DNA of 64,000 bases from NCBI GenBank assembly GCA_017516315.1, contig JAFXDE010000054.1, positions 15,251 to 79,250 on the forward strand, given 5' to 3'. This DNA comes from Clostridia bacterium (GTDB lineage: Bacteria; Bacillota; Clostridia; Oscillospirales; Acutalibacteraceae). Positions 1 through 64,000 of the stretch are shown one piece after another (the stretch's first letter is position 1; the number at the start of each line of letters is the position of its first letter). The notes under the pieces were generated by a model, which saw only the letters and a program-made list of their open reading frames with translations, was not told where the DNA came from and searched no databases. A program made the position numbers and the translations under genes.

Positions 1-825
1 AATAACTTTGTGTCCCTTCATTACAAAGCACACCATATGAACTGGCTTCACTGCTTCTGGGGTGTGGGTGTTACCGTAAGTCCTCTTATAATGTCCGTAT
101 TTTTAGGAGACGGCGGTACTGAGTGGAGAAAAGGTTACAGAGTTGTCGCTCTTTTACAGCTCCTTATAGCTCTTCTCGTTTTCTTCTCTCTTAAAAAGTG
201 GCGAAGTATAGAAAAGGCAGAAAAAGAAGAGGCCTCCTCTGAAGAAGCCTCGGCAGGTCTGCTTGACATAATGAAAATAAGAGGTGTGCTGACAGGAATA
301 CTTTCACTCGGTGCTTACTGCAGTATGGAATTTCTTCTCGGTACATGGGGAGCAAGCTATGCGGTAAATGTTTTCGCTGTTTCTCCCGATGTGGCGGCTA
401 AGTGGGTATCTCTTTATTACGGCGGTATAATGGTCGGCAGAGTTGTTTCAGGCTTCCTGTCAATGAAGTTTAACGATAAAAGTCTCATCAGAGGCGGTAT
501 AGCCGTGGCTTTCATCGGTATTATTATCTTTGCGCTTCCGTTAGGTACAGCTTCTCTCTTTGGCTTTTTCCTTATAGGTATGGGCTTTGGGCCTGTTTTT
601 CCGAGTGTTCTTCACAGTGTCCCCGAGCGCTTCGGCACGAAGTATTCGGCTGATATAACAGGCTACCACATGGGCGGTGCTTATGCTATCGGCTTTGGGG
701 TTCAGCTTCTTTACGGCTTTGTCGCTACGAAGATAAGCTTCGTTATAACACCCTTTGTGCTTATTGTTCTGTGTGTGGCTCTCGTTATCTTCAACGAAAC
801 TACCGTGAAAAAGACAAAAACATAA
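1..825 (+). CDS. MFS-type transporter, C-terminal portion (5' end outside window)
   Basis: The frame is open from base 1. About 270 aa of successive hydrophobic helices with short charged loops, typical of the second half of a major-facilitator permease. Stop at 823-825. Confidence 0.7.
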   Translation, partial: NNFVSLHYKAHHMNWLHCFWGVGVTVSPLIMSVFLGDGGTEWRKGYRVVALLQLLIALLVFFSLKKWRSIEKAEKEEASSEEASAGLLDIMKIRGVLTGILSLGAYCSMEFLLGTWGASYAVNVFAVSPDVAAKWVSLYYGGIMVGRVVSGFLSMKFNDKSLIRGGIAVAFIGIIIFALPLGTASLFGFFLIGMGFGPVFPSVLHSVPERFGTKYSADITGYHMGGAYAIGFGVQLLYGFVATKISFVITPFVLIVLCVALVIFNETTVKKTKT

Positions 826-914
826 TATTTATCTTAAGTACTTGAAAAAATTTCACTTTTGGATTATAATATACTATGCTTAAAAGCTTATTTTTCCCGA
901 AAGGAGTTTTATAG

Positions 915-1151
915 ATGAAAAAGATTATCTGTAAGGTCGAATATGATACCGAAAATGCAGAGCTTGTAGCAAAGTTTACAAGCGGTGAATTCGGTAGCGC
1001 AGACGGCTACGAAGAAAGTCTTTACGTTACTGCTACCGGCAAATACTTCCTTTATGTTAACGGCGGCGAAGATTCCATCCATCCCGCTGAAAACATTACA
1101 AGAATGTCTGCCGACAAAGCAAAGCAGTGGCGTGCAGAAAAGAACGTTTAA
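915..1151 (+). CDS. small hypothetical protein (78 aa)
   Basis: ATG is preceded by AAGGAG at 901-906 and followed by the hairpin terminator at 1160-1194. No recognisable motif. Confidence 0.5.
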   Translation: MKKIICKVEYDTENAELVAKFTSGEFGSADGYEESLYVTATGKYFLYVNGGEDSIHPAENITRMSADKAKQWRAEKNV

Positions 1152-1159
1152 TAAAAATG

Positions 1160-1194
1160 CCTTCCCTGATGAAAAGGGAAGGTTATTTTTTTTA
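1160..1194. terminator. bidirectional rho-independent terminator between convergent genes
   Basis: Stem CCTTCCC / GGGAAGG with a 9-nt loop. A-run upstream and a long T-run downstream. Confidence 0.7.
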
Positions 1195-2058
1195 TTAAAC
1201 TATTTCAGCCTTCCAGCTGTAAACGAAGCTTTCACCTGCAGGAATGGCGTTGATTCCGTCCTTCTGTGAAAAATCCTCTTTCTTTTCTGTCGAGTCATTT
1301 ACACCGCACCAGGGCTCTATGCACACATAGGGTGCACCGGGCTTTGCCCATATACCGAGCCAGGGGGAATTATTAAGGTGGAAGATAACCTTTCTTGAAT
1401 GATTATCGCTTTCGAGAGTTACGGTGTCGGATTTAACACCGTTAAAGATGAGAGCATCCTCATTGAAAATATCCTCTGTAATGGTGATAACCTTTTCGTC
1501 CTTAAGCACGGGAACAGTTTCGGGAAGTCTTAAGGAATTTACTAAGTCGATTCTTACTGTGTCTAAGGTTTCATTCTCGCTGAAAACAAGTCTGTCACCG
1601 ATTTCGCAGTTGAAGGCAGGGTGAGCGCCGAGAGAGGCATACATAACACCGCTGTTTCTGTTTTCGATTTCGTGAGTAACCTTAAGGCTGTTTCCGTCGA
1701 GGGTGAAGGTGACCTTAACAGTGAAGCTATAAGGATAAAGAGCGAGAGTTTCTTCTGTTTCGGTGAGAGTGAAAAACATCGAGCTTTCATCTGCACCGCC
1801 GAAGGTCCAGGGCATCTTACGGGCGAAACCGTGTTTGGGCATAGTGTACTTTTTCCCGTCGAGATAATAGCTGTCCTCGATGAGTCTGCCTACGATGGGG
1901 AAAAGAATGGGGGACTGACCTGACCAGTATTTTTTATCGCCTTGCCAGAGATATTCCGTTCCGTTTTCTTTGTTTATTACGCTTGTAAGCTCACAGCCGA
2001 GCTCTTTAACGCCTATTTTAAGATAATTGTTTTCGATGTAATGAATCATATTTTTCAC
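1195..2058 (-). CDS. aldose 1-epimerase family protein (LacX-like)
   Basis: 287 aa with SPILFPIVGRL, HGFAR, GAHPAF and CIEPW segments, characteristic of the mutarotase superfamily. Confidence 0.8.
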   Translation of the reverse strand: MKNMIHYIENNYLKIGVKELGCELTSVINKENGTEYLWQGDKKYWSGQSPILFPIVGRLIEDSYYLDGKKYTMPKHGFARKMPWTFGGADESSMFFTLTETEETLALYPYSFTVKVTFTLDGNSLKVTHEIENRNSGVMYASLGAHPAFNCEIGDRLVFSENETLDTVRIDLVNSLRLPETVPVLKDEKVITITEDIFNEDALIFNGVKSDTVTLESDNHSRKVIFHLNNSPWLGIWAKPGAPYVCIEPWCGVNDSTEKKEDFSQKDGINAIPAGESFVYSWKAEIV

Positions 2059-2065
2059 CTTCCGA

Positions 2066-2866
2066 TTACGGTCTTAAGCCCATACCGCCTTCAAGAGTGA
2101 GTGTTTCACCGTTGAGATATTTGAAGTCGGGGTTTGCGAGCTGAACGCATACTCTGCCGATTTCGAGCTCTGCATCACCGAAATGACCTGCGGGAGGCAT
2201 TTTTACGTTAGCCTTGAAAGCATCAGGATATGCCTTTTCGAAGTTTTCGAGCTGTGCAGTCCAGGCGAGAGGACAGATAACATTTACGTTGATTCCGTCG
2301 GGAGCCCATTCTGTAGCGGCTACACGGCTGAGACCTCTGATACCTTCCTTAGCGGCGGCGTAGGAGCACTGACCGTAGTTACCGAAAAGACCTGCACCGG
2401 ATGCGAAGTTGATAACAGAGCCCTGTGTTTCCTTAAGATAAGGATAGCAGGCCTTCATATAGTAGAATGCAGCGTAAAGACCTGAGAACATAGCGAGATT
2501 GAACTGCTCTGTAGTGTGGTCTTCGAGCTTAACGCCTGAAGCGGATGCCTGTGCATTATTGATAAGAACATCGATTCTGCCGAAGGTGTCTACAGCGGCT
2601 TTGATAACGCTGTTTACTACTGCTTCGTTGTCTGCACTGTCGTTTACATCGGCCTGAACGGTGAGAACCTTGATTCCGTAGAGTCTTTCGAGTTCCTCCT
2701 TGGCGTCCTCTAATTTTTTTACATTACGGCCTGTGATTACGAGGTTAGCACCCTCTTTTGCATAAGCGGTAGCTATACCGTAGCCGATGGAGCCGCATCT
2801 GCCGTCGCTTAATACTGCTCTGCCGGCTCCTGTGATAATTGCTGTTTTACCTGTTAAAAAACCCAT
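2066..2866 (-). CDS. SDR family oxidoreductase
   Basis: N-terminal TGKTAIITGAGRA Rossmann motif, NNAQ, and catalytic YAAAK (YxxxK). Confidence 0.85.
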   Translation of the reverse strand: MGFLTGKTAIITGAGRAVLSDGRCGSIGYGIATAYAKEGANLVITGRNVKKLEDAKEELERLYGIKVLTVQADVNDSADNEAVVNSVIKAAVDTFGRIDVLINNAQASASGVKLEDHTTEQFNLAMFSGLYAAFYYMKACYPYLKETQGSVINFASGAGLFGNYGQCSYAAAKEGIRGLSRVAATEWAPDGINVNVICPLAWTAQLENFEKAYPDAFKANVKMPPAGHFGDAELEIGRVCVQLANPDFKYLNGETLTLEGGMGLRP

Positions 2867-2938
2867 AGTTATTCTCCTTTTATAAAATTAACATATCTAT
2901 AATACCATTATTTCCTTTTGTTGTAAAGAAATATGTGG

Positions 2939-3820
2939 CTATTTTTTTATTCTTATAATTCCAAAGCCTGTACCCGGCTTGCCGCCCGAGAGAATATAAT
3001 TTTTACATCTTTTCTGTAAAGAGGTGTTTTCAGGGTAAAGCTCGGGTTTTTTTTCCTTTTTTCCGAAAACTCTTTCTATTGTCTGTGCGGAATTTTCCGA
3101 TGAGCCGAGAATATCGAACATATCCGCGAAACGGAGGATATTAGAATCTTTCGCCATAAACTCTTTGTTTCTTTCACATAAAAGCCAGGAATCACAGATG
3201 AAAGCCTTGTATTGAGTATTTTTGAAAAATTCTTCAGCTATGCGAAAGGATTTTTCGAATTCTTCTTCCGAGAGCTTTTCCCCTTGGGGTATGTGTACAT
3301 TCAGCACCTTTTCACCGATTTTTATATCCGCATTTATTATTTTTTTCTTGCTGACATAAGGGGGAAGATAAAATAGAAAAGGCTGAAACTGCAGTCTTCC
3401 CAGCCTGAAGATTTTACAGTTCAGATGATTCTGTATCCAGCTGAGATTTTCTATACCGACAGCACCTTTTTCCCGACGAAAGTTTTCACTCCAGACAGTT
3501 ATATCCTTCATCGTGGCATAAAAGATTTCATCGCTGATATTTTTTTCGCGGTAAGCAGCGAGTGTGTCTTTTGCTTTCAGCATAACTGCCGCGAGAAGAT
3601 AAAGAGAAGCCTTATCCTTTTTTAATATTTTTTCTCTTATGAGAATTTTTTGAGCTGTGACAACGGTAAGTCTTTTTTCTTTTAGCCTGTTTATGTGTTT
3701 GCACTCATTTTCGTACAGATAAACGATTTCTTTTCTGCTGTCTTCAGGTAATTCTATTCTCTCCGAAAAATCATTAAGCCATTTCAAACCTTCTGCTACC
3801 GTCAATTCTTGCCTTTTCAT
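2939..3820 (-). CDS. hypothetical protein, possibly acyltransferase-like
   Basis: 293-aa ORF with clean coding statistics. It weakly resembles clostridial acyltransferase-domain proteins from memory only. No firm motif. Confidence 0.45.
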   Translation of the reverse strand: MKRQELTVAEGLKWLNDFSERIELPEDSRKEIVYLYENECKHINRLKEKRLTVVTAQKILIREKILKKDKASLYLLAAVMLKAKDTLAAYREKNISDEIFYATMKDITVWSENFRREKGAVGIENLSWIQNHLNCKIFRLGRLQFQPFLFYLPPYVSKKKIINADIKIGEKVLNVHIPQGEKLSEEEFEKSFRIAEEFFKNTQYKAFICDSWLLCERNKEFMAKDSNILRFADMFDILGSSENSAQTIERVFGKKEKKPELYPENTSLQKRCKNYILSGGKPGTGFGIIRIKK

Positions 3821-4019
3821 AATTAAAATCCTTTTCTGAATATATGATGTAATTTTATATCATAAATTGTGATTCTGTCAATAAAACGTTTATTTGTTAT
3901 TCCTTTTGCACAAAAACCGGTGCTGCTTTTTGTAAATTACATAAAATTTTCCTCTGACGGCTTTTATTGAAAGGCATTTTGATATATAATTCAAGAAAAA
4001 AGAAGTTAGGAGGAGAAAT

Positions 4020-5024
4020 ATGAAGGTTTTACTTATCGGCGCAGGTGCCATCGGCGGTACTGTAGCCGTTCTTATGAAAAATGCAGGCTATGATGTGCGC
4101 CTTATGTGTCACAGCGAAAGTACAAAGGAGCTTATAGAAAAGGAAGGCTTTTTCCTTCACGGAGCGAAGGGTGAATACCGCGTCGATTTTAACTGCTACA
4201 GCAGCTATGAGCAGTTGGGCGAGGAAAAATTTGATATTGTGATTATCGCCACAAAATATGCCGCTATGGCTGAGTGTGCCGAGGCTGCTCTTCCCTTTGT
4301 GGCTGACGGCGGTCTGGTTGTAGGAATGCAGAACGGTATTCTTACTGAAGAACTCGGTGATATTGTCGGCAGAGATAAGGTAGTAGGTTGTATGATAGGC
4401 TTCGGAGCTACACGAAACGGAGCAAACGATGTAACAATGACCTCAAAGGGTGAATTTTATGTAGGTATGCTTGACGGCAGACGGCCGAAAAAGCTCGATG
4501 ATTTCGCCGAAATGCTGAAAGCGGTTCTCCCTACAGAGGTAACTATGGATATTAAGGGCAGACAGTATTCAAAGCTTATTATAAATTCCTGCATTAATGC
4601 AGTAGCGGGTATTACAGGTAAAACCCTTGGTGAAATTCTCAAGGATGTCAGAGCAAGAGATCTTTTCCTGAGCATTGCACGAGAGGGTATGGCTGTAGCG
4701 AAAGCTATGAATATAAAAGTTCCCAAATACGGCCTTCTTCTCGAATACAGAATGCTTGCTCTGAGTAACAGTAAGCTGTATAATTCTCTTTGTAAGCTTG
4801 TTGTACGTGCAGTAGGTCTCCTTTATGCTGATGTAAAGCCCTCTACACTTCAGTCTCTCGAAAAGGGAGAAAAAACGGAAATTGATATTCTTAACGGCTA
4901 TTTTGCACACAAGGGCAAGGAATACTCGGTTCCTACTCCTGTTAATACAAAGCTTGTTGCAATGATACACGAAATTGAAGAGGGAAAAAGAATATGCACC
5001 TCAGACAATCTTTCTGAATTTTAA
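4020..5024 (+). CDS. ketopantoate reductase (ApbA/PanE) family oxidoreductase
   Basis: N-terminal MKVLLIGAGAIGG dinucleotide fold. Length and C-terminal helical domain fit the family. RBS AGGAGGAG lies upstream. Confidence 0.75.
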   Translation: MKVLLIGAGAIGGTVAVLMKNAGYDVRLMCHSESTKELIEKEGFFLHGAKGEYRVDFNCYSSYEQLGEEKFDIVIIATKYAAMAECAEAALPFVADGGLVVGMQNGILTEELGDIVGRDKVVGCMIGFGATRNGANDVTMTSKGEFYVGMLDGRRPKKLDDFAEMLKAVLPTEVTMDIKGRQYSKLIINSCINAVAGITGKTLGEILKDVRARDLFLSIAREGMAVAKAMNIKVPKYGLLLEYRMLALSNSKLYNSLCKLVVRAVGLLYADVKPSTLQSLEKGEKTEIDILNGYFAHKGKEYSVPTPVNTKLVAMIHEIEEGKRICTSDNLSEF

Positions 5025-5042
5025 TACATAATAAATCAAAAG

Positions 5043-5075
5043 GGATGTAAAAAACGAGTTTTTACATCCTTTTTA
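5043..5075. terminator. bidirectional terminator
   Basis: 11-bp stem GGATGTAAAAA / TTTTTACATCC with a 5-nt loop and a T-run. It lies between convergent genes. Confidence 0.75.
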
Positions 5076-5083
5076 TCTTTTTA

Positions 5084-6565
5084 TTATCGTGCGTCGGTTT
5101 TTTCTATATCAAACCAGAATTCCACGCCGTTTTCTTTATTGATAACTCCGTATTTCTGCCCGTGAAGATCCTGAAGCTTTGCAACAATGGAAAGTCCTAA
5201 TCCGAAACGGCCTTCTGCACGGGAATGGGCCTTATCTGCCCGATAAAAGCTCTGCCAGATGTTTTCTATGTCTGAGCCAGGTATCTGTCTGCCCGTGTTA
5301 AAGACACTTATTCTGCAGAAGCTTTCCGTTTCCTGACAGGTAATAAGGATTTTTCTGTCGAAATCGATATGGCTGAGAGCGTTTGAAAGATAGTTGTTGA
5401 AAACATTTGACAAAAGCTCCGTGTCGCCGTAGCCGTAAAGCTTCTCGTCGATGCTTACCGAAACAGATGCACCGGTCTCTTTGATACGGTGGGTACGCAG
5501 ATCCACACATTCGCCGATAAAGGAGGCGATGTTGAAGGTTGTCTTGTTTACTCGGTAGTTTTCGGTACCGTATTGCAGATACTCCATAAGCCTGCATACG
5601 AGATGGTTCATTTTATCGGATTCCTCGAGTATGATGTCACAGAACTCTTCCGTGGAGTCGCAGCCGATTCCGTATTTCATTCCCTCGGCATAGCCCTGAA
5701 TAATTGAAATAGGAGTTTTAAGTTCATGGGAGACATTTGCCATAAAGGAACGCATGGTTTTTTCCATTCGCCTTTTCATTTCGATATCCATTTCCAGACG
5801 TCTGTTTTCACTCTGAAGCTCATTCATAGCGTTACTCAGAGAAACAGAAAGACTGTTAATGTTTGAGCCAAGCTCGTGTATTTCTTTTATTTTGAAGGGC
5901 GGACAGGTTTCGGTAAAGTCCATATTGATTATGCTTTTTGTTTTGTTGTTGATAATCAGAAGCGGATTGATAACCGAAGAAGCATAAATAACAGCGATAG
6001 AAATCAGAATAAAGCTTAAAACGACAGTAGTTACGAAAAATGCCCAGCTCGCTGTCATCGCATTAGCTTTAAGTGCATCAAGAGAGCGGTATATTTCAAT
6101 ACCGTTATTTTTACCGAAAAATACGCCGTAAACCATATACTGTGCCGATGTATAATGCTCCTGACGCATTTCAAAGTAGCTTCCGTCCTCAAGCTCGATA
6201 TGGGAATTAATTTTCATTATTCGGGGCTTGAGTTCTTCTTTTTTTCCTTTTTCGTCAGGCTCGTAAACTATATCATTACTGTCTGTGGTGTAAAAGAGTG
6301 TTTCTCTCGGAGAATAGATTTCTATGTAGACGTCTTTGTTTGTCTCTATTTCAGAAAGAATGCTTTTATAATCATCCTTTTTGAAATCTATTTCCATTAT
6401 CTGCTTGGAGCTTGCAATCATACTCTGCTGTGTGGCATAAATATAAAGGTCATCCATAAAAGCAAACTGTACAACACTTGAAAAGAAGAGAGCAATACAG
6501 AAGACAAGAATAACGACAAAGGATGTACGCCGTTTAAGCGGCGGTCTTTTCTTTTTAACTTTCAT
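5084..6565 (-). CDS. sensor histidine kinase
   Basis: Two TM segments flank an extracytoplasmic domain. H-box VSHELKTP and G-box GLGLSIV are present. Immediately downstream of the response regulator gene. Confidence 0.85.
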   Translation of the reverse strand: MKVKKKRPPLKRRTSFVVILVFCIALFFSSVVQFAFMDDLYIYATQQSMIASSKQIMEIDFKKDDYKSILSEIETNKDVYIEIYSPRETLFYTTDSNDIVYEPDEKGKKEELKPRIMKINSHIELEDGSYFEMRQEHYTSAQYMVYGVFFGKNNGIEIYRSLDALKANAMTASWAFFVTTVVLSFILISIAVIYASSVINPLLIINNKTKSIINMDFTETCPPFKIKEIHELGSNINSLSVSLSNAMNELQSENRRLEMDIEMKRRMEKTMRSFMANVSHELKTPISIIQGYAEGMKYGIGCDSTEEFCDIILEESDKMNHLVCRLMEYLQYGTENYRVNKTTFNIASFIGECVDLRTHRIKETGASVSVSIDEKLYGYGDTELLSNVFNNYLSNALSHIDFDRKILITCQETESFCRISVFNTGRQIPGSDIENIWQSFYRADKAHSRAEGRFGLGLSIVAKLQDLHGQKYGVINKENGVEFWFDIEKTDAR

Positions 6566-7246
6566 TTAGATTTCCTCTATTTTATATCCGATGCCGTAAA
6601 CGGTCTTAAGGTGCATGGCACCCCAGTCGCCGAGCTTTGTTCTGAGTCTTGCTACATGGGAGTCAACGGTGCGCACATCGCCCGTGAAATCATAACCCCA
6701 CACGCTGTCCAGAAGCTGCTCTCTGGAAAAGACTCTGCCGGGTGTTTCAAGGAACTTTTTCAGTATATTGTATTCCTTGAGGGTAAGGTCGATTTCCTTA
6801 CCTCCGAGACGTACCTCATGAGCATCATCGTTAAAGATGAGGTCATTGAAGTTTTTTTCACTGCTTGCTACTGCCTTTGAGCCGCTTCTTCTGAGAAGAG
6901 CTTCCACTCGTTTGACGAGGACGGACGGGCTGAAGGGCTTTGTTACATAATCGTCAGCGCCGGATTCATAGCCCATAAGCTCGTCGAATTCTTCACTTCT
7001 TGCCGTGAGGATAATAACGGGAAGATTTGAGGTTTCTCTGATTTTTTTTGTTACTTCCCAACCGTTGAGACCGGGCATCATTATGTCGAGAATAATGAGA
7101 CTCAGATTGCTTTTATGCTTTTCGAAAAGAGCATAGGCCTCGTCACCGTCCTCCGCTTCGATTACATTATATCCTGCCTGTCTCAAAAAATCGGACACAA
7201 GCTTTCTTATCCTTAATTCATCATCTGCTATAATAATATTTTCCAT
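6566..7246 (-). CDS. OmpR/PhoB-family response regulator
   Basis: Receiver domain (ILDIMMPGLNG) plus a winged-helix output domain (VDSHVARLRTKL, YGIGYK). Confidence 0.9.
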   Translation of the reverse strand: MENIIIADDELRIRKLVSDFLRQAGYNVIEAEDGDEAYALFEKHKSNLSLIILDIMMPGLNGWEVTKKIRETSNLPVIILTARSEEFDELMGYESGADDYVTKPFSPSVLVKRVEALLRRSGSKAVASSEKNFNDLIFNDDAHEVRLGGKEIDLTLKEYNILKKFLETPGRVFSREQLLDSVWGYDFTGDVRTVDSHVARLRTKLGDWGAMHLKTVYGIGYKIEEI

Positions 7247-7472
7247 AAAAGATTTCTCCTTTCACAGTTTATTAATATTCTACCATAAAACTTCTCTCAA
7301 TACAATGCAGAAAATATCACGATTTGTTGAATTTTTTTTAACAAAGGACGCCAAATCAAGTTTTGAGTGTTATTTTATTGACACTTGGCAATAAATAGTA
7401 TAAAATTATAATGTTAAATTTTGTTATCAAACAAAGAAAGGCAAAGACATTCAGGTGTCTGAGGAAGGAAAT

Positions 7473-9821
7473 ATGATTTATATCAACAAAGACAATGTAT
7501 TCCATTTACAGAGTGAGAAGACCAGCTATGTGTTCAGAGCACTTCCTACAGGTCAGCTCGAGGGTATGTACTACGGCAGAAAAATCAGAAATTCTGATGA
7601 TTTTACTTATCTTTACGATAAGCACGCTTCCGGTTACAGTAACTCCACTCCATACACTCAGGAGGATAAATCTCTTTCTCTTGACCATATCGCTTTAGAG
7701 TATTCCGCTTACGGCAAGGGTGATTACCGAATTCCTGCCATGCAGCTTATGCCCGAGGACGGTATCTTCACTACAGACTTCAAATATAAATCTCACGGCG
7801 TTACTAAGGTTAAGCCTGAGCTTCACGGCCTCCCCTCAAGCTACGGTGACAGCGATACTCTTACTGTCGTTCTCGAGGATAAGGCATTAAAGGCTGAGCT
7901 TCATCTTTTCTACACTGTTTTCAGCGAATGTAATGTTATAACCAGAAGCGCGAGACTTATCAATAAGGGCGACAGCACTATTAAAATTCATTCTCTTATG
8001 AGTATGCAGCTTGACCTCCAAAGAGGCGATTATGTAATGCTCTCCTTTGACGGCGCCTGGGCAAGAGAAAGATATAAGAATGAAAGACCTCTCGTTCCCG
8101 GTGTATGTGAAATCGGCTCTATCGCAGGCTATTCTTCAAACCGTCATAATCCTTTCTTTGCTATCAGAGAAAAGGACACTACCGAGCATAAAGGTAACTG
8201 CTACGGCTTTAATCTCGTTTATTCCGGTAACCATACAGCGAGAGCTGAGGTTTCCACTCACGGTCTCGTAAGAATCCAAAACGGTATCAATCCCTTCGAA
8301 TTTGAATGGCACCTCGGTGCAGGCGAGTCCTTCGATACTCCCGAGGCAGTTATGACCTTCAGCCACGAGGGTCTCAACGGTATGAGCCATAATATGCACG
8401 ATTTCGTTAACGAGCATATCGTAAGAGGCTACTGGAAGGGCAAGGAGCGTCCCGTCCTCGTTAATAACTGGGAATGCACTACCTTCAGCTTCACCGAGAA
8501 GAAAATCCTCGAAATCGCTAAGGCGACAAAGAATATCGGCGCAGAAATGTTTGTTCTCGATGACGGCTGGTTCGGTAAAAGAAACAACGATAAAGCAGGT
8601 CTCGGCGACTGGTATGTAAATATGAAAAAGCTTCCCAGCGGTATCGGCGGCCTTGCAAAAAAGGTAAACGATATGGGACTTAAGTTCGGACTTTGGGTAG
8701 AGCCTGAAATGGTCAATCCCGATTCGGACCTTTACCGCGAGCATCCCGACTGGGCTATGACCACAGATAAATACGAGCCTTCACAGGGTAGAAATCAGCT
8801 CACCCTCGATCTTACCAGAAAAGAGGTAAGAGAGTATATTATCAATACAATGACCGATGTTTTCCGTTACGGTAACATAGAATATATCAAATGGGATAAT
8901 AACCGTCAGTTCTCTGATGTTTTCTCCCGTCAGAAGGGTGCCAAGAGTGGTGAATATTTCCACAGATTTATATTAGGTCTTTACGAAATCTGGGATGCAC
9001 TTATCGGCAGATTCCCTGAAATCCTCTTCGAAGCCTGCTCAAGCGGCGGTAACCGTTTTGACCTGGGTACCTTCTGCTATATGCCTCAGTGCTGGACGAG
9101 CGACAATACCGATGTTCTTGACAGACTTTACATTCAGAGTGGCACCTCCTACGGTTATCCTCAGTCTGTAACTACCATGCACGTCGCTGCTTCTATGAGC
9201 TTTGCTAATTTCAGAGCCCAGAGCATCGATCATCGCTTTAATGTTTCTGCCTTCGGTGTTCTCGGTTATGAGCTCGATGTTACTATGCTTTCCGATCTTG
9301 ACAGAGCCAGAGTAAAGAAGCAGATAGAGTTTTATAAAAAGCACAGAAAGCTTTTACAGTTCGGCGATTACTCGCGTACAGGCGACATCAATGTAGATGA
9401 CAAGGTTATGTGGCAGATTACCTCTAAGGATAAGAGCGAGGCTATGCTAGGCTACTTCGTAGACAGAGTAAGACCAAACTGGGGTAATGATGTAATCAAA
9501 TTCTCTGACCTTAACGAGGACTTCACTTATGATATGAGTGTCCGTACGCAGATTCTTGAGTTCAAAAACTTCGGCGAGATGATTAATGTACCTCTTCCGA
9601 AGAAAATGGATCTTGAGGACGGTAAGATGTTTGATTTCCTTTGTAAGACCGTCAAGCTCCGCAATGAAAAGGAAGACTACACCATTGGCGGCGATGCACT
9701 TATGAATTCCGGCTTCAAGCCTAAGCAGCCCTTCAACTACAGCGGCTTCAACTTCTCGAATTCAAGAATGCTCTTCGACAACGATTCCAGAATGTATTAT
9801 CTCAAAAAAACAGATAAATAA
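7473..9821 (+). CDS. glycoside hydrolase family 36 (alpha-galactosidase family)
   Basis: FVLDDGWF, IKWDNN and CSSGGNRFD motifs. I prefer ATG 7473, which follows GAGGAAGGAA, over the GTG at 7455 used in the ORF track. Confidence 0.85.
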   Translation: MIYINKDNVFHLQSEKTSYVFRALPTGQLEGMYYGRKIRNSDDFTYLYDKHASGYSNSTPYTQEDKSLSLDHIALEYSAYGKGDYRIPAMQLMPEDGIFTTDFKYKSHGVTKVKPELHGLPSSYGDSDTLTVVLEDKALKAELHLFYTVFSECNVITRSARLINKGDSTIKIHSLMSMQLDLQRGDYVMLSFDGAWARERYKNERPLVPGVCEIGSIAGYSSNRHNPFFAIREKDTTEHKGNCYGFNLVYSGNHTARAEVSTHGLVRIQNGINPFEFEWHLGAGESFDTPEAVMTFSHEGLNGMSHNMHDFVNEHIVRGYWKGKERPVLVNNWECTTFSFTEKKILEIAKATKNIGAEMFVLDDGWFGKRNNDKAGLGDWYVNMKKLPSGIGGLAKKVNDMGLKFGLWVEPEMVNPDSDLYREHPDWAMTTDKYEPSQGRNQLTLDLTRKEVREYIINTMTDVFRYGNIEYIKWDNNRQFSDVFSRQKGAKSGEYFHRFILGLYEIWDALIGRFPEILFEACSSGGNRFDLGTFCYMPQCWTSDNTDVLDRLYIQSGTSYGYPQSVTTMHVAASMSFANFRAQSIDHRFNVSAFGVLGYELDVTMLSDLDRARVKKQIEFYKKHRKLLQFGDYSRTGDINVDDKVMWQITSKDKSEAMLGYFVDRVRPNWGNDVIKFSDLNEDFTYDMSVRTQILEFKNFGEMINVPLPKKMDLEDGKMFDFLCKTVKLRNEKEDYTIGGDALMNSGFKPKQPFNYSGFNFSNSRMLFDNDSRMYYLKKTDK

Positions 9822-9836
9822 AGGACGGATAAGGTA

Positions 9837-10952
9837 ATGTCAATTCAGAATGAAATTAAAGTTCTCGCCGGACATTTCAATATCGAAGGTGAGTTGATTG
9901 ATTTCAGTGTTTACACTGACGGACACATAAATTCCACTTACCGTGCAACCTTTGAAAAGGACGATGTGGTGGAAAGATATATAGTTCAGGGAATTAACAC
10001 CCGTGTGTTTAAAAATCCCGATGAGCTGATGGAAAATATCGTCAATGTAACCAAGTATCTCAAAGAAAGAATAGAAGAAAGAGGCGCAGACAGCTCGAGA
10101 CAGTGTCTGGAGTTTCTCGAGGCGGATACGGGTAAGTACTATTTTTCACATAACGGAAAATGCTGGCGTATTTACAGATACATCGACAAATCCTACACTC
10201 TGAACTATATTAAAAACCGAAGCTTTTTTGAGTCGGCAGGTAAGGCCTTCGGCAGATTTCAGAGAAATCTCAGCGGTTATCCCATGGAAACTCTCAATGA
10301 AACCATAAAGGATTTCCATAACACTCCGAAGAGAGTGGAGGCCCTCGAAAAATCTGTTTCCGCTGATGTAAAGGGCAGAGCGAATAGCGTGGAAAATGAA
10401 ATAAAATTTGTGCTCGACAGAAAAGAGGATGCAAAGGTACTCCTTAATCTTTATAAGGAAGGACTTATCCCCTTAAGAGTAACTCACAACGATACAAAGC
10501 TTAACAATGTTCTTTTCGACGAAGACACTAACAAGGCTATCTGCGTTATCGACCTTGATACCATTATGCCCGGCTTCTCGCTTTACGATTTCGGCGATGC
10601 CATCCGTTACGGCGGTAACACCACTAAAGAGGACGATGCCAATCTCGATAATGTCAATATCTCCATCGAGCTTTTCAAAAGCTATGTACGGGGCTTTCTC
10701 AGTACCTGCGCCAAAGCTCTTACCAAGGCAGAGGTTGACCATCTCGCTTTCTCGGCAAAGCTTATGACCTATGAGTGCGGAGTGCGTTTTCTTACCGATT
10801 ATCTTGACGGCGATGTATATTTCAGAACAGAATATCCCGAGCATAATCTGGTCAGAGCGAGAAATCAGTTCAAGCTGGTAGAGGAAATAGAAAACAATCT
10901 CACCAGGATGAAAAAAATAGTAGAAGAGATTTATCTCGAAGCGATTAAATAA
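9837..10952 (+). CDS. nahK: N-acetylhexosamine 1-kinase-like phosphotransferase
   Basis: IPLRVTHNDTKLNN, IDLDTIMPG and YPEHNLVR match my memory of Bifidobacterium NahK/LnpB. The gap after the GH36 stop is 15 nt. Confidence 0.7.
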   Translation: MSIQNEIKVLAGHFNIEGELIDFSVYTDGHINSTYRATFEKDDVVERYIVQGINTRVFKNPDELMENIVNVTKYLKERIEERGADSSRQCLEFLEADTGKYYFSHNGKCWRIYRYIDKSYTLNYIKNRSFFESAGKAFGRFQRNLSGYPMETLNETIKDFHNTPKRVEALEKSVSADVKGRANSVENEIKFVLDRKEDAKVLLNLYKEGLIPLRVTHNDTKLNNVLFDEDTNKAICVIDLDTIMPGFSLYDFGDAIRYGGNTTKEDDANLDNVNISIELFKSYVRGFLSTCAKALTKAEVDHLAFSAKLMTYECGVRFLTDYLDGDVYFRTEYPEHNLVRARNQFKLVEEIENNLTRMKKIVEEIYLEAIK

Positions 10953-10958
10953 TTATTT

Positions 10959-10991
10959 GCGGAGATGTTTAGCGATGTCTCCGCTTTTTTT
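10959..10991 (+). terminator. rho-independent terminator
   Basis: Stem GCGGAGA / TCTCCGC followed by TTTTTTT. Confidence 0.7.
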
Positions 10992-11117
10992 GAAAATAAT
11001 TTATAAAAAGTATATAAAATATTCCGAAAACTATTTATTTTTCTGTGAATATGTGCTATAATACAATCAAGAAAAGGAGTTTACTCTCTTTTTCAAGCAC
11101 AGAAAGGAGCTGACGAT

Positions 11118-11645
11118 ATGAAAATTACAGTTATCGGCAGAAAATGCACACCCAGAGATTCATTCAAGGAAAGAGCCGAAAAGAGACTTAAAAAGGTAGA
11201 AAAGTTTTTCGGCGCCGATGCAGAGGCAAAGATAACTGCAACTGTCGAAAAGAATGAACAGATAGTTGAGGTTACCATTTATCACGACGGTATGATTTTC
11301 CGTTCTCAGGAAAGAGCCGTGAATATGAATGATGCTCTCGACAGATGTGCCGACTCTATCGTACGTCAAATCCGCAAAAACAAAACCAGGGTTGAAAAGA
11401 AGCTCAGAAGCGGAGCCTTTGATGCCTACGAGGCAATTGACGTATTCGAGCCTGAGGATGACTATTCGGTTATCCGATCCAAGGAAATTACCCTTAAGCC
11501 GCAAAGTGTAGAGGAAGCGATTTTACAGATGAATCTTCTCGATCATCAGTTTTATGTGTTCCTCGACAGCAATACAGAAAAAATCTGTGTCGTTTATGCC
11601 AGAAAAGACGGAGGCTACGGCTTAATTATTCCCGATGTTGATTGA
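11118..11645 (+). CDS. hpf: ribosome hibernation promoting factor, long form
   Basis: S30AE-type N-terminal domain plus the C-terminal dimerisation segment VIRSKEITLKPQSVEEAILQMNLLDHQFYVF. RBS AAAGGAG lies upstream. Confidence 0.9.
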   Translation: MKITVIGRKCTPRDSFKERAEKRLKKVEKFFGADAEAKITATVEKNEQIVEVTIYHDGMIFRSQERAVNMNDALDRCADSIVRQIRKNKTRVEKKLRSGAFDAYEAIDVFEPEDDYSVIRSKEITLKPQSVEEAILQMNLLDHQFYVFLDSNTEKICVVYARKDGGYGLIIPDVD

Positions 11646-11672
11646 TTTATCTGAAAAGATGTGATATAATCA

Positions 11673-11708
11673 CCCTGCTGACTTATGTCGGCAGGGTATT
11701 TTTTATTT
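11673..11708 (+). terminator. rho-independent terminator of hpf
   Basis: Stem CCCTGCTGAC / GTCGGCAGGG (one G-T pair), loop TTAT, then a T-rich tail. Confidence 0.7.
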
Positions 11709-11746
11709 TAAATAATTCTATTTTTCACTATGAAAGCAGGTTACTT

Positions 11747-12862
11747 ATGAAAATAAATTTTGTTATTCCCTGTCTTCTCGGTCTCGAAAAGCTTATCGCT
11801 GACGAGATGAAGGCTTTAGGTGCTGAAAATGTAGTCTCCGAAAACGGCAGAGTCCTTTTCTCGGGTGACGAATATCTTTTAGCCAGAGCAAATATATGCT
11901 CGCGCTACGCTGAAAGAATTCAGATTTTAGTCGGCACCTTTCAGGCGAAGAGCTTCGAGGAGCTTTTTCAGGGTACGAAGGCACTGCCTTGGGAGCAGTG
12001 GATAGGAGCTTATGATACCTTCCCCGTAAAGGGATATTCTCTTAATTCCACTCTCTTCAGCGTGAGCGACTGTCAGTCTATTATAAAAAAGGCTGTGGTT
12101 GAAAGACTGAAAAGCAAGTATAATATTTCCTGGTTTGAGGAAACGGGTCCTCTTTATCAGATTCAGTTTTCCATTATGAAAGACTGTGTAAGCCTTCTTA
12201 TCGACACCTCGGGCTACGGACTTCATAAAAGAGGCTACCGTCTCGAGTCAAACGGCGCTCCCATAAAGGAAACTTTAGCAGCTTCTCTTTGCTGTCTGTC
12301 GAGGCTCAGACCCTACCATACTCTTTATGACCCAATGTGCGGCTCGGGTACCATACTTATTGAGGGCGCACTTCTTGCAAATAATATGGCTCCCGGTGTA
12401 AACCGTCATTTTACTGCCGAGAGATGGACTAATCTTCCCGAGAATATTTGGACCGAGGAAAGAGAAAGAGCGAGAAGCCTTGCTCTTAACGAAAGTCAGT
12501 TTGTAGCTTACGGCTCGGATATCGACGAAAAATCTCTTGAGCTTGCTATGGCGAATGCTAAAAGAGCAGGTGTAGATAAATATATTAAGCTCGAAAAGCG
12601 TGATGTAAAGGATTTCGTACCAAAAACCGACAGAGGCACACTTATCTGCAATCCTCCTTACGGTGAAAGACTTCTCGACTTTAAGCAGGCGGAGGATTTA
12701 TATAAGTCTATGGGCAAATGCTTCAGACAGCAGAAGGGTTGGTCCTACAGCATTATCAGTCCCTCGGAGGATTTCGAAATCTTTTTCGGCAGAAAGGCTG
12801 ATAAGCGAAGAAAGCTTTATAACGGTATGATTAAGTGTCAGCTGTATATGTATTTTAAGTAA
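11747..12862 (+). CDS. THUMP-domain class I SAM-dependent RNA methyltransferase (RlmL/YpsC-like)
   Basis: DPMCGSGT (motif I) and NPPYGERL (motif IV). The ORF-track start at 11642 runs through the hpf terminator, so I use ATG 11747. Confidence 0.8.
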   Translation: MKINFVIPCLLGLEKLIADEMKALGAENVVSENGRVLFSGDEYLLARANICSRYAERIQILVGTFQAKSFEELFQGTKALPWEQWIGAYDTFPVKGYSLNSTLFSVSDCQSIIKKAVVERLKSKYNISWFEETGPLYQIQFSIMKDCVSLLIDTSGYGLHKRGYRLESNGAPIKETLAASLCCLSRLRPYHTLYDPMCGSGTILIEGALLANNMAPGVNRHFTAERWTNLPENIWTEERERARSLALNESQFVAYGSDIDEKSLELAMANAKRAGVDKYIKLEKRDVKDFVPKTDRGTLICNPPYGERLLDFKQAEDLYKSMGKCFRQQKGWSYSIISPSEDFEIFFGRKADKRRKLYNGMIKCQLYMYFK

Positions 12863-13787
12863 GAAAAAAATAAACCATTGTAAAGTCATAATGGCGATAC
12901 AATGGTTTTTTGTTATTTGCTTTTTTCGGTGTAATTTCATTCAGCATCGTAAATCCTAAAATCAGTCCGCCGCCGATAATCTGCGGAAGAGTCATAGTCT
13001 CATTCAGCACCGTCACGGAAATAAGAACAGCCACCAGAGGGTCTATGTAGCTTAAAATAGCCGCCTTCTGTCCCGGTAATTCCTTAAGGGAGGAGAAATA
13101 GAGACAGTAGGTTATGCCCGTATGGAAAAGACCGATTATAAGAAGGTTTATCCAGCCCTTAATTTCCATATTCTGAAGAGTAAAGCCTCCCGTGAAAAGA
13201 ACATAGGGGAGAAGAACGATAATCGCCGCGATGAACTGCAGAAAGGTTCTGTGTATACCTTCTACATTTTTAATGAACTTGTTAAGCAGAATAACCGTAG
13301 CGTAGAAGCAGGCTGCACCGAGACCGAAAAGGATACCGACGATATCCTTGCCGCCCGTAAGACCTCCTATACCCGTAATAAGCACGAGTCCTACAGTCGA
13401 CATAGCGAAGCATAAAAACTGCTTTCCCGTAAGCTTTTCCTTGAAAAGAAAGGGGCAGACTGCCGTAACGATAACAGGTGCGAAATAATAGCTCAAGGTA
13501 GCTACGGAAACGGTGGTATATTTATATGCTTCAAAAAGTAAAATCCAGTTTATACCCATAGCCACACCGGAGGCTAAAAGAAGGGGAAGCTCTTTTTTTA
13601 TTTTTGTTAGGGGTATTTTCTGCTTTGTTATAAGCAGAAAGCCTCCGATTAAAAGAGCCGCCATAACTGCACGGTAAAGTGCCAGCTCACCCGAGGAGAC
13701 GGGAATATTTCTTACGAAAATACCGATCGTACCGAAAATGGTCATAGATGCTATGAGCATAAGACGGGGATTCATTAATTTTTTCAT
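12855..13787 (-). CDS. EamA/DMT family transporter
   Basis: About 10 predicted TM helices in two EamA-like halves. Its 3' end overlaps the convergent methyltransferase gene by 8 nt. Confidence 0.8.
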   Translation of the reverse strand: MKKLMNPRLMLIASMTIFGTIGIFVRNIPVSSGELALYRAVMAALLIGGFLLITKQKIPLTKIKKELPLLLASGVAMGINWILLFEAYKYTTVSVATLSYYFAPVIVTAVCPFLFKEKLTGKQFLCFAMSTVGLVLITGIGGLTGGKDIVGILFGLGAACFYATVILLNKFIKNVEGIHRTFLQFIAAIIVLLPYVLFTGGFTLQNMEIKGWINLLIIGLFHTGITYCLYFSSLKELPGQKAAILSYIDPLVAVLISVTVLNETMTLPQIIGGGLILGFTMLNEITPKKANNKKPLYRHYDFTMVYFFLT

Positions 13788-13925
13788 ATAACGTCCTCAC
13801 AGTCAGTGAATAATAGATTTATTATAGCACTGTTTTACTTTTCGGTCAATCTTTGGTTTAACAGATATGACGGAAAAATTTATGGCATTCCTCGGAAGAG
13901 GGGGCTGCTGAATCGACGGAGAGGA

Positions 13926-14305
13926 TTACAGTATATTATCAAATGAAATCTTTTGCCTTCTCGAAATGGTATCGAGTCCTGAACGGCATTCTTCGATAAC
14001 TACTATTGCCTCTTCCTTCATATCCTGCTGAATGTATTTCTCTATACTGCCCAATGAAAGGTCGAGCTCGTCAATGAGTGCCGTCTCCGAAACGGAGCTG
14101 AAAAATTTTTCGGATTTTTCCCATTCTTCTTCGAGCTTTCTGATACATCTGAGTGCCTTTTCACTGTCACCGAGGTTCAGGGAGTATTCCGTTTCATTCA
14201 GAAGGCTCAGAAGCGCTTCTGATTTCTTTCTGTAGCTATACTGCTGAAAACACAGATGCTTATGCAGATAAAGAGCAGAGCAAGAGCTGAAATTATTCTT
14301 TTCAT
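13926..14305 (-). pseudogene. DUF4363-like gene interrupted by a frameshift
   Basis: ATG 14305 overlaps the DUF421 stop (ATGA). It encodes the signal-anchor MKRIISALALLFICISICVFSS and then hits TGA at 14207-14209. The -1 frame continues as ...SEALLSLLNETEYSLNLGD...RRQKISFDNIL to TAA at 13926-13928. Total span is 380 nt, not a multiple of 3. Confidence 0.6.
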
Positions 14306-14979
14306 TTGCTTTTATCCTTTCTGACGATGTAGTATTTACCGCCTTTTTCAGCAGTCATAAGCATAATATCACTCAGCTTAAGCTGTTCCTTTTTCATTAT
14401 GTCGGAAAGCCTTTTGTCCGTCATGGCGCAGATATCGAGCTGACTTTTTACTATCCTTCCGTCGCTTATTACGAGGCAAGGCAGCTCGCAGGGCTGAGCC
14501 TTTATATCCGTGTCGTCGATAGTTACGGGGCGGTATTTGTTTTTTAAGAGAACACTTATGGAGCCGTTGGTCTCGATGTAGGCAAATTGCACCTGGCTTA
14601 TGTCGAAAATATCCTTCAGACGCAGAGCCTCGAGCAGATCTTCTACACTGTATCGGATGTTTTTCAGCTCACTCTGTACTAATTTTCCGTTTTTTATAAT
14701 GAGTATGGGGTTACCCTGGATAAGATTACGGAAGGTTTTTGTTTTCATACTGATAACCGAGCATAAAATTTCCAAGCCTATCAGCAGAAAGACTATTGAC
14801 AGTATGCTTAGAAGCGGTACCTCAAGACTTTCAAAGGGCATGGAAGCCACCTGCGAAAGAAGAATGGTAACCACCAGCTCGGCAGGCTGTAGCTCACCTA
14901 TCTGCCTTTTTCCCATAAGTCTTACGGCAAAAATAACCGTTACATATATTATGATACCTCTGATGAGCATATTTACCAT
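14302..14979 (-). CDS. DUF421 (YetF-like) membrane protein
   Basis: GKRQIGELQPAELVVTILL segment plus a C-terminal soluble domain. ATG 14979 is preceded by AGAGGTGA, so I prefer it over 15045. Confidence 0.8.
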   Translation of the reverse strand: MVNMLIRGIIIYVTVIFAVRLMGKRQIGELQPAELVVTILLSQVASMPFESLEVPLLSILSIVFLLIGLEILCSVISMKTKTFRNLIQGNPILIIKNGKLVQSELKNIRYSVEDLLEALRLKDIFDISQVQFAYIETNGSISVLLKNKYRPVTIDDTDIKAQPCELPCLVISDGRIVKSQLDICAMTDKRLSDIMKKEQLKLSDIMLMTAEKGGKYYIVRKDKSK

Positions 14980-15095
14980 TTTTATCACCTCTGAGAAAGT
15001 ATGGGGCATTTCCGGTGAAGATAAACGGTAAAAAGCTATTGACAAATTTTTAACTTAGTGTTAACATAAGCTGAACTTTAACGGGAGGTTATACT

Positions 15096-16415
15096 ATGAA
15101 CAATTTTAAAAGAATTACAGCGATTCTTATTTCGCTGGTGATTATTTCCGGCTCCTTTGTCTGCTTTGCGGCTACAGACGGAAAACAGTATTATGACTAT
15201 GACAAGGTTCTTCTTCTCGGCGATAGCGAAGCCAGCGGATTTACCGATTACGGTGATGAAATGAGCGAGTTCAACCGTGTAGACGATTCCTACGCGGCTT
15301 ATGTAGCCGATGAGCTTGGTGCTGAGCTTATCCCTATGGCTTGTCCCGGCTTCAGAACTATCGAGCTTCGATATATGCTCGACGACAGCTACAGACCCGA
15401 CGATAAGTATCTTTTCGATAAGGTTCCTCGTACTCCGAAGGATGAAATTTTAGCAAAGGTACCTCAGCTCCGTCAGGCTATCGCTGAATCTGATCTTATA
15501 ATGATAGGAATAGGCGGAAACGATTGGGGTGCATACCTCGGCTGGGTTATGGCTGATGTTCAGCTGGAAAACAATGTTTCCGAGGAGTACAGACAGGCTT
15601 TAAGAGAGTTTCTTGAAAGCGCTACAGTAGAGGACAGTATTATTTCAAAGATTATAGAGCTTGCTGATTATCTTAATGCTATGGATGAGCTTGCGGCGGC
15701 ACTTCCCGAAGCAATGAATTATGCTTTCGGTAATCTCAGAGAAAACTGGAATTACATTATAGAGTATATTTACGAGAAAAATCCCGATGTAACGATAGCG
15801 GTTATCGGTATGTTCCCCACATATTATCAGACTCCCGAGGGTGAGCCTGATAATATAGCACAGCCCAATGCACTTAAAATGCTTGTTGAAGATTCTATTA
15901 TCGATTATGGTAATAAGCACATGGTTGAAAATCAGGAAAAATACGGCTACATCTATGTTGATACCTTCGGTACGGTCGTAGAGCTTTCACATCCTACGGT
16001 GGCAGGTCACAGATTTATCGCTGACAGAATTTTTGAAGCTCTTCCCGATGCCAGATTTCCTTATAAGGATATATCTTACGGTGCCGCAGAATACAAGGCT
16101 GTAGAATATATGTATCTTAACGGTCTTATGACAGGCAAGGATGACGAAAGCTTCGGCGGTGAAGAGAAAATGACCAAGGCAGAGCTTTCAGCAGTGCTTA
16201 ATAAAATCGCAGACTACGAAGAGACTGACAGCACATCAGAGGTTAACGGATTTAGTCTTAATACGGCTCTGTATAAGGCTTCGGACAGCAAGGGTATTTT
16301 TGAATTTTTCTCTTATGTTTATGAATCACTTGAGCTTATTCTGACAGGTAAAGGCTTTAAGGCTGTAACCAGAGCAGAGGCTGCATTTGAAATTTATAAT
16401 GCTTTAATAAAATAA
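15096..16415 (+). CDS. secreted SGNH/GDSL hydrolase with C-terminal SLH-like segment
   Basis: Signal peptide, LLLGDSEASG (GDS block), GIGGNDWG block, a late His (AGHRF), and a C-terminal YKAVEYMYLNGLMTGKDD...MTKAEL resembling an S-layer homology repeat. Confidence 0.65.
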   Translation: MNNFKRITAILISLVIISGSFVCFAATDGKQYYDYDKVLLLGDSEASGFTDYGDEMSEFNRVDDSYAAYVADELGAELIPMACPGFRTIELRYMLDDSYRPDDKYLFDKVPRTPKDEILAKVPQLRQAIAESDLIMIGIGGNDWGAYLGWVMADVQLENNVSEEYRQALREFLESATVEDSIISKIIELADYLNAMDELAAALPEAMNYAFGNLRENWNYIIEYIYEKNPDVTIAVIGMFPTYYQTPEGEPDNIAQPNALKMLVEDSIIDYGNKHMVENQEKYGYIYVDTFGTVVELSHPTVAGHRFIADRIFEALPDARFPYKDISYGAAEYKAVEYMYLNGLMTGKDDESFGGEEKMTKAELSAVLNKIADYEETDSTSEVNGFSLNTALYKASDSKGIFEFFSYVYESLELILTGKGFKAVTRAEAAFEIYNALIK

Positions 16416-16422
16416 ACAACCA

Positions 16423-16461
16423 CAGGAAATGACTCGTCTGAATCATTTCCTGCAGCTTTTT
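16423..16461. terminator. bidirectional terminator
   Basis: 10-bp stem CAGGAAATGA / TCATTTCCTG followed by a T-run. It lies between convergent genes. Confidence 0.7.
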
Positions 16462-16768
16462 ATGGCTGACAGTAGGCGCAGGGCTCATATTGCGCATTTA
16501 AGGCATCCTCAAGGGATACAGCTATTTCCTTTCCGCTGAGGTGTTCGCAACCATAGAGGTGATATTTTTTACCTGACGGTGTTATGTATACAGTACGCTG
16601 CTGTGTATCCGTCTTCTCTGTATTAATATCGTGAATAACTACAGGCTCTGCCTCGCGAAGGGTTTCGAGCTTCTGCTCTGTTTTCAGATATACGGCGAGA
16701 AAAGCTCCGAGAAAGGCTACAGCGATTATTATATAAAGAAGCTTTTCTGACTTGATCAGCTTTTTCAT
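16460..16768 (-). CDS. membrane-anchored small protein with C-terminal His/Cys motif
   Basis: N-terminal TM helix. The C-terminus reads KKYHLYGCEHL...EPCAYCQP, a possible metal-binding motif. Function unknown. Confidence 0.5.
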   Translation of the reverse strand: MKKLIKSEKLLYIIIAVAFLGAFLAVYLKTEQKLETLREAEPVVIHDINTEKTDTQQRTVYITPSGKKYHLYGCEHLSGKEIAVSLEDALNAQYEPCAYCQP

Positions 16769-16917
16769 TTATTTTCTCCGTCTGAGTTTTTTTTCTGTAT
16801 CGTAATTATAAAGCTTAATTGTATATTATTTGTTATAAAAGTGAAAATAAACAGCAATATTTTATTTTATAGGTGTTTTTTTAACAAATTTATGCTATTA
16901 TATGATAGGTGATAAAA

Positions 16918-17064
16918 ATGAAAGCAGATAAAAAAAGAATAATCGGCTTTGCGGTGGCATTGGTCGGTGCGGCTATGATGGCCTTTGGTGTAGCAGATAA
17001 TGAACACAGAGAGGTCTTTGAAAAGGCTGTAAGAATATGTCTGGAGTGTATAGGAATTGGATAA
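16918..17064 (+). CDS. CD1871A-type CXXC miniprotein (48 aa), absent from the ORF track
   Basis: My own translation gives MKADKKRIIGFAVALVGAAMMAFGVADNEHREVFEKAVRICLECIGIG. That is one TM helix and a terminal CLECIGIG, as in the CD1871A family that accompanies polyferredoxins. It overlaps the next gene's start by 8 nt. Confidence 0.6.
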   Translation: MKADKKRIIGFAVALVGAAMMAFGVADNEHREVFEKAVRICLECIGIG

Positions 17065-17938
17065 GAAAAGAAACGGAAAAAGATTTAATTTTCGCCTTGT
17101 TTTTCAGGGACTGTGGGCTTTGATAACTAATAGCTATCTTACGGGTTTTCTGCAGGGAAAAATTTATCAGGGTAAACTTAAAAATATCTGCCTTCCGGGA
17201 CTTAACTGCTATTCATGTCCCGGTGCTCTCGGCTCTTGCCCTGTAGGCGCTCTGCAGTCCTCCTTATCTTCCCGCGGAAGCAAGATAAGCCTTTATGTCT
17301 CAGGCTTTCTGATTTTTGTCGGCGCGGTTATGGGAAGATATGTGTGCGGATGGCTTTGCCCCTTCGGTCTTATTCAGGACCTGCTTAATAAAATACCCTT
17401 TCCGAAAAAGCTTCGTACCTTTAAGGGTGACAGGCTTTTAAGAAAGCTGAAATATGTGATTCTTCTGCTTTTCGTTATTCTGCTTCCTATGGTGGCAGTA
17501 GATATGACGGGACTGGGCGACCCCTGGTTCTGCAAATATATCTGTCCTGCAGGAACACTTGAGGGCGGTGTACCGCTAGTGCTTCTTAACAGCGCTTTAA
17601 GAGAAACAGTCGGCTTTCTCTATACCTGGAAAATTCTTCTTTTAGCCCTTACGGTTATTTTGTCGGTAATTATTTATCGCCCCTTCTGTAAATATATCTG
17701 TCCTCTCGGCGCGATTTACTCGTTCTTTAATAAGATTTCAGTGTTTAAGATTACTCTTGACAAAGAAAAATGCGTAGGCTGCGGCAAGTGTGAAAGAACC
17801 TGCAAAATGAATGTCAATCCCTGTAAAAATCCCGACAGCGCCGAATGTATCCGATGCAGAGAGTGCATTTATGCCTGTCCCACGGGTGCGCTTAAGGATA
17901 ATTTTTCCTCGCTTTCGGTCAGAAAAGACGGTAAATAA
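17057..17938 (+). CDS. membrane 4Fe-4S binding protein (NapH/MauN-like polyferredoxin)
   Basis: CPFGLIQD and CKYICPAG/CKYICPLG membrane cysteine motifs plus two CxxCxxCxxxC ferredoxin motifs at the C-terminus. TTG start. Confidence 0.8.
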   Translation: MDKKRNGKRFNFRLVFQGLWALITNSYLTGFLQGKIYQGKLKNICLPGLNCYSCPGALGSCPVGALQSSLSSRGSKISLYVSGFLIFVGAVMGRYVCGWLCPFGLIQDLLNKIPFPKKLRTFKGDRLLRKLKYVILLLFVILLPMVAVDMTGLGDPWFCKYICPAGTLEGGVPLVLLNSALRETVGFLYTWKILLLALTVILSVIIYRPFCKYICPLGAIYSFFNKISVFKITLDKEKCVGCGKCERTCKMNVNPCKNPDSAECIRCRECIYACPTGALKDNFSSLSVRKDGK

Positions 17939-18059
17939 GTCGTATTTCATAGCTATTTGTCGAAAAAAACTTTATAAAAATTCTAAAATACCATTGTTTT
18001 ATTGTTAAAAATGTTATATAATAGCTCTTATAATATCAAATTGATTGGAGGGTTCAGAA

Positions 18060-18305
18060 ATGAGCGACAAAACAATACAATTCAAACTTACGGTGGGTAC
18101 TCCCGAGGAAATGAAGGAAGTTATGAACACGGTTTATTCTGCTCTCAAGGAAAAAGGCTATAACCCCATCAACCAGCTTGTCGGCTATATTCTTTCCGAG
18201 GACCCGACTTATATCACTACACACAATAACGCCCGCAGTCTTATCAGAAGAATAGACAGGGACGAACTTTTACAGGAGCTTTTGAAAAATTATCTCAAAG
18301 GCTGA
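18060..18305 (+). CDS. ireB: IreB family regulatory phosphoprotein (UPF0297)
   Basis: [38 protein letters not shown] is the family signature. ATG 18060 follows GGAGG. Confidence 0.8.
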
Positions 18306-18321
18306 TTTCAGGAGGTAAAAA

Positions 18322-18615
18322 ATGGCAGCTAAAAAGAAAAACGAATTTCTCACATATAAAGACAAACCCCTCGTAAGAAAGGGAAATACTCTTTACTACG
18401 GAAATATGAGTGACAAGTTTGTAGTTATGTTTCAGATTTTAAGCACAAAGGATGTTGACGGTCTGGCAGTGGCCGATAAGGTTTCCGTTCAGCTTATCAA
18501 TACTGACCCCGACGTAAGACCTCACGACAGAATCGCACAAAAGACAGAAAAGAAAGGTCTTTACGCCGCTATGGATATCGGCAGAATCTGGCTTGAAAGA
18601 GCTCTCGCCGAATAA
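18322..18615 (+). CDS. hypothetical protein (97 aa)
   Basis: RBS CAGGAGG, starts 16 nt after the ireB stop, and is followed by a terminator. No motif recognised. Confidence 0.55.
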   Translation: MAAKKKNEFLTYKDKPLVRKGNTLYYGNMSDKFVVMFQILSTKDVDGLAVADKVSVQLINTDPDVRPHDRIAQKTEKKGLYAAMDIGRIWLERALAE

Positions 18616-18626
18616 GAAAAAAGGAA

Positions 18627-18660
18627 GAGCTGTTGTCAAAAAAGGACAGCAGCTTTTTTA
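18627..18660 (+). terminator. rho-independent terminator
   Basis: Stem GCTGTTGTC / GACAGCAGC (one G-T pair), A-rich loop, TTTTTT. Confidence 0.7.
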
Positions 18661-18664
18661 ATAA

Positions 18665-18741
18665 CCGCACGTGGCGCAGCCGGATAACGCAGCAGATTCC
18701 GATTCTGAAGAACGGGGGTTCGAATCCCTTCGTGCGGGCCA
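18665..18741 (+). tRNA. tRNA-Arg (anticodon CCG), CCA encoded
   Basis: Manual cloverleaf of 77 nt: acceptor CCGCACG/CGTGCGG; D arm GCGC-AGCCGGATA-ACGC; anticodon arm GCAGA-TTCCGAT-TCTGA; T arm GGGGG-TTCGAAT-CCCTT; discriminator G plus CCA. Confidence 0.9.
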
Positions 18742-18749
18742 AAAAATCC
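18723..18749 (+). repeat. direct repeat copy 1 (tRNA 3' end, att-like core)
   Basis: AATCCCTTCGTGCGGGCCAAAAAATCC, identical to 21422-21448. Confidence 0.95.
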
Positions 18750-18777
18750 GACAAGTTTCGACTTGTCGGATTTTTTT
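18742..18777 (+). terminator. rho-independent terminator after the tRNA
   Basis: 10-bp stem ATCCGACAAG / CTTGTCGGAT followed by TTTTTTT. Confidence 0.8.
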
Positions 18778-18780
18778 ATC

Positions 18781-18985
18781 CAAGCCGACAGGCTTGGTAT
18801 ATCATCACGCGTCAGCGTGTATATCACCAACACGGCATAGCCGTGTTGTATCTCATCACACCTTCAGGTGTGTATATCTGTCGGCTTGATGATATGCAAA
18901 GCTTCGCATTGATGATATACAACTTCTTGCGAAGTTGATGATATGCAATTCCTTTGGAATTGATGATATACAAGGCTTCGCCTTG
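18781..18985. repeat. hairpin array 1: eight short hairpins with unique stems, separated by TATATCA (x4) then inverted TGATATA (x4) spacers
   Basis: Hairpins: 18781-96, 18806-19, 18828-48, 18857-72, 18897-911 (imperfect), 18920-37, 18946-62, 18971-85. Spacers: TATATCA-like at 18798, 18820, 18849, 18873; TGATAT(A/G) at 18890, 18913, 18939, 18964. Confidence 0.85.
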
Positions 18986-19149
18986 ATTTGATTTTCAAAC
19001 ATTCACCAACACGATTCTAATTTATGCTTTTTAATAGAGAAGTAAGCCAAAAATATACAAGGTAATTCTGAGAAAACACTTGATTGTTCTATATTGAAAA
19101 TATGATCTTTTGTAATCTGTTTTTTATGTTTATAAAACAATAAAAAGCA

Positions 19150-19178
19150 TTGACATTAAAATTAATTTTTGTTAATAT
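19150..19178 (+). promoter_or_regulatory. sigma-70-type promoter of the surface protein gene
   Basis: TTGACA (19150-55), 17-nt spacer, TAATAT (19173-78). Confidence 0.5.
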
Positions 19179-19233
19179 TTTCTTAGAGTGGAAACAATCC
19201 CTCTGAAAAACACATTATGAAAGGATGAGAAAA

Positions 19234-21186
19234 ATGAAAAAAATTATGGTAATTGTTTTGTCGGTGCTTATGGCGTTTTCTGTTATGCCTATGGCGTTTG
19301 CTCAGGATGCACATAACTGTGTTGATGCAGATAACTGCCTTGTTTGCTATATTGCAGAGCTCATCAATTCTCTGCCGGAAGCAAAGGACATTTCTGCAGA
19401 AAACGCAGCAGAGGTTACTGATACCATTCATGCAGTAGACTGCGTGAAATTTGAACTGACTGACGAAGAATATGATGAACTTCTCAGTCTTGTTGCTGCA
19501 GCTGAAAATAGCAATGGCGGTTTGCCTGTGCCTAAGGCATATATGGAAGCTCTGAATGCTATTGTTAATCTGGATGACGGCTGTTCATTCCATATTTCAA
19601 AGGATGTATTATTAAAGGGAGAAGATATCTATGATCTCAGTGAAGCCTATGTTGCTTTTGAGATTACGGGAGAAAACGGCTACTGTTCAACTCTCACTCT
19701 CAGAGATGCTGTTCAGGGCGTTTTTACTCTTGACGAATCGCAGGTTGCTTCCGTGGACTTCTTTACCGCTACTCTTGCAAGCTTCGAGGGATATTACACT
19801 ATGGATAAGCAGGGCTGGACTTATTCATACACACTTCCTGCAGGTACATATACCATTAAAGAGGTTACCGATTCAATGATAATCAACGGTACAGAATACA
19901 CAGACGCTACTGTTTCATTCAACGGTGAGTCTGCTGAAAGCTATACCTTCATATTAAAAGAAGGTGAGGATGTTTCTCTGCTTATCGGAAACTATTACGA
20001 CGGAGAAATAAACATCTGGTATGAAGCAAACGGCGGTGAAGGTGAAATGTATCCTGATATCGCTACCAGATATAACGAATTCACTCTCTCACCCAATGCC
20101 TTTACAAAAACCGGCTATGTTTTCAAGGGCTGGAGCGATGATATAGGCAATTCTTATGATGATGGTGGCACATATTACTTTGATAATTCTACAACTTTAT
20201 TTGCTCAGTGGGAAGAATGTACCGAGCACATCTGGAGCGACGGCACTTGCTCAAAATGCGGCACAGAATGCTCTCACGACACAATGACATCTGAAATTAC
20301 CGCACGTCCCGAAAGCAGTGATGGCATAAGCTGGTCAAAGGGTGAAAAGACCTATACCTGCACCTGCGGATATAGCTACGCTCAGGAAGCTGACCGTGCA
20401 GATTATTCCGAATATATCAAGGCAGCTTTAGAGTTTGCAGAACTCGCTTCCACAGAAGGTCTTACAGATACAGCTAAAATAAGCATAGCGGCTGACTATG
20501 CCGATCTTGGAGAGCTTGCACAGAATCTCATTACAGACGAGCAGAAAATCGTTGACGATTATGTTGCCGGCTTAAAGGCTCTTATTGAAAAGATTAAAGC
20601 AGGTATAGCGGACGGATCTTATCTTAAGGCTGACTATACAGAGCTTGAAGTAGCTATTGATGAGCTTGAAAAAGTTCTTGCTGAAAACGAAGCTCTTCTT
20701 ACCGAAAAGGCTGTACAGGAGCTTAAGGATGCTATTGCCGATGCTGAAAGCACCGACAAAAACCTTACAAAGAGTGCTCAGGATACAGCGATCCTCGATG
20801 CTGCCGTAAAGGCTGCCAAGGATGCCGCTGTGCTTGATGATAGTGATTTCAGAGTTGACACCACTGAAGCAGAAAAGCTTATTGTCGAGCTTGAAGAAAA
20901 AGAGATAGCCGATGAAGCTCTTAAAGCTGAAATTGAAAATATCAAGGCTGAAATTGAAAAAATCAAGGCCGACAAAAATGCTTCCAAGGCTGAATACGAT
21001 GAGGTTGTTGGTGGATATGTCAACCGACTTCAGGAAATCAAGAGCGTGATTAATAATGAAGATGAGTTCCGTTGCGGAATGTGTGACACTTATGAAAAGA
21101 ATGCAGACACACCTGTTATCGGCATTATCATGAAGATTATTCATTTCTTTGTTCACTTTGCTCAGCTTATCTCTTTCAAATCATAA
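19234..21186 (+). CDS. secreted surface protein with InlB B-repeat-like module, Cys-rich segments, helical repeats and a C-terminal hydrophobic tail
   Basis: Signal peptide MKKIMVIVLSVLMAFSVMPMAFA. The YEANGGEGEM...GYVFKGWSDD...LFAQWEE module looks like a Listeria-Bacteroides repeat. Several CxxC pairs and a long acidic helical region with KAEIENIKAEIEKIKAD repeats. The terminal VIGIIMKIIHFFVHFAQLISF is hydrophobic, and there is no LPXTG. Confidence 0.7.
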   Translation: MKKIMVIVLSVLMAFSVMPMAFAQDAHNCVDADNCLVCYIAELINSLPEAKDISAENAAEVTDTIHAVDCVKFELTDEEYDELLSLVAAAENSNGGLPVPKAYMEALNAIVNLDDGCSFHISKDVLLKGEDIYDLSEAYVAFEITGENGYCSTLTLRDAVQGVFTLDESQVASVDFFTATLASFEGYYTMDKQGWTYSYTLPAGTYTIKEVTDSMIINGTEYTDATVSFNGESAESYTFILKEGEDVSLLIGNYYDGEINIWYEANGGEGEMYPDIATRYNEFTLSPNAFTKTGYVFKGWSDDIGNSYDDGGTYYFDNSTTLFAQWEECTEHIWSDGTCSKCGTECSHDTMTSEITARPESSDGISWSKGEKTYTCTCGYSYAQEADRADYSEYIKAALEFAELASTEGLTDTAKISIAADYADLGELAQNLITDEQKIVDDYVAGLKALIEKIKAGIADGSYLKADYTELEVAIDELEKVLAENEALLTEKAVQELKDAIADAESTDKNLTKSAQDTAILDAAVKAAKDAAVLDDSDFRVDTTEAEKLIVELEEKEIADEALKAEIENIKAEIEKIKADKNASKAEYDEVVGGYVNRLQEIKSVINNEDEFRCGMCDTYEKNADTPVIGIIMKIIHFFVHFAQLISFKS

Positions 21187-21262
21187 CATAAGAATGACAG
21201 AACAATTCAAGATGTGAACAGTGCTATATCTTGTTGCCAAATTGACCTGTAAACACAAAAAA

Positions 21263-21298
21263 ATATAACGGTGCCGATAGGTGCCGTTATGTTTTTTT
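21263..21298 (+). terminator. rho-independent terminator
   Basis: Stem ATAACGG / CCGTTAT with a 12-nt loop and TTTTTTT. Confidence 0.65.
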
Positions 21299-21310
21299 AG
21301 ATACAATCAA

Positions 21311-21440
21311 CCGAAGGGATTTGAACAAGGAGGGAGCGAAGCGGAAGAAAACAGTCCGGTGGACTGTTTTCGCCGACATGGCAACGAGCTTGCGAGGCGA
21401 TAGTGCGGTAGCACGGGACAAAATCCCTTCGTGCGGGCCA
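21311..21440 (+). other. structured noncoding segment ending in a tRNA-Arg 3' fragment (pseudo-tRNA / att arm)
   Basis: CGAAGGGATTT (21312-22) is the exact inverted complement of AAATCCCTTCG (21421-31). An 11-bp hairpin lies at 21347-21371. Weak, mostly transition-type similarity to the tRNA body lies upstream of the exact repeat. The segment cannot fold as a cloverleaf. Confidence 0.5.
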
Positions 21441-21448
21441 AAAAATCC
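21422..21448 (+). repeat. direct repeat copy 2 (tRNA 3' end, att-like core)
   Basis: Identical 27-mer to 18723-18749. Confidence 0.95.
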
Positions 21449-21471
21449 AAGTCTTCGGACTTGGATTTTTT
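21441..21471 (+). terminator. rho-independent terminator (diverged paralogue of 18742-18777)
   Basis: 9-bp stem ATCCAAGTC / GACTTGGAT, TTCG loop, TTTTTT. Confidence 0.75.
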
Positions 21472-21472
21472 C

Positions 21473-21640
21473 AGTTATGTCCGCAGAACATAACTTCAGT
21501 CAGCGGCATTTATGACGCTGACTTCATTACGGCCTTTAGCCGTACTTCATTTGTCGGACATAAACGAATGAAGTTACCTTACGGTAAATGAGTGCTGTCG
21601 CAATAAAGTGGCTTTGCCAATGAAATGTGCCTACGGTACA
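21473..21640. repeat. hairpin array 2: same architecture as array 1, with ACTTCA (x3) then inverted TGAAGT-like (x3) spacers
   Basis: Hairpins: 21473-95, 21498-523, 21528-44, 21575-86, 21609-19, 21626-40. ACTTCA at 21493, 21521, 21544. TGAAGT/TGAGT/TGAAAT at 21569, 21589, 21621. The central 8-bp stem ACTTCATT/AATGAAGT encloses 21552-66. Confidence 0.8.
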
Positions 21641-21811
21641 ACGGCTTGACTTTTTCTATTCTCACACCGATTGTAATTCAGCATAAAGTGTGATATAATC
21701 ATCCCGATAAAGTCGGGTGAATTCAAGCTCAGCTATCGACTTTATTATCTTGCCGAGCATCGAAAGGGTGGGGCATCAATCAGTAATATTCAGTAAAAAA
21801 TACAACAAAGA

Positions 21812-21841
21812 TTGACAGAATATTGCATTTCATTGTATAAT
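21812..21841 (+). promoter_or_regulatory. near-consensus sigma-70 promoter of the sigma factor cassette
   Basis: TTGACA (21812-17), 18-nt spacer, TATAAT (21836-41). The ORF-track start at 21812 is the TTG of the -35 box. Confidence 0.65.
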
Positions 21842-21886
21842 TACGGAAATTATTATATTCTCAATGAAAAGAGGCGGGGATATACA

Positions 21887-22435
21887 TTGGAAATAAAAGG
21901 AAGTTCAAAACATGAATTATGTAAGCGCTTATGGCTTGAAAACGAACCGAAGATAAGAAGACTGTGTGAATATAAATTAAGCAGTCATCCTGACGAGGCA
22001 GAAGATATTATAGCAGAAACAGCATTGATTCTCTGGACGGCTATCTTTGAAGATACACCGATAAAATATCCTAACTCCTGGATATATGCCGTAGCCGGTA
22101 ATCTTATCAAGAAAAAGTACACAGAGCTTAAAATTTCGAAGGAGCGCAAAATCCCCTTTGACGATAAAGACCCTGAAATGCACGAATTGGCTGTCGGCTA
22201 TGATTATGACAGTCGGTTAGTGCCCGATGATCTCATAGAAAGATTTTCCGTACACGCAGAGCCTTTATTGAAGGACGATGAAAAACAGCTTTATCAGTAT
22301 GTTTATGAAGATAAGCTGAAAATGAAGGAAATAGCGGTTTTAATGTCTTCTACGGAATCGGCGGTAAAGCAGAGAAATTACCGACTTACGAGAACGCTGA
22401 AAAGACTGATTAAAGAATTTTTAGAAAATTTATAA
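21887..22435 (+). CDS. sigma-70 family (ECF-like) RNA polymerase sigma factor
   Basis: Region 2 (DEAEDIIAETALILW...NSWIYAVAGNLIKKKY) and region 4 HTH (MKEIAVLMSSTESAVKQRNYRLTRTLKRL). TTG 21887 lies 7 nt after GAGGCGGGG and downstream of the promoter. Confidence 0.75.
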   Translation: MEIKGSSKHELCKRLWLENEPKIRRLCEYKLSSHPDEAEDIIAETALILWTAIFEDTPIKYPNSWIYAVAGNLIKKKYTELKISKERKIPFDDKDPEMHELAVGYDYDSRLVPDDLIERFSVHAEPLLKDDEKQLYQYVYEDKLKMKEIAVLMSSTESAVKQRNYRLTRTLKRLIKEFLENL

Positions 22436-22492
22436 AAAATTTGTGTTACTTTTTATGTGCTTTTATAACTAACTCTATGAAGGAGGTATAAA

Positions 22493-23269
22493 ATGAATAG
22501 CGGTGCTTTAAAAGAAATTTTAAAAGTTGAGTTTTTGAGCTTTACCAAAGAAGAGATAGAAAACATTATGGATGAAGAGCTTGAAAAATCTCCCGAAGAG
22601 ATGGACACAGAGCTTATTGAAATGTGTCTTGACATTCTGACGGGAAAGCCGAAAGAAAAGGCAGATGAAGTGTTAACTGATTCACCTGCAGTGTCAGATA
22701 AAACAGTTAAAAAAATAAAATTCAAGAAAGGAATATTAGTCGCTGCAATTATCGCGCTTTTTATAACTGTTTCTGTTCCTGTCGGCGCCAAAATCTTTGA
22801 TATCAATGTTCCGGAAAGTATACTTAAGATTTACGAAGAGTATTTTCAGCTTAATCTTGATGGCGAAACTCAGAGTGAAGATTTAGATACTATTTTAGCT
22901 TGCTACGATTTAGATAGTCTTATTTTGCCGAGATTTTTGTTTTTAGATTGTAAAATAAGTGAATTTGAAAAAGTGATTGATGAATATAAAACTCAAATTA
23001 GTTTTAAGTATGTTTCGAAAGAGCAAAAAATGAGTGGAGATGTTATATTAAATATATTCAAACAAAATATGAACTTTTTAGATCGTGAAATGAAGGTTAA
23101 CGACCAATACGAAGAAGCTAAAAGAATTACGGTGAATGGAATTAATGTAATCGTCTTTAAAAAAGGCAGAGAAGTTTATATATTGTATTCAGTTACTGGA
23201 ACAGAATACAATATTATGTTATATGGTGTTACTATAGATGAAGCTGTTGAGATTGCAAGCACTTTATAA
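22493..23269 (+). CDS. single-pass membrane protein, putative anti-sigma factor (DUF4367-like C-terminal domain)
   Basis: RBS GAAGGAGG. Acidic cytoplasmic N-terminus, TM helix ILVAAIIALFITVSVPVGA, and an extracytoplasmic domain ending ...VNGINVIVFKKGREVYILYSV. The call rests on position directly after the sigma gene. Confidence 0.55.
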   Translation: MNSGALKEILKVEFLSFTKEEIENIMDEELEKSPEEMDTELIEMCLDILTGKPKEKADEVLTDSPAVSDKTVKKIKFKKGILVAAIIALFITVSVPVGAKIFDINVPESILKIYEEYFQLNLDGETQSEDLDTILACYDLDSLILPRFLFLDCKISEFEKVIDEYKTQISFKYVSKEQKMSGDVILNIFKQNMNFLDREMKVNDQYEEAKRITVNGINVIVFKKGREVYILYSVTGTEYNIMLYGVTIDEAVEIASTL

Positions 23270-23280
23270 ATATAATTATT

Positions 23281-23781
23281 ATGAAAAGGTTTCTTAAAAT
23301 TGCGTTAGTTGTTGTTTTATGTATTGCTTCATTGTTTCCTATGAAATCTTTTGCTATTGACGGCGAAAAAGTACAGTGGTATAACATTGACTTTCCCGAA
23401 AGTGAGATTCAGAGGATATTAGGGTTAAATCCTCAGGATGAAGCATCAACGAGGGCATCAGATTTAATTGTTTCATATAATGTTGGCATAGCTAAGGATG
23501 GTTCTACAATAAAATTAGTTGCGAAGATGGTTTGTGATGGTGATGTCGTAAAATGCGGCTTTAAAAAAATACTCATACAAAAAAGAGCAACAACAAGTTC
23601 TTCGTGGTCAACATGTCTCACTTTAGAAGATCTTTATTATAATGGTTATGCTCATTCAATCGGGAGAATTATTTCAGTGCCTTACGGTTATCAGTACCGC
23701 GCTGTATGTACCTTCTATGCTAAGAAAAGCCTTCTGGTAACACAGAAAATTGAATTGGCTTCTAATATAGTTACTATTTAA
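23281..23781 (+). CDS. secreted hypothetical protein (166 aa)
   Basis: Signal peptide ending SFA-ID. Very AT-rich coding sequence. No motif recognised. Confidence 0.5.
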   Translation: MKRFLKIALVVVLCIASLFPMKSFAIDGEKVQWYNIDFPESEIQRILGLNPQDEASTRASDLIVSYNVGIAKDGSTIKLVAKMVCDGDVVKCGFKKILIQKRATTSSSWSTCLTLEDLYYNGYAHSIGRIISVPYGYQYRAVCTFYAKKSLLVTQKIELASNIVTI

Positions 23782-23796
23782 ATAAGCACTATTATT

Positions 23797-23834
23797 AAGC
23801 TCACCGAAACTTTAAGGCTTCGGTGAGCTTTTCT
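23797..23834 (+). terminator. rho-independent terminator
   Basis: 12-bp stem AAGCTCACCGAA / TTCGGTGAGCTT followed by a T-run. Confidence 0.8.
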
Positions 23835-23859
23835 ATATACACTACTTGTCTTGACAGAA

Positions 23860-23895
23860 GTAAATAATAAAGGCGGCGGTTTTTTACCGTCGCCC
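23860..23895 (-). terminator. rho-independent terminator of ispE
   Basis: On the minus strand: GGCGACGG-TAAAAAA-CCGCCGCC followed by TTTATTATTT. Confidence 0.65.
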
Positions 23896-23933
23896 TTTCA
23901 CTTGAAGCTCCTTTACCACCGTCGGGGGAGAGG

Positions 23934-24803
23934 TTATTCTGTTTCACAGCCCTTATCCACAGAGGAGCAGAGATAGACCTCGTCAAAGCTTTTCTTTAAT
24001 TCAGCGAGGCATTTTTCCGCATCCTCTCTTTTTTCGAAAATGCCGAAAACACTGGGGCCGCTTCCACTCATACAGCAGCATTCACAGCCGTGCTTTCTCA
24101 TAATGCTTTTGATAACCACTCTGTCGGGTACATCGATGAACTGCTCGAAAACATTGTCAACTCTGTCGAAAATACCTTTTTTATCCCGGGTAGCCGCGGC
24201 GATAAGCATACCCCTCGTATCGAGATGTCTTACTCTCTCAGCCTTGTCGAAGGCCGCATAAGCCTCACCCGTGGAAACATCCTGCTTCGGCTTTACGATT
24301 ACGATGTTTTCCGCTTCGAGGTCGGGGAGGAAGGAAAGCACCGTACCTGTATACTGAGCCGCCATAGTACCGCCCATAATGCAGAAGGGGATGTCGGCGC
24401 CGATTTTACCGCCTGTCTGTGCCATTTCCTTGAGTGAAAGCCTTGTACCGAAAAGCTCATTGAGCGCGACAAGAGTAGCCGCACCGTCAGCACTTCCTCC
24501 TGCAAGACCTGCCGCCTGAGGGATATTCTTTTCGATGTGGACGGAGATACCCGTATTTTTAACACCGGTGTCAGCGAAAAATTTCGTGGCTACCTTGTGA
24601 ACGATGTTACTTTCGTCAGTAGGAACACCTTCTTTGTTACAGGTGATTTCGATGTCCTCACTGTCTGTCTTGCTTACGGTGACACGGTCATAAATTCCCA
24701 CGGACTGCATAATCATAAAAAGGTCGTGGTAGCCGTTGGGCAGAGTAGATAATATGTCAAGCATAAGATTGATTTTTGCGTAGGCTTTAGCGGTAACTTT
24801 CAT
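23934..24803 (-). CDS. ispE: 4-(cytidine 5'-diphospho)-2-C-methyl-D-erythritol kinase
   Basis: AKINLMLDI N-terminus and GHMP kinase motif IPQAAGLAGGSADGAA. Confidence 0.9.
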   Translation of the reverse strand: MKVTAKAYAKINLMLDILSTLPNGYHDLFMIMQSVGIYDRVTVSKTDSEDIEITCNKEGVPTDESNIVHKVATKFFADTGVKNTGISVHIEKNIPQAAGLAGGSADGAATLVALNELFGTRLSLKEMAQTGGKIGADIPFCIMGGTMAAQYTGTVLSFLPDLEAENIVIVKPKQDVSTGEAYAAFDKAERVRHLDTRGMLIAAATRDKKGIFDRVDNVFEQFIDVPDRVVIKSIMRKHGCECCCMSGSGPSVFGIFEKREDAEKCLAELKKSFDEVYLCSSVDKGCETE

Positions 24804-24979
24804 TTTTAAAACTCCTTTGCGGAAATATATTAATATTATAAACTAAAACTCCTTCCTAATCAATAACTTACATAAAAATAAAGTTTATGTTAACTTCTCT
24901 TTTTCCATTGACTTTTAAATATATATATGTTAGAATAACGGGAAAGCAAAAGGATGTTTTTAATAATAGGAGGTAGGTT

Positions 24980-26224
24980 ATGAAGTTATCCATAAACGGA
25001 AAAAGGCTTTATAAAGACGGAAAATTGTCTTCTCTCCCGCTTTTTATTAATGACGGTATTATTGTTTCTGAAATTGACTCAGCGGAAAATATTATTGATT
25101 TTTCCGATAAATATTACATTTTTCCCGGTTTCGTAGATGTACATGTTCATTTGCGTGAGCCGGGTTTTTCTTATAAAGAAACGATAAAAAGCGGAACTCT
25201 CGCTTCGGCGCACGGCGGCTACACTGCAGTATGCTCTATGCCTAACCTTAACCCCGTACCCGACAGCAGGGAAAATCTCGGCAAGCAGCTGGAAATTATC
25301 GAAAAGGATGCCTGTATCCATGTTTACCCCTACGGCTCTATTACCGTAGGCCAGAAGGGCGAGGAGCTCTCCGATATGGAGGCTATGGCGAAGGATGTTA
25401 TAGCTTTTTCCGATGACGGCAGAGGTGTCCAGAGCGACGGTATGATGAAAGAGGCTATGCTTAAGGCCAAAGCTCTCGGTAAAATGATAGTAGCCCACTG
25501 TGAGGTGAACGAGCTTCTTAAGGGCGGCTACATTCACGATGGTGAATATGCTAAGGCTCACGGACACAAGGGTATCTGCAGCGAAAGCGAATGGAAGCAG
25601 ATAGAGCGTGACCTTAAGCTCGTCGAAGAGACAGGCTGTGCCTATCATGTATGCCACATCTCCACTAAGGAAAGCGTAGAGATTATCCGTCAGGCGAAGA
25701 AAAGGGGAGTGAATGTAACCTGTGAGACAGGCCCTCATTACCTCATTCTCTGCGACGAAGATTTACAGGAAGAGGGCCGCTTTAAAATGAATCCGCCTCT
25801 TCGCTCCCGTGAGGACAGAGATGCTCTTATTGAAGGCATAAAGGACGGCACTATCGATATGATAGCTACGGATCACGCTCCCCATTCCGCCGAGGAAAAG
25901 GGAAAGGGCTTGGCAGGAAGCATGATGGGTGTAGTAGGTATCGAAACTGCATTTCCGCTTCTGTATACGAATCTTGTCTTAAAGGGTGTAATCACTCTCG
26001 AAAAGCTTATTGAGCTTATGGCGGTAAATCCCCGTAAGCGCTTCGGTATCGGAGGCGGTACCGATGACGGAGAGAGCGCCGATTTTACCGTAGTCGATCT
26101 CGACGAAGAGTATGTTATCGACAGTAAGGATTTCTATTCTATGGGTAAGGCTACTCCCTTCGAGGGCTATAAAGTAAAAGGAAAGATAGTTCACACCTAC
26201 ATTAAGGGTGAAAAGATATTTTAA
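24980..26224 (+). CDS. pyrC: dihydroorotase
   Basis: FVDVHVHLREPG metal-binding motif and DHAPH. First gene of the pyr operon. RBS AGGAGG. Confidence 0.9.
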   Translation: MKLSINGKRLYKDGKLSSLPLFINDGIIVSEIDSAENIIDFSDKYYIFPGFVDVHVHLREPGFSYKETIKSGTLASAHGGYTAVCSMPNLNPVPDSRENLGKQLEIIEKDACIHVYPYGSITVGQKGEELSDMEAMAKDVIAFSDDGRGVQSDGMMKEAMLKAKALGKMIVAHCEVNELLKGGYIHDGEYAKAHGHKGICSESEWKQIERDLKLVEETGCAYHVCHISTKESVEIIRQAKKRGVNVTCETGPHYLILCDEDLQEEGRFKMNPPLRSREDRDALIEGIKDGTIDMIATDHAPHSAEEKGKGLAGSMMGVVGIETAFPLLYTNLVLKGVITLEKLIELMAVNPRKRFGIGGGTDDGESADFTVVDLDEEYVIDSKDFYSMGKATPFEGYKVKGKIVHTYIKGEKIF

Positions 26225-26239
26225 AAGAGGAGAGAGAAA

Positions 26240-26968
26240 ATGACACAGGGTATCTATGAGGTTCTGAAAAATGAACAGCTTACTTCTACGGTCTTCCGTA
26301 TGGTGCTTAAGGGTGACACCTCAGCGCTTGTGAGACCGGGGCAGTTCGTAAACCTTCTCGTGGAGGGCTGTTATCTGAGACGCCCCATTTCTGTCTATGA
26401 TTGGGACGAAAGCACCGTAACTATTATCTACAAGGTAGTAGGTGAGGGTACGGAGAAAATGAGTAAATGGCAGGAAGGAAGCAAATGCGACATTCTCGTC
26501 GGACTCGGTAACGGCTTTGACACCTCTAAGGGCGGAGACAGACCTCTTCTCATCGGCGGCGGTGTAGGCGTGCCTCCTCTTTACGGCCTTTGCAAAAGAT
26601 TAGCGGCAGAAGGTAAAAAGCCTACAGTTATTCTCGGCTTCAACGAAGAAAGTGAAATTTTCTGTAAGGAAGAGTTTTCCGCTCTCTGTGACACGGTAAT
26701 CACCACCGTTGACGGCTCGGTAGGTGTAAAAGGCTTTGTAACCGACGCTATGAAGGATATGGATTATACCTTCTTTTATACCTGCGGACCTATGCCGATG
26801 TTCAAGGCTATAGAAAAAACTGCTAAAGGCTCAGGCGAATACAGCTTTGAGGAAAGAATGGGTTGCGGCTTCGGTGCCTGTATGGGCTGCAGCTGTAAAA
26901 CCAAATACGGTAACAAGAGAATCTGTAAGGACGGCCCTGTTCTGGAAAGAGAGGAAATAATATGGTAA
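26240..26968 (+). CDS. pyrK: dihydroorotate dehydrogenase electron-transfer subunit
   Basis: FAD/NAD-binding fold plus C-terminal 2Fe-2S cysteines CGFGACMGCSC. Confidence 0.9.
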   Translation: MTQGIYEVLKNEQLTSTVFRMVLKGDTSALVRPGQFVNLLVEGCYLRRPISVYDWDESTVTIIYKVVGEGTEKMSKWQEGSKCDILVGLGNGFDTSKGGDRPLLIGGGVGVPPLYGLCKRLAAEGKKPTVILGFNEESEIFCKEEFSALCDTVITTVDGSVGVKGFVTDAMKDMDYTFFYTCGPMPMFKAIEKTAKGSGEYSFEERMGCGFGACMGCSCKTKYGNKRICKDGPVLEREEIIW

Positions 26969-27873
26969 ATACAAAGGTTGACCTCTTAGGTCTTGAGCTT
27001 GATAATCCTGTTATTCCTGCTTCGGGTACCTTCGGCTTCGGCTATGAATTCGCAGAGCTTTACGACATAAACTGTCTCGGCTCCTTCTCCTTCAAGGGTA
27101 CCACATTAGAAGGCCGTTTCGGTAATCCCACCCCGAGAATTGCAGAATGTCCTCAGGGTATGATTAACTCCGTAGGTCTTCAGAATCCCGGTGTACATAA
27201 GGTTATTTCGGAAGAGCTTCCGAAGCTTAAAGAGGTGTTCAATAAAAAAGTTATTGCCAATGTAGGTGGATTTGCTATCGAAGAATATCAGGAATGTGCC
27301 CGACTTCTCGATGCGGAAGAACAGGTGGGTATACTCGAAATCAACATCAGCTGTCCCAACCTTCACGCAGGCGGTGTAAACTTCGGTACGGACGCTAAAA
27401 ATGCGGCAGCGGTTATCGAGGCGGTAAAGAAGGTAACCACGAAGCCTGTTATGGCTAAGCTTACCCCAAATGTAACGGATATAACGGAAATCGCTCTCGC
27501 CTGTGAAGCTGCAGGTGCAGACGGTATCAGTATGATAAACACTCTTTTAGGTATGAGAATCGACCTTAAGACCAAAAAGCCCGTCATCGCTAATAAAATG
27601 GGCGGCTTCTCAGGTCCTGCCATTATGCCCGTGGCTTTAAGAATGGTTTATCAGGTATATGAAAAGGTAAATGTACCTATCGTGGGTATGGGCGGTATTT
27701 CGAAGGCTGAGGATGTCATCGAAATGATGCTCGCAGGTGCCACTGCCGTACAGGTCGGTGCCGCTAACTTGGTAAATCCCTTTGCCTGCCGTGATATTAT
27801 AAACGATTTACCGAAGGCAATGGAAAAATATAACATATCATCATTAAAAGAAATTATCGGAGGTGCTCACTAA
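26962..27873 (+). CDS. pyrD: dihydroorotate dehydrogenase (type 1B) catalytic subunit
   Basis: NPVIPASGTFGFG, NSVGLQNPG and GMGGISKAEDVIEMMLAGATAVQVG. Overlaps the pyrK stop. Confidence 0.9.
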   Translation: MVNTKVDLLGLELDNPVIPASGTFGFGYEFAELYDINCLGSFSFKGTTLEGRFGNPTPRIAECPQGMINSVGLQNPGVHKVISEELPKLKEVFNKKVIANVGGFAIEEYQECARLLDAEEQVGILEINISCPNLHAGGVNFGTDAKNAAAVIEAVKKVTTKPVMAKLTPNVTDITEIALACEAAGADGISMINTLLGMRIDLKTKKPVIANKMGGFSGPAIMPVALRMVYQVYEKVNVPIVGMGGISKAEDVIEMMLAGATAVQVGAANLVNPFACRDIINDLPKAMEKYNISSLKEIIGGAH

Positions 27874-28571
27874 TGGGTAGAGATGTTATTATCGCATGTG
27901 ATTTCAGCAGTAAGCAGGAGGTTCTTTCCTTCCTTGACAAATTTCAGGGCAAAAAGCCTTTTGTAAAAATCGGTATGGAGCTTTATTATGCCGAAGGTCC
28001 TTCAATCGTTAAAGAAATCAAAGAAAGAGGACACAAGATTTTCCTAGATCTCAAGCTTCACGATATTCCCAATACAGTTAAAAAATCAATGGCTGTGCTT
28101 TCAAGACTCGATGTAGACATCTGTAATCTCCACGCAGGCGGAACAAAGAGAATGATGGAAGCAGCACTTGAGGGACTTACGAGACCCGACGGTACCCGTC
28201 CTCTTCTTATCGCAGTAACTCAGCTTACCTCTACCGACCAGGAGAGTATGGAAAATGATCTTCTCATTAAAGAGCCTATCGACAAGGTAGTTATGCACTA
28301 TGCTAAGAATGCCGCTGATGCAGGTCTTGACGGTGTAGTATGCTCACCTCTCGAGGCACAGAAGGTACACGATACCTGCGGTAAGGACTTCCTTACCATC
28401 ACTCCCGGTGTACGCTTTGCTGACGGTGACATCGGTGACCAGAAGAGAGTTATGACTCCCGCAGAGGCAAACAGAATCGGCTCAGACTATATCGTAGTGG
28501 GCAGACCCATTACCGCTGCAGAGGACCCCGTAGCCGCTTATGAAAGATGTCTGGCTGAATTTGTAGGCTGA
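27873..28571 (+). CDS. pyrF: orotidine 5'-phosphate decarboxylase
   Basis: FVKIGMELY, FLDLKLHDIPNT and IVVGRPI motifs. Confidence 0.9.
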   Translation: MGRDVIIACDFSSKQEVLSFLDKFQGKKPFVKIGMELYYAEGPSIVKEIKERGHKIFLDLKLHDIPNTVKKSMAVLSRLDVDICNLHAGGTKRMMEAALEGLTRPDGTRPLLIAVTQLTSTDQESMENDLLIKEPIDKVVMHYAKNAADAGLDGVVCSPLEAQKVHDTCGKDFLTITPGVRFADGDIGDQKRVMTPAEANRIGSDYIVVGRPITAAEDPVAAYERCLAEFVG

Positions 28572-28621
28572 GATAATCAGGATATAATCAAGTAATTTTA
28601 AAACGAAAGGATAGATTTACA

Positions 28622-29260
28622 ATGAAAAAATTAATCGCAAAAGACTTACTCTCCATCGGTGCAGTTTTCCTTCGCCCTGAGGATCCCTTTACCTGGGCAA
28701 GCGGAATCAAAAGTCCCATTTATTGTGACAACAGACTTACCCTTACATCTCCTCAGGTAAGAACAGATGTAGAAACAGGTCTTGCTAAAACTATTCTTAA
28801 ATATTATCCCGACTGCGAAGTCATTATGGGTACCTCTACAGCAGGTATCGCTCACGCTGCTATCGTAGGCCACATTCTTGGTCTTCCTATGGGTTATGTT
28901 AGAAGCGGTCATAAGGATCACGGCAGAGGTAACCAGATCGAGGGCAAGCTCGAAAAGGGTCAGAAGGTAGTAGTTGTGGAGGATCTTATCTCCACAGGCG
29001 GCAGTGTTTTAGAGGTTGTAGATGTTCTCCGCGAAGCAGGTGCAGAGGTGCTCGGTATCGCTTCTATCTTTACTTACGGTATGAAGAAGGGAATCGACAG
29101 AATGGCTGCAGCCGATGTTATCAACCACAGCCTTTCAAATCTTGACGCAGTAGCAGAGGTAGCCGCAGAGGAAGGCTACATTAAAAATGAAGACATCGCC
29201 CGTCTTCTTAAGTTCAGAGATAATCCGTCAGATGAAAGCTGGATCGGAGGCACAAAATGA
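28622..29260 (+). CDS. pyrE: orotate phosphoribosyltransferase
   Basis: PRPP-binding motif [13 protein letters not shown]. Confidence 0.9.
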
Positions 29261-30192
29261 GAAGTCTTATAAATATTCTCGACCTTTCCGTTGAAGAAGT
29301 TGACAAGCTCCTCGATGTAGCTGATGACATTATAGCTAACCGCGAAAAGTACAGTGAGGTTTGTCACGGTAAAAAGCTTGCTACTCTTTTCTTTGAGCCT
29401 TCTACGAGAACAAGACTGAGCTTTGAGGCAGCTATGTATGAGCTCGGCGGTAATGTTTTAGGCTTCTCCGCCGCCGCATCATCATCAGCCTCAAAGGGTG
29501 AAAGCGTAGCAGATACCACCCGTATGGCCTGCTGCTATGCTGATATTATCGCTATGCGTCATCCTAAGGAGGGTGCGCCCTTTGTAGCCTCGAAGGTTTC
29601 CTCCGTGCCTGTAGTAAATGCAGGTGACGGCGGTCACAACCATCCTACACAGACTCTCACCGACCTTCTTACCATCCGCCGTAAAAAGGGCAGACTGAAT
29701 AACTTCACCATCGGCTTCTGCGGCGACCTTAAGTTCGGCAGAACCGTACATTCACTCATCACTGCTCTGGCAAGATATGAGGGCATAAAAATCGTTCTTA
29801 TTTCTCCCGATGAGCTGAAGCTTCCCTCTTATATCAAAAAGGATGTTATTAAAAATAACGGTATCGAATATGTTCAGACTACAGACCTTGAGGCTGTTCT
29901 TCCCGAGCTTGATGTTCTTTATATGACGAGAGTTCAGCAGGAAAGATTTTTCAGTGAGGAAGAATATATCCGTCTGCGTGACAGCTATATTCTCACCCGT
30001 AAAAAGCTCGATAAGGCAAAGGAAGACCTTATTATTCTTCATCCTCTGCCCCGTGTAAACGAGATTTCCACCGATGTGGACGACGACCCGAGAGCCTGCT
30101 ATTTCGAACAGGCACTTTGCGGAAAGTTTGTCCGTATGGCTCTTATTATGGAGCTTTTAGGTCTTCATCCTGAAGAAAAGGAGAGTAAATAA
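29257..30192 (+). CDS. pyrB: aspartate carbamoyltransferase catalytic subunit
   Basis: [17 protein letters not shown] and HPLPR motifs. Confidence 0.9.
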
Positions 30193-30609
30193 ATGAATAT
30201 AGATTCCATCAAAGAAGGTCTCGTTATCGACCATATTACTGCAGGCAATGCTATGAGAATTTATAATCTCCTCGGCTTCGATAAGCTTGAATGCAGTATA
30301 GCCATTATCAAGAATGTAAACAGCAAAAAAATGGGCAAAAAGGATATTATCAAAATCGACAGCAATATTGACATTAACCTTGAAGCTCTCGGCTACATTG
30401 ACCCGGGTATCACTATCGATGTTATCCGTGACAGTAAGCTCGTGGAAAAAAGACACGTTGACCTTCCCGAAACCTTACACGGTGTTCTCCGCTGTAAAAA
30501 TCCCCGCTGTATTACCTCTGTAGAGCAGGAGCTCAGCCAGGAGTTTATGCTCACCGACAGAGAAAACCGAGTTTATCGCTGTATTTACTGCGAAGCCAAG
30601 GCTAACTGA
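30193..30609 (+). CDS. pyrI: aspartate carbamoyltransferase regulatory subunit
   Basis: IKEGLVIDHI N-terminus and C-terminal zinc cysteines CKNPRCIT...YRCIYC. Confidence 0.85.
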   Translation: MNIDSIKEGLVIDHITAGNAMRIYNLLGFDKLECSIAIIKNVNSKKMGKKDIIKIDSNIDINLEALGYIDPGITIDVIRDSKLVEKRHVDLPETLHGVLRCKNPRCITSVEQELSQEFMLTDRENRVYRCIYCEAKAN

Positions 30610-30616
30610 AAAAATT

Positions 30617-30647
30617 ACTACCCGCTGAAAATGGCGGGTAGTTTTTC
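30617..30647 (+). terminator. rho-independent terminator of the pyr operon
   Basis: Stem CTACCCGC / GCGGGTAG followed by TTTTT. Confidence 0.8.
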
Positions 30648-30650
30648 GTG

Positions 30651-30679
30651 TTGACAATGAATTTTCACGGTGGTATTAT
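30651..30679 (+). promoter_or_regulatory. sigma-70-type promoter
   Basis: TTGACA, 17-nt spacer ending TGG, TATTAT (extended -10). Confidence 0.5.
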
Positions 30680-30716
30680 AAACTCAATGAAATAAGATAA
30701 AAAGGATAGAATTAAA

Positions 30717-31487
30717 ATGTACATAACCTTTAAAAACTACAGTACAGACGGAAAAATGATTCTCTCTGTCGGTAATCAGAAATATACCGTAAATCCCGAG
30801 TCCTCCGTAGAGGTCTTTCACTCGGGGGATAAGTTAGAGTTTGAGGCACAGATTAATCCTTTCGAGGAGCTTTTAGAGGGGATAGACGAAATCGATGAAA
30901 ATGATAAAAACGACAGCTTTAAGGACAGGGTACTTACGAAGCTCACGAAAAAAGTTATAAAGAAAGTTCCGGAAATAGTTCTTAATATTGCTGTTAAATA
31001 CGAAATAAGCTTTTCTGATTATCAGAATCCGGTTGTTAATTTGTTCGACGGTGCCTATTCTGTTTGTGACGGTAAGATTGCTGATTTTTTTGATATGGTT
31101 CCTGTGGCTATGTGCTTTTCGAGGGCTGAAACGGACTGCGGTGAGATAAAAGTAACTGATGTGGAGATTCTTAACCGTAAAAGCTTCCTCAGAATAGTCA
31201 GAAGTATTCTTTTATTTGTCCATTGGGGATTTCTTCTGATTGACCTGTTGTTTTTCTTTGTTCCTGAATATACGATAGTTAAATTCTGCTCCTCACACTT
31301 TTTCGTAAAGAGGCTTCTGGGCTCTCTTTACAAAAAGTCTCCTATTGAAAGAGCGAGAATTTTGGCAGAAAAAGAACTCAGGTATGAAGATGAAAAGGAA
31401 GAAGGCTGTCTGACTTATATACTGAAAGGACTGCTTATTCTTGCTGTTATAATCGGCATCTTTGTATGGGCAGGCTCAGGTGAATAA
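30717..31487 (+). CDS. hypothetical membrane protein
   Basis: 256 aa: soluble N-terminal half, then hydrophobic segments LLFVHWGFLLIDLLFFFV and LLILAVIIGIFVWA. No motif recognised. Confidence 0.5.
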   Translation: MYITFKNYSTDGKMILSVGNQKYTVNPESSVEVFHSGDKLEFEAQINPFEELLEGIDEIDENDKNDSFKDRVLTKLTKKVIKKVPEIVLNIAVKYEISFSDYQNPVVNLFDGAYSVCDGKIADFFDMVPVAMCFSRAETDCGEIKVTDVEILNRKSFLRIVRSILLFVHWGFLLIDLLFFFVPEYTIVKFCSSHFFVKRLLGSLYKKSPIERARILAEKELRYEDEKEEGCLTYILKGLLILAVIIGIFVWAGSGE

Positions 31488-31491
31488 GCAT

Positions 31492-31525
31492 AAAAAATCA
31501 CAGGACACAAGCCTGTGATTTTTTT
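31492..31525. terminator. bidirectional terminator
   Basis: AAAAAATCACAGG / CCTGTGATTTTTT perfect stem with flanking A/T runs. It lies between convergent genes. Confidence 0.8.
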
Positions 31526-31540
31526 ACAGCCTTTTATATA

Positions 31541-32065
31541 TCAGAAAAATTTACGCAGAATGTCGGGGATGCTTTCAGATGATGTGTAATTATTAAAATA
31601 AGGAGTAATACACTTGTTGAAGGGAGTATCGGCACTGAGCTGACTTTTCGAATCGCTGTCTATGAAAACGACACTGCTTTCTGAAATGATAGCCTTGTCA
31701 TATCTGTCGAAAGGTTTACCTGTTCCCGATTTTGTTTCTAGTAGCATATACATACCGCTTTGCGGCATATAGTTGGTTTCAATGTCGTAAATATGCAAAA
31801 CTCCCTGAATCCATCCGTAGCTTCCTTCTTTAACCGAGGTCATAATATAATCTACAGCGGCATTAAGTCTGTAATCGGTAATTTCTATTTCCTCCGGCAC
31901 TCCGTTTCTGTAAAGCACTGCTTTGGTTATAATGGGAAACTCTGCATCCGATTGGGTGAACTCAGTAGTAGCTTCTGCATCGTTTCTAGGCAGTGTCGGT
32001 ATGAAAGCGAAAACTGCCGCTGTTACCGCTAAAATAATACACACCGCTAAAACTATCTTCTTCAT
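31541..32065 (-). CDS. signal-anchored hypothetical protein
   Basis: ATG 32065 is preceded by AAGGAGG and begins MKKIVLAVCIILAVTAAVFAF. The longer track ORF (to 32230) runs through the topB terminator. Confidence 0.5.
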   Translation of the reverse strand: MKKIVLAVCIILAVTAAVFAFIPTLPRNDAEATTEFTQSDAEFPIITKAVLYRNGVPEEIEITDYRLNAAVDYIMTSVKEGSYGWIQGVLHIYDIETNYMPQSGMYMLLETKSGTGKPFDRYDKAIISESSVVFIDSDSKSQLSADTPFNKCITPYFNNYTSSESIPDILRKFF

Positions 32066-32133
32066 ATCTCTGCCTCCTTTATAATCTATCTCCAAGTCAA
32101 ATATAATACTTTTGAATGCTTTTGTCAATATAC

Positions 32134-32165
32134 GAAAAAAGAGGCGGAATCTCACCGCCTCAAAA
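32134..32165 (-). terminator. rho-independent terminator of topB
   Basis: On the minus strand: GAGGCGG-TGAGATT-CCGCCTC followed by TTTTTT. Confidence 0.65.
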
Positions 32166-32236
32166 GTATTTGCTGTTATGCCTCCACTGAAAGGGGAGGT
32201 GTCCCGAAGTGACGGAGGGGTCCTCCGCATTCCGAA

Positions 32237-34411
32237 TTACCCGAAAAAATCCTTCAGCAAATCTGCCATCGGATTATCGTTTTCTTCCTTTTTCTTTTCG
32301 TTCTGCTGCTTTTTCATATAATTCATAACATCGAACTTGTTTGCACCGGCGCTTTCTTTTCTCTTGTTAAAATCAGAAAGTCTTTCCCTGTAGCCGCATA
32401 CACAGACGAACATTTTCTTTTCACCCTCACCGCGAAGCTCTAACTTCTTATGACAGTCGGGACAGCGTGCATTGGTTACCTGGGTAAGGCCTTTTCTGTA
32501 GCCGCATTCTCTGTCCTGGCAGATAAGCATTTTGCCTTTTTTGCCGTTTACCTCGAGAAGATATTTACCGCAAACGGGGCACTTGTCCTTGGTGGCATTA
32601 TCGTGGGTGTACTGTGCATTACTGGTAATTACCATCGAAACAAGAGAGGTTGAGTAGTCTCTCATCTGTCCGATGAATTTCTTCATATTTGCTGTACCCT
32701 TGCTGATGTTTTGCAGCTCCTGCTCCCATTTTGCTGTGAGCTCGGCAGATTTAAGGTCGGGAGGAACGATTTTAATGAGCTGCTTGCCCTTTGCCGTGGG
32801 GTGAATTTCCTTTCCCACACGCTCAATGGAGAAATTATCAAAAAGCTTTTCTATGATATCAGCTCTGGTGGCAGGTGTACCGAGACCGCTTGTGGTACGG
32901 ATAACCGCCTGTAGATTTTTATCCTCTATCTGCTTTACGGGGTTTTCCATAGCGGAAAGGAGAGTAGCTTCCGTGTATCTTGCAGGAGGTCTCGTCTTTC
33001 CGTTTATGATTTTCGCATTAAGCAGGGGAAGACTCATACCCTCGCGGAGAACGGGCAGATCCTGACTTTTGTTTTCAGCTTCGGTATCCTCGTCCTCGTC
33101 GATGCTGTTTCCGTAATATTCCTTCCAGCCGAGCTTAACAGGGGTAGTGCCTTTGGCGTGGAAGCTGTTTCCGTTTATGTCTATCTGTACCTTTACCTCA
33201 TCATATTCGTAGGGCTCAGACAGCACCGCCATAAAGCGCCTTACTACGAGGTCGTAGATGTTTCTTTCGTCGTAGGAAAGCTTGGCAAGATTAGGAGACT
33301 GCTCTGTGGGAATAATAGCGTGGTGGTCACTGACCTTGGCGTTATTTACTATATATTTGGTTTCAATTTTACCTCTTGACAGTCTCATTGCCTGCTGCTG
33401 ATAAGGCCCTACAGCCATAGCACGGAGTCTTTCGGGGATAGTAGCCACTACATCATCGGTGATGTAGCGTGAGTCCGTACGGGGGTAGGTGAGTACCTTA
33501 TGGTATTCGTAAAGGCTCTGCATAAAGGCAAGCGTCTGCTTGGCAGAATAGCCGTATTTTTTATTGGCATCTCTCTGTAATTCCGTCAGGTCGTAGGCGG
33601 CAGGGGGTGCCTTTTTCTTTGAGGCTTTTTCTATCTTTTTAACTGTGCCGTTTTTACCCTTTATGCTATCCGCAATTTTATCGGCGAAGGCTCTGTCAGA
33701 GAAGCGGGTGTTGTTTTTGCTGTCGCGGAAGGTAGCGTTGAAGCCCTTGAAAACAGCCTGCACGGAGAAGTAATCCTTTGGCTGAAAGGCCTGGATTTCC
33801 TCCTCTCTCTGAACGATGAGAGCGAGAGTGGGAGTCTGCACGCGGCCTGCTGAAAGCTGTGCATTATATTTGCAGGTGAGAGCGCGGGTGACATTGAGTC
33901 CTACGAGCCAGTCTGCCTCTGCTCTTGCCTGAGCAGAATAGTAGAGGTTATCGTAGTCCTTGGCAGGCTTGAGGTTTGCGAAGCCCTCCTTTATGGCCTT
34001 GTCTGTCTGTGAGGAAATCCAGAGACGGTAGGTAGGCTTTTTCCAGTGGGCCTTCATCATTATCCATCTGGCTACAAGCTCACCCTCACGGCCTGCATCA
34101 GTAGCGATAACGAGAGAGGATACATCGGGGCGCTTCATCAGTGCAGAAACAGCTCTGTACTGCTTTGAGGTCTGCTTGATGATAACGAGCTTCATTTTAT
34201 CGGGAAGCATCGGTAAATCCTCGAGATTCCATCTTTTGTATTTGTCGTCGTAGGCATCCGGGTCAGCTAAGGTCACGAGATGGCCGAGAGCCCAGGTGAT
34301 TATGTATTTCTGCCCGATAATACAGCCGTCACCCTTTTGATGACAGCCGAGAACACGGGCAATATCTCTTGCTACGGAAGGCTTTTCCGCTAAAACGAGA
34401 GTTTTATCCAT
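32237..34411 (-). CDS. topB: DNA topoisomerase III with C-terminal zinc ribbons
   Basis: TOPRIM start LVLAEKPSVARDIA, catalytic Tyr context LTYPRTDSRY, and C-terminal CPVCG...CQDRECGY and CPDC...CVCGY motifs. Confidence 0.9.
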   Translation of the reverse strand: MDKTLVLAEKPSVARDIARVLGCHQKGDGCIIGQKYIITWALGHLVTLADPDAYDDKYKRWNLEDLPMLPDKMKLVIIKQTSKQYRAVSALMKRPDVSSLVIATDAGREGELVARWIMMKAHWKKPTYRLWISSQTDKAIKEGFANLKPAKDYDNLYYSAQARAEADWLVGLNVTRALTCKYNAQLSAGRVQTPTLALIVQREEEIQAFQPKDYFSVQAVFKGFNATFRDSKNNTRFSDRAFADKIADSIKGKNGTVKKIEKASKKKAPPAAYDLTELQRDANKKYGYSAKQTLAFMQSLYEYHKVLTYPRTDSRYITDDVVATIPERLRAMAVGPYQQQAMRLSRGKIETKYIVNNAKVSDHHAIIPTEQSPNLAKLSYDERNIYDLVVRRFMAVLSEPYEYDEVKVQIDINGNSFHAKGTTPVKLGWKEYYGNSIDEDEDTEAENKSQDLPVLREGMSLPLLNAKIINGKTRPPARYTEATLLSAMENPVKQIEDKNLQAVIRTTSGLGTPATRADIIEKLFDNFSIERVGKEIHPTAKGKQLIKIVPPDLKSAELTAKWEQELQNISKGTANMKKFIGQMRDYSTSLVSMVITSNAQYTHDNATKDKCPVCGKYLLEVNGKKGKMLICQDRECGYRKGLTQVTNARCPDCHKKLELRGEGEKKMFVCVCGYRERLSDFNKRKESAGANKFDVMNYMKKQQNEKKKEENDNPMADLLKDFFG

Positions 34412-34425
34412 GCTGTTTTTCTCCT

Positions 34426-35694
34426 TTACTTTATTACTGACAGACAGCAGTTATCTGTATCGAAGCTTTCTGCGATCGCCTTTTCCACATCCTCTTTGGT
34501 AAGACTTTTGTAAAGCTCTACGGTGTCGAAAAGACTTTGTCCGTTAAAGTAGGCATCGATGATGTTATTAGCCATATCGTCCACATCGTTGAAGGCTAAA
34601 ACAGCCATACCGTACATCTTCTTAAGAGAAACATTGAAATCCTCGTCGCTGATACCGCGTTTTTTGATTTCTTCGATTTTGCTGATTATTGCATCCTTTA
34701 CCGCTTCGGGTTTTGCACTTTCACCGCTGAACATCGGTGCGGCAAAGCCTCTGCCTGCGAAGTATTCCTTGCTGAAGGTGGGATTAATGAGTCCCTTTTC
34801 CATAAGCTCGCTGTAAAGGGGTGAAACCTTGCCGGCGATAATGTCGAGAGCGATGTTTACGGTAAGGGATTTTTTAGCTGACGGTACTGCCGAGTCAAGA
34901 TTATCCTTGAAGCCGAGTGCGAATTTAGGCATATCAACGCCCATAGTCTCCTCGATAAGCTTTTCTGCTACAGCCTTCGGCTCCTCGGGGATAATCTGTT
35001 CGAATTTAACGGGTGATTCGGGTTTAATTACTCTGTCAACTATGCCGAGAACAGTTTCTTTTTTTACATTACCTACTACGGCCAAAGCCATATTGCTTAA
35101 ATTATAGAAGGTGTTATAGCAGCTGTAGAGAAGCCCGGCGTTAATTTCGGCGATGGATTCTATGGTACCCGCGATGTCGATTCTTACGGGATTTTTACTG
35201 TACATACCGCGCAGAAGATTGAAAAGCACCTGCCAGTCGGGGCTGTCCTGGTACATTCTGATTTCCTGGCCGATGATACCCTGCTCCTTCTGTACGGTTT
35301 CCTCGGTGAAGTAGGGTGCTTTTACGAAGTCGAGAAGAATTTCGAGATTTTTCTCAAATTCCTGTGAGCATTGGAAAAGATAGCAGGTACGGTCGAAGCT
35401 CGTATAAGCGTTGGCATTTGCGCCGGTTTCTGCGAATCGTGTGAAAGCATCCAGCTCTTCACTTTCGAAAAGCTTATGCTCGAGGAAGTGAGCGATGCCC
35501 TCGGGAACAGAGGTGTAATTTTCCTCGCTTTCGAGCTTGAAGCAGGTATCCACAGAGCCGTATTTGGTGCCGAAAATGGCATAGGCTCCCGAATAGTCAG
35601 GCTTTTCCATTACGAATATCTTAAGTCCCGAGCTGTGGTCGATTTCGTAGTATTCTTCGTTTAAAAGCTCGTTTCGTATTGTTTTGCAGTTCAT
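34426..35694 (-). CDS. M16 family zinc peptidase (catalytic-type subunit)
   Basis: The inverted zinc motif HFLEH is present (GIAHFLEHKLFE). Confidence 0.8.
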   Translation of the reverse strand: MNCKTIRNELLNEEYYEIDHSSGLKIFVMEKPDYSGAYAIFGTKYGSVDTCFKLESEENYTSVPEGIAHFLEHKLFESEELDAFTRFAETGANANAYTSFDRTCYLFQCSQEFEKNLEILLDFVKAPYFTEETVQKEQGIIGQEIRMYQDSPDWQVLFNLLRGMYSKNPVRIDIAGTIESIAEINAGLLYSCYNTFYNLSNMALAVVGNVKKETVLGIVDRVIKPESPVKFEQIIPEEPKAVAEKLIEETMGVDMPKFALGFKDNLDSAVPSAKKSLTVNIALDIIAGKVSPLYSELMEKGLINPTFSKEYFAGRGFAAPMFSGESAKPEAVKDAIISKIEEIKKRGISDEDFNVSLKKMYGMAVLAFNDVDDMANNIIDAYFNGQSLFDTVELYKSLTKEDVEKAIAESFDTDNCCLSVIK

Positions 35695-36968
35695 TATTCT
35701 TCCTCCTTTTCACTTTCTAAAATAAAGACCGTATCCTCGGTAACCATAGAGGCGGCAATAATGATTTCCTCACGGCTTACGGAGTTTATTTCGTCGATAA
35801 AGCTTTCGGGTGTTCTGAAAAGGCCGCTTGTGGTCTGTGAGGTCATCCAATGGTCCAGAGTCATAATGCTGTCGTCCACAGATGAAAGAGTGTCAGTGAT
35901 GCTTTTTTTAGCGTTTTCGATTACCTCGTCGGTGAAAATACCCTTCCGAATATCGTCAAGCTCATTTCTTATGGCATTGAGAGCCTTGAGAGCATTTTCC
36001 GTTTCCACGCCGCTTTCGACTATAATAAGACCCTTGTTGTTTACGAGTCTGGCGCTGCAGTAGTAACAGAGGCTCATTTTTTCTCTTACATTCGTAAAGA
36101 GCTTTGAGAAGGTGCCGCTGCCGAAAATGGCGCACATAACCTTTATGGCGGCATAGTTATCGTAATCGTAGGTCATACCTGCTCTCATACCGATAACGAG
36201 CTTTCCCTGCTTAACCTTTTGCTTTTCGGTTACGGTTCTGCTTTCGTAGGCTTCGGTGAGGAATTCCGTATGAAGCTCCGTAACAGCTTTTTTGTCGCGG
36301 GCAAGAGAATCGAAAAGTGAAGAGAAAATCTTTTCCGTTCTCTTTTCGTCGATGTTACCTGTAACATTAATTTGTATGGGGCAGGAGAAGAGAAGCTTTT
36401 TCCAAGCCTCCATAAGCTCCTTACCCGTAATTTTTTCTATATCCTCCGTTTTACCGAGCTGACTAATGCCGTAGGCCTCGTCACGGCACATTTCCTCCGT
36501 CATTCTGTCGAGGGCATAAAGACGCTTTTCGTCCTTTCTGCTTTCGATTTTTTCGATGAGGAGTCTTTTTTCTCTCTGTATATTTTCTTCTCTGAAGCCA
36601 TCGGGTGTGATATCGGGCTTAAACAGACAGGTGCAAAGAAGCTTTACGCCCTCCTCCCAGACCTTGTCGTTTCCGAGAGCGAACCGGTCGTCGAGACAGA
36701 GAAGAGACAGAGAAAGCACCTGCACCTCACCGATTTTACTCACCGAGGGAGAAATAACAGCACCGTAAAGGGAAGCGAGACGGCGGTTCATATTCATAAG
36801 GGTATCGTAGTTTTTATTGGTTCTGGCTAAAAGATGGATGAGCAGAGCATTCTTAGCCGCATCCTGTGAAAGGGGAGTAAGGAGATTTAAGGTTACTACC
36901 GAGTTTTTGAATTTGGCGGTCTTATGAGTGCAGAGCCTTACACCGCCGCTGATTTCTTTTATGTTCAT
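35694..36968 (-). CDS. M16 family peptidase-like protein lacking HxxEH (non-catalytic partner type)
   Basis: Same fold and length. The equivalent position reads LIHLLAR. Its stop overlaps the start of the downstream M16 gene. Confidence 0.7.
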   Translation of the reverse strand: MNIKEISGGVRLCTHKTAKFKNSVVTLNLLTPLSQDAAKNALLIHLLARTNKNYDTLMNMNRRLASLYGAVISPSVSKIGEVQVLSLSLLCLDDRFALGNDKVWEEGVKLLCTCLFKPDITPDGFREENIQREKRLLIEKIESRKDEKRLYALDRMTEEMCRDEAYGISQLGKTEDIEKITGKELMEAWKKLLFSCPIQINVTGNIDEKRTEKIFSSLFDSLARDKKAVTELHTEFLTEAYESRTVTEKQKVKQGKLVIGMRAGMTYDYDNYAAIKVMCAIFGSGTFSKLFTNVREKMSLCYYCSARLVNNKGLIIVESGVETENALKALNAIRNELDDIRKGIFTDEVIENAKKSITDTLSSVDDSIMTLDHWMTSQTTSGLFRTPESFIDEINSVSREEIIIAASMVTEDTVFILESEKEEE

Positions 36969-37487
36969 ATTTATCCTCCTGAAACAGTTTATACCTTATT
37001 ATTGTATCATAAAAGTATACCTGTATGCAAACGGTATCGGCAAAAAAATTACAAGCTTTGAAAAAATTTCCTGTTCAGCCTTGTATTATATATGACAGGG
37101 AAGGGAGGAAATTTAAGATTAATTTAAAGGTATATTAAAGTTTTATCTGTATACTTACTGTATCTTTATCAGGGGAAAAGAAGGGATGTTTTTTCGTCAA
37201 AATAACCATCATATTTTCATTTTACGCTTTAACACGATAAAATTGAGGACAGAAAAAGGTTTTATGGTGATTTTTAACAATGTCTAATCCTACAAAAAAG
37301 ACCCGTAAACAATCAAAAATAATGCCGAAAATGTCAAAATTATCCCAACTAATTTTGAATAAATAAAAAATTATCTAAAAAAATTGCGGTTTTATATTGC
37401 AAAATGCCGATAAATTGTGTAAAATGGTTAAAGTGACAATAGTCAAAATATCCAATTAACATAATTTTTCAGTTGGGGGATTAAAAA

Positions 37488-38573
37488 ATGTCTAACAGAT
37501 TATTTCAGGGTATCATTCATCAGATGAAGGATGCTATCGACCGCACTATCGGCGTTATTGATAACAGCGGCACTGTTGTTTGCTGCAGCGATCTCGGCCG
37601 CATAGGAGAGACAGGCTTCGTAGATGCAAAAGAGGTTTTCGGTACAGCCGATGTAATCGTTATCGGCGGTAAGACCTTCCTCGTTATTTCTTCACAGAAC
37701 CATCCCGACAGCGCTATATTTGTCGACGGTAATGATGAAACTGCCGCAAACTATGCAAAGCTTATTGCTATTTCTCTCGGCGGTATCAAGCAGTACTACG
37801 ATGTAAAATTTGACCGCAGCAATTTTATTAAAAATGTTATTCTCGATAATATTCTCCAGGGAGATATTTACCTTAAAACCCGTGAGCTTGGCTTCAATAA
37901 CGAGGTTTCCCGCTGTGTTCTTCTTATAAGAACAGCCGAAAGAACCGACGTTTCCGTAAGCGAGTCAATCCAGAATCTGTTCCCCGATAAAAATAAAGAC
38001 TTCGTTATCAATATCAACGAAACCGACATCGCTTTAGTTAAAGAGGTGCGCGCAGGCAACGAAATCAAAGACCTTGAGAAGCTTGCCAGAAGCATCGTCG
38101 ATTCCTTACATACCGAGTATTATATTAACTCCATCATCGGTATCGGTACCATCGTAACAGGTATCAAGGAGCTTCCTCGCTCATTCAAGGAATCTCAGAT
38201 TGCTCTCGAGGTAGGCAAAGTATTTGATACTGAAAAAACTATCGTCACTTATGAAAATCTCGGTATTGCGAGACTTATTTATCAGCTTCCCACTACTCTG
38301 TGCGAAATGTTCCTTAAGGAAATTTTCAAAAAAGGCTCTATTGTGGGACTTGACCACGAAACTCTTTTCACTATCCAGAAGTTCTTCGAAAACAACCTCA
38401 ATGTTTCCGAAACCTCCAGAAAGCTTTTCGTACACAGAAATACTCTCGTTTACCGCCTCGAAAAAATCAAAAAGCTCACAGGTCTTGATCTGAGAGAATT
38501 TGACGATGCCATCGTATTCAAAGTTGCACTCATGGTTAAAAAATATCTTGATGCAAAGCCCATCAAATATTAA
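37488..38573 (+). CDS. PucR/CdaR-family transcriptional regulator
   Basis: C-terminal HTH NVSETSRKLFVHRNTLVYRLEKIKKLTGLD. RBS GGGGGA. Confidence 0.75.
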   Translation: MSNRLFQGIIHQMKDAIDRTIGVIDNSGTVVCCSDLGRIGETGFVDAKEVFGTADVIVIGGKTFLVISSQNHPDSAIFVDGNDETAANYAKLIAISLGGIKQYYDVKFDRSNFIKNVILDNILQGDIYLKTRELGFNNEVSRCVLLIRTAERTDVSVSESIQNLFPDKNKDFVININETDIALVKEVRAGNEIKDLEKLARSIVDSLHTEYYINSIIGIGTIVTGIKELPRSFKESQIALEVGKVFDTEKTIVTYENLGIARLIYQLPTTLCEMFLKEIFKKGSIVGLDHETLFTIQKFFENNLNVSETSRKLFVHRNTLVYRLEKIKKLTGLDLREFDDAIVFKVALMVKKYLDAKPIKY

Positions 38574-38697
38574 TATAAAGTTGTCTTATAGGTGTCTTCA
38601 TACACCGGTTAAGCGCAGTTATCCGTAATTAACAGCCGTCATTATTTCTTAATATTGGCGGCTATAAATAAGTATAAAATAAAGAAAGAGACGGAAT

Positions 38698-39474
38698 ATG
38701 ATAGAATTTAAAAATGTTTCAATGAAATATAAAACCAACGGCGCCGTAGCTCTTGATAATGTCAACGTTAAAATCGACGACGGTGAATTCGTTTTCATCG
38801 TAGGTGCTTCCGGTGCAGGTAAAAGCTCTTTTCTTAATGTTATTATGGGACAGGAAAAGGTTGACTCGGGTATCGTAAGAGTCGGCCCCTATAATCTTGC
38901 CTCCATCAGAAGAAGAGCTCTTCCTTACTTAAGGCGTATGCTCGGTATCGTTTTCCAGGATTTCAGACTTATCCCGAAAATGACCGTTTATGATAATGTC
39001 GCTTTCGCACTCCGTGTTATCGGTATGGGTGACAAAAAAATTACCAAAAGAGTACGCTATGTGCTTAAGCTCGTAGATCTTTCGGACAAGGCTAATAATT
39101 TCCCTCATCAGCTTTCGCAGGGTGAGCGTCAGCGTGTGGCTATCGCCAGAGCTCTCGTTAATAATCCCGCCGTAATTATCGCTGACGAGCCTACGGGTAA
39201 TCTTGACCCTATTCTTTCTAACGATATTATGAGCCTTTTCGATAAAATCAATGCTCTCGGTGCTACTGTGGTGGTTGTTACCCACGACCTTGAGCTCGTA
39301 CATCAGTTCGACCACCGTATCGTTACTATCGAAAACGGCAGAGTCGTCTCCGACATTCCCTCTAAGTATAAGCAGGCAGAGGATATTTCTCTGAGATTTA
39401 CTGCTGAAAAGACGGAAGAAGTGAGCGAAGGCTCCGATGAAAGCGAAGAAAAGGGGGAGCAGGAAAATGGCTAA
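38698..39474 (+). CDS. ftsE: cell division ATP-binding protein FtsE
   Basis: Walker A GASGAGKSS, signature LSQGERQRV, Walker B IIADEPTG. Acidic C-terminal extension. Confidence 0.9.
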   Translation: MIEFKNVSMKYKTNGAVALDNVNVKIDDGEFVFIVGASGAGKSSFLNVIMGQEKVDSGIVRVGPYNLASIRRRALPYLRRMLGIVFQDFRLIPKMTVYDNVAFALRVIGMGDKKITKRVRYVLKLVDLSDKANNFPHQLSQGERQRVAIARALVNNPAVIIADEPTGNLDPILSNDIMSLFDKINALGATVVVVTHDLELVHQFDHRIVTIENGRVVSDIPSKYKQAEDISLRFTAEKTEEVSEGSDESEEKGEQENG

Positions 39475-40408
39475 AAAAAGAAAGCACCGTTCCGGCGGTC
39501 TTAATACCACATATCTTACGAAAATGGGCGCACATAACATCATCGCGAACCGCAGTATGTCATTTTCGTCCGTAAGCGTTCTTACTGCCTGTCTTCTTCT
39601 TATCGGCGTTTCCGTTATGATTCTCGTTAATATCCAGAATCTCGTCAAGGATGTGGAAAATCAGAATGTTGTAGTCGCTTTCGTAAAGGAAGGCATCAGT
39701 GACGAGGAGGTAGCCAAGGTAGGAACTGACCTTGCCGCTATTCCCGATGTAACGAATGTCGAATTCGTTTCCAAGGAAGCAGGCTATGAGGAGCAGCTTC
39801 GTGAGTTCGGTGTTGACGAAAACCTCTTTGACGATGTTATCGAAAATCCGCTTCCTCATTCTTACCGTGTATCCGTAAGTAATCTCGAGCAGTTTCAGAC
39901 AACTCTCGCAGGAATAAAGGCAGTTCCGAATGTGGATGCTGTCCGAGAGAGCCAGGAGCTTGTAAGTCAGATTTCGACCTTGCAGAATTCCATTACGGCT
40001 ATATGTATTATTATCGTTGCCGTTCTCGCGGTAGTTTCCATGTTCATTATTTCTAACACTATCCGTATTACCATGGTGTCAAGAAAGATTGATATTCAGG
40101 TTATGAAATCCGTAGGTGCTACTAATACCTTTATTTGCTGGCCCTTTATGATTGAGGGCGTTATCATCGGTGTTATTTCCGGTGTGCTTGCGGTTATTCT
40201 TACCTTTATCGTCGAAAAGATAGAGGGCGGTGCTATGCAGTCACTTCTTGAAATGTTCGGCAGTGAGGCAATATCCCTTACGAACTATTTGCCGCTTCTT
40301 ATCGTTTGCTATCTCGTTTCGGGTGTATTTATCGGTGCCTTCGGCAGTATCGTATCCATCAGTAAGTACCTTAAGAAGGAAGGCAGCGAAGCCAACGAAA
40401 TGCTATAA
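39467..40408 (+). CDS. ftsX: cell division permease FtsX
   Basis: ATG 39467 overlaps the ftsE stop. TM1, an extracellular domain, then three C-terminal TM helices. Confidence 0.85.
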   Translation: MAKKRKHRSGGLNTTYLTKMGAHNIIANRSMSFSSVSVLTACLLLIGVSVMILVNIQNLVKDVENQNVVVAFVKEGISDEEVAKVGTDLAAIPDVTNVEFVSKEAGYEEQLREFGVDENLFDDVIENPLPHSYRVSVSNLEQFQTTLAGIKAVPNVDAVRESQELVSQISTLQNSITAICIIIVAVLAVVSMFIISNTIRITMVSRKIDIQVMKSVGATNTFICWPFMIEGVIIGVISGVLAVILTFIVEKIEGGAMQSLLEMFGSEAISLTNYLPLLIVCYLVSGVFIGAFGSIVSISKYLKKEGSEANEML

Positions 40409-40473
40409 TTTAATTTTCTGATTAAACCGAAGGATTTTTCTCTCGGTTTAATCCTGTTTTAAAGGAGTACCTT

Positions 40474-41817
40474 ATGAACAAAAAACTCACATCCTTTGTA
40501 TGTCTGTTGCTTGTTTTTGTCTTTGTTTTAACTCTTGATTCTTCTGCGGCTACCCAGGCAGAGCTTGAAGCGCAGATAGCACAGAATAACGCTCAGATTC
40601 AAGCTAACCAGGAAAAGCTCAATGAGCTTAAGGAGCAGAAGGAGAATCAGCAGCAGTATCTCGAAGCTCTCGAGGAGCAGATTAAGGCTGTCGAGGGTAA
40701 GGCTACTAATCTGCAGACCCAGGTAGAAACCATCGACACACAGATTAATAAGCTCGACGGTGAGCTTAAACAGCTCGGAAACGAAACCAAGGCCATCAAT
40801 GCTGATATAGCACAGACCGAAAAGGATATCAAAGACACTCAGTCAAATATCACATCTAAAAGTGAAACTCTTTCCGCTAAGCTCCGTTCAGCTTATATGA
40901 ACGGAAATCAGTCAGCCTTAAAGATTCTTATGGGCTCAAAAAGTCTCGCGTCTTTCCTTACCCGCCTTGAAATGATGAAGCGTACCTCAGAGCAGGATAA
41001 AAAAGTAATCATCGATTTCAAGGAGCAGGTAACTGACCTTAAAAATGATAAGAAGAAGCTCGAAAAGGACCGTAAGGAGCTGGCAGAAAAAGAGGCTGAA
41101 ATCAGCGAAAAGAGAGATGAACAAAACAGCAAAAAGGCGGCTCTCGTCGAGAAGCAGAAGGAATATGACAGTACGATGTCGAGCCTCGAGGGTCAGTACG
41201 GCGAAATCGAAAAGGTAATGGCCAATATCGATAAGTCAAGCTCTGCATATAAGAATTATATCAATAAGCTTGAAGCTGAAAATGCCGCTGCCGACGCTGA
41301 AATCGACCGTATTTTAAAGGATTACTATGCTACTCAGAATCAGCAAAGCACTACAAGGCTTCCCGCCTCAAATGTGGCTCCCGGTGAATCCTATCAGGGC
41401 TCAGGCTCCTGGTATTGGCCCATAGGAAATACCTGGTGCTATATCAGCAGCGAGTACGGCTACCGTGATGCGAGCATTTCCGGCTGGAGCTTCCACGGAG
41501 GTATCGACCTGGCAGGCGGTAACGGAAAGCTTCACGGCGCACCTGTTTATGCTACCAGAGCAGGCTATGTAATCGCCGCCGTCACCAGTGACACAGGCTA
41601 CGGTATTTATGTTCTTATCGACCACGGAGACGGTTATTCCAGTCTTTATGCACACATGTCTGCCCGTTATGTAGAGGTGGGTAATTATGTTACTCAGGGT
41701 CAGATTATAGGCAGGGTAGGTAACACCGGTAATTCCCGCGGTGCTCATCTTCATTTCGAAATCCGCTACTACGGAGAAAAGAAAGACCCCCTTAACTATG
41801 TTAAAAATCCTAACTGA
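40474..41817 (+). CDS. coiled-coil M23 peptidoglycan endopeptidase (paralogue 1)
   Basis: Signal peptide, about 250 aa of coiled coil, and an M23 domain with FHGGIDLAG (HxxxD) and AHLHFEI (HxH). Confidence 0.85.
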   Translation: MNKKLTSFVCLLLVFVFVLTLDSSAATQAELEAQIAQNNAQIQANQEKLNELKEQKENQQQYLEALEEQIKAVEGKATNLQTQVETIDTQINKLDGELKQLGNETKAINADIAQTEKDIKDTQSNITSKSETLSAKLRSAYMNGNQSALKILMGSKSLASFLTRLEMMKRTSEQDKKVIIDFKEQVTDLKNDKKKLEKDRKELAEKEAEISEKRDEQNSKKAALVEKQKEYDSTMSSLEGQYGEIEKVMANIDKSSSAYKNYINKLEAENAAADAEIDRILKDYYATQNQQSTTRLPASNVAPGESYQGSGSWYWPIGNTWCYISSEYGYRDASISGWSFHGGIDLAGGNGKLHGAPVYATRAGYVIAAVTSDTGYGIYVLIDHGDGYSSLYAHMSARYVEVGNYVTQGQIIGRVGNTGNSRGAHLHFEIRYYGEKKDPLNYVKNPN

Positions 41818-41851
41818 TAAACCTTTTTAAAATTATAGGAGTGATTAAACT

Positions 41852-43231
41852 TTGAGTAAAAAGTTTTTATGTATAATTTTCGCTCTCATTCTGGCGGTGA
41901 CTCCGCTGTTATGCTTCAATGCAGCTGCCCTTCCGGAGGAAAAGGAGGAGCTTGAAAACAGAATTGATGAAATTGATGCTGAAATTGCCGCCAACAAGGT
42001 AAAGCTCGAATCTCTCAAGGATAAAAAAGATAAGCAGATGGAGTATCTTGATACTCTCGAAACACAGATAGAAACCGTCGAAAGCAAGGTTTCAAATCTG
42101 CAGACTCAGATAGAAAGAATCGACAGCCAGGTAAAAAAGCTTAATACTGAGCTTAAACAGCTCGATAATGAAATTACGGAAATCAACAGCGGCATCACTA
42201 CTGCTGAAAAGGATATTGTTACCATGCAGGATAATATCAGCTCTACGAGTGACCAGCTCGCCGCAAAGCTTCGTTCATCCTATATGAACGGAAACGATTC
42301 TGCTCTTAAAATACTTATGGGCTCTGACAGTCTGGCTTCCTTCCTTACACGTCTCGAGATGATGAAAAGAAGCTCCGAAAAGGACAAAAGCCTCATTTTA
42401 GGCTTCCGTGATAAGGTAACCAAGCTTAATAAAACTAAAGAAAAGCTTGAAAAGGATAAGACTGAGGTCAGTGCGAAGATTACCGAGGCTAATGAAAAGA
42501 AGGCTCTTTCACTTGAGAAAAAGTCTGAGCTTGAGGTAAAGCAGAAGGCACATGATGCTACAATGACCGATCTCGAGGGAAAATATGCTGAGGTTGAAAG
42601 CATAATCTCGGGACTTGATAAGTCAAGTGCAGAATATAAAAAATATAACAGTGAGCTTCAGAAGGAAAAGGCAGAGGCCGATGCGGAAATCGATCGTATC
42701 TTAAGTGAATATTATGCTACACAGACTACTCTGCCCGTAAATAATAATGAGCCTACCTCTGCACAGCAGAATGGAGGCGGTAACAGCTCTACGACAAAGC
42801 CTGCAGGCCCCTCCTACACTGCAAAGGGTGACTGGCTGTGGCCCTTAGGTAACGCATCCTGCTACATCAGCAGTCCTTACGGCTACAGAAGCGCATCCGT
42901 CAGCGGTAACGCCTTCCACGGCGGTACGGATATAGCAGGCAGCGGTATCAGCGGTAAGCCCGTTTACGCTTCCAGAGCCGGTAAGGTTATTACGGCTGTC
43001 ACCTCAAACCGAGGCTACGGTATCTATGTTCTCATAGACCACGGAGACGGTTATTCCACACTCTATGCCCACATGTCTGCCCGTTATGTTTCTACCGGTG
43101 ACAATGTCTCCAAGGGTCAGATGATAGGCCGTGTAGGCAGTACGGGTAACTCTACGGGTCCTCATCTTCACTTCGAGGTAAGGTACTACGGAGAGAAGAA
43201 AAATCCGATGAATTTCGTTAAAAAACCGTAA
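41852..43231 (+). CDS. coiled-coil M23 peptidoglycan endopeptidase (paralogue 2)
   Basis: TTG start after AGGAGTG. Same architecture, with FHGGTDIAG and PHLHFEV. Shares exact DNA stretches of about 20 nt or more with paralogue 1. Confidence 0.85.
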   Translation: MSKKFLCIIFALILAVTPLLCFNAAALPEEKEELENRIDEIDAEIAANKVKLESLKDKKDKQMEYLDTLETQIETVESKVSNLQTQIERIDSQVKKLNTELKQLDNEITEINSGITTAEKDIVTMQDNISSTSDQLAAKLRSSYMNGNDSALKILMGSDSLASFLTRLEMMKRSSEKDKSLILGFRDKVTKLNKTKEKLEKDKTEVSAKITEANEKKALSLEKKSELEVKQKAHDATMTDLEGKYAEVESIISGLDKSSAEYKKYNSELQKEKAEADAEIDRILSEYYATQTTLPVNNNEPTSAQQNGGGNSSTTKPAGPSYTAKGDWLWPLGNASCYISSPYGYRSASVSGNAFHGGTDIAGSGISGKPVYASRAGKVITAVTSNRGYGIYVLIDHGDGYSTLYAHMSARYVSTGDNVSKGQMIGRVGSTGNSTGPHLHFEVRYYGEKKNPMNFVKKP

Positions 43232-43298
43232 AAAAGACTAAAATACGAGGGGTAGTTATCTATCCCTCTGATTGTGTTTTATCAGGAGATGAGAGTTG

Positions 43299-44486
43299 AT
43301 GAATAAAAAAATATCCTTAGGAGTTGCTTTTTCTCTTTTTATTCTCGTTGCCGCACTCGCTTCGGCTATTACGCTCGGAGTAGTAGGAAGGGAATATAAT
43401 TCTATCCTTAAGGGACTTCCCGAAAAGATAGAGAGATATGAAATTCTCGATGAGCTTGACGATGTGATAAATAATAATTACTACGGTAAAAGTGAAGCCT
43501 CCGACCTGGAGCAGGCGATAGCCCAGGGTTATGTAGAGGGCCTCGGTGACAAAAGCTCTGTTTATATGACAGCAGACAAATATAAGGAATACCTTTCTGA
43601 GGTTAACGGAGATATGTTTGGTATCGGCGCCGAATATGTCAGAACTAAAAGCAACAGTATAGAAATTACGAAGGTTTACGACGGCTCTCCTGCAGAAAAC
43701 AGCGGTCTCAGAGCCGGAGATGTAATCGTAGCCTTCGACGGCATCAGAATCGATGTAAATAATTATGATGATATGGAAGCCAAGCTTCGCGGAGATAAGC
43801 TTACAAGCGTAAATATAATCTATAACCGTGACGGTGCGGAAACCAATGTGACGGTAGTTAAGGGCTATGAGGCACAGTCAGTTTTTACCGGTGTTTATAA
43901 CAGCGTAGGCTATCTCGAAATAACGGATTTTTACCCCTCCACGGCAGAACAGACTCAGCAGGCTATAGATAAATTTATTTCTTCAGGCATAACTGCCGTA
44001 GTAGTTGATCTCAGAAAGAATACAAGCGGCAATTATGAGCAGGCTGTAAAAACCCTCGATATTTTCGTTCCTATGTCTGACTCTCAGAGGGCGGCAGCTA
44101 CTGTCTTTGACGAAAACGGAAACACTGTAAAGAGCTTTACTACTACCTCGGGTGAGATAAATCTTCCCGTAGGTGTTCTCGTAAGCACGGAAACTCAGAA
44201 GGCGGCTGAGCTTTTCGCCTGTAATATCAGAGATTTCAATAAGGGTGTTATTTTCGGAACGGGCAGTACAAAGGGCTCTGCTATGATGCAGGAAATTTTC
44301 GAGCTTTCCAAGGGAAGCGCCGTTCTTTTAACTACAGGCACGGTTACTCCTTATAAGAGTGAAAGCTTTAACGGTACAGGTGTAGCACCTGACTATATAA
44401 CAGAGGACTCACCGCGCAGCGAGACAATCGAAGAGGACGGGCAGTTCCTTTATGCCGTATCGGTTCTTAAGGGTGAGCAGGTTTAA
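43299..44486 (+). CDS. S41 (C-terminal processing peptidase) family protein with PDZ domain; nucleophile motif apparently absent
   Basis: PDZ (GIGAEY...GSPAENSGLRAGDVIVAFDG), DLRKNTSGN block and GSTKGS lysine block. TQKAAE sits where S41 enzymes carry SASASE. Confidence 0.75.
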   Translation: MNKKISLGVAFSLFILVAALASAITLGVVGREYNSILKGLPEKIERYEILDELDDVINNNYYGKSEASDLEQAIAQGYVEGLGDKSSVYMTADKYKEYLSEVNGDMFGIGAEYVRTKSNSIEITKVYDGSPAENSGLRAGDVIVAFDGIRIDVNNYDDMEAKLRGDKLTSVNIIYNRDGAETNVTVVKGYEAQSVFTGVYNSVGYLEITDFYPSTAEQTQQAIDKFISSGITAVVVDLRKNTSGNYEQAVKTLDIFVPMSDSQRAAATVFDENGNTVKSFTTTSGEINLPVGVLVSTETQKAAELFACNIRDFNKGVIFGTGSTKGSAMMQEIFELSKGSAVLLTTGTVTPYKSESFNGTGVAPDYITEDSPRSETIEEDGQFLYAVSVLKGEQV

Positions 44487-44522
44487 TTTTTAATCAATAA
44501 TTCGGGAAGGGAATGGTTAACC

Positions 44523-47363
44523 GTGAGCATAAAGGTCAGTGTTATTATGGCGGTTCATAATGGGGGAGAGAAGTTAAAAAAATCTCTTGACTGTCTGAAA
44601 AATCAAAGCCTTAAGGACATAGAAATCATAATGGTTGACGCCCGTTCTGACGACTCGACAGCCGAAATAATGAAATCCTACACTCAGGATAAGCGCTTCG
44701 TTTTTTATTCCTTTGACGGGGTGAGTGTTTCCGAAAGCAGAAACTATGCTCTGACTCTTGCCAAGGGTAAATATGTCTCCTTCTGTGACAGTAATGTTAT
44801 TTTTACTAAAAATCTTCTCAGGGAAATGTACGAAACTGCACGGGAGAAGGATGCGGATTTGTGCGTGTCTCCTATGGCGAGCAGCGATATTTACGGAAAG
44901 CATGAGTTTACCTCATCGAGTATCCTTTCTAAGGAAAGGGTTACGGATAAATTTGATATTAATCTTATATGGAATCCTGCCGTAACCAATAAAATTTTCA
45001 AAAGAGAAAAAATCGAGGCTGTTTCTGCCTTCTTTTCTCCCTACGGAAAGGCAAGAGAAGCGGCTTTTTCCATCCCCTTTGCATTAGCGAGTAATATTAT
45101 CGTTTCCTGCTCGAAAAGCTCCGTAGTTTATATCGATCCCGTAAAGAATGAAGGCGTTTCGGAATTTCCGATTGAGCAGTATCTCGATGCCTATGAATAT
45201 ATAATCAGTAAGGCGGAAGCAGCCTTCGGAGAAGCTGAGGAAGACGCTAAAAATGACTTCGATAAAAAGGAACTGAAAAAACAAAAAATCTGTTATATAG
45301 ACCAGATATACCATAAGGAAATAACTGTCCTTCTTTACAGCTATTACCGTCATTTCTGGTCTCTTGACGATGAGACCATAAAAAAATATGCAGACATTAT
45401 TATGTCTCTTTACTCTAAGCTCTCCAAAAAGGGTAAGGGTCAGCTGCGTAGAAAGAATAAGGATATTTTCTACGGCGAGGAGCTTATAACAGCGAAAAAA
45501 GAAATGGCTGAAAGGCCTAAGGCTACACTCTGTATAGGGCCTGTATCTGAGAAGCAGGAAAAAAAGAAGGAAAGCCTTTTTGCGCTTGTAGAGTCCGTAT
45601 ATAATCAGACTATGCCTACCTTTGAGCTGTTTGTAGATGAAAGTCTCAGAGACGGCTTCCCCGAGGAATACAGAAAAGCGGAAAATCTTATTTTTATTAA
45701 AAGTGATTCTGCGGCTGAATTTAAGGATTTGTGTCTTGATATGTGTCACACTGATTACATAATGTTCCAGGAGTGCTCTGTTACACTTAATCCTAAAATT
45801 CTTATGAGACACTATTCTGTTCTCGAGGGAAGAGACAGATACGGCTTTTCTACTTCTCTGCTTACTCGCTTTGACGGCTCGAATACAGGTGAATATGCTT
45901 TTTCGGATTTGTTTTTTGAATCGGAAAAGGATAAAAACCGTATTCTTCCTCAGGATAAAACCTTCCTGCTGGATCTGTTTTTCAGTAATAAGCTGTTCCG
46001 TGCAGAGCATCTTAAGGGTATACATTTCGCTTTTTCGGATAATCCTGTATACGATATGTACAAGCTTTATAAGCATTCACGCTTTAAAAAGATTTTTCAC
46101 CGCGGAACCTATTTCAGCGTAAGCGAGGAGCAGGCAGTTTCTTATCTTCGCAAGGAAGAGAGATTACTCGACGAAAATAAAAGAAAAATCTATAAAAATT
46201 ATAAGCTGAATTATTTAAGAGATGTAAAGCTTAAAAATATAAAGGAAAAAATTAAAAGCAAAATATCTGCCTCGGTCAGATATGTTTACACCTTAACCGA
46301 TTATATCTTTACCTTTATTTTTTCTTCTATGAAGGTTCAGGACAGAGTCTTTTTCTACACGGGAAGAACTACGGGTGAGCCTGACGAAAATCTCGCTCAG
46401 CTTTATAAAAGCTGTACGGAGAAAAAGGTCCTCTTTGCCAAGGTTAAGCCTCACGGCTTCAGAGATCTTGTCAGAAAGAGATACTACCTCTTTACCAGTA
46501 AAGTAATCGTCACCGATGATTATATCTATCATCTGTGTAAGCATAAGCTCAAGCAAGAGCAGAAGCTTATCCAGGTGTGGTATACGGGCGGCGCTCTTAA
46601 AAAAATGGGTATCGACGGCCCCTCTGTTCTTACGGATTTCGATGAATACAGGACTCATTCTCAATACAGCGACTTCTGCGTTTCCTCAGAGTATGTCCGT
46701 CAGTATTACTGCCATGCCTTTGGTCTGGACAGGGAAGTGGTCAAGGCTGTGGGAACACCGCGCTCTGACCTTATAGTTAATAAAAATATCAAGGATAAAA
46801 ACAAAAAGGAAATTTGCTCCAAGCATCCGCTTCTCAGAAATAAAAAGGTATATCTTTACTGTCCTACCGTCAGAATCAAGGAGGATGTTATTATTCCTTT
46901 TTCACCGAAGATTGAGTGGACGAGGCTTGATGATGAGCTTGATGACGATGAGGTATTTATTATCTGCCGCCATCCGTCAATGAAGGACGAATTTATCAAG
47001 GGAAGATTCTTCTCGAGAGTCAAGGACTATACATTCGAAAATACCAGCGAGCTTTTAGCTGTAGCTGATGTAATCGTAACGGACTATTCCTCCGTGGTTT
47101 TCGATGCTTCCTTAATGGATAAGCCGACGGTATTTTACTGCCCCGATTATGATGAATTTAAGGACGACACCTATCTCGATTATGAAAAGGAGCTTCCCGG
47201 TGAGATGATTATGAAATCCGATGAGCTTCTGCCTGCTTTGCGTCGCGCCGAAGAGGTATCTTCCGCTGAAATCAGAGCGATGTTTAACGAAAAGCAGATG
47301 GGCGCCTGCGACGGCAAAAGCACGGAAAGAATACTTTCTATGATAAAAAATTATTTGAAATAA
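44523..47363 (+). CDS. multidomain teichoic/cell-wall polymer synthase: two GT2-like domains plus CDP-glycerol glycerophosphotransferase (TagF-like) domain
   Basis: VSVIMAVHNGGEKLKKSLDCLKNQS...MVDARSDDST (GT2), a second degenerate GT2 segment near aa 330-440, and a C-terminal LIQVWYTGGALKKMG ... VTDYSSVVFDASLMDKPTVFYCPDYDEF. GTG start. Confidence 0.75.
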   Translation: MSIKVSVIMAVHNGGEKLKKSLDCLKNQSLKDIEIIMVDARSDDSTAEIMKSYTQDKRFVFYSFDGVSVSESRNYALTLAKGKYVSFCDSNVIFTKNLLREMYETAREKDADLCVSPMASSDIYGKHEFTSSSILSKERVTDKFDINLIWNPAVTNKIFKREKIEAVSAFFSPYGKAREAAFSIPFALASNIIVSCSKSSVVYIDPVKNEGVSEFPIEQYLDAYEYIISKAEAAFGEAEEDAKNDFDKKELKKQKICYIDQIYHKEITVLLYSYYRHFWSLDDETIKKYADIIMSLYSKLSKKGKGQLRRKNKDIFYGEELITAKKEMAERPKATLCIGPVSEKQEKKKESLFALVESVYNQTMPTFELFVDESLRDGFPEEYRKAENLIFIKSDSAAEFKDLCLDMCHTDYIMFQECSVTLNPKILMRHYSVLEGRDRYGFSTSLLTRFDGSNTGEYAFSDLFFESEKDKNRILPQDKTFLLDLFFSNKLFRAEHLKGIHFAFSDNPVYDMYKLYKHSRFKKIFHRGTYFSVSEEQAVSYLRKEERLLDENKRKIYKNYKLNYLRDVKLKNIKEKIKSKISASVRYVYTLTDYIFTFIFSSMKVQDRVFFYTGRTTGEPDENLAQLYKSCTEKKVLFAKVKPHGFRDLVRKRYYLFTSKVIVTDDYIYHLCKHKLKQEQKLIQVWYTGGALKKMGIDGPSVLTDFDEYRTHSQYSDFCVSSEYVRQYYCHAFGLDREVVKAVGTPRSDLIVNKNIKDKNKKEICSKHPLLRNKKVYLYCPTVRIKEDVIIPFSPKIEWTRLDDELDDDEVFIICRHPSMKDEFIKGRFFSRVKDYTFENTSELLAVADVIVTDYSSVVFDASLMDKPTVFYCPDYDEFKDDTYLDYEKELPGEMIMKSDELLPALRRAEEVSSAEIRAMFNEKQMGACDGKSTERILSMIKNYLK

Positions 47364-47370
47364 ATAACAG

Positions 47371-47408
47371 AACTCCCGATTCCGAGCGATTTCGGGAGTT
47401 TTCATTTT
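47371..47408 (+). terminator. rho-independent terminator
   Basis: 9-bp stem AACTCCCGA / TCGGGAGTT followed by a T-rich tail. Confidence 0.7.
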
Positions 47409-47494
47409 GAGAGATTTTTTACCTGTGATATTTTTTTCTTTCGGACACAAATTATATCTGCGGCTGAAAAAAACAGCGTGTTCGGAGGTGAAAA

Positions 47495-48718
47495 ATGGTA
47501 AAGAGTATTAAAGTAATAAGAACGGTTATGCTGACTGTTACATCAGTTCTTTTATGTCTTTTGGTTTACGGGTTTTATGCAGTACCCGATGAACTTTACT
47601 GCATATCTGACAAAAGAGAAAGTGTAAATGAAATTTATACTATAACCTACGGTAAAAAAATCAGCTCCGTCGGACAAAGGAATACCGGTCAGAGTGATAA
47701 GTACGAGGCTGAAGTAAGTCTTCTTAATGTTATTCCCGTAAAAAGATCCTCGGTAACTGTAAAAAACAGAGATTATGTGGAGATTTCGGGAGAGCTTTTC
47801 GGATTAAGACTTTTCACCGAGGGCGTTATGATAGTAGGAACCGATGAAGTCGATACGGAAACGGGTGCTGTTTCCCCGGCGAAGAGTGCGGGACTTCAGA
47901 AGGGCGATGTCATTTACTCTCTTAACGGAACTAAGGTAAAGACAAGTCAGCAGGTTTCGGAAATTTTTCTGAAGGCCGGTGCCGAAGCTTTGACTATGGA
48001 ATATCTTCGCGACGATAAGCTGAATACTGTTAAGTTTTCTTTAGCGTACAGTGTTTCAGAGGGAAAATATAAAGCGGGTCTTTGGATAAGAGACAGCGCA
48101 GCAGGTATAGGTACGATGACCTTCTACGATGTAGGAACAGGTATGTTTGCTTCTTTGGGACACGGGGTATGCGATGTAGATACCGGTGAAATCCTGCCTC
48201 TTTCTAACGGAGATATAGTTTCTGCCTATATAAGCGGATGCTATAAGGGTAAAAGCGGTAAAGCCGGTGAGCTTTGCGGTGCTTTCAACCCGGAAGTAAA
48301 GGGACAGCTTTTATGTAACTGCGAAACGGGTGTATACGGTAAAACGGATAAGATAAGTGCCAAATCACTGATGCCCGTAGCGGCTAAAAGCGAGGTAAAA
48401 ACAGGTAAGGCTCAGATTATATCCACAGTAGATAAAAACGGCCCTGAATATTATGATATAGAAATAACTAAGGTAACAGACAGCTCGTCACAGAATAAGA
48501 ATATGGTAATAAAAGTAACAGATAATAAACTGATAGAAAAAACAGGCGGAATAGTTCAGGGAATGAGTGGCTCACCTATAATACAGGATAATATGCTTGT
48601 CGGTGCCGTAACTCATGTATTTGTCAGTGACCCGACACAGGGTTATGCCATTTTCGCCGAAACGATGCTTGAAAAAGCGAGAAGCCTTTACAGAGAAGAT
48701 TTGTCAGCCGCATCATAA
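47495..48718 (+). CDS. spoIVB: SpoIVB peptidase (S55)
   Basis: N-terminal TM, PDZ (SPAKSAGLQKGDVIYSLNG), AGIGTMTFYD, and catalytic GMSGSPII. RBS GGAGGTG. Confidence 0.85.
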   Translation: MVKSIKVIRTVMLTVTSVLLCLLVYGFYAVPDELYCISDKRESVNEIYTITYGKKISSVGQRNTGQSDKYEAEVSLLNVIPVKRSSVTVKNRDYVEISGELFGLRLFTEGVMIVGTDEVDTETGAVSPAKSAGLQKGDVIYSLNGTKVKTSQQVSEIFLKAGAEALTMEYLRDDKLNTVKFSLAYSVSEGKYKAGLWIRDSAAGIGTMTFYDVGTGMFASLGHGVCDVDTGEILPLSNGDIVSAYISGCYKGKSGKAGELCGAFNPEVKGQLLCNCETGVYGKTDKISAKSLMPVAAKSEVKTGKAQIISTVDKNGPEYYDIEITKVTDSSSQNKNMVIKVTDNKLIEKTGGIVQGMSGSPIIQDNMLVGAVTHVFVSDPTQGYAIFAETMLEKARSLYREDLSAAS

Positions 48719-48735
48719 AAGCCTCTGAAAGGATA

Positions 48736-48787
48736 TAAAAAAACAGAAATCTCTGAAGCTTTGCCGATGAAATTTCTGTTTTTTTGC
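48736..48787. terminator. bidirectional terminator
   Basis: AAAAAACAGAAAT ... ATTTCTGTTTTTTT stem with flanking A/T runs. It lies between convergent genes, and the loop is rather large. Confidence 0.55.
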
Positions 48788-48792
48788 TTTAT

Positions 48793-49629
48793 TTATTTTT
48801 TGTCAAGATATCTCTCTACCGCGTCCTCCCAGTGAGGCAGCAGGCTGAAGCCGGCTTTCAAAAGAGAACTTTTGCTCATTCTCGAGTTTTTAGGTCTTTT
48901 GGCGGGAGTGATGTATTCTTCGCTGGTTACGGGATTTACCTTCATAGGAATGTTTTTGTATTCGAAAACCTTTTTGGCTAATTCATACCAGGAGCAGAAG
49001 CCTTCATTTGTTCCGTGATAAATACCGTATTTTTCCGTCTGTGCCATCTGAGTGATAAGGTCAGCCAGGTCAGAAGAATAGGTGGGAGAACCTACCTGGT
49101 CGCAGACAACATTGATTTCCTCTCTTGTTTCTGAAAGTCGGAGCATAGTAGCGATAAAATTTCTGTCCTGTTCACCGAAAACCCAGGATGTACGGACTAT
49201 GAAATATTTCTCGCAGAGACTCATTACTGCCTTTTCACCCTCGTATTTACTTTTTCCGTAAACGGAAAGGGGAGATTTTTCGTCGTCGGCCTCGAAAGGC
49301 ATTTCGCCCTCACCGGAAAAAACATAATCGGTGCTGATGTAAATGACAGCGGAATTTTTTTCCTTGCATACACGGGCTAAATTTTCAGTACCCTTTGCAT
49401 TGATTGCATAGCAGAGCTCTTTCTCTTCCTCGGCCTTGTCTACGGCAGTATATGCGGCACAGTGGATAAGCACATCAAAGTCGATTTTTTCGAAAAAGCT
49501 TATGACCTCTTTTTCCGATGTTATATCAACATCGTTTTTATCTATACCCTTATGAGGAATTTTTTTTTCTTTTAATATCCGGCAAACATCGCCGCCGAGC
49601 TGCCCGAGGGCACCTGTAACAATAATCAT
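48793..49629 (-). CDS. rfbD: dTDP-4-dehydrorhamnose reductase
   Basis: MIIVTGALGQLG Rossmann start and YGKSKYEGE (YxxxK). Confidence 0.85.
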   Translation of the reverse strand: MIIVTGALGQLGGDVCRILKEKKIPHKGIDKNDVDITSEKEVISFFEKIDFDVLIHCAAYTAVDKAEEEKELCYAINAKGTENLARVCKEKNSAVIYISTDYVFSGEGEMPFEADDEKSPLSVYGKSKYEGEKAVMSLCEKYFIVRTSWVFGEQDRNFIATMLRLSETREEINVVCDQVGSPTYSSDLADLITQMAQTEKYGIYHGTNEGFCSWYELAKKVFEYKNIPMKVNPVTSEEYITPAKRPKNSRMSKSSLLKAGFSLLPHWEDAVERYLDKK

Positions 49630-49641
49630 CGTATCACCTTA

Positions 49642-50193
49642 TCAGTAAATGAAATCTACATCGCTGTCACGGAGACAGGGAGCGTTTTTATCCTTTTCGG
49701 AAAGAACAGGGGAGACAACACCCCAGTTTACACCGATTTCCTTATCGTCGAATCGGATGCTTCTGTCGCTTTCTTTGTTATAATATCCGTCTACCTTATA
49801 AAGAACCTCTACATTATCCGTAAGAGTCAGAAAGCCGTGGCCGAAGCCCTTAGGAATATAGAGCATATTTTTATTCTCTTCAGTAAGCACGGCACTTATC
49901 CATTTGAGATAAGTGGGGGAGCCTTTCCTTAAATCCACGGCTACATCGAGTATTTCACCCTTTGTACAGCAGATGAGCTTAGTCTGGGCATAGGGAGCTT
50001 TCTGAAAATGTATACCGCGAAGGGTACCCTTTTCGGCAGAAAAGGAACGGTTATCCTGTACGAATACCGTGTCGATTCCGAGCTCCTTTAATTTTTCGTA
50101 GTTATAGGATTCATAAAACCAGCCTCTGTTATCGCCGAAAACCTGAGGCTCGATAAGCTTTACCTCGGGTAAGTCCGTATTGATTATCTTCAT
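49642..50193 (-). CDS. rfbC: dTDP-4-dehydrorhamnose 3,5-epimerase
   Basis: FGDNRGWF, LRGIHFQ and PKGFGHGF cupin motifs. ATG 50193 follows AAGGTGA. Confidence 0.9.
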   Translation of the reverse strand: MKIINTDLPEVKLIEPQVFGDNRGWFYESYNYEKLKELGIDTVFVQDNRSFSAEKGTLRGIHFQKAPYAQTKLICCTKGEILDVAVDLRKGSPTYLKWISAVLTEENKNMLYIPKGFGHGFLTLTDNVEVLYKVDGYYNKESDRSIRFDDKEIGVNWGVVSPVLSEKDKNAPCLRDSDVDFIY

Positions 50194-50323
50194 AAATATC
50201 ACCTTTTATCCTTATTAGTTAGATTATACTATCTGCCCGAATAATAGTCAATAATAATTTTCTTGACAATTAGGCTTAAAATACATAAAATACATATAAA
50301 AGCTACAGAGAAGAGGTGAGATA

Positions 50324-51523
50324 ATGACAGCGGGAATAGTGTGTGAATATAATCCCTTCCACAAGGGTCACCTTTATCATATAAGAAAAACCAAGGAAGC
50401 GGGAGCAGATTTTATCGTCTGTGTAATGAGTGGAAATTTTGTGCAGAGAGGCGAGTGCGCCTTTGCTGACAAATGGACGAGAGCGAAAGCGGCTGTTTTA
50501 TGCGGCGCCGATGTCGTTATCGACCTTCCCGTTCCCTGGGCCTGTGCTTCGGCGGAAAATTTCGCTAAGGGCAGTATAGGACTTCTTTGTGACTTCGGCA
50601 TAGATATGCTTTCCTTCGGCAGCGAATGGGAGGATGCGGAGCTTCTTAAGAGATGTGCCGAGGCTCTCGATGATGCAAATGTAGGCTCTTTACTTAAAGA
50701 TAAAATGTCCTCAGGTCTTTCTTATCCTTCGGCGCTCTGTGAGTCGGTAGGAGAGCTTTACGGTGAAAGAGAAAAGTCAGTTCTTTCTTCTCCGAACAGC
50801 ACTCTGGCTGTGGAATACATCCGTGCGCTGAATAAAATTTCACCTGAGGTAAGGCTGCTTCCCGTTAAAAGAAAGGGCAGCGGCCACGACAGCGGTGAGG
50901 TAATCGGAGACACTGCGAGTGCGAGTAAAATCCGTGCCTTTGAAAGGCTTTCCGACAGCGAAAATTATATTCCCGAAAAGGCTTACTGCCTTTTGAAAGA
51001 GGCTTTCAATGACGGAAACGGGCCGTACAGAATTAAAACAGGCGAAAGAGCCGTTCTTTCCGTATTGCGCGAAATGAAAAAGGAAGAGTGTTCTGTTTAT
51101 GTCACCGATTCATCGGGTCTGGCAAACAGACTTTATGATGCCGTAAAGACTGCTGATTCTCCGGAAGCTCTCTGCGAAAAAGCGAAAAGCAAAAACTTTA
51201 CCCTTTCCCGTGTACGCCGCGAGCTTATAAATCTTTTCCTTAAAATACCTAAGGATATGTCAAAGGAAAAGGTTCCTTATATGCGTATTCTCGCCGTAAG
51301 CGAAAAAGGAGTCGGTCTTTTAGGCAGGGCGAAGGAGAATTCCTCCGTTCCCGTTATCACACGACACAGCGAAGCAGCCATGCTTTCGGAAAAGGCCAAA
51401 GAGGTTTATGAAATTCAGTGTGCAGCTACGGATAAGTTCGGACTCTTTACTGAAAGAATAAGAGAATGCTCCCTCGAACAGAAAAATTCGATGAAAATAA
51501 TAAGCCGACCCGACGGTCAATAA
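50324..51523 (+). CDS. tmcAL: tRNA(Met) cytidine acetate ligase (YlbM/UPF0348 nucleotidyltransferase)
   Basis: N-terminal GIVCEYNPFHKGHLYHI signature. Confidence 0.8.
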   Translation: MTAGIVCEYNPFHKGHLYHIRKTKEAGADFIVCVMSGNFVQRGECAFADKWTRAKAAVLCGADVVIDLPVPWACASAENFAKGSIGLLCDFGIDMLSFGSEWEDAELLKRCAEALDDANVGSLLKDKMSSGLSYPSALCESVGELYGEREKSVLSSPNSTLAVEYIRALNKISPEVRLLPVKRKGSGHDSGEVIGDTASASKIRAFERLSDSENYIPEKAYCLLKEAFNDGNGPYRIKTGERAVLSVLREMKKEECSVYVTDSSGLANRLYDAVKTADSPEALCEKAKSKNFTLSRVRRELINLFLKIPKDMSKEKVPYMRILAVSEKGVGLLGRAKENSSVPVITRHSEAAMLSEKAKEVYEIQCAATDKFGLFTERIRECSLEQKNSMKIISRPDGQ

Positions 51524-51566
51524 AATATGAGATCGGATATACGGAGCCTTGTTATTTTAAAAAAAT

Positions 51567-51606
51567 AACGCTGACAGTGTCTGTGCTGCCAGCGTTTTAC
51601 TTTTAT
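51567..51606. terminator. terminator between convergent tmcAL and mtaB
   Basis: Stem AACGCTG..CAG / CTG..CAGCGTT followed by TTTTACTTTT. Confidence 0.6.
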
Positions 51607-52892
51607 TCCCTTTCACCGATGCAGAAATCGTCGGATGAAACCTCTTTTATAATCACATCGGCTGTCTTATGGCACATTTCCTCGGAAAACCTCGCCTTTA
51701 CGGGAATGTAGTTTGCCGTGTGACCGCAGAAATAACCGTCATTATCTGCTGTTTCGAAAAGCACCGAATATTTTTTACCGATCTGATTTCTGAAAAAGCT
51801 GAGTCTGATTTCTTCGGCTGTCTGTGTCATCAGACGGCTTCTTTCTTCCTTTGTCTTTTTATCAATTTGACCGCCAAAGGACTCCGCCTTGGTTCCCTTT
51901 CTTACGGAGTAGGGGAAAACGTGAACCTTTTCGAAGGCTATTTCCTTTACGAAATCAAGACTTTCTCTGAAGTCCTCCTCGCTTTCACCTGCGAATCCAA
52001 CCATTACATCGGTGGTGAGAGTACAGTCCTTAAAGCTTTTACGGAGCTTACGGCAGATTTGTCTGTATTCGTCGGCAGTATAGTGCCTGTTCATTTTTTT
52101 TAGAGTGTTGTCGCAGCCGCTTTGCAGAGAAATGTGGAACTGAGGACAGAGCTTTTCACATTCAGCGAGCTTTTCGATTACCTCATCGGTGAGGTGGTCG
52201 GGCTCGAGTGAGCCTAAGCGTACTCTTTCTATACCCCGCGTATCATTGGCTGTTTTTACAGCGTCGGGGAAGGTAATGCCGATATCTGAGCCGTAGGAGG
52301 AAAGATTTATGCCTACCAAAACTACCTCCTTATATCCGCCCTTTGCAAGGGTTTCCAGCTCTGCTTTAAGCTCATCGAGAGGCTTTGAGCGCACTCTTCC
52401 GCGGGAATAGGGGATGATACAGTAGGAACAGAATCGGTTACAGCCGTCCTGTATTTTAATGTAGGCTCTCGTTCTCTCCTCGAAGCGGCTGATGGTTGAG
52501 CCCGAAAAGCTGTCACCCTTTTTATGCTCCTTTATCTCGAAAACTCTCGAGCCGAATTTTAAAAACTGCTCTATAGCGTCAGCGATTTCCTCGTTATTTC
52601 TGTTACCGAGGATAATGTCAGCCTCGAGAAGCTCCTTTGATTTTTCGGGGTAGGCCTGGGGCATACATCCGGTTAGGACAACTATGGCATCGGGGTTGTT
52701 TCTTTTGAAGCGCCTTACTGCCTGTCTTGTCTTCTGGTCTGCAGAGGCAGTTACCGTGCAGGAGTTCACTATGAAAATGTCTGCTTTTCCCTCGGTTACG
52801 GTTTCGTAGCCTCTTTTACTGAGTGCTTCGCTTATAGCCTGGCTTTCGTACTGATTTACTTTACAGCCTAAAGTGTAAAATTTAACTTTCAT
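51603..52892 (-). CDS. mtaB: tRNA (t6A37) methylthiotransferase
   Basis: MKVKFYTLGCKVNQYES UPF0004 start, radical-SAM CNRFCSYC, and a C-terminal TRAM-like domain. Confidence 0.85.
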   Translation of the reverse strand: MKVKFYTLGCKVNQYESQAISEALSKRGYETVTEGKADIFIVNSCTVTASADQKTRQAVRRFKRNNPDAIVVLTGCMPQAYPEKSKELLEADIILGNRNNEEIADAIEQFLKFGSRVFEIKEHKKGDSFSGSTISRFEERTRAYIKIQDGCNRFCSYCIIPYSRGRVRSKPLDELKAELETLAKGGYKEVVLVGINLSSYGSDIGITFPDAVKTANDTRGIERVRLGSLEPDHLTDEVIEKLAECEKLCPQFHISLQSGCDNTLKKMNRHYTADEYRQICRKLRKSFKDCTLTTDVMVGFAGESEEDFRESLDFVKEIAFEKVHVFPYSVRKGTKAESFGGQIDKKTKEERSRLMTQTAEEIRLSFFRNQIGKKYSVLFETADNDGYFCGHTANYIPVKARFSEEMCHKTADVIIKEVSSDDFCIGERE

Positions 52893-53018
52893 TTTAATCC
52901 GCCTTGTTATTGTTGTCTAAGTAATTATAAAACAATATCCGATAATATTCAAGGGTTTGTTTTATTTTACCTTTTACTTTCATATTTATTACGGAAAACT
53001 AATTTCGAGGTGATAAAT

Positions 53019-54173
53019 ATGAAAAGGTCCGTAGCCTTAATAACATCAATGATATTTTTCTTAACACTTTTCACTTTTTCCGTCTGTGCAGAGAATGAAA
53101 GTGAAATAACGGTCAATGCTGAAAGTGGGGTGCTTATGGATGTGCAGACGGGTCAGGTGCTTTATTCATTTAATGAGTATAAACAGCTTTACCCGGCCTC
53201 TGTTACCAAGATAATGCCCATGCTTCTTTTTATGGAGGCTCTTGACAGCGGAAAGCTTTCTCTCACCGATGTGGTAACCGCAAGCCCCGATGCGGCATCA
53301 AAGGGCGGCAGTCAGATATGGCTCAAGGAAGGGGAGCAGATGACCGTAGATGAGCTTCTGCGCGCCACGGCTATAGCCAGCGCAAACGATGCCTGTACGG
53401 CTCTCGGTGAGCATATAGCCGGAAGTGAAAGCGCATTCGTAAAAATGATGAATGACAGGGCGAAGGCTCTCGGAATGAAAAACACTAATTTTGTCAACTG
53501 CTCGGGTCTTGACGACGATACAACGGAGCATCTGACCACAGCCTATGATATTGCACTGATGTCCTGCGAGCTTTTAAGGCACGAAAAGATTACGGATTAC
53601 ACCACCGTATGGATGGATTCTCTCCGTGACGGTGCCACACAGCTCGTCAATACTAACCGTCTGGTTCGATTTTACAAGGGCACAACGGGACTCAAAACGG
53701 GTACTACCTCTAAGGCGGGACACTGTCTGTCGGCCTCAGCTGAAAGAAACGGTCTTCATCTCGTTGCCGTAGTTATGGGCGCTAAAAACAGCACGGACCG
53801 CTTTGAGGGCGCCAAGGCTATGCTTGACTGGGGCTTTGCTAACTACGAAAGCTTTATACCTGAAATCGATTTATCCTCTCTTTCTCAGGTGAGAGTGCTT
53901 AAGGGAATTGAAGCTTATCTGGAGCCTAAGCTTCCGAAGGTCGGAAGGCTGACTCTGAAAAGCGGACAAAAGCAGTCACTGGAAACGAAAATCACGCTCT
54001 GTGAGGATGTGGAAGCACCCGTAGAAGAGAATCAGATTCTCGGTAAAATCGAGCTTATGCTCGGTGATAAGACCGTAGCGGAATATAATCTTACGGCTGA
54101 AGAGAGTGTCGGAAGGATAAATTTTCTTATTATGGCGGAAAGAATTATAAAAAGTCTCACAAAAGGTTGTTAA
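53019..54173 (+). CDS. D-alanyl-D-alanine carboxypeptidase (S11, PBP5-type)
   Basis: Signal peptide, SVTKIM (SxxK), SANDA (SxN), KTGTT (KTG) and a C-terminal PBP5_C-like domain. Confidence 0.85.
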   Translation: MKRSVALITSMIFFLTLFTFSVCAENESEITVNAESGVLMDVQTGQVLYSFNEYKQLYPASVTKIMPMLLFMEALDSGKLSLTDVVTASPDAASKGGSQIWLKEGEQMTVDELLRATAIASANDACTALGEHIAGSESAFVKMMNDRAKALGMKNTNFVNCSGLDDDTTEHLTTAYDIALMSCELLRHEKITDYTTVWMDSLRDGATQLVNTNRLVRFYKGTTGLKTGTTSKAGHCLSASAERNGLHLVAVVMGAKNSTDRFEGAKAMLDWGFANYESFIPEIDLSSLSQVRVLKGIEAYLEPKLPKVGRLTLKSGQKQSLETKITLCEDVEAPVEENQILGKIELMLGDKTVAEYNLTAEESVGRINFLIMAERIIKSLTKGC

Positions 54174-54258
54174 TAATATCAATATTAAGGTTGACAAATC
54201 CCATATTTTGTATTAAAATACAGAAAATACTACAATTATATATTCAGGAGTACAACGT

Positions 54259-55599
54259 ATGTCAGCAAAATTAACAAAAAAATACGTTTCTTCTTTTATA
54301 ACAGATGAAGAAATACTTTCATACCAGTCGAAAATCACGCAAGCCCATAATGCTTTACACGGGAAAACAGGTGTCGGCAGTGATTTTACAGGTTGGGTAG
54401 ACCTTCCCGTAGATTATGACAAGGAAGAATTTTCGAGAATCAAGCTTGCAGCTGAAAAAATAAAAAGCAACAGCGATGTTCTTATCGTAATCGGTATCGG
54501 CGGCTCTTATCTCGGAGCCAGAGCTGCTATCGAATTCATAAACGGACAGAATTATAATGATACCCGTAAGGGAACTCCCGCTATCTATTATGCAGGTAAC
54601 AGTATTTCATCCTCTTATCTGAGCGAAATTATTTCTATCTGCGACGGCAAGGATTTTTCCGTAAATGTTATCTCTAAGTCAGGCACTACTACAGAGCCCG
54701 CCATCGCTTTCAGAATTTTCCGTGAAATGCTTATCGAAAAGTACGGTAAGCAAGAGGCTGCCGAAAGAATCTTCGTTACCACCGACAAGGCAAAGGGTAC
54801 ACTTAAAAGCTTTGCCGATAAGGAAGGCTATGAAACCTTCGTAGTTCCCGATGATGTAGGCGGAAGATATTCCGTTCTCACTGCTGTAGGACTTCTTCCC
54901 ATCGTGGCTGCAGGCATCGACATCGATGCTCTTATGGCAGGTGCCGCTGAGGCAAGAGAGGAGCTTATGAGCACATCGATCGAGGAAAATGAGTGCTATA
55001 AATATGTTGCTGTCCGTAATGCACTTTACGATAAGGGCAAAAAGACAGAAATGTTTATTTCCTATGAGCCCTGCTTTACTATGATGAACGAATGGCTTAA
55101 GCAGCTTTTCGGTGAAAGCGAAGGCAAGGAAGGAAAGGGTCTCTTCCCGACCTCAGCTGTTTTCTCTACTGACCTTCATTCTCTCGGTCAGTACATCCAG
55201 GAAGGCGAAAGAATTATGTTTGAAACCGTAGTTTCTTTCGATAAGCCTAAGTCTGAAATTTTCATCAGGGAAGACGCAGAAAATGTAGACGGTCTTAACT
55301 TCCTCGCAGGAAAGACCATGGACTTTGTAAATAAGCAGGCATACAGAGGAACAGTGCTCGCTCATAATGACGGTCTCGTACCTAACATCATCATTAAAAA
55401 TGAGGATATGAGCGAAAAAACCTTAGGTTATCTCATTTACTTCTTCGAGAAGGCTTGTGCAATATCAGGTTATGTTCTTGGCATCAATCCCTTTGACCAG
55501 CCGGGTGTAGAAAGCTACAAAAAGAATATGTTTGCTCTTTTAGGCAAACCCGGTTACGAAAAAGAGAAAGAAGTACTTGAACAAAGATTAAGTAAGTGA
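54259..55599 (+). CDS. pgi: glucose-6-phosphate isomerase
   Basis: [21 protein letters not shown] and [10 protein letters not shown] motifs of the roughly 450-aa Firmicute PGI. Confidence 0.9.
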
Positions 55600-55674
55600 T
55601 ATAATATACTTGTAATTGAATCGGATTTGTGTTATACTTATTCCGATGAAACAAATAAAAGGAGGAAATATAAA

Positions 55675-56091
55675 ATGATTTCTATTATTTTAGGTCACAA
55701 AGGTGCAGGTAAAACAAAGCGTTTGATTTCTTGTGTAAACGAGGCAGTTGAAAACTCTAAGGGTAATGTTGTCTGTGTTGAAAAAGAAACAAAATTAACA
55801 TATGATGTTAACTATCGTGCTAGACTTATTGCTACAGATGATTATGAAGTAAAGGGTTATGCAGCCTTCTACGGCTTCCTTGCAGGCGTTTGCGCAGGTA
55901 ACCACGACATCACTGATGTTCTCGTTGATGCTACTCTCCGTATCGGCGGCAGAGACTATAACGAGCTTGCTGCTTTCCTTGAGAAGGTTTACGAGCTTTC
56001 TTCCGTAAATGAAAAGGATTTCATTTTCACCATTTCAGCAGACAAGGAAGAGCTTCCCGAATCAATCTTCAATTTCTGCAAGGTTCTTTGA
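55675..56091 (+). CDS. small P-loop protein of unknown function (138 aa)
   Basis: ATG follows AAAGGAGG. N-terminal GHKGAGKT Walker A. No other motif recognised. Confidence 0.55.
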   Translation: MISIILGHKGAGKTKRLISCVNEAVENSKGNVVCVEKETKLTYDVNYRARLIATDDYEVKGYAAFYGFLAGVCAGNHDITDVLVDATLRIGGRDYNELAAFLEKVYELSSVNEKDFIFTISADKEELPESIFNFCKVL

Positions 56092-56166
56092 TTTTAAATT
56101 ATCATAACAATATGGGACTGTTTCTGTTGGGACAGTCCTTTTTGTGATTATAGAGGAAGTGTAAGT

Positions 56167-56766
56167 ATGAATTATGACATCGAAAAAGAAGCTATGAATG
56201 AAGGCTATAAGATAATCTGCGGAGTGGATGAGGCAGGAAGAGGCCCTCTCTGCGGTCCCGTCTGTGCTGCGGCTGTAATTTTACCCCCGGACTGTGAAAT
56301 CGAGGGTATTAATGACTCAAAGAAGCTGAGCGAGAAAAAGCGTGAACAGCTTTTTGATGTTATAACAGAAAAGGCTATAGCCTACAGCATACAGATGGTT
56401 GATGCTGAGACTATCGACGAAATAAATATTTTACAGGCTACCTTTCTTGCTATGCGCACAGCTGTGGAAGCTCTTGACCCGAAGCCTGACATGGCTCTTA
56501 TCGACGGAAACGGAAAGCCCGGTCTTGCCATAGCCGAAAGGACGGTAATAAAGGGAGACGCCAAATCTGTTTCTATCGCTGCGGCATCTATTCTCGCCAA
56601 GGTTACGCGAGACAGATATATGCTCGAAGCCGATAAAAAATATCCTGAATATTTCTTTGCAAAGCATAAGGGCTACGGCACAAAGCTCCACTACGAAGCC
56701 ATAGCCGAGCACGGAATCTGTCCCGAGCACAGAAGAACATTTCTCAAAAAGATTTTAGGTGAGTGA
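56167..56766 (+). CDS. rnhB: ribonuclease HII
   Basis: CGVDEAGRGPLCGPV active-site motif. Confidence 0.9.
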   Translation: MNYDIEKEAMNEGYKIICGVDEAGRGPLCGPVCAAAVILPPDCEIEGINDSKKLSEKKREQLFDVITEKAIAYSIQMVDAETIDEINILQATFLAMRTAVEALDPKPDMALIDGNGKPGLAIAERTVIKGDAKSVSIAAASILAKVTRDRYMLEADKKYPEYFFAKHKGYGTKLHYEAIAEHGICPEHRRTFLKKILGE

Positions 56767-56767
56767 A

Positions 56768-57154
56768 ATGGAAAAGGGGACTAGGGGTAAAAAGGGCGAG
56801 GAGTTTGCCGCAGAATACTACCGTAAGCTCGGATACCTTGTAAAAGAGATGAACTATCACTCCCGTTACGGTGAAGTAGATGTTATTGCTGAAAATGATT
56901 TTCAGATAGTTTTCTGTGAAGTCAAAACGAGAAGCAGTAGTACGCGGACAAATCCCTGTGAAGCGGTTGATTTTAAGAAACAGCAGAAGTTAACTCTCAC
57001 CGCTTTTAAATATCTTGAAAACAGGGGCAGCGATAAAATGCCGCGTTTTGATGTTTTTGAGGTTTGGATAAAAGAAGGAAGAATATATAAATTCAATAAC
57101 ATTGAAAATGCCTTTGAGGCTGTTGACTTTTCGGGAAGATATGATCTGTTTTGA
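56768..57154 (+). CDS. YraN family (UPF0102) endonuclease-like protein
   Basis: GEVDVIA and FCEVKTR motifs. Conserved position after rnhB. A GTG at 56759 is an alternative start. Confidence 0.8.
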   Translation: MEKGTRGKKGEEFAAEYYRKLGYLVKEMNYHSRYGEVDVIAENDFQIVFCEVKTRSSSTRTNPCEAVDFKKQQKLTLTAFKYLENRGSDKMPRFDVFEVWIKEGRIYKFNNIENAFEAVDFSGRYDLF

Positions 57155-57255
57155 ATGTTATTAAGCTTAAAAAATTTGTAAGTTTACATTTAATTCAAAA
57201 AATTATATACCTTGTGTGTTATTAATATTTTGTGAAAAAATACGGAGGTGTTATT

Positions 57256-58815
57256 ATGAAAAGAATTGTTTCACTTTTACTTTGTGTGCTTATGGTGTTT
57301 TCTTTGTCGCTTCCTGCTTTTGCAGCGGCTGAGCCCGAGGAATATCCTACTATTTATGTGACCGGTGCACAGACAAATGATATTTACAGTGCAGAGGGCG
57401 AAAGAATCTGGGATCTCGATGTAGATGCTATGGCTGTGGTTAAGCAGGCTATTAAGCCTTGCCTTGAAGAACTGCTTACGGGTATGGCAAGCCGTGACTA
57501 CAAAGCTTATGCTGAAACAGTAAACAGCTATGTAGCGCCTATCTTCGAAAAGGTTGTTCTCGATAAAAACGGTGAAGCAAGTAACGGAAGCCATCCGGCA
57601 AAGCATTCCTCCTCCGTTGAGGTAGAAGAAAAATATTCCGGCTACGGAATTTGGGACTACCGATTCTGGTATGACTGGAGACTTTCGCCGATAGTTACTG
57701 CTGAAGAGCTTAAGGATTATATCGACAGAGTTACCGAGGCAACAGGTAAGGAAAAGGTTCAGCTTGTAGGTCGCTGCTACGGTGCCAATGTTATTCAGAC
57801 CTACATAACTCTTTATAAGGATCACGCTCTTGAAAATGTAAGCGATATCTCTTATTTCGCTTCATCAGTTATGGGTATTGATTATATGAGTGCTCTTTTT
57901 TCGGGCGAAGTAGTTCTCGACGATAAGGCTGTGTCCAATTTTGTACAGTATTTTCTTGAGGAAGAAGAGCTTATTGAAGACGATGTGCTTTCCGGCTTTG
58001 TTTACGCTCTTATAGAGGTGTTCAGATACGCTGAGGTTTTAGGTATAGGAACTGACACCTTGCTTCTTCTTTTCGACGAAATAAAATATGATCTTATACC
58101 CACTCTTCTTCCTAATATTATCGGTTCATGGGCTTCTTACTGGTCTATGGTTACAGCGGATAAATACGAAGAGGCAATTGAATTCATTTACGGTGACAGA
58201 AAAGATGAGTATGCAGGCCTTATCGAAAAGACAGACCGTTACCACTATGAGGTTCAGCTTTGCGTAGAGGAAACCATTCTCGAGCTTCAGGATAAAGGTA
58301 TAAATTTCTATATTTTCTCTAAGTATGGCTTCCCTGATATGCCCTTATATGACGGTGCAGCCAACGAAAGTGACTCAACTACCTCAGTACCCAGACAGTC
58401 CTTCGGTGCAGAATGCTCTGATTTCGGCGAAACCTTCAGCGATGAATACATTAATTCGCTTTCGGATACAACTTATCTTTCGCCCGATTATAAAATCAAT
58501 GCTGCTTCTGCTCTTATTCCCGAAAGAAGCTGGTTTGTAAAGGGACTCCATCATGATTGGTTCGGTGAGCTTCATGATATGACTCTCGAAATTATGCGCT
58601 ATGATATGACGGTTCATAATGAAAAATATCCTCAGTATCTTCTGCGCGTAAACAGTGATACGCTTGTCCCCGTTACAGAATCCGATGATGATTATGTAAA
58701 ATCTACGCAGGGGATTGTAGGTGCAGCTATCCGCCTTCTTACGGCTTTCATCCGTGTTCTTACAAATATTATCAACGGAAAGCTTTCTTTAGACCTTTCT
58801 GGTCTTATCGGTTGA
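57256..58815 (+). CDS. secreted LCAT-like alpha/beta hydrolase with Cys at the nucleophile elbow
   Basis: Signal peptide ending PAFA-AA, FWYDWRLSP, and VQLVGRCYGAN (GxCxG, Cys codon at 57775-57777). Confidence 0.65.
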   Translation: MKRIVSLLLCVLMVFSLSLPAFAAAEPEEYPTIYVTGAQTNDIYSAEGERIWDLDVDAMAVVKQAIKPCLEELLTGMASRDYKAYAETVNSYVAPIFEKVVLDKNGEASNGSHPAKHSSSVEVEEKYSGYGIWDYRFWYDWRLSPIVTAEELKDYIDRVTEATGKEKVQLVGRCYGANVIQTYITLYKDHALENVSDISYFASSVMGIDYMSALFSGEVVLDDKAVSNFVQYFLEEEELIEDDVLSGFVYALIEVFRYAEVLGIGTDTLLLLFDEIKYDLIPTLLPNIIGSWASYWSMVTADKYEEAIEFIYGDRKDEYAGLIEKTDRYHYEVQLCVEETILELQDKGINFYIFSKYGFPDMPLYDGAANESDSTTSVPRQSFGAECSDFGETFSDEYINSLSDTTYLSPDYKINAASALIPERSWFVKGLHHDWFGELHDMTLEIMRYDMTVHNEKYPQYLLRVNSDTLVPVTESDDDYVKSTQGIVGAAIRLLTAFIRVLTNIINGKLSLDLSGLIG

Positions 58816-58828
58816 TTGAATATTATTA

Positions 58829-58855
58829 CAGACTCTCCTCGGAGGGTCTGTTTTA
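58829..58855 (+). terminator. rho-independent terminator
   Basis: 9-bp stem CAGACTCTC / GAGGGTCTG (one G-T pair), CTCG loop, TTTT. Confidence 0.7.
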
Positions 58856-58876
58856 CGCTTTTACAGAGCTTTTCCG

Positions 58877-58929
58877 TAAAAAAACACCCCAAAAGCTAAA
58901 CCTTGTTACTGCGTTTAAGCTTTTGGGGT
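58877..58929 (-). terminator. terminator of dapA
   Basis: 12-bp stem ACCCCAAAAGCT / AGCTTTTGGGGT. On the minus strand it is followed by TTTTTTT. Confidence 0.65.
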
Positions 58930-58938
58930 ATATTTTAT

Positions 58939-59826
58939 TTAAAGCTTGTGCTTTATTGCTTCGAGACTGATCCTTATCCTTTCCTTCTTCTCTTCGCTCA
59001 TCTCATAAAGGGGGAGTCGCAGTATGCCTGAATCCATATCGAGGTATTTCATAGCATACTTGACGGGTATGGGGTTAACATCGCAGAAGAGAGCTTCTAT
59101 TAAATCCATAGCCTCTGACTGCATTTCTCTGCATTTCAGAGTGCTTCCGGTTATTCCCTCGTAGGTCATTTCGTGGGTAAAGGCCGGCATTACATTAGCC
59201 AGAACAGAGATAACACCCTTGCAGCCACAGGCGGCGGCAGGACATATCATATCGTCATTACCGATGTAAAAATCGAGCTTATCCCCACATAGCCTAATTG
59301 ATTTTATGAGCTTTGCTATGCTCGTGTCGGCTTCCTTTACACCGCAAATATTATTATGCTCGGAAAGCCTTTTGTAGGTTTCGGGAAGTATGTTCATTCC
59401 TGTTCTCGACGGAACATTGTAAACTATTATCGGCTTTTCTGCCTCATCTGCCAGGGCGTAATAATGCTTTATAAGGCCCTCCTGCGAGGTTTTGTTATAA
59501 TAGGGGGTAACTGACAGATGAGCATCAATTCCTGTCTTTTCCGCCTCTTTGATAAGCGACAGAGAAAAAGAAGTGCTATTACTGCCCGTACCTCCGATAA
59601 CAGGTATACGTCCGTGTGCAACCTCAACTGCCGTAGAAAAAAGATTAAGTCTTTCATAAACAGTAAGTGTTGAACCTTCACCGGTAGTTCCGCAGACAAT
59701 AATAGCATCCGTCTTATTTTCGATGTGATATTCTATGAGCTTTTCAAATCCTTTAAAATCGATTTTACCATCCTTATCAAAGGGAGTTATAAGTGCAACT
59801 CCGCTGCCGATAAAGACAGGCTTCAT
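58939..59826 (-). CDS. dapA: 4-hydroxy-tetrahydrodipicolinate synthase
   Basis: VCGTTGEGSTL and the Schiff-base lysine context ICGVKEA. Confidence 0.9.
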   Translation of the reverse strand: MKPVFIGSGVALITPFDKDGKIDFKGFEKLIEYHIENKTDAIIVCGTTGEGSTLTVYERLNLFSTAVEVAHGRIPVIGGTGSNSTSFSLSLIKEAEKTGIDAHLSVTPYYNKTSQEGLIKHYYALADEAEKPIIVYNVPSRTGMNILPETYKRLSEHNNICGVKEADTSIAKLIKSIRLCGDKLDFYIGNDDMICPAAACGCKGVISVLANVMPAFTHEMTYEGITGSTLKCREMQSEAMDLIEALFCDVNPIPVKYAMKYLDMDSGILRLPLYEMSEEKKERIRISLEAIKHKL

Positions 59827-59852
59827 TGAAAAACCTCCTCAGAATAATATGT

Positions 59853-60941
59853 TTAGTCCATATAGCCTTCAGCACAGAGAAGCTCAGCTAAAAGAACTGC
59901 ACCGCCTGCTGCACCTCTGAGAGTATTGTGTGAAAGGCAGACAAACTTATAATCATACTGGCTGTCCTCACGAAGTCTGCCGATGGAAACAGCCATACCG
60001 TTTTCGAGGTTACGGTTAAGCTTGGTCTGAGGCATATTGTCCTCTTTGAAGTAGTGGAGGAATTTTTTCGGTGCGGAGGGAAGCTCTAATTCCTGGGCTC
60101 TGCCTGCAAAGCTGTCCCAAACCTTTATTATTTCCTCCTCGGAGGGCTTTTTGCCGTCCTCGAAGCGCATAAATACAGCACCCATGTGACCGTCGGAAAC
60201 GGGAACTCTGATGCACTGTGCGGTAAAAGCGGGAGAAGTAGCGTTAACGATAACATCGTTTTCTACCTTGCCCCAGATCTTAAGAGGCTCCTGCTCGCTC
60301 TTTTCTTCCTCGCCGCCGATGAAGGGGATTACATTGTCTACCATTTCGGGCCAGCTTTCGAAGGTCTTACCTGCACCTGAAATAGCCTGATATGTGCATA
60401 CGAGAACCTCTTTTACACCGAATTCCTTATCGAGAGGATAGATAGCGGGCACATAGCTCTGGAGTGAGCAGTTTGATTTAACGGCTACGAAGCCCTTCTT
60501 TGTACCGAGTCTCTTTCTCTGGCTTTCGATGACCTTGATGTGGTCAGCGTTGATTTCGGGAACTACCATGGGAACATCGGGAGTGCCTCTGTGAGCGCTG
60601 TTGTTGGAAACAACGGGACACTCTTCCTTAGCGTAAGCCTCCTCGAGAGCCTTGATTTCATCCTTTTTCATATCAACTGCGCAGAAAACAAAATCTACCG
60701 AAGCGGCGATTTCCTTGATGTCATCAGTTGCATTTTTGATGATAAGGTTCTTCATGCTTTCGGGCATGGGAACAGACATTCTCCATCTTTCGCCGACAGC
60801 CTCCTCGTAGGTTTTGCCTGCTGAGCGTCCGCTGGCAGCGAGAGTTACTACCTCGAACCAGGGATGGCCGTCGAGAATGGTGGCGAAGCGCTGACCTACC
60901 ATACCGGTAGCACCGATTATACCAACCTTATACTTTTTCAT
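59853..60941 (-). CDS. asd: aspartate-semialdehyde dehydrogenase
   Basis: VGIIGATGMVGQ Rossmann start and active-site SNCS. ATG 60941 follows AGAGGTG. Confidence 0.9.
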   Translation of the reverse strand: MKKYKVGIIGATGMVGQRFATILDGHPWFEVVTLAASGRSAGKTYEEAVGERWRMSVPMPESMKNLIIKNATDDIKEIAASVDFVFCAVDMKKDEIKALEEAYAKEECPVVSNNSAHRGTPDVPMVVPEINADHIKVIESQRKRLGTKKGFVAVKSNCSLQSYVPAIYPLDKEFGVKEVLVCTYQAISGAGKTFESWPEMVDNVIPFIGGEEEKSEQEPLKIWGKVENDVIVNATSPAFTAQCIRVPVSDGHMGAVFMRFEDGKKPSEEEIIKVWDSFAGRAQELELPSAPKKFLHYFKEDNMPQTKLNRNLENGMAVSIGRLREDSQYDYKFVCLSHNTLRGAAGGAVLLAELLCAEGYMD

Positions 60942-61101
60942 AAAAACACCTCTATTTTTATCCAAATTTTATACTTATTATTTTGCATAAAACTGTTGCT
61001 AAATTGAGCATTATGCACTATAATAGATATTAACTTTTATATAATATCACTTATGGATTGAAGTGTCAATCAATTTTTACAAGTTTCTGAAAGGAATTAA
61101 G

Positions 61102-62127
61102 ATGAATAAATCAGATTTTTTTTATGATTTACCTGAAAAGCTTATCGCACAGCATCCCGTAGAGCCGAGAGACGCCTCGAGGCTTATGGTAGTGGACAAG
61201 ATAAGCGGTGAAATTCAGCATAAGCATTTTTACGATATTCTTGACGAGCTGAGAGAGGGCGACTGCCTTATCCTTAATGATACCCGTGTTCTTCCTGCGC
61301 GTATTTTCGGTATCAAGGAGGGAACGGGAGCGAGAGTAGAATTTCTTCTTCTTACCAATAAAGGCGGCGATGTGTGGGAATGTATAACCGGTCCCGGAAA
61401 AAGAGCCAAGCCGGGTACACGCTTTACCTTCGGCGACGGTATTCTCACCGCTGAGGTTATTGATGTGCTCGAGGGCGGCAACAGACTTGTAAAGTTCTTT
61501 TATGAAGGTAATTTCTTTAATGTTCTCGATGAAATCGGACAGATGCCGCTTCCGCCATATATTACCGAAAAGCTCGAAAACCGGGAAAGGTATCAGACGG
61601 TTTATTCCAAAGAGCTCGGCTCAGCAGCTGCACCTACAGCAGGTCTCCATTTTACAGAGGAGCTTATGAGTAAGATAGAAGAAAAAGGCGTTAAAATCGG
61701 ATATGTTACTCTCCATGTAGGTCTCGGTACCTTCCGTCCCGTAAAAGCGGAAGACATCTCACAGCATATTATGCACTCCGAGCATTATTGGTTACCTAAG
61801 GAAACAGCGGAGCTGATAAACGACACAAAAAACAAAGGCGGCAGAGTTATCGCCGTCGGCACTACCAGCTGCCGTACTCTCGAATCCGTAGGCACCTTTA
61901 AGGGGAAGATAGAAGAAAGCGAAGGCTGGACAGATATTTTCATCTATCCGGGTTATGAGTTCAAATGTATCGATGCTCTTATTACTAATTTTCATCTTCC
62001 CGAAAGCACGCTCATTATGCTTGTAAGTGCTTTCTGCGGATATGATAATACGATGAATTTTTATAAAAAAGCAGTTGAGGAGAGATACAGATTTTTCTCT
62101 TTTGGCGACGCGATGTTTATTCGTTGA
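61102..62127 (+). CDS. queA: S-adenosylmethionine:tRNA ribosyltransferase-isomerase
   Basis: [21 protein letters not shown] and [10 protein letters not shown] motifs. ATG 61102 follows AAAGGAA. Confidence 0.9.
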
Positions 62128-62295
62128 AACTACATATATTTATGAGTTATATATAATATTTAATTATATATATTGCACAGATTCATGACGTATATTTCAA
62201 ATTAAAAATATCCTATACGTAAACTTCGGGGGTGTGTTTATAAAAAACGTCGATTTTTGCAAAGGGATTTTTATGGGAAAATATCAGTCGGTTTA

Positions 62296-62323
62296 TTGAC
62301 ATTATCCGATAATATGGTAAGAT
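62296..62323 (+). promoter_or_regulatory. candidate promoter of the toxin cassette
   Basis: TTGACA (62296-301), 16-nt spacer ending TGG, TAAGAT. Confidence 0.4.
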
Positions 62324-62363
62324 AGTTATAGAAGGATTCATATATTGATGACGGAGTGTATTT

Positions 62364-62624
62364 ATGATTATCAGATACTCAAAAGATGCATTAAAATTTT
62401 TAGCTAAACTGGATAAAAAGTCAGTTAATAGAATCAGAGAGGCCGTTGCCGGATTAACTTTGGTTCCGCCTGTTGGTGATATTAAATTGCTGCAAGGCTA
62501 TAACGATGACAGGAAGAGACTCAGAGTAGGTTCCTGGCGAATTATTTACAAGTACGGTGTGGATAATAATATTGATATACTTTTCATCATTGATATAGGA
62601 AACCGTGGAGATATTTATAAATAA
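62364..62624 (+). CDS. RelE/ParE family type II toxin
   Basis: 86 aa. The pattern ...RIREAVAGL...GDIKLLQG...RLRVGSWRIIYKY...ILFIIDIGNRGDIYK is typical of RelE/ParE mRNA interferases. Confidence 0.75.
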   Translation: MIIRYSKDALKFLAKLDKKSVNRIREAVAGLTLVPPVGDIKLLQGYNDDRKRLRVGSWRIIYKYGVDNNIDILFIIDIGNRGDIYK

Positions 62625-62636
62625 GGAGGAAAGTGT

Positions 62637-62858
62637 ATGTCTAATGTTGCAATGGATGCTGCCAGACTTCTGGATATGCTGCCTGAAAGTGATAAGCAGT
62701 TTGCTTATGAGTTCATAAAAAAGCTTGTTCTTGCCTGGGATCCGGATTATACAAAGGTTACCTCCGAAGAGGCAAAGCATATTGCTGCAGCGGAGAACAG
62801 TGGCTTTGTTGATGATGCTGATATTGACTGGGATAATCTCAGTTCAATAACACAGTAA
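62637..62858 (+). CDS. small acidic protein, candidate cognate antitoxin (downstream position)
   Basis: Starts 12 nt after the toxin stop with RBS AAGGAGG. 73 aa, strongly acidic C-terminus. No DNA-binding motif recognised. Confidence 0.5.
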   Translation: MSNVAMDAARLLDMLPESDKQFAYEFIKKLVLAWDPDYTKVTSEEAKHIAAAENSGFVDDADIDWDNLSSITQ

Positions 62859-62870
62859 ACTTGCAAATGG

Positions 62871-62902
62871 CGCAAGGGATTGTTTCTCTTGCGTTGTTTT
62901 TT
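62871..62902 (+). terminator. rho-independent terminator of the toxin cassette
   Basis: 9-bp stem CGCAAGGGA / TCTCTTGCG (one G-T pair) followed by TTGTTTTTT. Confidence 0.7.
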
Positions 62903-62967
62903 GAAATTAATTAAGATATCGCCGATTGTCCTATATTGTGTAAACATCGGCGACGCGGTATTTTTGA

Positions 62968-64000
<1,033 letters not shown>

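Follow-up and report, generated by a model that had tools for sequence, protein, structure and literature searches.

The 3' ends of tRNA genes are classic landing sites of genomic islands and prophages, and a tRNA-end repeat found without an integrase is, as a rule of thumb, put down to decay. Among the described systems, CIMEs are kilobase-sized deletion derivatives of a recognizable ICE or IME that use the same att site. Units bounded by shared ends and gathered at one anchor are known from integrons (to our knowledge, none has been reported in Firmicutes, the group to which our host belongs) and from SCC-type elements (SCCmec and pseudo-SCC), which are moved at the 3' end of rlmH by CcrAB, large serine recombinases. 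The locus described here runs counter to the decay rule, as its tRNA-end repeat belongs to a very common, uniform, structured element of 185 nt and its cargo to a second family of self-contained cassettes, lined up behind tRNA genes and moving between species.

In the window (the whole stretch of 64,000 nt, from a Clostridia bacterium), the sequence AATCCCTTCGTGCGGGCCAAAAAATCC occurs exactly twice, first at the 3' end of a tRNA-Arg(CCG) gene (coordinates of all features in Table 1), and no further copy with up to three mismatches was found elsewhere in it. None of 100 shuffles of the window gave even two near-matches, which places the repeat far beyond chance. The whole 2.06-Mb assembly contains only these two copies. 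Given the boundaries of the tRNA (18665-18741), the repeat consists of its last 19 nt (T-loop position 58 to the CCA) plus 8 nt, AAAAATCC, which open a terminator stem at both sites according to inverted repeats and folds. The earlier note had described the exact 27-nt direct repeat, its make-up (19 nt of tRNA, here from ARAGORN, and 8 nt of terminator stem) and its attL/attR character; all three were borne out, the repeat being an attL/attR-like duplication at the tRNA 3' end. Upstream of the tRNA lie genes for an IreB-like protein, a small protein without Pfam match and a polyferredoxin.

None of the ORFs from 18750 to ispE matched a recombinase family in Pfam; they encode a 650-aa protein with a Flg_new (Listeria-Bacteroides) repeat, a sigma-70-like factor and two proteins without Pfam match. 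Genome-wide searches placed no tyrosine (PF00589) or serine (PF00239) recombinase on the 106-kb contig that carries the window (C7) and no Y1 transposase (PF01797) in the whole assembly. The claim that no recombinase is encoded in the bracketed 2.7 kb, or on to ispE, was therefore confirmed. The accompanying description of this interval as one cargo gene plus hairpin-rich noncoding DNA needs to be changed. The interval is made of at least two units of different families, and the surface-protein gene lies in the first of them (18742-21256).

Table 1. Features of the tRNA-Arg(CCG) locus (positions counted from the first letter of the window)
Feature	Position	Strand	Evidence
tRNA-Arg(CCG), locus anchor	18665-18741	+	ARAGORN; Rfam tRNA, 53 bits
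Repeat copy 1: tRNA positions 58-76 (AATCC...CCA) plus AAAAATCC	18723-18749	+	Exact match
Bidirectional terminator hairpin opening the first cassette	18741-18776	+	16-bp perfect inverted repeat I4; fold
Type A mirror-image hairpin array	18781-18985	+	Fold z = -10.5; copies in own genome and relatives
Promoter-like site: TTGACA, 17 nt, TAATAT, with TG	19150-19178	+	Consensus scan, 10/12 matches
Cargo gene, 650-aa secreted or surface protein	19234-21186	+	Pfam PF09479, E = 6.6e-9; translation
Cassette end motif TTGTTGCCAAATTGACCTGTAAACAC, 26 nt	21231-21256	+	Motif family; homology to the G050 cassette stops here
B part 1, bidirectional terminator hairpin	21257-21298	+	Fold; comparison with relatives
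B part 2, inverted tRNA T-arm copy CCGAAGGGATTTGAAC	21311-21326	+	Inverted repeat I10 with 18718-18732
B part 3, conserved core	21327-21421	+	Alignments; covariation
Repeat copy 2: 3' end of B (19 nt, same as tRNA end) plus first 8 nt of the next terminator	21422-21448	+	
Terminator hairpin opening the next unit	21440-21471	+	Inverted repeat I11; fold; collinear with the sequence beside the tRNA in G002 and G011
Type C mirror-image hairpin array, linkers ACTTCAT then ATGAAGT	21473-21640	+	Fold z = -6.4
Second cassette: promoter, sigma-70-like factor, two ORFs without Pfam match	21812-23830	+	Pfam; promoter 12/12

The second copy of the repeat is the last part of a structured noncoding element of about 185 nt, which we call B (21257-21440). 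The repeat exists because B always terminates in a copy of the 3' end of its host tRNA, and its extra 8 nt are identical because the terminators opening the first cassette and the third unit both begin with AAAAATCC. The hairpin at the start of B serves here as the terminator of the surface-protein gene and, where B abuts the tRNA, as that of the tRNA itself. The inverted copy spans the T-loop and the 3' strand of the T-stem and extends into the first part of the acceptor stem; it varies with the host tRNA across the family. In the core of about 95 nt, AAGGAGGGAG is followed by P1 (GCGAAGC, 21336-21342), the P2 hairpin (21347-21371), GCCGAC..GGCGATAG, the P4 hairpin (21403-21414) and GGGACAA. 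Compensatory changes were found in 12 of the 28 pairs. The covariation score was reached by none of 500 shuffles and collapsed in slid controls, and 97.6% of cells were paired, compared to 88.9% in shuffles. Loops are often GNA triloops closed by C-G, GCGAAGC among them, a feature typical of mini-hairpins of great stability in DNA more than in RNA. Only the tRNA passed the gathering threshold of Rfam 15, and a permissive scan gave nothing credible for B. A small ORF in B behind a Shine-Dalgarno-like AAGGAGG was rejected, with no conserved start codon or frame and with variation there that compensates stems. An origin as a MITE or an IS200/IS605-derived palindromic element was likewise discarded, given the lack of a Y1 transposase and ends that are target copies and not fixed ends.

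In Acutalibacteraceae and related gut Clostridia, B-type elements immediately follow a wide range of tRNA genes. Within the genus they occur in 49 of 61 genomes, and more than 120 contigs of GTDB representatives of other species also have them; the hosts include tRNA-Arg(CCG, ACG, TCT), tRNA-Ser(GGA, CGA), tRNA-Gln and tRNA-Ala, among others. In nearly all of 92 nonredundant copies the repeat corresponds to tRNA positions 58 to 76, with a period of 181 to 200 nt. Each B carries an exact 19-nt copy of the end of its host tRNA (T-loop to CCA) and an inverted copy of the T-arm, following the tRNA allele resident in each genome; the cores differ by 5 to 20%, yet the second repeat copy matches perfectly in almost every case. 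B invariably shares the strand of its tRNA and has a terminator of its own behind it, and tandem copies occur. In about 90 other copies B alone separates the tRNA from the tRNA-end copy, so that the repeat comes with B and not with the surface-protein cassette. Many truncated copies break just past the start of the core. About a dozen of these run into unrelated genes and were considered as full-length B elements with cargo inside the core, a candidate that was dropped when no matching right end or repeat appeared within 3 to 8 kb. Searches of IMG/VR and of phage and plasmid collections gave no matches to B on phages, plasmids or viral contigs, and full-text searches of the literature gave no description of such elements; B and the cassette each apparently represent a large, undescribed family in gut Clostridia.

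No recombinase could be tied to B, and none adjoins any of the roughly 150 copies examined. When the tyrosine-recombinase coordinates listed for the 61 genomes were cross-matched against those of B, the few neighbors turned out to lie on classical islands, with repeats of 45 nt, that had entered upstream of an older B. An integrase-bearing element having 19-nt repeats of the T-loop type, or arms like those of B, was not found in the 61 genomes, in IMG/VR or in the phage and plasmid collections.

The surface-protein cassette in front of B is a separate, self-expressed unit composed of a hairpin array, a promoter, a gene and an end motif. The linkers of its type A array change halfway from TATATCATCA to TGATGATATA, and these arrays form a dispersed family, found mostly behind tRNA genes and at very high depth in metagenome contigs. 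The array has a weak, minus-strand match to the Gut-1 RNA (Rfam RF01706, an orphan motif from gut metagenomes) at 20 bits against a gathering threshold of 50 (E = 1.3), so that membership is not established; the match concerns the array and not B or the repeat. The 650-aa protein, also present on three other assemblies, combines a signal peptide, the Flg_new repeat and a coiled-coil region with a hydrophobic tail at its C terminus. The family of the end motif extends to 35 of the 61 genomes, often in rows behind tRNA genes, and the reversed control gave 0 matches. In a distant species (G050), the same cassette is found at another locus, between A-type arrays, with a protein 90% identical in amino acids; its nucleotide identity reaches 88.8%, compared to only about 68% for the flanks of G050 at the tRNA locus. 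In a 99% identical strain, the cassette is followed by an A-type array in place of B. Recurrence of the same cassettes in different arrays was seen between G058 and G063 as well as between the window and G050, and the surface-protein type occurs elsewhere without any tRNA-end repeat.

The unit to the right of the repeat looks like a further cassette. Copies of its type C array are present in the same genome behind tRNA-Gln and near tRNA-Ala, and another genome (G051) has the same set of three genes after its B and tRNA-end copy. A possible, worn end motif (23767-23792), the resemblance of which was judged by eye, and a terminator (23797-23830) lie at its far end, where it abuts the convergent ispE gene. 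Three-gene serine-recombinase elements in two relatives (G074 and G062) close with the same end motif as the cassettes; the link between cassettes and serine recombinases consists of these two co-localizations of the 26-nt motif, and no such element was seen in the assembly of the window (82% complete).

Comparison among relatives revealed several states of the locus. Two genomes (G002 and G011) are collinear with the joined flanks of the window and pass from the tRNA straight into the sequence after 21448, providing the empty site that the earlier note had proposed to look for. The difference between G007 and G012 is B plus one repeat, the tRNA locus of G050 has the order tRNA, B, repeat and C array, with B as the only insert, and G049 and G074 carry other cargo in the same frame. 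Accretion is seen directly in integrase-bearing islands that sit between a tRNA and an older B, and in tandem copies of B. Neither an excised circle nor an empty site within the species came to light in the Logan contigs, which are short and break at the repeats; the sole informative junction among them is that of the strain with an A-type array after the cassette. An insertion had been said to be refuted if the second copy were part of a conserved element inherited by all relatives, with no polymorphism at the locus. The second copy is indeed part of a conserved structured element in many relatives, yet insertion polymorphism at the locus is clear for both B and the cassette.

We consider it probable that the locus was built by stepwise accretion of small, recombinase-less units at the 3' end of tRNA-Arg, with recombinases acting in trans. 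The stack comprises the surface-protein cassette as unit 1 (18742-21256), B as unit 2 (21257-21440) and the sigma-factor cassette as unit 3. In the order that we infer, the tRNA would at first have led directly into the C array, as it does in G002 and G011. B would then have been inserted by recombination within the T-loop-to-CCA segment, supplying a new end to the tRNA and displacing the old one outward, which would give the arrangement of G050. The cassette would have been placed last, between the CCA of the tRNA and the terminator of B, or might have been swapped in via recombination in flanking repeats. There is no third tRNA-end copy between the cassette and B, and the cassette therefore did not enter by the reaction of B that generates the repeat. 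Of the explanations listed in the earlier note, dependence on an enzyme encoded elsewhere, as in CIMEs, and tandem accretion fit best, the sigma-factor unit being cassette-like too. The enzymes of both families would act in trans; the serine recombinases of the large three-gene elements that share the end motif are candidates for the cassettes. Because B combines inverted and direct target copies able to pair around a conserved fold, its architecture suggests that it may be recognized as a folded strand, like the attC sites of integrons or the attachment site of CTX phage. More tentatively, it is possible that Acutalibacteraceae and their neighbors possess an undescribed, tRNA-anchored platform for gene capture. 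Promoter-bearing cassettes, delimited by a terminator, a mirror-image array and the 26-nt end motif, would be captured and shuffled in trans, with large serine recombinases on bigger elements as the probable enzymes. B, for its part, would be a mobile module in its own right, minimal and without genes, able to switch between tRNA targets through a folded single-strand attachment site.

B might instead function chiefly as a structured RNA, attached to tRNA genes and read through or cotranscribed with them, and not as a mobile element, the 2.7 kb then being an ordinary cassette acquired via homologous recombination between repeated flanks; we regard this as rather unlikely. The closing helix formed by the inverted and direct copies would, together with the 3' NCCA tail, resemble the acceptor/T-arm minihelix of a tRNA. 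It could serve as a substrate in processing, as a decoy or in regulation, the tRNA-end copy being kept identical by selection or gene conversion. The strong compensatory variation in the helices agrees with such a role, as do the direct and inverted copies that follow changes in the tRNA allele, the constant strand and trailing terminator, and the ratio of G-U pairs to A-C mismatches on the + strand (about 15 to 6). The near-perfect second copy despite the divergence of the core, together with the tRNA-tracking inverted copy, could reflect selection on a working RNA and not recent insertion. In one Lachnospiraceae contig (L053), B lies between two tRNA genes that no terminator separates, and must therefore be transcribed there. 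Pieces of the family also appear in metatranscriptome contigs, although at low depth, without strand information and with DNA carry-over possible. However, most copies begin behind a strong terminator, with no conserved promoter seen, and the precise presence or absence bounded by the repeat, the tandem copies, the frequent breaks soon after the core start, the DNA-like triloops and the absence of an Rfam family match all argue against a role chiefly as RNA.

A remnant of one classical tRNA-integrating island or prophage, from which the integrase and most genes were deleted to leave attL, a cargo gene and attR, would likewise combine a direct repeat of the end of the tRNA with foreign cargo and a missing integrase. 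Moreover, the same genome has an 8.9-kb island with a 463-aa integrase at tRNA-Thr(CGT) and integrase-less inserts of 1.1 to 1.4 kb at tRNA-Val and tRNA-Thr(GGT). This origin is nevertheless improbable, as classical islands here and in relatives use repeats of 45 to 48 nt from the anticodon stem-loop, compared to 19 nt from the T-loop. In addition, the sequence beside the second copy belongs to a family of uniform size with no integrase link in the approximately 90 copies examined, and the left part is a cassette type found elsewhere without the repeat. The decayed island among the earlier proposals fits poorly; in the integrase-bearing islands of the genus, the repeats are 45 nt long and begin in the anticodon loop. 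In a metagenome-assembled genome of 57 contigs, with flanking modules that are highly repeated in the source metagenomes, the repeat might be suspected to be fortuitous or to be an artefact of collapsed or misjoined repeats. Either origin is very hard to reconcile with the shuffles, with an independent metagenome contig 100% identical to 18675-21377 (tRNA, array, gene and start of B), with contigs from other runs that cover the B/repeat/terminator junction and with the same junction types in dozens of other genomes, and we consider it highly improbable. Further analogies were dropped: an IS91-type insertion, which agrees with neither the target nor the ends; a retroelement-like primer-binding site with polypurine tract, since the inverted copy corresponds to positions 53-67 of the tRNA and leaves out its 3' terminus; and a bridge-RNA-like guide, since the matching segments are far longer than the guides of bridge RNAs and no IS110-type gene was seen beside the copies inspected.

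If accretion in trans is the right reading, abundant but uncultured gut and rumen Clostridia would be swapping surface proteins, sigma-factor modules, redox genes and other functions by a cassette system missed by current mobile-element finders. B would then be a compact natural attachment site with its specificity in two short target copies, so that the rules of its retargeting would be open to direct testing. Annotation is affected as well: contigs of short-read assemblies end at these modules, which thus fragment them, and a tRNA-end copy may be taken for a piece of a tRNA gene or for the scar of an att site.

Compared to known systems, the locus shares the tRNA 3' direct repeat with classical tRNA-integrated islands but has no internal integrase, and its att type differs from that of the lineage. 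It also has the attL/attR-like flanks without recombination and transfer genes that define CIMEs. B resembles CIMEs and the tandem accretion of ICEs and IMEs in its att-like repeats of the target 3' end, the lack of integration, excision and transfer genes, the tandem stacking and an enzyme presumably encoded elsewhere. Unlike CIMEs, it is about 185 nt and uniform in size, with a compensatory fold, an inverted target copy and no parent element or integrase found. As in integrons, including integrase-less CALIN arrays, the rows behind tRNA genes are made of small, co-oriented, mostly single-gene units exchanged between genomes at one anchor, with entry seemingly at that fixed point, and a structured, imperfectly palindromic module, better kept in structure than in sequence, bounds the unit. 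Unlike integrons, there is no IntI-type tyrosine recombinase on the contig, no attI and no R or L boxes (the boundaries are a terminator, a hairpin array and the 26-nt end motif, a layout different from the R''-L''...L'-R' of attC), the anchor is a tRNA gene, and the cassettes bring their own promoters and terminators. In SCC-type elements, as here, recombinase-less and recombinase-bearing members share ends and pile up behind the 3' end of a conserved gene, with adjacent serine-recombinase genes on the autonomous element; the target here is a tRNA gene and not rlmH, the motif and arrays are unrelated to the SCC site, and the tie to a recombinase is the co-occurrence of the 26-nt motif only. 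Finally, B differs from the CTX phage site, on which XerCD acts at dif, in its tRNA T-arm target and in having no filamentous phage or single-stranded replicon. In a purely architectural likeness, both have two target-like copies in opposite orientation about 100 nt apart, whose pairing can rebuild a target-like duplex with a mismatch on one side of the presumed exchange point, on an element without a recombinase of its own.

The 27-mer AATCCCTTCGTGCGGGCCAAAAAATCC is present in two exact copies; given where tRNA-Arg(CCG) lies, it is therefore composed of tRNA positions 58 to 76 plus 8 nt, and in both copies these 8 nt open a terminator stem. No near-match was found elsewhere in the window or in 100 shuffles, and the whole assembly (2.06 Mb, 57 contigs) holds just these two copies. 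Between them lie a hairpin-rich stretch, a promoter-like site and one gene. No recombinase was found among the ORFs up to ispE, nor any tyrosine or serine recombinase on the entire 106-kb contig, and an independent assembly from another sample was 100% identical to the window across 18675-21377. The earlier description of an exact tRNA-end repeat with no recombinase between its copies stands on the match, the shuffles, the ORF survey and this second assembly. One of the explanations then offered, a single decayed island with the repeat as its pair of ends, fared less well (a 2.7-kb circular form would have the junction ...GGGACAA + AATCCCTTCGTGCGGGCCA + AAAAAATCCGACAAG...). The preferred reading is that the repeat marks B, a structured noncoding element ending in the second copy, and that a separate gene cassette has lodged between B and the tRNA.

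Features of the locus and of related elements (unprefixed positions, window; C, contig of the same genome, or of a relative where a G-number precedes it)
Feature	Position	Remark
Two small genes upstream of the tRNA	18045-18615	IreB-like protein; 97-aa protein without Pfam match
tRNA-Arg(CCG)	18665-18741	
27-mer copies	18723-18749; 21422-21448	
Terminator stems opened by the 27-mer copies	18741-18776; 21440-21471	
Surface-protein cassette	18742-21256	
Type A hairpin array	18781-18985	
Promoter-like site	19150-19178	between repeat copies
650-aa secreted protein gene	19234-21186	Flg_new repeat
Cassette end motif	21231-21256	26 nt, TTGTTGCCAAATTGACCTGTAAACAC; closes the cassette
B	21257-21440	ends in second 27-mer copy
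Type C hairpin array	21473-21640	
Sigma-factor cassette end	23767-23830	
ispE	23934-24803	minus strand, convergent with sigma-factor cassette
Other end motifs, same genome	C51:798-823; C10:74521-74546	TTGTTGCNAWWTTRASCTGTAAACAC, given for these copies and that of the window
Divergent B-type element	C16:18035-18290	168 nt, behind tRNA-Ser(CGA)
Family of ~314 nt	C4:1-450; C2:48900-49516	tandem copies behind tRNA-Ser(GCT)
Classical island	C45:20732-29685	8.9 kb, at tRNA-Thr(CGT)
Integrase-less insert, tRNA-Val(GAC)	C7:82507-83706	1.1 kb; 45-48-nt tRNA repeats; 3 kb past window end
Integrase-less insert, tRNA-Thr(GGT)	C11:18346-19799	1.36 kb; 45-48-nt tRNA repeats
Large element L199	G074:C10:11001-31000	
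Large element L200	G062:C82:129501-149500	

The tRNA-to-ispE interval was hypervariable among relatives. The empty site, proposed earlier as a check, is present in G002 and G011, where tRNA-Arg(CCG) is followed by the C-type terminator and array, collinear with the joined flanks of the window. The loci of G012 and G007 are identical save for exactly B and one repeat. Behind the same tRNA, B and the repeat precede a C array in G050, an A array in G071, G072, G067 and G070, and the sigma-factor cassette in G051. The frame of the window with other cargo was found in G049 (A array, promoter, two small genes, end motif, B and repeat) and in G074, which carries thioredoxin, rhodanese and CoA-disulfide-reductase-like genes; the G074 repeat is worn and corresponds to a different tRNA allele. 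Upstream of the tRNA, the IreB-like and 97-aa proteins reach 100% identity between species although the DNA of the locus differs by 7-15%, which places the left flank in strongly conserved core genome.

When compared with 40 relatives, the noncoding pieces of the window proved to be dispersed repeats. B (~190 nt) recurs directly behind various tRNA genes, including Arg(CCG), Arg(ACG), Arg(TCT), Ser(GGA), Ser(CGA), Gln(TTG) and Ala(GGC), and all copies are built alike, with a bidirectional terminator, then the T-loop, T-stem 3' strand and first acceptor bases of the host tRNA as an inverted copy, a conserved core and an exact 19-nt copy of the host tRNA end. Among 92 nonredundant copies, the repeat nearly always ran from AATCC to CCA, with a repeat-to-repeat spacing of 181-200 nt. 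The family was found in 49 of the 61 genomes of the genus and on more than 120 contigs of species representatives (labeled Acutalibacteraceae, Oscillospiraceae, "Ruminococcus sp. CAG:488/563" and "Eubacterium sp."), and it was absent from IMG/VR and from phage and plasmid collections. Both the direct and the inverted copy track the resident tRNA allele (..CGAGC.. in G014, ..CTCTGGGC.. in G019). The terminator and the two copies are host specific; the cores do not group by host tRNA, an Arg-linked core (G072) being 97% identical to a Ser-linked one (G015), which suggests that cores are exchanged between loci or that B retargets.

Some related arrangements were also seen. The divergent B-type element of the same genome, in which the duplicated segment includes the terminator, went undetected by BLAST with the B of the window. 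In a Lachnospiraceae MAG contig (L053, JAZOAJ010000409.1), B is flanked by two tRNA genes and no terminator intervenes, so that there it must belong to a polycistronic tRNA transcript. Every copy of the ~314-nt family, which is distinct from B, terminates with the last 20 nt of tRNA-Ser(GCT), and a sub-module of this family is also inserted within a B element of G014.

For B, 30 diverse copies were aligned and yielded a consensus structure of 28 pairs, with a closing helix between inverted and direct copies, an 11-bp hairpin (P2) clamped by CGG/CCG and a further hairpin (P4). Two-sided changes affect 12 of the pairs, paired cells amount to 97.6% (88.9% in shuffles), and the covariation score of 0.291 (0.124 in shuffles) was reached by none of 500 shuffles; shifting the pairing partners by 1-3 columns lowered pairing to 39-52%. 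The main rival reading takes B for a working RNA with a tRNA-like end. Metatranscriptome contigs include pieces of the B family, at low depth and with no strand information, and no Rfam family matches B. The variable hairpin P1 and a mini-hairpin often carry GCGAAGC or other GNA triloops closed by C-G, and d(GCGAAGC) forms a DNA hairpin of unusual stability; these hairpins hint that B may function as single-stranded DNA.

The surface-protein cassette consists of a terminator with a type A array, a promoter, the gene and the end motif. The end-motif family was found in 35 of the 61 genomes, with 0 matches for a reversed control, and its members often stand in rows directly behind tRNA genes, at spacings of 0.2-4 kb, each unit holding one or two co-oriented ORFs. 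Some of the same cassettes turn up again within different arrays (e.g., G058 and G063). A complete surface-protein gene was present in only one other genome of 60 (G050, 90% amino acid identity), in a cassette 88.8% identical in nucleotides to window positions 19050-21260 that sits on a different contig between A-type arrays; the flanks of the G050 tRNA-Arg locus are only ~68% identical. In a strain with a 99% identical gene, the cassette is followed by an A-type array in place of B. Both placements indicate that the cassette moves as a unit ending at the motif. Just ahead of ispE, the sigma-factor cassette closes with what looks like a worn end motif (ATAGTTACTATTTAAATAAGCAC) and then a terminator. 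The arrays are mirror-image series of small hairpins with unrelated stems. Between the hairpins stands a conserved linker word, replaced by its complement from the center onward, so that linker pairing can produce a rod bearing the hairpins on its sides. Array copies lie mostly behind tRNA genes, and their depth in metagenome contigs is roughly 7-100x that of unique DNA.

Classical islands of this lineage encode a tyrosine integrase of ~460 aa and have 45-nt repeats from the anticodon loop. At tRNAs that also have B, these islands lie between the tRNA and B, which is direct evidence of accretion at the tRNA end. The island at tRNA-Thr(CGT) (463-aa tyrosine integrase, 45-nt direct repeat from the anticodon loop) provides an internal contrast to the repeat of the window. 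Of the two integrase-less inserts, that at tRNA-Thr(GGT) has one lipoprotein-like gene; inspection of the sequence by eye suggests that the one at tRNA-Val(GAC) has a single unidentified gene, encoded on the opposite strand. No recombinase adjoined any B copy examined, and the assembly contains no Y1 transposase. The end motif, followed by a terminator as in the small cassettes, also closes two large elements with three consecutive serine-recombinase genes (L199 and L200), which have in common a module encoding a 165-aa protein, a ~200-aa protein, a 515-525-aa serine recombinase, a ~300-aa protein and a 540-553-aa serine recombinase. Because the motif is common to both kinds of element, these two co-localizations point to the enzymes as candidate agents of cassette movement in trans.

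B itself may arise by recombination inside the T-loop-to-CCA segment, with incoming DNA bringing a new tRNA end, which would yield exactly the layout seen. Its inverted copy is fully complementary to target sequence on either side of the repeat's left border (GTTCG/AATCC...), and diverged sequence (GGGACAA) lies to the left of its direct copy; on folding, the strand would therefore restore the target duplex with one side mismatched. No description of such elements turned up in full-text searches. We rate the locus as fitting known recombinase-less, att-flanked elements and cassette accretion at tRNA genes, and the underlying system has a substantial chance of being new in kind. The proposed action in trans on the cassettes can be likened to that of CcrAB, which moves recombinase-less SCC elements. 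The CTX phage attachment site has the layout proposed for folded B, a target duplex with a one-sided mismatch; attC sites share it more loosely.

Follow-up and report, generated by a model that had tools for sequence, protein, structure and literature searches.

Hairpin arrays with conserved, orientation-flipping linkers behind tRNA genes of gut Clostridia

What kind of element is the array of eight hairpins that directly follows the terminator of a tRNA-Arg(CCG) gene in the window (the whole stretch of 64,000 nucleotides of Clostridia DNA analyzed here)? A preliminary description had listed the hairpins with their loops, the conserved linkers between them, a centre, complementary to the first hairpin, where the linkers flip, and the position directly after the terminator, and all of these are present in the sequence. 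Its view that the array is neither CRISPR, a classical REP/BIME, an attC array nor ordinary iterons is also upheld; the array lacks defining features of each class. It has no match in Rfam.

The array of the window and its module

The tRNA-Arg(CCG) gene lies at 18665–18741 on the + strand (ARAGORN; Rfam tRNA, 53 bits), and the first base past its CCA is the start of the repeat block. The block opens with terminator T1 (18742–18777, + strand), which consists of an A-run, a stem of 10 bp capped by a UUCG loop (TCCGACAAGT-TTCG-ACTTGTCGGA, hairpin at 18747–18770) and T7. T1 has the GC-rich hairpin and the U-tract of an intrinsic terminator, it is bidirectional by sequence, and the repeated block has it as its first hairpin. 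Arrays behind other tRNAs are likewise preceded by this hairpin (tcgacaagtttcgacttgtcga or variants of it). Terminator hairpins of this element use a UUCG loop and not a GNA loop.

Array 1 spans 18780–18985 and thus begins one nucleotide before the start given in the preliminary description (18781). Its eight hairpins are accompanied by four TATATCAY linkers and then by four ATGATATR linkers. H1 (18780–18797, + strand; 7 bp, loop GACA) reads CCAAGCC-GACA-GGCTTGG. In the left block (18798–18879, + strand), the linkers TATATCAT, TATATCAC, TATCTCAT and TATATCT alternate with H2 (18806–18819; 5 bp, loop GTCA), H3 (18828–18848; 9 bp, loop ATA) and H4 (18857–18872; 6 bp, loop TTCA). The orientation flips at the centre, TGTCGGCTTG (18879–18888, with no strand assigned), which is the reverse complement of the 5′ arm and loop of H1 (CAAGCCGACA, H1 positions 18781–18790). 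In the right block (18889–18985, − strand), the linkers ATGATATG, ATGATATA, ATGATATG and ATGATATA alternate with H5 (18897–18911; imperfect, with one A·A mismatch, loop TTC), H6 (18920–18937; 7 bp, loop TTGC), H7 (18946–18962; 7 bp, loop TTT) and H8 (18971–18985; 6 bp, loop TTC). Each unit of the left block is a hairpin with its 3′ linker on the + strand, and the units of the right block are of the same kind on the − strand.

The hairpin density and the folding of array 1 far exceed chance. The window contains 120 perfect hairpins (stem of at least 6, loop 3–6), i.e., approximately 0.47 per 250 nt, whereas the 250-nt segments at 18700–18950 contain 10–11 each; the next-densest place is a second array at 21.3 kb, with 5. 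The preliminary description had allowed that such a density might be usual for this DNA, and the array stands far above that background. Relative to dinucleotide shuffles, the fold energies reach z = −10.5 on the + strand and z = −9.9 on the − strand. The 14-mer TTGATGATATRCAA has four exact copies and is found within the 64 kb only in array 1. A consensus scan showed no promoter-like site inside the arrays of the window.

Array 1 is carried by a 2.7-kb module that lies between two 27-nt copies of the tRNA-Arg 3′ end. In detail, positions 21422–21448 match 18723–18749, including 19 nt of the tRNA end (27 nt with the A-run), and the chance expectation for a 19-nt tRNA-end match is 0.02. This is the arrangement of attP/attL sites, with a crossover core in the tRNA 3′ end that is duplicated at the far end. 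A promoter-like site (19150–19178, + strand; TTGACA, 17 nt, TAATAT, with TG) is located 165 nt past array 1, not fused to it, and precedes the cargo gene (19225–21186, + strand; from the list of ORFs). The gene encodes 653 aa with a Listeria-Bacteroides repeat domain (Pfam PF09479), and the N-terminus of the predicted protein (MKKIMVIVLSVLMAFSVMPMAFA) looks like a signal peptide. The right end of the module (21299–21448, + strand) is formed by a unit of ~120 nt, followed by the direct copy of the tRNA-Arg 3′ end and AAAAAATCC. The ~120-nt unit opens with an inverted T-loop-like copy (gaagggatttgaac) and carries no copy of the linker motif. It is found directly after tRNA-Arg in strains L001, L003, and L007, and after tRNA-Arg in other species as well (L073, L123, and L135).

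A second terminator (CCAAGTC-TTCG-GACTTGG) and array 2 occupy 21441–21640 on the + strand. The architecture is that of array 1 with different linkers, namely three of CTTCA(T/G) followed by two of ATGAAR. Array 2 is partly degenerate in this strain, with a centre (GTCGGACATAA) nearly complementary to its first hairpin, and is better preserved in L005, L006, and L008, where it lies directly after the tRNA. Related strains differ by whole modules, and in the strains of the window species no array alone was present in some and absent in others. The proposed link of array 1 to an inserted element is thus borne out only in part, by the tRNA 3′ end duplicated 2.7 kb downstream and by strains that are devoid of the 2.7-kb insert.

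A repeat family at tRNA 3′ ends

A single pattern scan of contigs from one genome per species, with a pattern that requires two right motifs, provided at least 120 loci. The hosts are Acutalibacteraceae, Oscillospiraceae, and other Clostridia from animal guts, all of them MAGs. The recurrence in other genomes, which the preliminary description had named as a check, is strongly positive, and it is well supported that array 1 belongs to a multi-copy family of modular intergenic elements in Oscillospirales-type Clostridia of the gut. The family is apparently undescribed: full-text literature searches provided no description of it, and for the array of the window, Rfam returned only the tRNA above threshold and, at E ≤ 10, only chance-level matches of 18–20 bits. 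Weak matches to C/D-box snoRNAs reflect only the UGAUGA of the linker. Plasmid and phage collections showed no similarity to the arrays, and 2.9 million viral contigs contained only three true matches; one copy in this viral scan sat in a satellite-like element, and the others were on the host side. One array (L017) lies in an element encoding a D5-type primase-helicase.

The canonical order is a bidirectional terminator (A-run, hairpin, T-run), H1, left units, centre, right units and, often, a promoter. The left block contains two to four units, two or three of them in the canonical layout, and the right block three or four, with number and order varying among the arrays listed. Among the matches listed, the order of motifs is LLLRRR in 51 arrays, LLRRR in 22, and LLLRRRR in 10. 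A right motif never precedes a left motif in them, and orientation changes once per array, without alternation.

The position of the arrays in the genome is equally regular. A complete tRNA, covering at least 21 anticodons, precedes 44 of the 90 listed arrays, and most of the others follow a ..CCA fragment of a tRNA 3′ end. The 249-nt block of the window (18742–18990) is 88–90% identical, over its full length, to blocks behind tRNA-Val, -Gln, -Thr, -Cys, and -Arg, all of which start at the first base after the tRNA. In the arrays listed, an intrinsic terminator is always located upstream. A promoter is fused to the last unit, whose TTGATT serves as −35, in 29 of 77 listed arrays (2.2 expected), and the downstream gene is co-oriented with the array in 63 of 75. 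As with REP/BIME sequences, the location is extragenic, at the ends of transcription units. The blocks head variable modules of one to three genes, each with its own terminator and promoter, which are stacked beside the tRNA; tandem co-oriented modules of this kind (array, then gene or genes) are found in L057, L061, L065, L123, and the window. Two to four arrays may occur within 8 kb, and several contigs of one MAG may carry them. A four-helix-bundle protein forms a cargo family that recurs behind arrays at different tRNAs.

The linkers are the constant part of the arrays and the stems the variable one. Linker columns are 95–100% identical; linkers measure 8–12 nt, and those of the left block are G-free and 8–10 nt long, with the form TATATCAT(CA). 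Unit hairpins are 13–23 nt long and perfect, with loops of 3–4 nt, and a unit may be exemplified by a hairpin followed by TATATCATCA. Since linker variants travel with particular hairpins, the unit is defined as a hairpin plus its 3′ linker. In the arrays listed, perfect hairpins are formed by 256 of 286 segments in the right blocks and by 121 of 163 in the left ones (0–2 in the shuffled null), and the 449 units contain 254 distinct hairpins. The stems, described before as all different, do vary in this way, yet they are not unique across the family and fall into recurring stem families. Compensatory changes, the second check that had been proposed, were found: 95.4% of the cells are paired, with 180 double-change cells against 60 in shuffles, a value reached by none of 500 shuffles. 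The complementarity between H1 and the centre is also maintained, being exact over at least 10 nt in 73 of 93 listed arrays, across several alleles, with a covariation score of 0.367 (0.113 for shuffles), loop column included.

The two blocks differ in the strand that they favor. Hairpins of left units are short and GC-rich, and a C-G pair closes their G..A loop. The left block shows this G..A form on the + strand; loops of the right block read T..C on the + strand, that is, G..A on the − strand. On the + strand, single mismatches of the left block are G·T in 14 cases and A·C in none, although these 14 cases represent only ~8–9 independent lineages; in right blocks, they are G·T in 4 cases and A·C in 10, an asymmetry that on its own is not significant. 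Left hairpins are more stable on the + strand (44 vs. 12 with RNA parameters, 40 vs. 6 with DNA parameters) and right hairpins on the − strand (46 vs. 13 and 50 vs. 10, respectively), all with p ≤ 0.0012. As both parameter sets give the same asymmetry, the energy test cannot separate RNA from DNA.

No enzyme accompanies the arrays in the sequences searched. All-against-all clustering of 1,440 ORFs showed no gene family shared near the arrays besides the cargo, and, unrelated cases aside, no integrase, Rep, or recombinase gene was found within ~4 kb of the ~120 listed arrays. Tblastn around the arrays with an integrase and serine recombinases was negative. With IS608 TnpA-like and RAYT-like queries, the window and 139 loci gave no match below E = 0.4, although this is a weak test. 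Pfam scans of the neighbors in the window detected neither a recombinase nor a Nop domain, and neither a tas gene nor a transposase companion was found in the listed loci. Neither a rep gene nor the AT-rich centre of an iteron origin is present near the arrays.

Candidate functions of the arrays

The element is tentatively regarded as a new BIME-like boundary of tRNA-anchored accessory modules, which may act on single strands as a two-way polar barrier. The hairpins would work as folded single strands rather than as duplex binding sites, and each block would be adapted to the strand whose 5′→3′ direction leads to the centre; this strand would be the nascent RNA, or equally the non-template DNA, of a polymerase entering from that side. 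It is this inward tuning of both blocks that suggests a barrier in two directions. The polarity would reflect inward-moving polymerases and the effect would be, as we infer, termination or insulation. The left side could act as a second stop behind the terminator for read-through out of the tRNA operon, which is highly transcribed. The right side could keep antisense transcription that leaves the acquired cargo from reaching the tRNA, and the promoter of the cargo would restart transcription past the barrier. The near-invariance of the linkers implies a sequence-specific partner that reads them.

Several observations do not favor the barrier. A strong terminator already lies upstream of the left block and, because the downstream genes are co-oriented with the array, leftward transcription into the right block has no obvious driver. 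The linkers are not U-tracts and thus the units are not canonical intrinsic terminators. Moreover, a pure hairpin barrier would require neither 10 invariant linker bases nor the complementarity of H1 and the centre. The classic stable mini-hairpin of DNA has a GNA triloop with a closing C-G pair, and such a loop is not typical of RNA terminators; the terminator hairpins of the element carry UUCG. The fold energies are silent on RNA versus DNA.

If the array were instead a cis-acting recombination site, which seems possible but rather unlikely, it would be the arm beside the tRNA 3′-end crossover of small integrase-less modules, served by a recombinase in trans. The linkers in two orientations would be arm-type or accessory sites or, in an integron-like version, the folded hairpins would be the substrate. 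The 27-nt duplication that flanks the 2.7-kb module, the strain differences by whole modules, the tRNA genes or ..CCA fragments before most listed arrays, the tandem modules beside tRNA clusters, the four-helix-bundle cargo shared behind different tRNAs, and the exact start of the block at the tRNA end for five tRNA species are all consistent with it. Different linker types could match different recombinase subfamilies, and the integrases of lambda and HK022 have arm sites in common and core sites that differ. On the contrary, no tyrosine or serine recombinase adjoins any listed array, unrelated cases aside; L002, the only true prophage at this tRNA, carries direct-repeat arm sites of the ordinary kind but lacks a hairpin array; the two orientation sets are located on the same side of the core; and the unit at the other end of the module has no copy of the motif. 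Motif spacing ranges from 22 to over 35 bp, and hence helical phasing is not kept. Duplex binding accounts for neither the compensatory stems nor the strand asymmetry. The arm-type or iteron sites proposed in the preliminary description are a possible reading, against which stand this point and the lack of an integrase or Rep gene within ~4 kb of the ~120 listed arrays. A related proposal concerns a gene-capture platform, in which small promoter-bearing modules would be inserted successively and exactly at tRNA 3′ ends and the array, folded on either strand, would be the single-stranded DNA site of a recombinase or nuclease in trans, that is, a functional analogue of the integron attC with different architecture and anchor; this is considered unlikely. 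Selfish DNA of the REP/REPIN kind, with units recognized in trans by a single-strand transposase (HUH/RAYT), the two inverted blocks as the analogue of a REPIN doublet, and cellular effects as a by-product, is held to be an unlikely explanation as well. The element is multi-copy within genomes, and the identity of right blocks within a genome and their difference between genomes (L056 and L057) suggest concerted evolution. Unit order is shuffled, chimeric or hybrid arrays exist (e.g., L022, L116, and L120), the strand-specific hairpins have loops typical of stable DNA hairpins, and arrays of only the right type occur in varied contexts beside other REP-like hairpins (L020, L128, and L139). Nevertheless, the arrays are strongly specific, in position as well as orientation, for tRNA ends and for the boundaries of modules, as REPs are not known to be, the variable stems and fixed linkers are the reverse of REPs, and presence or absence of an array alone is not seen among strains of the window species. 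The lack of a Y1/HUH transposase-like ORF in the loci and the window, a weak test, points in the same direction.

The preliminary description had also proposed a multi-branched structured molecule or a protein-sponge RNA. A single RNA or single-stranded DNA fold over the whole array, in either of these forms, is very unlikely. The very low fold energy on either strand, the covariation of the hairpins and of the helix between H1 and the centre, and the ladder of linker–linker helices drawn by RNAalifold would agree with such a fold. However, the pairs of the ladder never covary, the common TATCTCAT variant is uncompensated, and, since the blocks are optimized on opposite strands, no single strand holds all favored hairpins; for these reasons, the multi-branched molecule is not supported, and the ladder or four-way junction of left and right linkers was rejected. 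The sponge does not fit an array that comes after a strong terminator, ends before the next promoter and has no promoter-like site inside. The number and order of units are variable, and Rfam has no match even at E ≤ 10. Paired priming signals of the ssi/sso type on opposite strands, for outward DNA synthesis of a mobilized or replicating module, are highly improbable. RSF1010 does carry ssiA and ssiB on opposite strands, the favored strands would, as templates, direct synthesis away from the centre, the loops are of stable DNA mini-hairpin types, and the array of L017 accompanies a primase-helicase. Against these stand ~120 listed arrays with no replication or transfer genes nearby, plasmid and phage collections with no matches, the three true matches in 2.9 million viral contigs, and the absence of an AT-rich unwinding region. 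The least credible candidate is an invertible switch, in which 11-bp inverted repeats (the 5′ half of H1 and the centre) flank the left block and inversion would yield a uniform direct array of seven units. The geometry is exact, a full hairpin would form at the centre after inversion, and the inverted repeat is kept across alleles, but ~90 listed arrays and all strains of the window species are in one state, with no flipped form, and no invertase gene is found near the arrays listed.

Three other candidates were set aside. Kissing of the blocks through their loops would demand complementary pairs, and the loops of the array in the window form none. No listed locus has the order left block, cargo, right block of a mini-transposon with split ends. 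A Rho-loading (rut) scaffold was considered because the linkers are G-free and contain UC, and was not adopted because hairpins take up approximately two-thirds of the bases.

Provided that this description is right, a major group of gut and rumen Clostridia carries an abundant class of highly ordered non-coding DNA that has escaped annotation. The arrays sit at tRNA 3′ ends, the most variable places of these genomes, and punctuate stacks of accessory genes. The signature is unusually clean, with invariant linkers, free but always-paired stems, a flipping polarity, and a long-range complement. It points to a specific reader, a protein or a process acting on single strands, and the element could accordingly be a new device for insulation or termination, a recombination site of a new type, or a new kind of selfish repeat. 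In practice, the linker motifs provide a simple marker for hypervariable loci and module boundaries in these MAGs, and carriers may be found with the pattern TTGATGATATRCA-N8-18-TGATGATATRCA. The arrays also break metagenome assemblies.

Comparison with known systems

CRISPR was rejected, as its direct repeats of 23–55 nt and unique, non-palindromic spacers of similar size, with cas genes, contrast with a conserved part of 8–12 nt, a palindromic variable part, and a flip of orientation. In TIGR arrays, stems flank pairs of variable guide spacers of 8–12 nt bounded by box C/D, and the arrays lie beside a tas gene with a Nop domain (PMC12045711; bioRxiv 10.64898/2026.09.09.750476). The present arrays are similarly tandem, with palindromic stems that are always present and variable in sequence and a short conserved 12-mer that starts with UG and ends with CA; both kinds of array are present in gut Clostridia and escape repeat finders. 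Here, however, the segment between stems is conserved, loops have 3–4 nt, orientation flips, and no tas gene is found. A TIGR guide array was rejected on the invariant segment between stems and the absence of a Nop domain in the neighbors in the window and of a gene family shared near the listed arrays.

The NIME/dRS3 repeats of Neisseria and the pneumococcal BOX are also modular intergenic mosaics (in the style of A-Bn-C) with terminal complementarity, at the 3′ ends of genes. The sequences and the logic of the units are unrelated, and they have neither a link to tRNA nor opposed blocks of hairpins and linkers. Neisseria repeats serve as targets of recombination and integration as well.

With the arms of attP sites (lambda/HK022 type), the arrays share the position next to a crossover in the tRNA 3′ end that is duplicated at the far end of the module, several copies of a 10–12-bp motif in both orientations, and an arm conserved beside different tRNA cores. 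Integrase-less cis-mobilizable elements resemble them in the stacking of modules in tandem, which in that case arises by accretion. The arrays differ in having no adjacent integrase or excisionase, all motif copies on one side of the core, segments between sites that are maintained palindromes, and unphased spacing.

The attC sites of integrons were first noticed as enigmatic repeated palindromes and act as folded single strands with strand selectivity. Like them, the arrays conserve structure while sequence varies, and separate one-gene modules that stand in tandem, all in one orientation, at a fixed anchor. They lack the single long imperfect palindrome (R″/L″...L′/R′) of attC, which extends over 57–141 nt from RYYYAAC to GTTRRRY with extrahelical bases. 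The arrays come with neither an IntI gene nor an attI, they are anchored at a tRNA gene, they lie at the 5′ boundary of modules with their own terminator and promoter, and the two halves favor opposite strands.

Compared with REP and BIME sequences, the stems vary and the linkers are conserved, whereas the stem is the conserved part of a REP, and units have 13–23 nt instead of about 35 nt. Units of a BIME alternate, and here orientation changes once, by blocks. Unlike BIMEs and REPINs, the first hairpin and the centre are joined by a long-range complement, and the block is tied to tRNA 3′ ends, is often fused to a promoter, and has no RAYT found with it in the window and the loci searched. Both are multi-copy extragenic mosaics of short palindromic units in both orientations with conserved linker motifs, both are located after terminators at the ends of transcription units, and in both the hairpin potential is kept by compensatory change and roles in attenuation or as boundaries have been proposed.

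Anatomy of array 1 and of its family

Array 1 lies 3′ of tRNA-Arg(CCG), the 3′ end of which is at 18741. Terminator T1 (18742-18777), a bidirectional intrinsic terminator in which a 10-bp, UUCG-looped hairpin lies between an A-run and seven T, is followed by an 'AT' dinucleotide and then by the hairpins H1 (18780-18797), H2 (18806-18819), H3 (18828-18848), H4 (18857-18872), H5 (18897-18911), H6 (18920-18937), H7 (18946-18962) and H8 (18971-18985). The left linkers are, in order, TATATCAT, TATATCAC, TATCTCAT and TATATCT, and the right ones ATGATATG, ATGATATA, ATGATATG and ATGATATA. The centre (TGTCGGCTTG, 18879-18888), where the orientation flips, is the exact reverse complement of the 5′ arm and loop of H1. 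The 14-mer TTGATGATATRCAA has four mismatch-free copies in array 1 and no other in the window. On reading 18400-19400, all elements of the preliminary description were found again. The array is distinct from the ordinary hairpin background, with 10-11 hairpins per 250 nt against a window mean of ~0.47, and its fold energy is ~10 sd below dinucleotide shuffles on the + and - strands alike.

The architecture, for which a search in related genomes had been proposed, recurs at at least 120 loci in other genomes (pattern scan, one genome per species). Among the matches listed, the hosts are MAGs from ruminant and other animal guts, nearly all labelled Acutalibacteraceae, Oscillospiraceae, Eubacteriales or Clostridia. 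In 2.9 million viral contigs, the scan detected three true copies. Two of them lie on the host flank of a prophage attR, and the third belongs to a satellite-like element that also has serine recombinases and a D5-type primase-helicase; plasmid and phage collections contained nothing similar. In the 125 parsed arrays among the matches listed, a sample drawn by a pattern demanding two right-type motifs, the motif order is LLLRRR in 51, LLRRR in 22, LLLRRRR in 10 and right-type-only in 27, and a right motif is never located 5′ of a left one.

Of the inter-motif segments, 256 of 286 on the right and 121 of 163 on the left form perfect hairpins from end to end (0-2 in shuffles). The compensatory stem changes that had been suggested as a check are present: in an alignment of 41 canonical arrays, the five aligned hairpins are 95.4% paired, with 180 double-change cells versus 60 in shuffles, and none of 500 shuffles reaches the observed value. 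Linker columns are near-invariant. Stem families recur (CACGC.., CACACC.., CAATTCC.., CAAAAC.. and others), loops are more variable than stems, and the order of the units varies from array to array. Specific linker variants accompany specific hairpins, for instance TATCTCAT after a long hairpin and ATGATATG before CAATTCC; therefore the unit, read on one strand, is a hairpin with its 3′ linker. On the unit's own strand the loops are of the form G..A (GAA, GCA, GTA, GGA, GCAA, GTAA, GTCA, GTTA); triloops make up 60% and C-G closes ~85%. The H1 5′ arm with its loop is exactly complementary to the centre over at least 10 nt in 73 of 93 arrays; this holds across several alleles, with a few chimeras, and the helix covaries, one H1-loop column included. 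A ladder fold drawn by RNAalifold, with left linkers pairing with right ones, was rejected, as it has zero covariation and a common variant is uncompensated.

Strand polarity of the two blocks

The left and right blocks are inverted copies of one kind of unit, loops too, and loop composition reverses between them. Single mismatches on the + strand, in counts that are not fully independent, are 14 G.T and no A.C in the left block, with an opposite trend in the right (4 G.T versus 10 A.C). Hairpin stability favours the + strand on the left and the - strand on the right, with RNA and DNA parameters (p <= 0.0012). By all three measures, the strand on which a block is tuned is the one running 5′ to 3′ toward the centre. 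This polarity argues for arrays that would act as folded single strands, RNA or DNA alike being compatible, and against a single molecule carrying the whole structure. The multi-branched single-molecule fold proposed earlier is thus not supported, since the blocks are tuned on opposite strands and the linker ladder is without covariation. Loop types differ within the element, with UUCG in the terminator hairpins and GNA or GNNA in those of the array. GNA/GNNA loops form the classic stable DNA mini-hairpin, a hint toward DNA.

tRNA neighbors, modules and linker variants

A complete tRNA gene is 5′ of 44 of the 90 arrays with upstream sequence (21 anticodons), and most of the others have, in its place, a ..CCA-terminated tRNA 3′ fragment or one of a few recurrent module ends. 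The 249-nt terminator and array block of the window has full-length identity of 88-90% to blocks in other species, and matching blocks begin at the first base 3′ of tRNA-Val, -Gln, -Thr, -Cys and -Arg genes. At 29 of 77 arrays, against an expectation of 2.2, the -35 of a promoter is made up of TTG from the last hairpin and the adjoining ATT; in 63 of 75, the gene that follows has the same orientation. These genes are diverse, with a four-helix-bundle family at ~13 arrays and XRE regulators at ~10. No gene family is common to the arrays within ~4 kb, in particular no integrase or transposase. Several loci near tRNA clusters have tandem modules of an array, 1-3 genes and a terminator.

A family of small proteins (114-119 aa, MSKNYLLIYSEQLATDIELLC...ANIREANYGQS...) is encoded directly 3′ of arrays at ten loci with different tRNAs; we take it to resemble 'four-helix-bundle / 23S rRNA intervening sequence' proteins. 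At six loci (in L064 near 2460-2570) the last hairpin ends GTG and a conserved T-loop-like module (GATTTATGCAAGAGTTCGAATTCATACGC...) follows in place of a promoter, and at three loci successive arrays are joined by a pseudo-tRNA 3′ end (..GGGGTTCGAATTTGTGC..TTCCA). A ~25-nt sequence, TTGTTGCYAWTTTRAGCTRTAAACAC, recurs at six loci just 5′ of the array-starting A-run and terminator; its window copy (21229-21256) is 3′ of the gene for a 653-aa protein, and the sequence is perhaps a 3′ UTR element or else a conserved end of the modules. A second such pre-array module is GGTTTTCAGGCACATTTCATTCGTGTCATTAAGTTCAAACTACCC (four loci). Other repeat families adjoin arrays at four loci (in L025 near 100-190, - strand), GC-rich hairpins, for example TAACGGGTCGTCGAGGACGTCGACCCCTACA, flank right-type-only arrays, and a GGGGCCAAGGGG tandem repeat lies 3′ of one array.

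In the window, the last 19 nt of tRNA-Arg (27 nt with AAAAAATCC) form a direct repeat, 18723-18749 and 21422-21448, with 0.02 chance matches expected. Between the copies are T1, array 1, a promoter-like site (19150-19178), a single gene for the 653-aa protein with a Listeria-Bacteroides repeat and, by reading, a signal-peptide-like N-terminus, the terminator of this gene, and a ~120-nt unit opening with an inverted T-loop-like sequence. Within the species, the locus is hypervariable among contigs that share, immediately 5′ of the tRNA, the gene for an identical 97-aa protein. Contig L004 is identical to the window, L005, L006 and L008 have the array 2 type directly 3′ of the tRNA and lack the 2.7-kb module, L003 has an array 1 variant 3′ of a tRNA fragment with different cargo, L002 has a prophage with its own integrase, and many contigs terminate here. 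Because same-species contigs differ and the tRNA 3′ end is duplicated, the 2.7-kb integrase-less module headed by array 1 is strain-variable and bounded by that duplication.

In the survey of L001-L010, the contigs with the 97-aa protein, half of the collection blocks with this protein have only contigs <5 kb, and many contigs end <=1 kb 3′ of the tRNA; arrays and variable modules evidently break short-read assemblies. A conserved unit of ~120-150 nt is found 3′ of tRNA-Arg(CCG) in several species (window 21299-21421; L001, L003 and L007 near 6430-6590; three further loci). Its first part is an inverted T-loop-like sequence (gaagggattYgaac), a terminator-like hairpin (aaaacagtccggtggactgtttt) lies inside, and a tRNA 3′ fragment closes it. 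Rfam has nothing that matches the unit, which may represent either a small RNA or the remnant of an att site.

Array 2 (21474-21640) is preceded by the tRNA 3′-end copy and its own UUCG terminator (region 21441-21640). Partly degenerate in the window strain, it has better-preserved copies in L005, L006 and L008, and its linker differs from that of array 1, with CTTCA(T/G) three times flipping to ATGAAR twice. A weak sigma-70 region-2 ORF follows, with a promoter of perfect consensus (TTGACA, 18 nt, TATAAT) 5′ of it at 21812-21841; a second promoter-like site with TG is at 21671-21699. Arrays of like architecture with other linkers occur at at least 15 of 23 further tRNA-operon ends of the fetched loci, a partly ascertained sample. 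Their left/right pairs include TATGTAATC/GATTACATA, ATTTCA/TGAAAT, CATCAT/ATGATG and ATATCAC/GTGATAT. Versions that lack hairpins are found at such ends too, for example repeated TTCACT and then repeated AGTGAA, and in all other-linker and hairpin-less cases the two blocks are reverse complements of each other. Three hairpin-less relatives, directly 3′ of the tRNA terminator downstream of tRNA operons, consist of 4-6 tandem heptamers (TTCACT or ATTCAT) and, beyond a short centre, 3-5 copies of AGTGAA or ATGAAT.

Possible function and comparison with known systems

It seems secure that array 1 belongs to a large family of multi-copy, modular intergenic elements, that the family marks where tRNA genes, or their displaced 3′ fragments, give way to stacked accessory modules, and that the element consists of a terminator, two opposed hairpin-linker blocks and often a promoter. 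The mechanism that we favour, tentatively, is a two-way polar barrier, because the position between terminator and promoter fits and the polarity points inward from both sides. An essential, highly transcribed tRNA needs insulation: the barrier would keep it from read-through and would also shield it from transcription leaving foreign cargo. The array linkers are not U-tracts, which counts against this model, and its plain weakness is that the invariant linkers and the H1-centre complement are left unexplained.

Two other explanations are less probable. The att-like duplication of the tRNA 3′ end, the stacking of modules and the exact junction with many tRNAs are what a recombination site would give, but the stems are maintained and recombinase genes are absent within ~4 kb of the arrays. 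A selfish repeat similar to REP/RAYT would account for concerted evolution, shuffled units and strand-specific hairpins, but not for the strict positional specificity. That the arrays mark a new tRNA-anchored gene-capture system is improbable in our estimation.

A full-text literature search found no description of this hairpin-array family, an absence which is not proof of novelty, and the arrays belong to no Rfam family. The preliminary view that array 1 is not CRISPR, REP/BIME, attC or ordinary iterons holds, as defining features of each are lacking; the arrays fall outside attC, CRISPR, TIGR and iteron origins by the membership tests of each. BIME/REP mosaics are defined by conserved palindromes and alternating orientation, which the arrays do not have, but as extragenic palindromic mosaics they are the closest described kind.

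Follow-up and report, generated by a model that had tools for sequence, protein, structure and literature searches.

What is the short, regularly built stretch of DNA that follows a tRNA-linked terminator in this Acutalibacteraceae chromosome, and what could it do there? The stretch (array 2, positions 21473-21639 of the window, by which we mean the whole 64,000-nucleotide piece of DNA that was analysed) alternates small hairpins with copies of a short word, and both change strand at a centre. A first-pass annotation, made from the letters of the window, had recognised this stretch as the second of two modules with the same architecture and different words, had read the replacement of sequence within a constant plan as a sign of selection, and had assigned both modules to an element that targets the tRNA. 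We compared the two arrays with those of related genomes, and we describe below the rules that the arrays obey, the function that these rules suggest and the alternatives that have to be weighed against it.

Organization of the locus

The locus lies in ordinary chromosomal DNA: an intact tRNA-Arg(CCG) gene (18665-18741, plus strand; identified by ARAGORN and with 53 bits by the Rfam tRNA model) has IreB and a 97-aa gene upstream of it, and ispE and pyr genes downstream. Exactly two copies of a 27-mer across the 3' end of the tRNA are present in the window (0 expected). The two copies are 2.7 kb apart, with one surface-protein gene and no integrase between them, and neither a recombinase nor a transposase was found among the ORFs of at least 150 aa scanned in the window.

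Directly behind the tRNA stands terminator 1 (18741-18777), in which a 16-bp stem with a TTCG loop stands between an A-tract and a T-tract, so that it can act in both directions. It is followed by array 1 (18778-18985, centre at 18879-18888), whose left arm holds four hairpins and the word TATATCATC(A) and whose right arm holds four copies of GATGATATRC together with hairpins. Terminator 1 and array 1, a gene for a secreted repeat protein of 653 aa (19225-21186), which is the cargo, and motif M (TTGTTGCCAAATTGACCTGTAAACAC, a conserved 26-mer at 21231-21256, plus strand) make up cassette 1 (18742-21256, plus strand). Motif M closes cargo genes, and an A-tract and terminator always come next; here this is terminator X (21257-21298), which in the relatives L001, L003, L007, L161, L171 and L173 is found directly after the tRNA. 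Cassette 1 fills exactly the gap between the tRNA CCA and terminator X, and these two are adjacent in L001, L003 and L007.

Beyond terminator X, a stretch of about 120 nt that we call the block (21299-21421) carries the tRNA T-arm as a reverse-complement copy (21311-21326), has a bidirectional hairpin inside it (21348-21370), and leads into the direct copy of the tRNA 3' end. This second copy of the 27-mer (21422-21448, plus strand) comprises the end of tRNA-Arg and the start of the terminator A-tract, and belongs with terminator 2 (21440-21471; A-tract, 14-bp stem, TTCG loop, T-tract). Array 2 comes next, followed by a promoter-like site (21671-21699, plus strand; TTGTAA-17-TATAAT with a TG extension) of the conserved TGTGTGATATAAT cassette-promoter type, and then by the cargo of cassette 2 (21887-23781, plus strand): a protein with sigma-70 region 2, which is 182 aa long by the gene call in relatives, and proteins of 258 and 166 aa that have no Pfam match.

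Architecture and folding of array 2

The six short hairpins that had been placed after terminator 2 are all present, within 1-2 nt of where they had been drawn or exactly there, and the series of words around a centre is as first described, with one copy to be added. The left arm and centre (21473-21566, plus strand) alternate three hairpins, with stems of 8 bp (21473-21495), 8 bp (21498-21523) and 6 bp (21528-21544), with three words ACTTCA(G/T) that start at 21493, 21521 and 21544; the centre itself occupies 15 nt (21552-21566). The right arm (21567-21639, minus strand) interleaves three hairpins with four inverted AATGAAGT-like words: AATGAAGT itself (21567-21574), AATGAGT (21587-21593), AATAAAGT (21602-21609), which is the degenerate copy overlooked earlier, and AATGAAAT (21619-21626). 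Its hairpins have stems of 5 bp (21574-21587), 4 bp (21609-21619) and 5 bp including one G.T pair (21627-21639), and their stable G..A loops are on the minus strand. The predicted fold of array 2 contains the stem between the innermost pair of words that had been proposed, ACTTCATT/AATGAAGT. The segment 21473-21566 alone is predicted to fold into a closed multibranch domain, and the centre sequence CGGACATAA is complementary to TTATGTCCG (21475-21483), which lies in hairpin 1.

To what extent does this arrangement stand out from its surroundings? Over the whole window the word ACTTCA(G/T) is not enriched (15 copies, 17.7 expected), and 4 of the 15 copies fall inside 82 nt at array 2, in the predicted orientations. 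A score that combines word copies with the orientation switch has the value 12 for array 2, and 0 of 300 dinucleotide shuffles reach it. Four further 168-nt frames in the 64 kb match or beat this score: one overlaps array 1, and the three that are not arrays consist of A/T or C/T low-complexity words with a hairpin cover of 0-20%, where array 2 reaches 32% and array 1 reaches 51%. For array 2 the folding z-scores are -3.6 (plus strand) and -4.8 (minus strand); the corresponding values of array 1 are -8.5 and -7.1. Formal covariation inside array 2 alone is weak: its helices are about 86-90% paired, and nearly all pairs are invariant or vary on one side. The strongest support for array 2 is comparative, namely its recurrence in other genomes.

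The slightly better fold of the minus strand bears on one alternative, that a small RNA of about 250 nt has the array as its body. Its transcription would run leftward, starting at a promoter that overlaps with that of the cargo and stopping at the bidirectional terminator. When the minus strand is read, a good terminator does lie directly downstream of the array, the right-arm hairpins show GNRA or GNA loops, and several cassettes have what reads as a plausible minus-strand promoter (TTGTCG-18-TAATAT or TACTAT) built from a conserved leader described below. However, a consensus scan gave no minus-strand promoter beside array 2 of the window, where the candidate is poor, as it is in L162, and array 1 of the window and the array of L149 are wholly without the promoter region. 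The stable loops of the left arm are, moreover, on the opposite strand, and the array matches no Rfam family. We regard a small RNA as very unlikely.

Arrays in related genomes

Relatives were gathered by looking up the 97-aa protein and by scanning species-representative genomes for the tRNA 3' end, and both searches gave loci from ruminant-gut Acutalibacteraceae MAGs. All relatives are MAGs or metagenome contigs, and many of the contigs break at the tRNA. The curated family set consists of 21 arrays from the window and about 15 other Acutalibacteraceae genomes or contigs. Flanking genes in the relatives are 77-88% identical to those of the window (about 82%), which marks the relatives as separate species or deep lineages; for array 2 the identity is about 90%.

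Array 2 stands directly behind the intact tRNA in L005, L006, L008, L162, L163 and L174; since the arrays of L005 and L006 are identical, these six loci represent five distinct variants. It lies further downstream in L001, L003 and L166. Array 1 occurs behind the tRNA in L169 and L172 and behind a block in L003, L161 and L177, and a third word class (TATGTAATC / GATTACATA) is found in L165, L170, L176 and L179. There are also bare versions, in which 7-mers with words of the ATTATTC... and CTTCACT types stand in tandem with few or no side hairpins (L163, L174, L176 and L178). In three loci with the array behind an intact tRNA (L162, L163 and L174), the downstream sequence was checked and contains no second tRNA-end copy. 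In L182 the block, array 2 and the sigma cassette recur nearly unchanged behind tRNA-Ser(CGA), and that block carries the reverse complement of the tRNA-Ser T-arm at its left end. The tRNA 3' end, which had been counted as part of the module, is thus not obligatory: terminator and array also follow motif M and other tRNAs.

Searches beyond these loci yielded little. The 64-kb window holds no further copies, searches of phage databases with array 1 and array 2 gave no match, and a metagenome scan with motif M gave 3 short contigs only. Word-only scans of viral contigs mostly returned tandem repeats of giant viruses; with an orientation switch required, L149 and L156 were left as the only real arrays. 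In both contigs array 1 lies past the displaced 3' end of another tRNA, at the edge of a prophage, and hence in host DNA. Prophages at tRNA-Arg itself (L002, L167 and L168) carry an integrase and arm repeats of their own and no array. These arrayless prophages, together with the lack of a recombinase among the scanned window ORFs, speak against the view that the arrays belong to an integrase-type element targeting the tRNA. A weaker form of that view may survive, in which the arrays mark the left edge of small, integrase-less cassettes apparently stacked behind the tRNA.

Rules of the array family

The arrays are a conserved family of two-armed, mirror-polar non-coding modules that follow one plan with at least five word classes; this architecture and its conservation are demonstrated across the family set. 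In each unit a GC-rich mini-hairpin precedes an AT-rich word of 7-10 nt. Both arms are oriented towards the short centre; the top strand carries the left arm, and the bottom strand carries the right arm. As a result of this strand flip, reading the top strand from the left or the bottom strand from the right gives the same run of hairpins and words. Left-arm and right-arm words are reverse complements of each other in every class. Among the 63 distinct inter-word segments, the share with a perfect hairpin of 5 bp or more is 67%, and among shuffles it is 3%, a count that, like those of loops and complementarity given below, comes from mutually related arrays and not from independent samples. 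The stems had been described as unrelated to one another; several of them, however, reappear in other arrays, across word classes as well.

The loops obey a strand rule. In left arms 36 of 59 loops are of the form G..A and 1 of 59 is T..C; in right arms 43 of 55 are T..C and 0 of 55 are G..A. The closing pair is C-G in the array hairpins inspected, and together with the loop polarity this puts the stable form, C(GNA)G or C(GNNA)G, on the top strand at left and on the bottom strand at right. Orthologous hairpins differ in loop sequence and keep the polarity. The true terminators next to the arrays have TTCG, TACG or GTAA tetraloops on the plus strand; these are RNA-type loops, so the array hairpins obey different rules. 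GNA triloops closed by C-G are typical of DNA minihairpins of the d(GCGAAGC) type, and their predominance here suggests DNA rather than RNA hairpins.

Stems change by compensation. One series runs from TTGCC/GGCAA through TTGCC/GGTAA, a G.T intermediate in L003, to TTACC/GGTAA in the window, and another hairpin exists in the alternative forms CAAGGC/GCCTTG, CAATGC/GCATTG and CACGGC/GCCGTG. Counts of G.T versus A.C mismatches, by which the folded strand might be chosen, comprise a few cases only. Words change in concert: classes 1 and 3, which are clearly homologous because they share hairpins at matching positions, differ by the same two substitutions in all word copies of both arms.

A further rule ties the two ends of the left arm together. 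The centre is complementary to the 5' half of the first hairpin, and the two co-vary between classes; the longest complement averages 8.7 nt, compared with 3.5 nt (maximum 5) in control segments. This complementarity holds in four unrelated sequence families, and in bare classes the terminator itself takes the place of the first hairpin in pairing with the centre. The left arm alone is predicted to form a closed multibranch domain with a closing helix of 11-12 bp (z -6 to -7.5). Within array 2 this closing helix is 90% paired and nearly invariant, and the covariation lies between classes. Taken with the number of word classes, the compensatory stems, the concerted words and the conserved strand polarity bear out the earlier argument that the architecture is maintained and does not reflect a recent duplication.

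Other properties of the family are loose: word spacing is irregular (16-28 nt), unit number varies, arms can be unequal (3 words and 1, or 1 and 4), half arrays occur, and two word classes are found together within single loci. Could the array, then, be a functionless, lineage-specific extragenic palindromic repeat of the REP/BIME kind, kept uniform by word slippage, template switching and recombination between copies? The free unit number, unequal arms and half arrays, the hairpins swapped between arrays and the bare tandem 7-mers would all fit, and template switching can perfect palindromes without selection. Yet array 2 is more conserved than the genes that flank it, loop polarity survives changes of loop sequence, the complementarity of first hairpin and centre extends across the four sequence families, and the position relative to terminators is invariant. 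We consider a mere by-product of this kind quite improbable.

The words could also be iterated sites for a DNA-binding protein (integrase arm-type sites, transposase ends, or partition or replication iterons) opposed around a core. Direct words in one arm and inverted words in the other, on either side of a centre that is itself partly palindromic, recall the arms of lambda-type attP or the ends of Tn7-like elements, and a concerted word change such as that between classes 1 and 3 is what co-evolution with a protein would produce. On the other hand, at least five word classes, two of them seen together within single loci, with no cognate genes nearby and with irregular spacing, make dedicated word-binding proteins unlikely. 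Binding sites would also leave unexplained why the hairpin spacers are kept by compensatory change and loop polarity, and the prophage that integrates at tRNA-Arg in L002 has different arm repeats and no array. This reading seems to us very doubtful.

Three other candidates were rejected. The left arm is flanked by a 10-12-bp inverted repeat, formed by the 5' half of the first hairpin and the centre, as in an invertible segment, yet 21 of 21 arrays are in one mirrored state and no sign of switching was found. A Chi-like or replication-priming role of word orientation was dismissed as the primary explanation because the words differ between arrays of one genome, and a transposon with array-derived terminal repeats because the words of the array 1 right arm and the array 2 left arm differ.

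Position and cassette plan

The genomic position of the arrays is as regular as their internal pairing, and both are established for the family. All arrays seen with an intact left flank have an A-tract/T-tract terminator before them, whose T-tract lies no more than about 3 nt from the array start, and this terminator sits behind a tRNA 3' end or motif M. At the other side, most arrays run up to the -35 element of the promoter of the next, strain-variable cargo, which is of the type hairpin-AACGGA-TTGACT-17-TATAAT, TTGATT-17-TATAAT or the conserved type noted above. The cassette order is terminator, array, promoter, a 19-nt leader (CTCGACAAATAAGAATTTG), cargo, a 19-nt trailer (CAAATTCCAATTTGTCGAG) that is an inverted repeat of the leader, and motif M, after which the next terminator and array begin; one array is seen per cassette boundary. 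Cargo differs between genomes (a CPBP-like membrane protein, four-helix-bundle proteins, small membrane proteins, the sigma factor), and no recombinase is among the cargo proteins read. The locus looks like a serial accretion of integrase-less cassettes behind tRNAs, and homologous recombination through the conserved non-coding parts would predict the identical picture.

This cassette plan raises the alternative that the array is a recombination site made of folded single-stranded DNA, comparable to attC, at which a recombinase encoded elsewhere would insert, excise or exchange the bordering cassettes. Arrays at every cassette boundary, edges that the cassettes share in formatted form (terminator, array, promoter and leader at one end, trailer and motif M at the other), the exact fit of cassette 1 between CCA and terminator X, the presence of block, array 2 and sigma cassette beside tRNA-Ser(CGA) as well, structure kept while sequence is replaced as in attC, and GNA triloops that suit DNA hairpins are all points in its favour. 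They are set against the lack of a recombinase among the window ORFs scanned and the cassette cargos read, attC core motifs in 0 of 21 arrays, and breakpoints between genomes that are fuzzy and lie in conserved stretches, as homologous exchange would give; in addition, attC uses one strand, whereas the stable hairpins of the array swap strand at the centre. On balance a recombination site appears unlikely. The broader form of this idea would make the arrays the sites of an undescribed Clostridia gene-cassette system with no adjacent integrase, in which self-expressed cassettes are inserted serially behind the tRNA CCA and a branched single-stranded DNA hairpin of two-sided, strand-switching design is recognised by its shape; this, too, we think rather improbable.

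Proposed function

If the array is neither a set of protein sites nor a by-product, what could its rules serve? The compensatory upkeep of the hairpins and the strand-specific loop rule indicate that the units act as single-stranded nucleic acid, and we infer this to be the acting form. Because a bidirectional terminator is always next to the array, and the array stands between one transcription unit and the next, a two-sided barrier is favoured, and transcription would be the process affected. Our proposal, which we hold to be possible though well short of probable, is that the array, attached to the bidirectional terminator, serves as a barrier or insulator against transcription from both sides, and that it acts as folded single-stranded nucleic acid rather than as a set of protein-binding sites. 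The targets of such a barrier would be read-through of the terminator from the left or antisense transcription from the right, and it would work by way of hairpins formed in nascent RNA or in the displaced non-template strand. Pairing of words between the arms, together with the closing helix, may lock the fold. In this way the next cargo promoter would stay independent of the tRNA or of the cargo upstream, and the arrays would delimit transcription units within the variable cassette locus that lies behind Acutalibacteraceae tRNA genes.

The array units would probably not do this as canonical intrinsic terminators, since the words are only moderately U-rich: the 8 nt after array hairpins contain 2-5 T, compared with 6-7 for real terminators, and a consensus terminator scan flags only 21528-21544 and 18971-18985. 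Several facts count against a barrier. A strong terminator already precedes each array and there is no obvious transcription unit entering from the right; the identity of words within an array and the copying of half of the first hairpin by the centre are left unexplained; the arms can be very unequal; covariation inside array 2 alone is weak; and the C-G-closed GNA triloops would suggest hairpins of DNA and not of RNA.

If the rules of the arrays reflect a function, the array would represent a structured boundary element of a new kind, placed where a bidirectional terminator gives way to the next promoter, and would be the most visible part of a formatted, tRNA-linked cassette locus in Clostridia that abound in rumen and gut. 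Should it insulate the genes on either side, genetic design could use it as a natural part; should it prove to be a by-product of palindrome dynamics, the arrays would still be a clean model of how such arrays evolve. They offer a testable case of selection on the shape of a nucleic acid in which strand choice switches within one element.

Comparison with known systems

Judged by their sequences, the arrays, which border small cassettes beside tRNA genes in rumen Clostridia, appear to be an undescribed family and a non-coding architecture of a new kind. No described family known to us combines these features. A literature search found no description of such hairpin and word arrays, and with Rfam, at gathering and at permissive thresholds, only the tRNA passes, the best array matches being about 20 bits where the thresholds are at least 50.

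It is instructive to compare the arrays with systems that share part of their plan. Like CRISPR arrays, they alternate identical short repeats with variable inserts and differ in unit number between strains. Their words, however, are 7-10 nt long and not 23-55 nt, orientation reverses in mid-array, the inserts are palindromes of 8-25 nt that several arrays have in common, and the window holds no cas genes. With the arm sites of lambda-type attP or attL at tRNA genes the arrays share a place beside a duplicated tRNA 3' end, an overall size of about 200 bp, and words that are direct on one side of a core and inverted on the other. They differ in having no integrase, several word classes per genome and hairpin spacers; they also occur behind motif M, which is not a tRNA, and real prophages at tRNA-Arg lack them.

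The arrays can also be set beside integron attC sites and cassette arrays. Both are non-coding sites of variable length between small cassettes of variable cargo, and in both an architecture of imperfect palindromes that fold in single strands is conserved while its sequence is replaced. Unlike an integron, the locus has no IntI, and no Phage_integrase or other recombinase domain appears in the window ORFs scanned or the cargo proteins read; the core pair RYYYAAC/GTTRRRY occurs in 0 of 21 arrays on either strand; the cassettes bring their own promoter and terminator; and the site consists of repeated words and side hairpins whose stable form switches strand at the centre. To our knowledge, integrons have not been reported in rumen or gut Clostridia.

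The REP and BIME elements of enterobacteria resemble the arrays as short GC-rich palindromes with conserved linkers, extragenic and at the ends of transcription units, oriented, and variable in copy number between strains. In the arrays, by contrast, the linkers are conserved and the palindromes vary (63 distinct segments), orientation flips once at the centre and not with every unit, and no RAYT-type gene was seen; the arrays were seen only behind terminators at tRNA-linked cassette loci and nowhere else in the 64-kb window. As regards MITEs, the 19-nt inverted repeats of trailer and leader bound a non-coding stretch between two cargos; no target-site duplication was seen there, and copies were found only at tRNA-linked cassette loci.

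Tycheposons are elements that carry tyrosine recombinases and build tRNA-proximal islands by serial insertion (bioRxiv 10.1101/2020.12.28.424599). As in those islands, variable cargo piles up behind a tRNA with partial tRNA copies between units (bioRxiv 10.1101/2020.12.28.424599); unlike them, the array locus yielded no recombinase, and the tycheposon paper describes no hairpin and word arrays (bioRxiv 10.1101/2020.12.28.424599).

In the details of its hairpins the array comes near to the telomeres of linear replicons, although it is chromosome-internal, its two arms face each other, and it has no terminal-protein or telomere context. The telomeres of Streptomyces linear replicons are packed with short palindromes whose loops are C-G-closed GNA on the strand that runs 5' to 3' towards the end. 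It is with these palindromes, and with minihairpins of the d(GCGAAGC) type, that the arrays share both the C-G-closed GNA loop and the long-range pairing of a first palindrome with a later one.

Results

Behind the tRNA-Ser(CGA) of a relative (comparison locus L182, 2558-3290), downstream of metG-tatD, we found a near-unchanged copy of a segment of the window: the block that follows terminator X, the tRNA-Arg 3' end, terminator 2, array 2 (the hairpin-plus-word module at 21473-21639) and the sigma cassette, the cargo 3' of that array. Because this copy is present behind tRNA-Ser(CGA), we conclude that the segment has shifted between tRNA loci.

The block itself (∼120-140 nt; 21299-21440 in the window, 2690-2830 in L182) opens with the T-arm sequence of its upstream tRNA in reverse complement, of the Arg type in the window and of the Ser type in L182. 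A bidirectional hairpin lies inside the block, and its far end is a tRNA-Arg 3' end in direct orientation. The fold of the block has a closing helix of 12 bp (z -3.2 and -3.9), and in several genomes an intact tRNA lies directly 5' of it.

The sole gene between the two tRNA-end copies in the window (19225-21186) encodes a secreted 653-aa protein with a Listeria-Bacteroides repeat domain, and contains internal coiled-coil-like DNA repeats with a 21-nt periodicity. This gene is cargo, not a mobility gene. Each cargo gene is closed by a conserved 26-nt motif, motif M (TTGTTGCYAAATTGAGCTGTAAACAC), located at 21231-21256 in the window, at 8728 in L001 and at 8485 in L003, and found also in L163, L166, L169, L174, L176 and L178-L180; in all cases it is followed by an A-tract and then by a bidirectional terminator. 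Motif M thereby takes the place held at the first cassette by the tRNA 3' end.

Downstream of the arrays, 19-nt inverted repeats flank the variable cargo (L163, L166, L178, L005-L008): a leader, CTCGACAAATAAGAATTTG, lies immediately 3' of the TGTGTGATATAAT promoter, and a trailer, CAAATTCCAATTTGTCGAG, immediately 5' of motif M. Both are degenerate in the window (21700-21730 and 21195-21230). Leader and trailer could allow the 5' end of the mRNA to pair with its 3' end, or could mark an insertion site within a palindrome.

The terminators at 18741-18777, 21257-21298 and 21440-21471 are symmetric, each consisting of an A-tract, a stem and a T-tract. RNA-type tetraloops (TTCG) or, in terminator X, G.T pairs on the + strand are present in these terminators. 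The loops of the array hairpins obey another rule. Two tandem -35-like modules, AACGGC-TTGACT and CACCGA-TTGTAA, lie 3' of array 2 (21646-21699), and only the second has a correctly spaced -10; in other genomes either module is found singly, as the array end.

True prophage insertions are present at the same tRNA-Arg in L002 (7420-8750), L167 and L168, with the integrase directly 3' of the tRNA, the att-proximal sequence GAAAAGTGCCCTAATCCCTTAT and arm repeats ATGCAAGTC. Remnants of the prophage att are kept in the prophage-free genomes of L001 (∼7607-7660) and L007.
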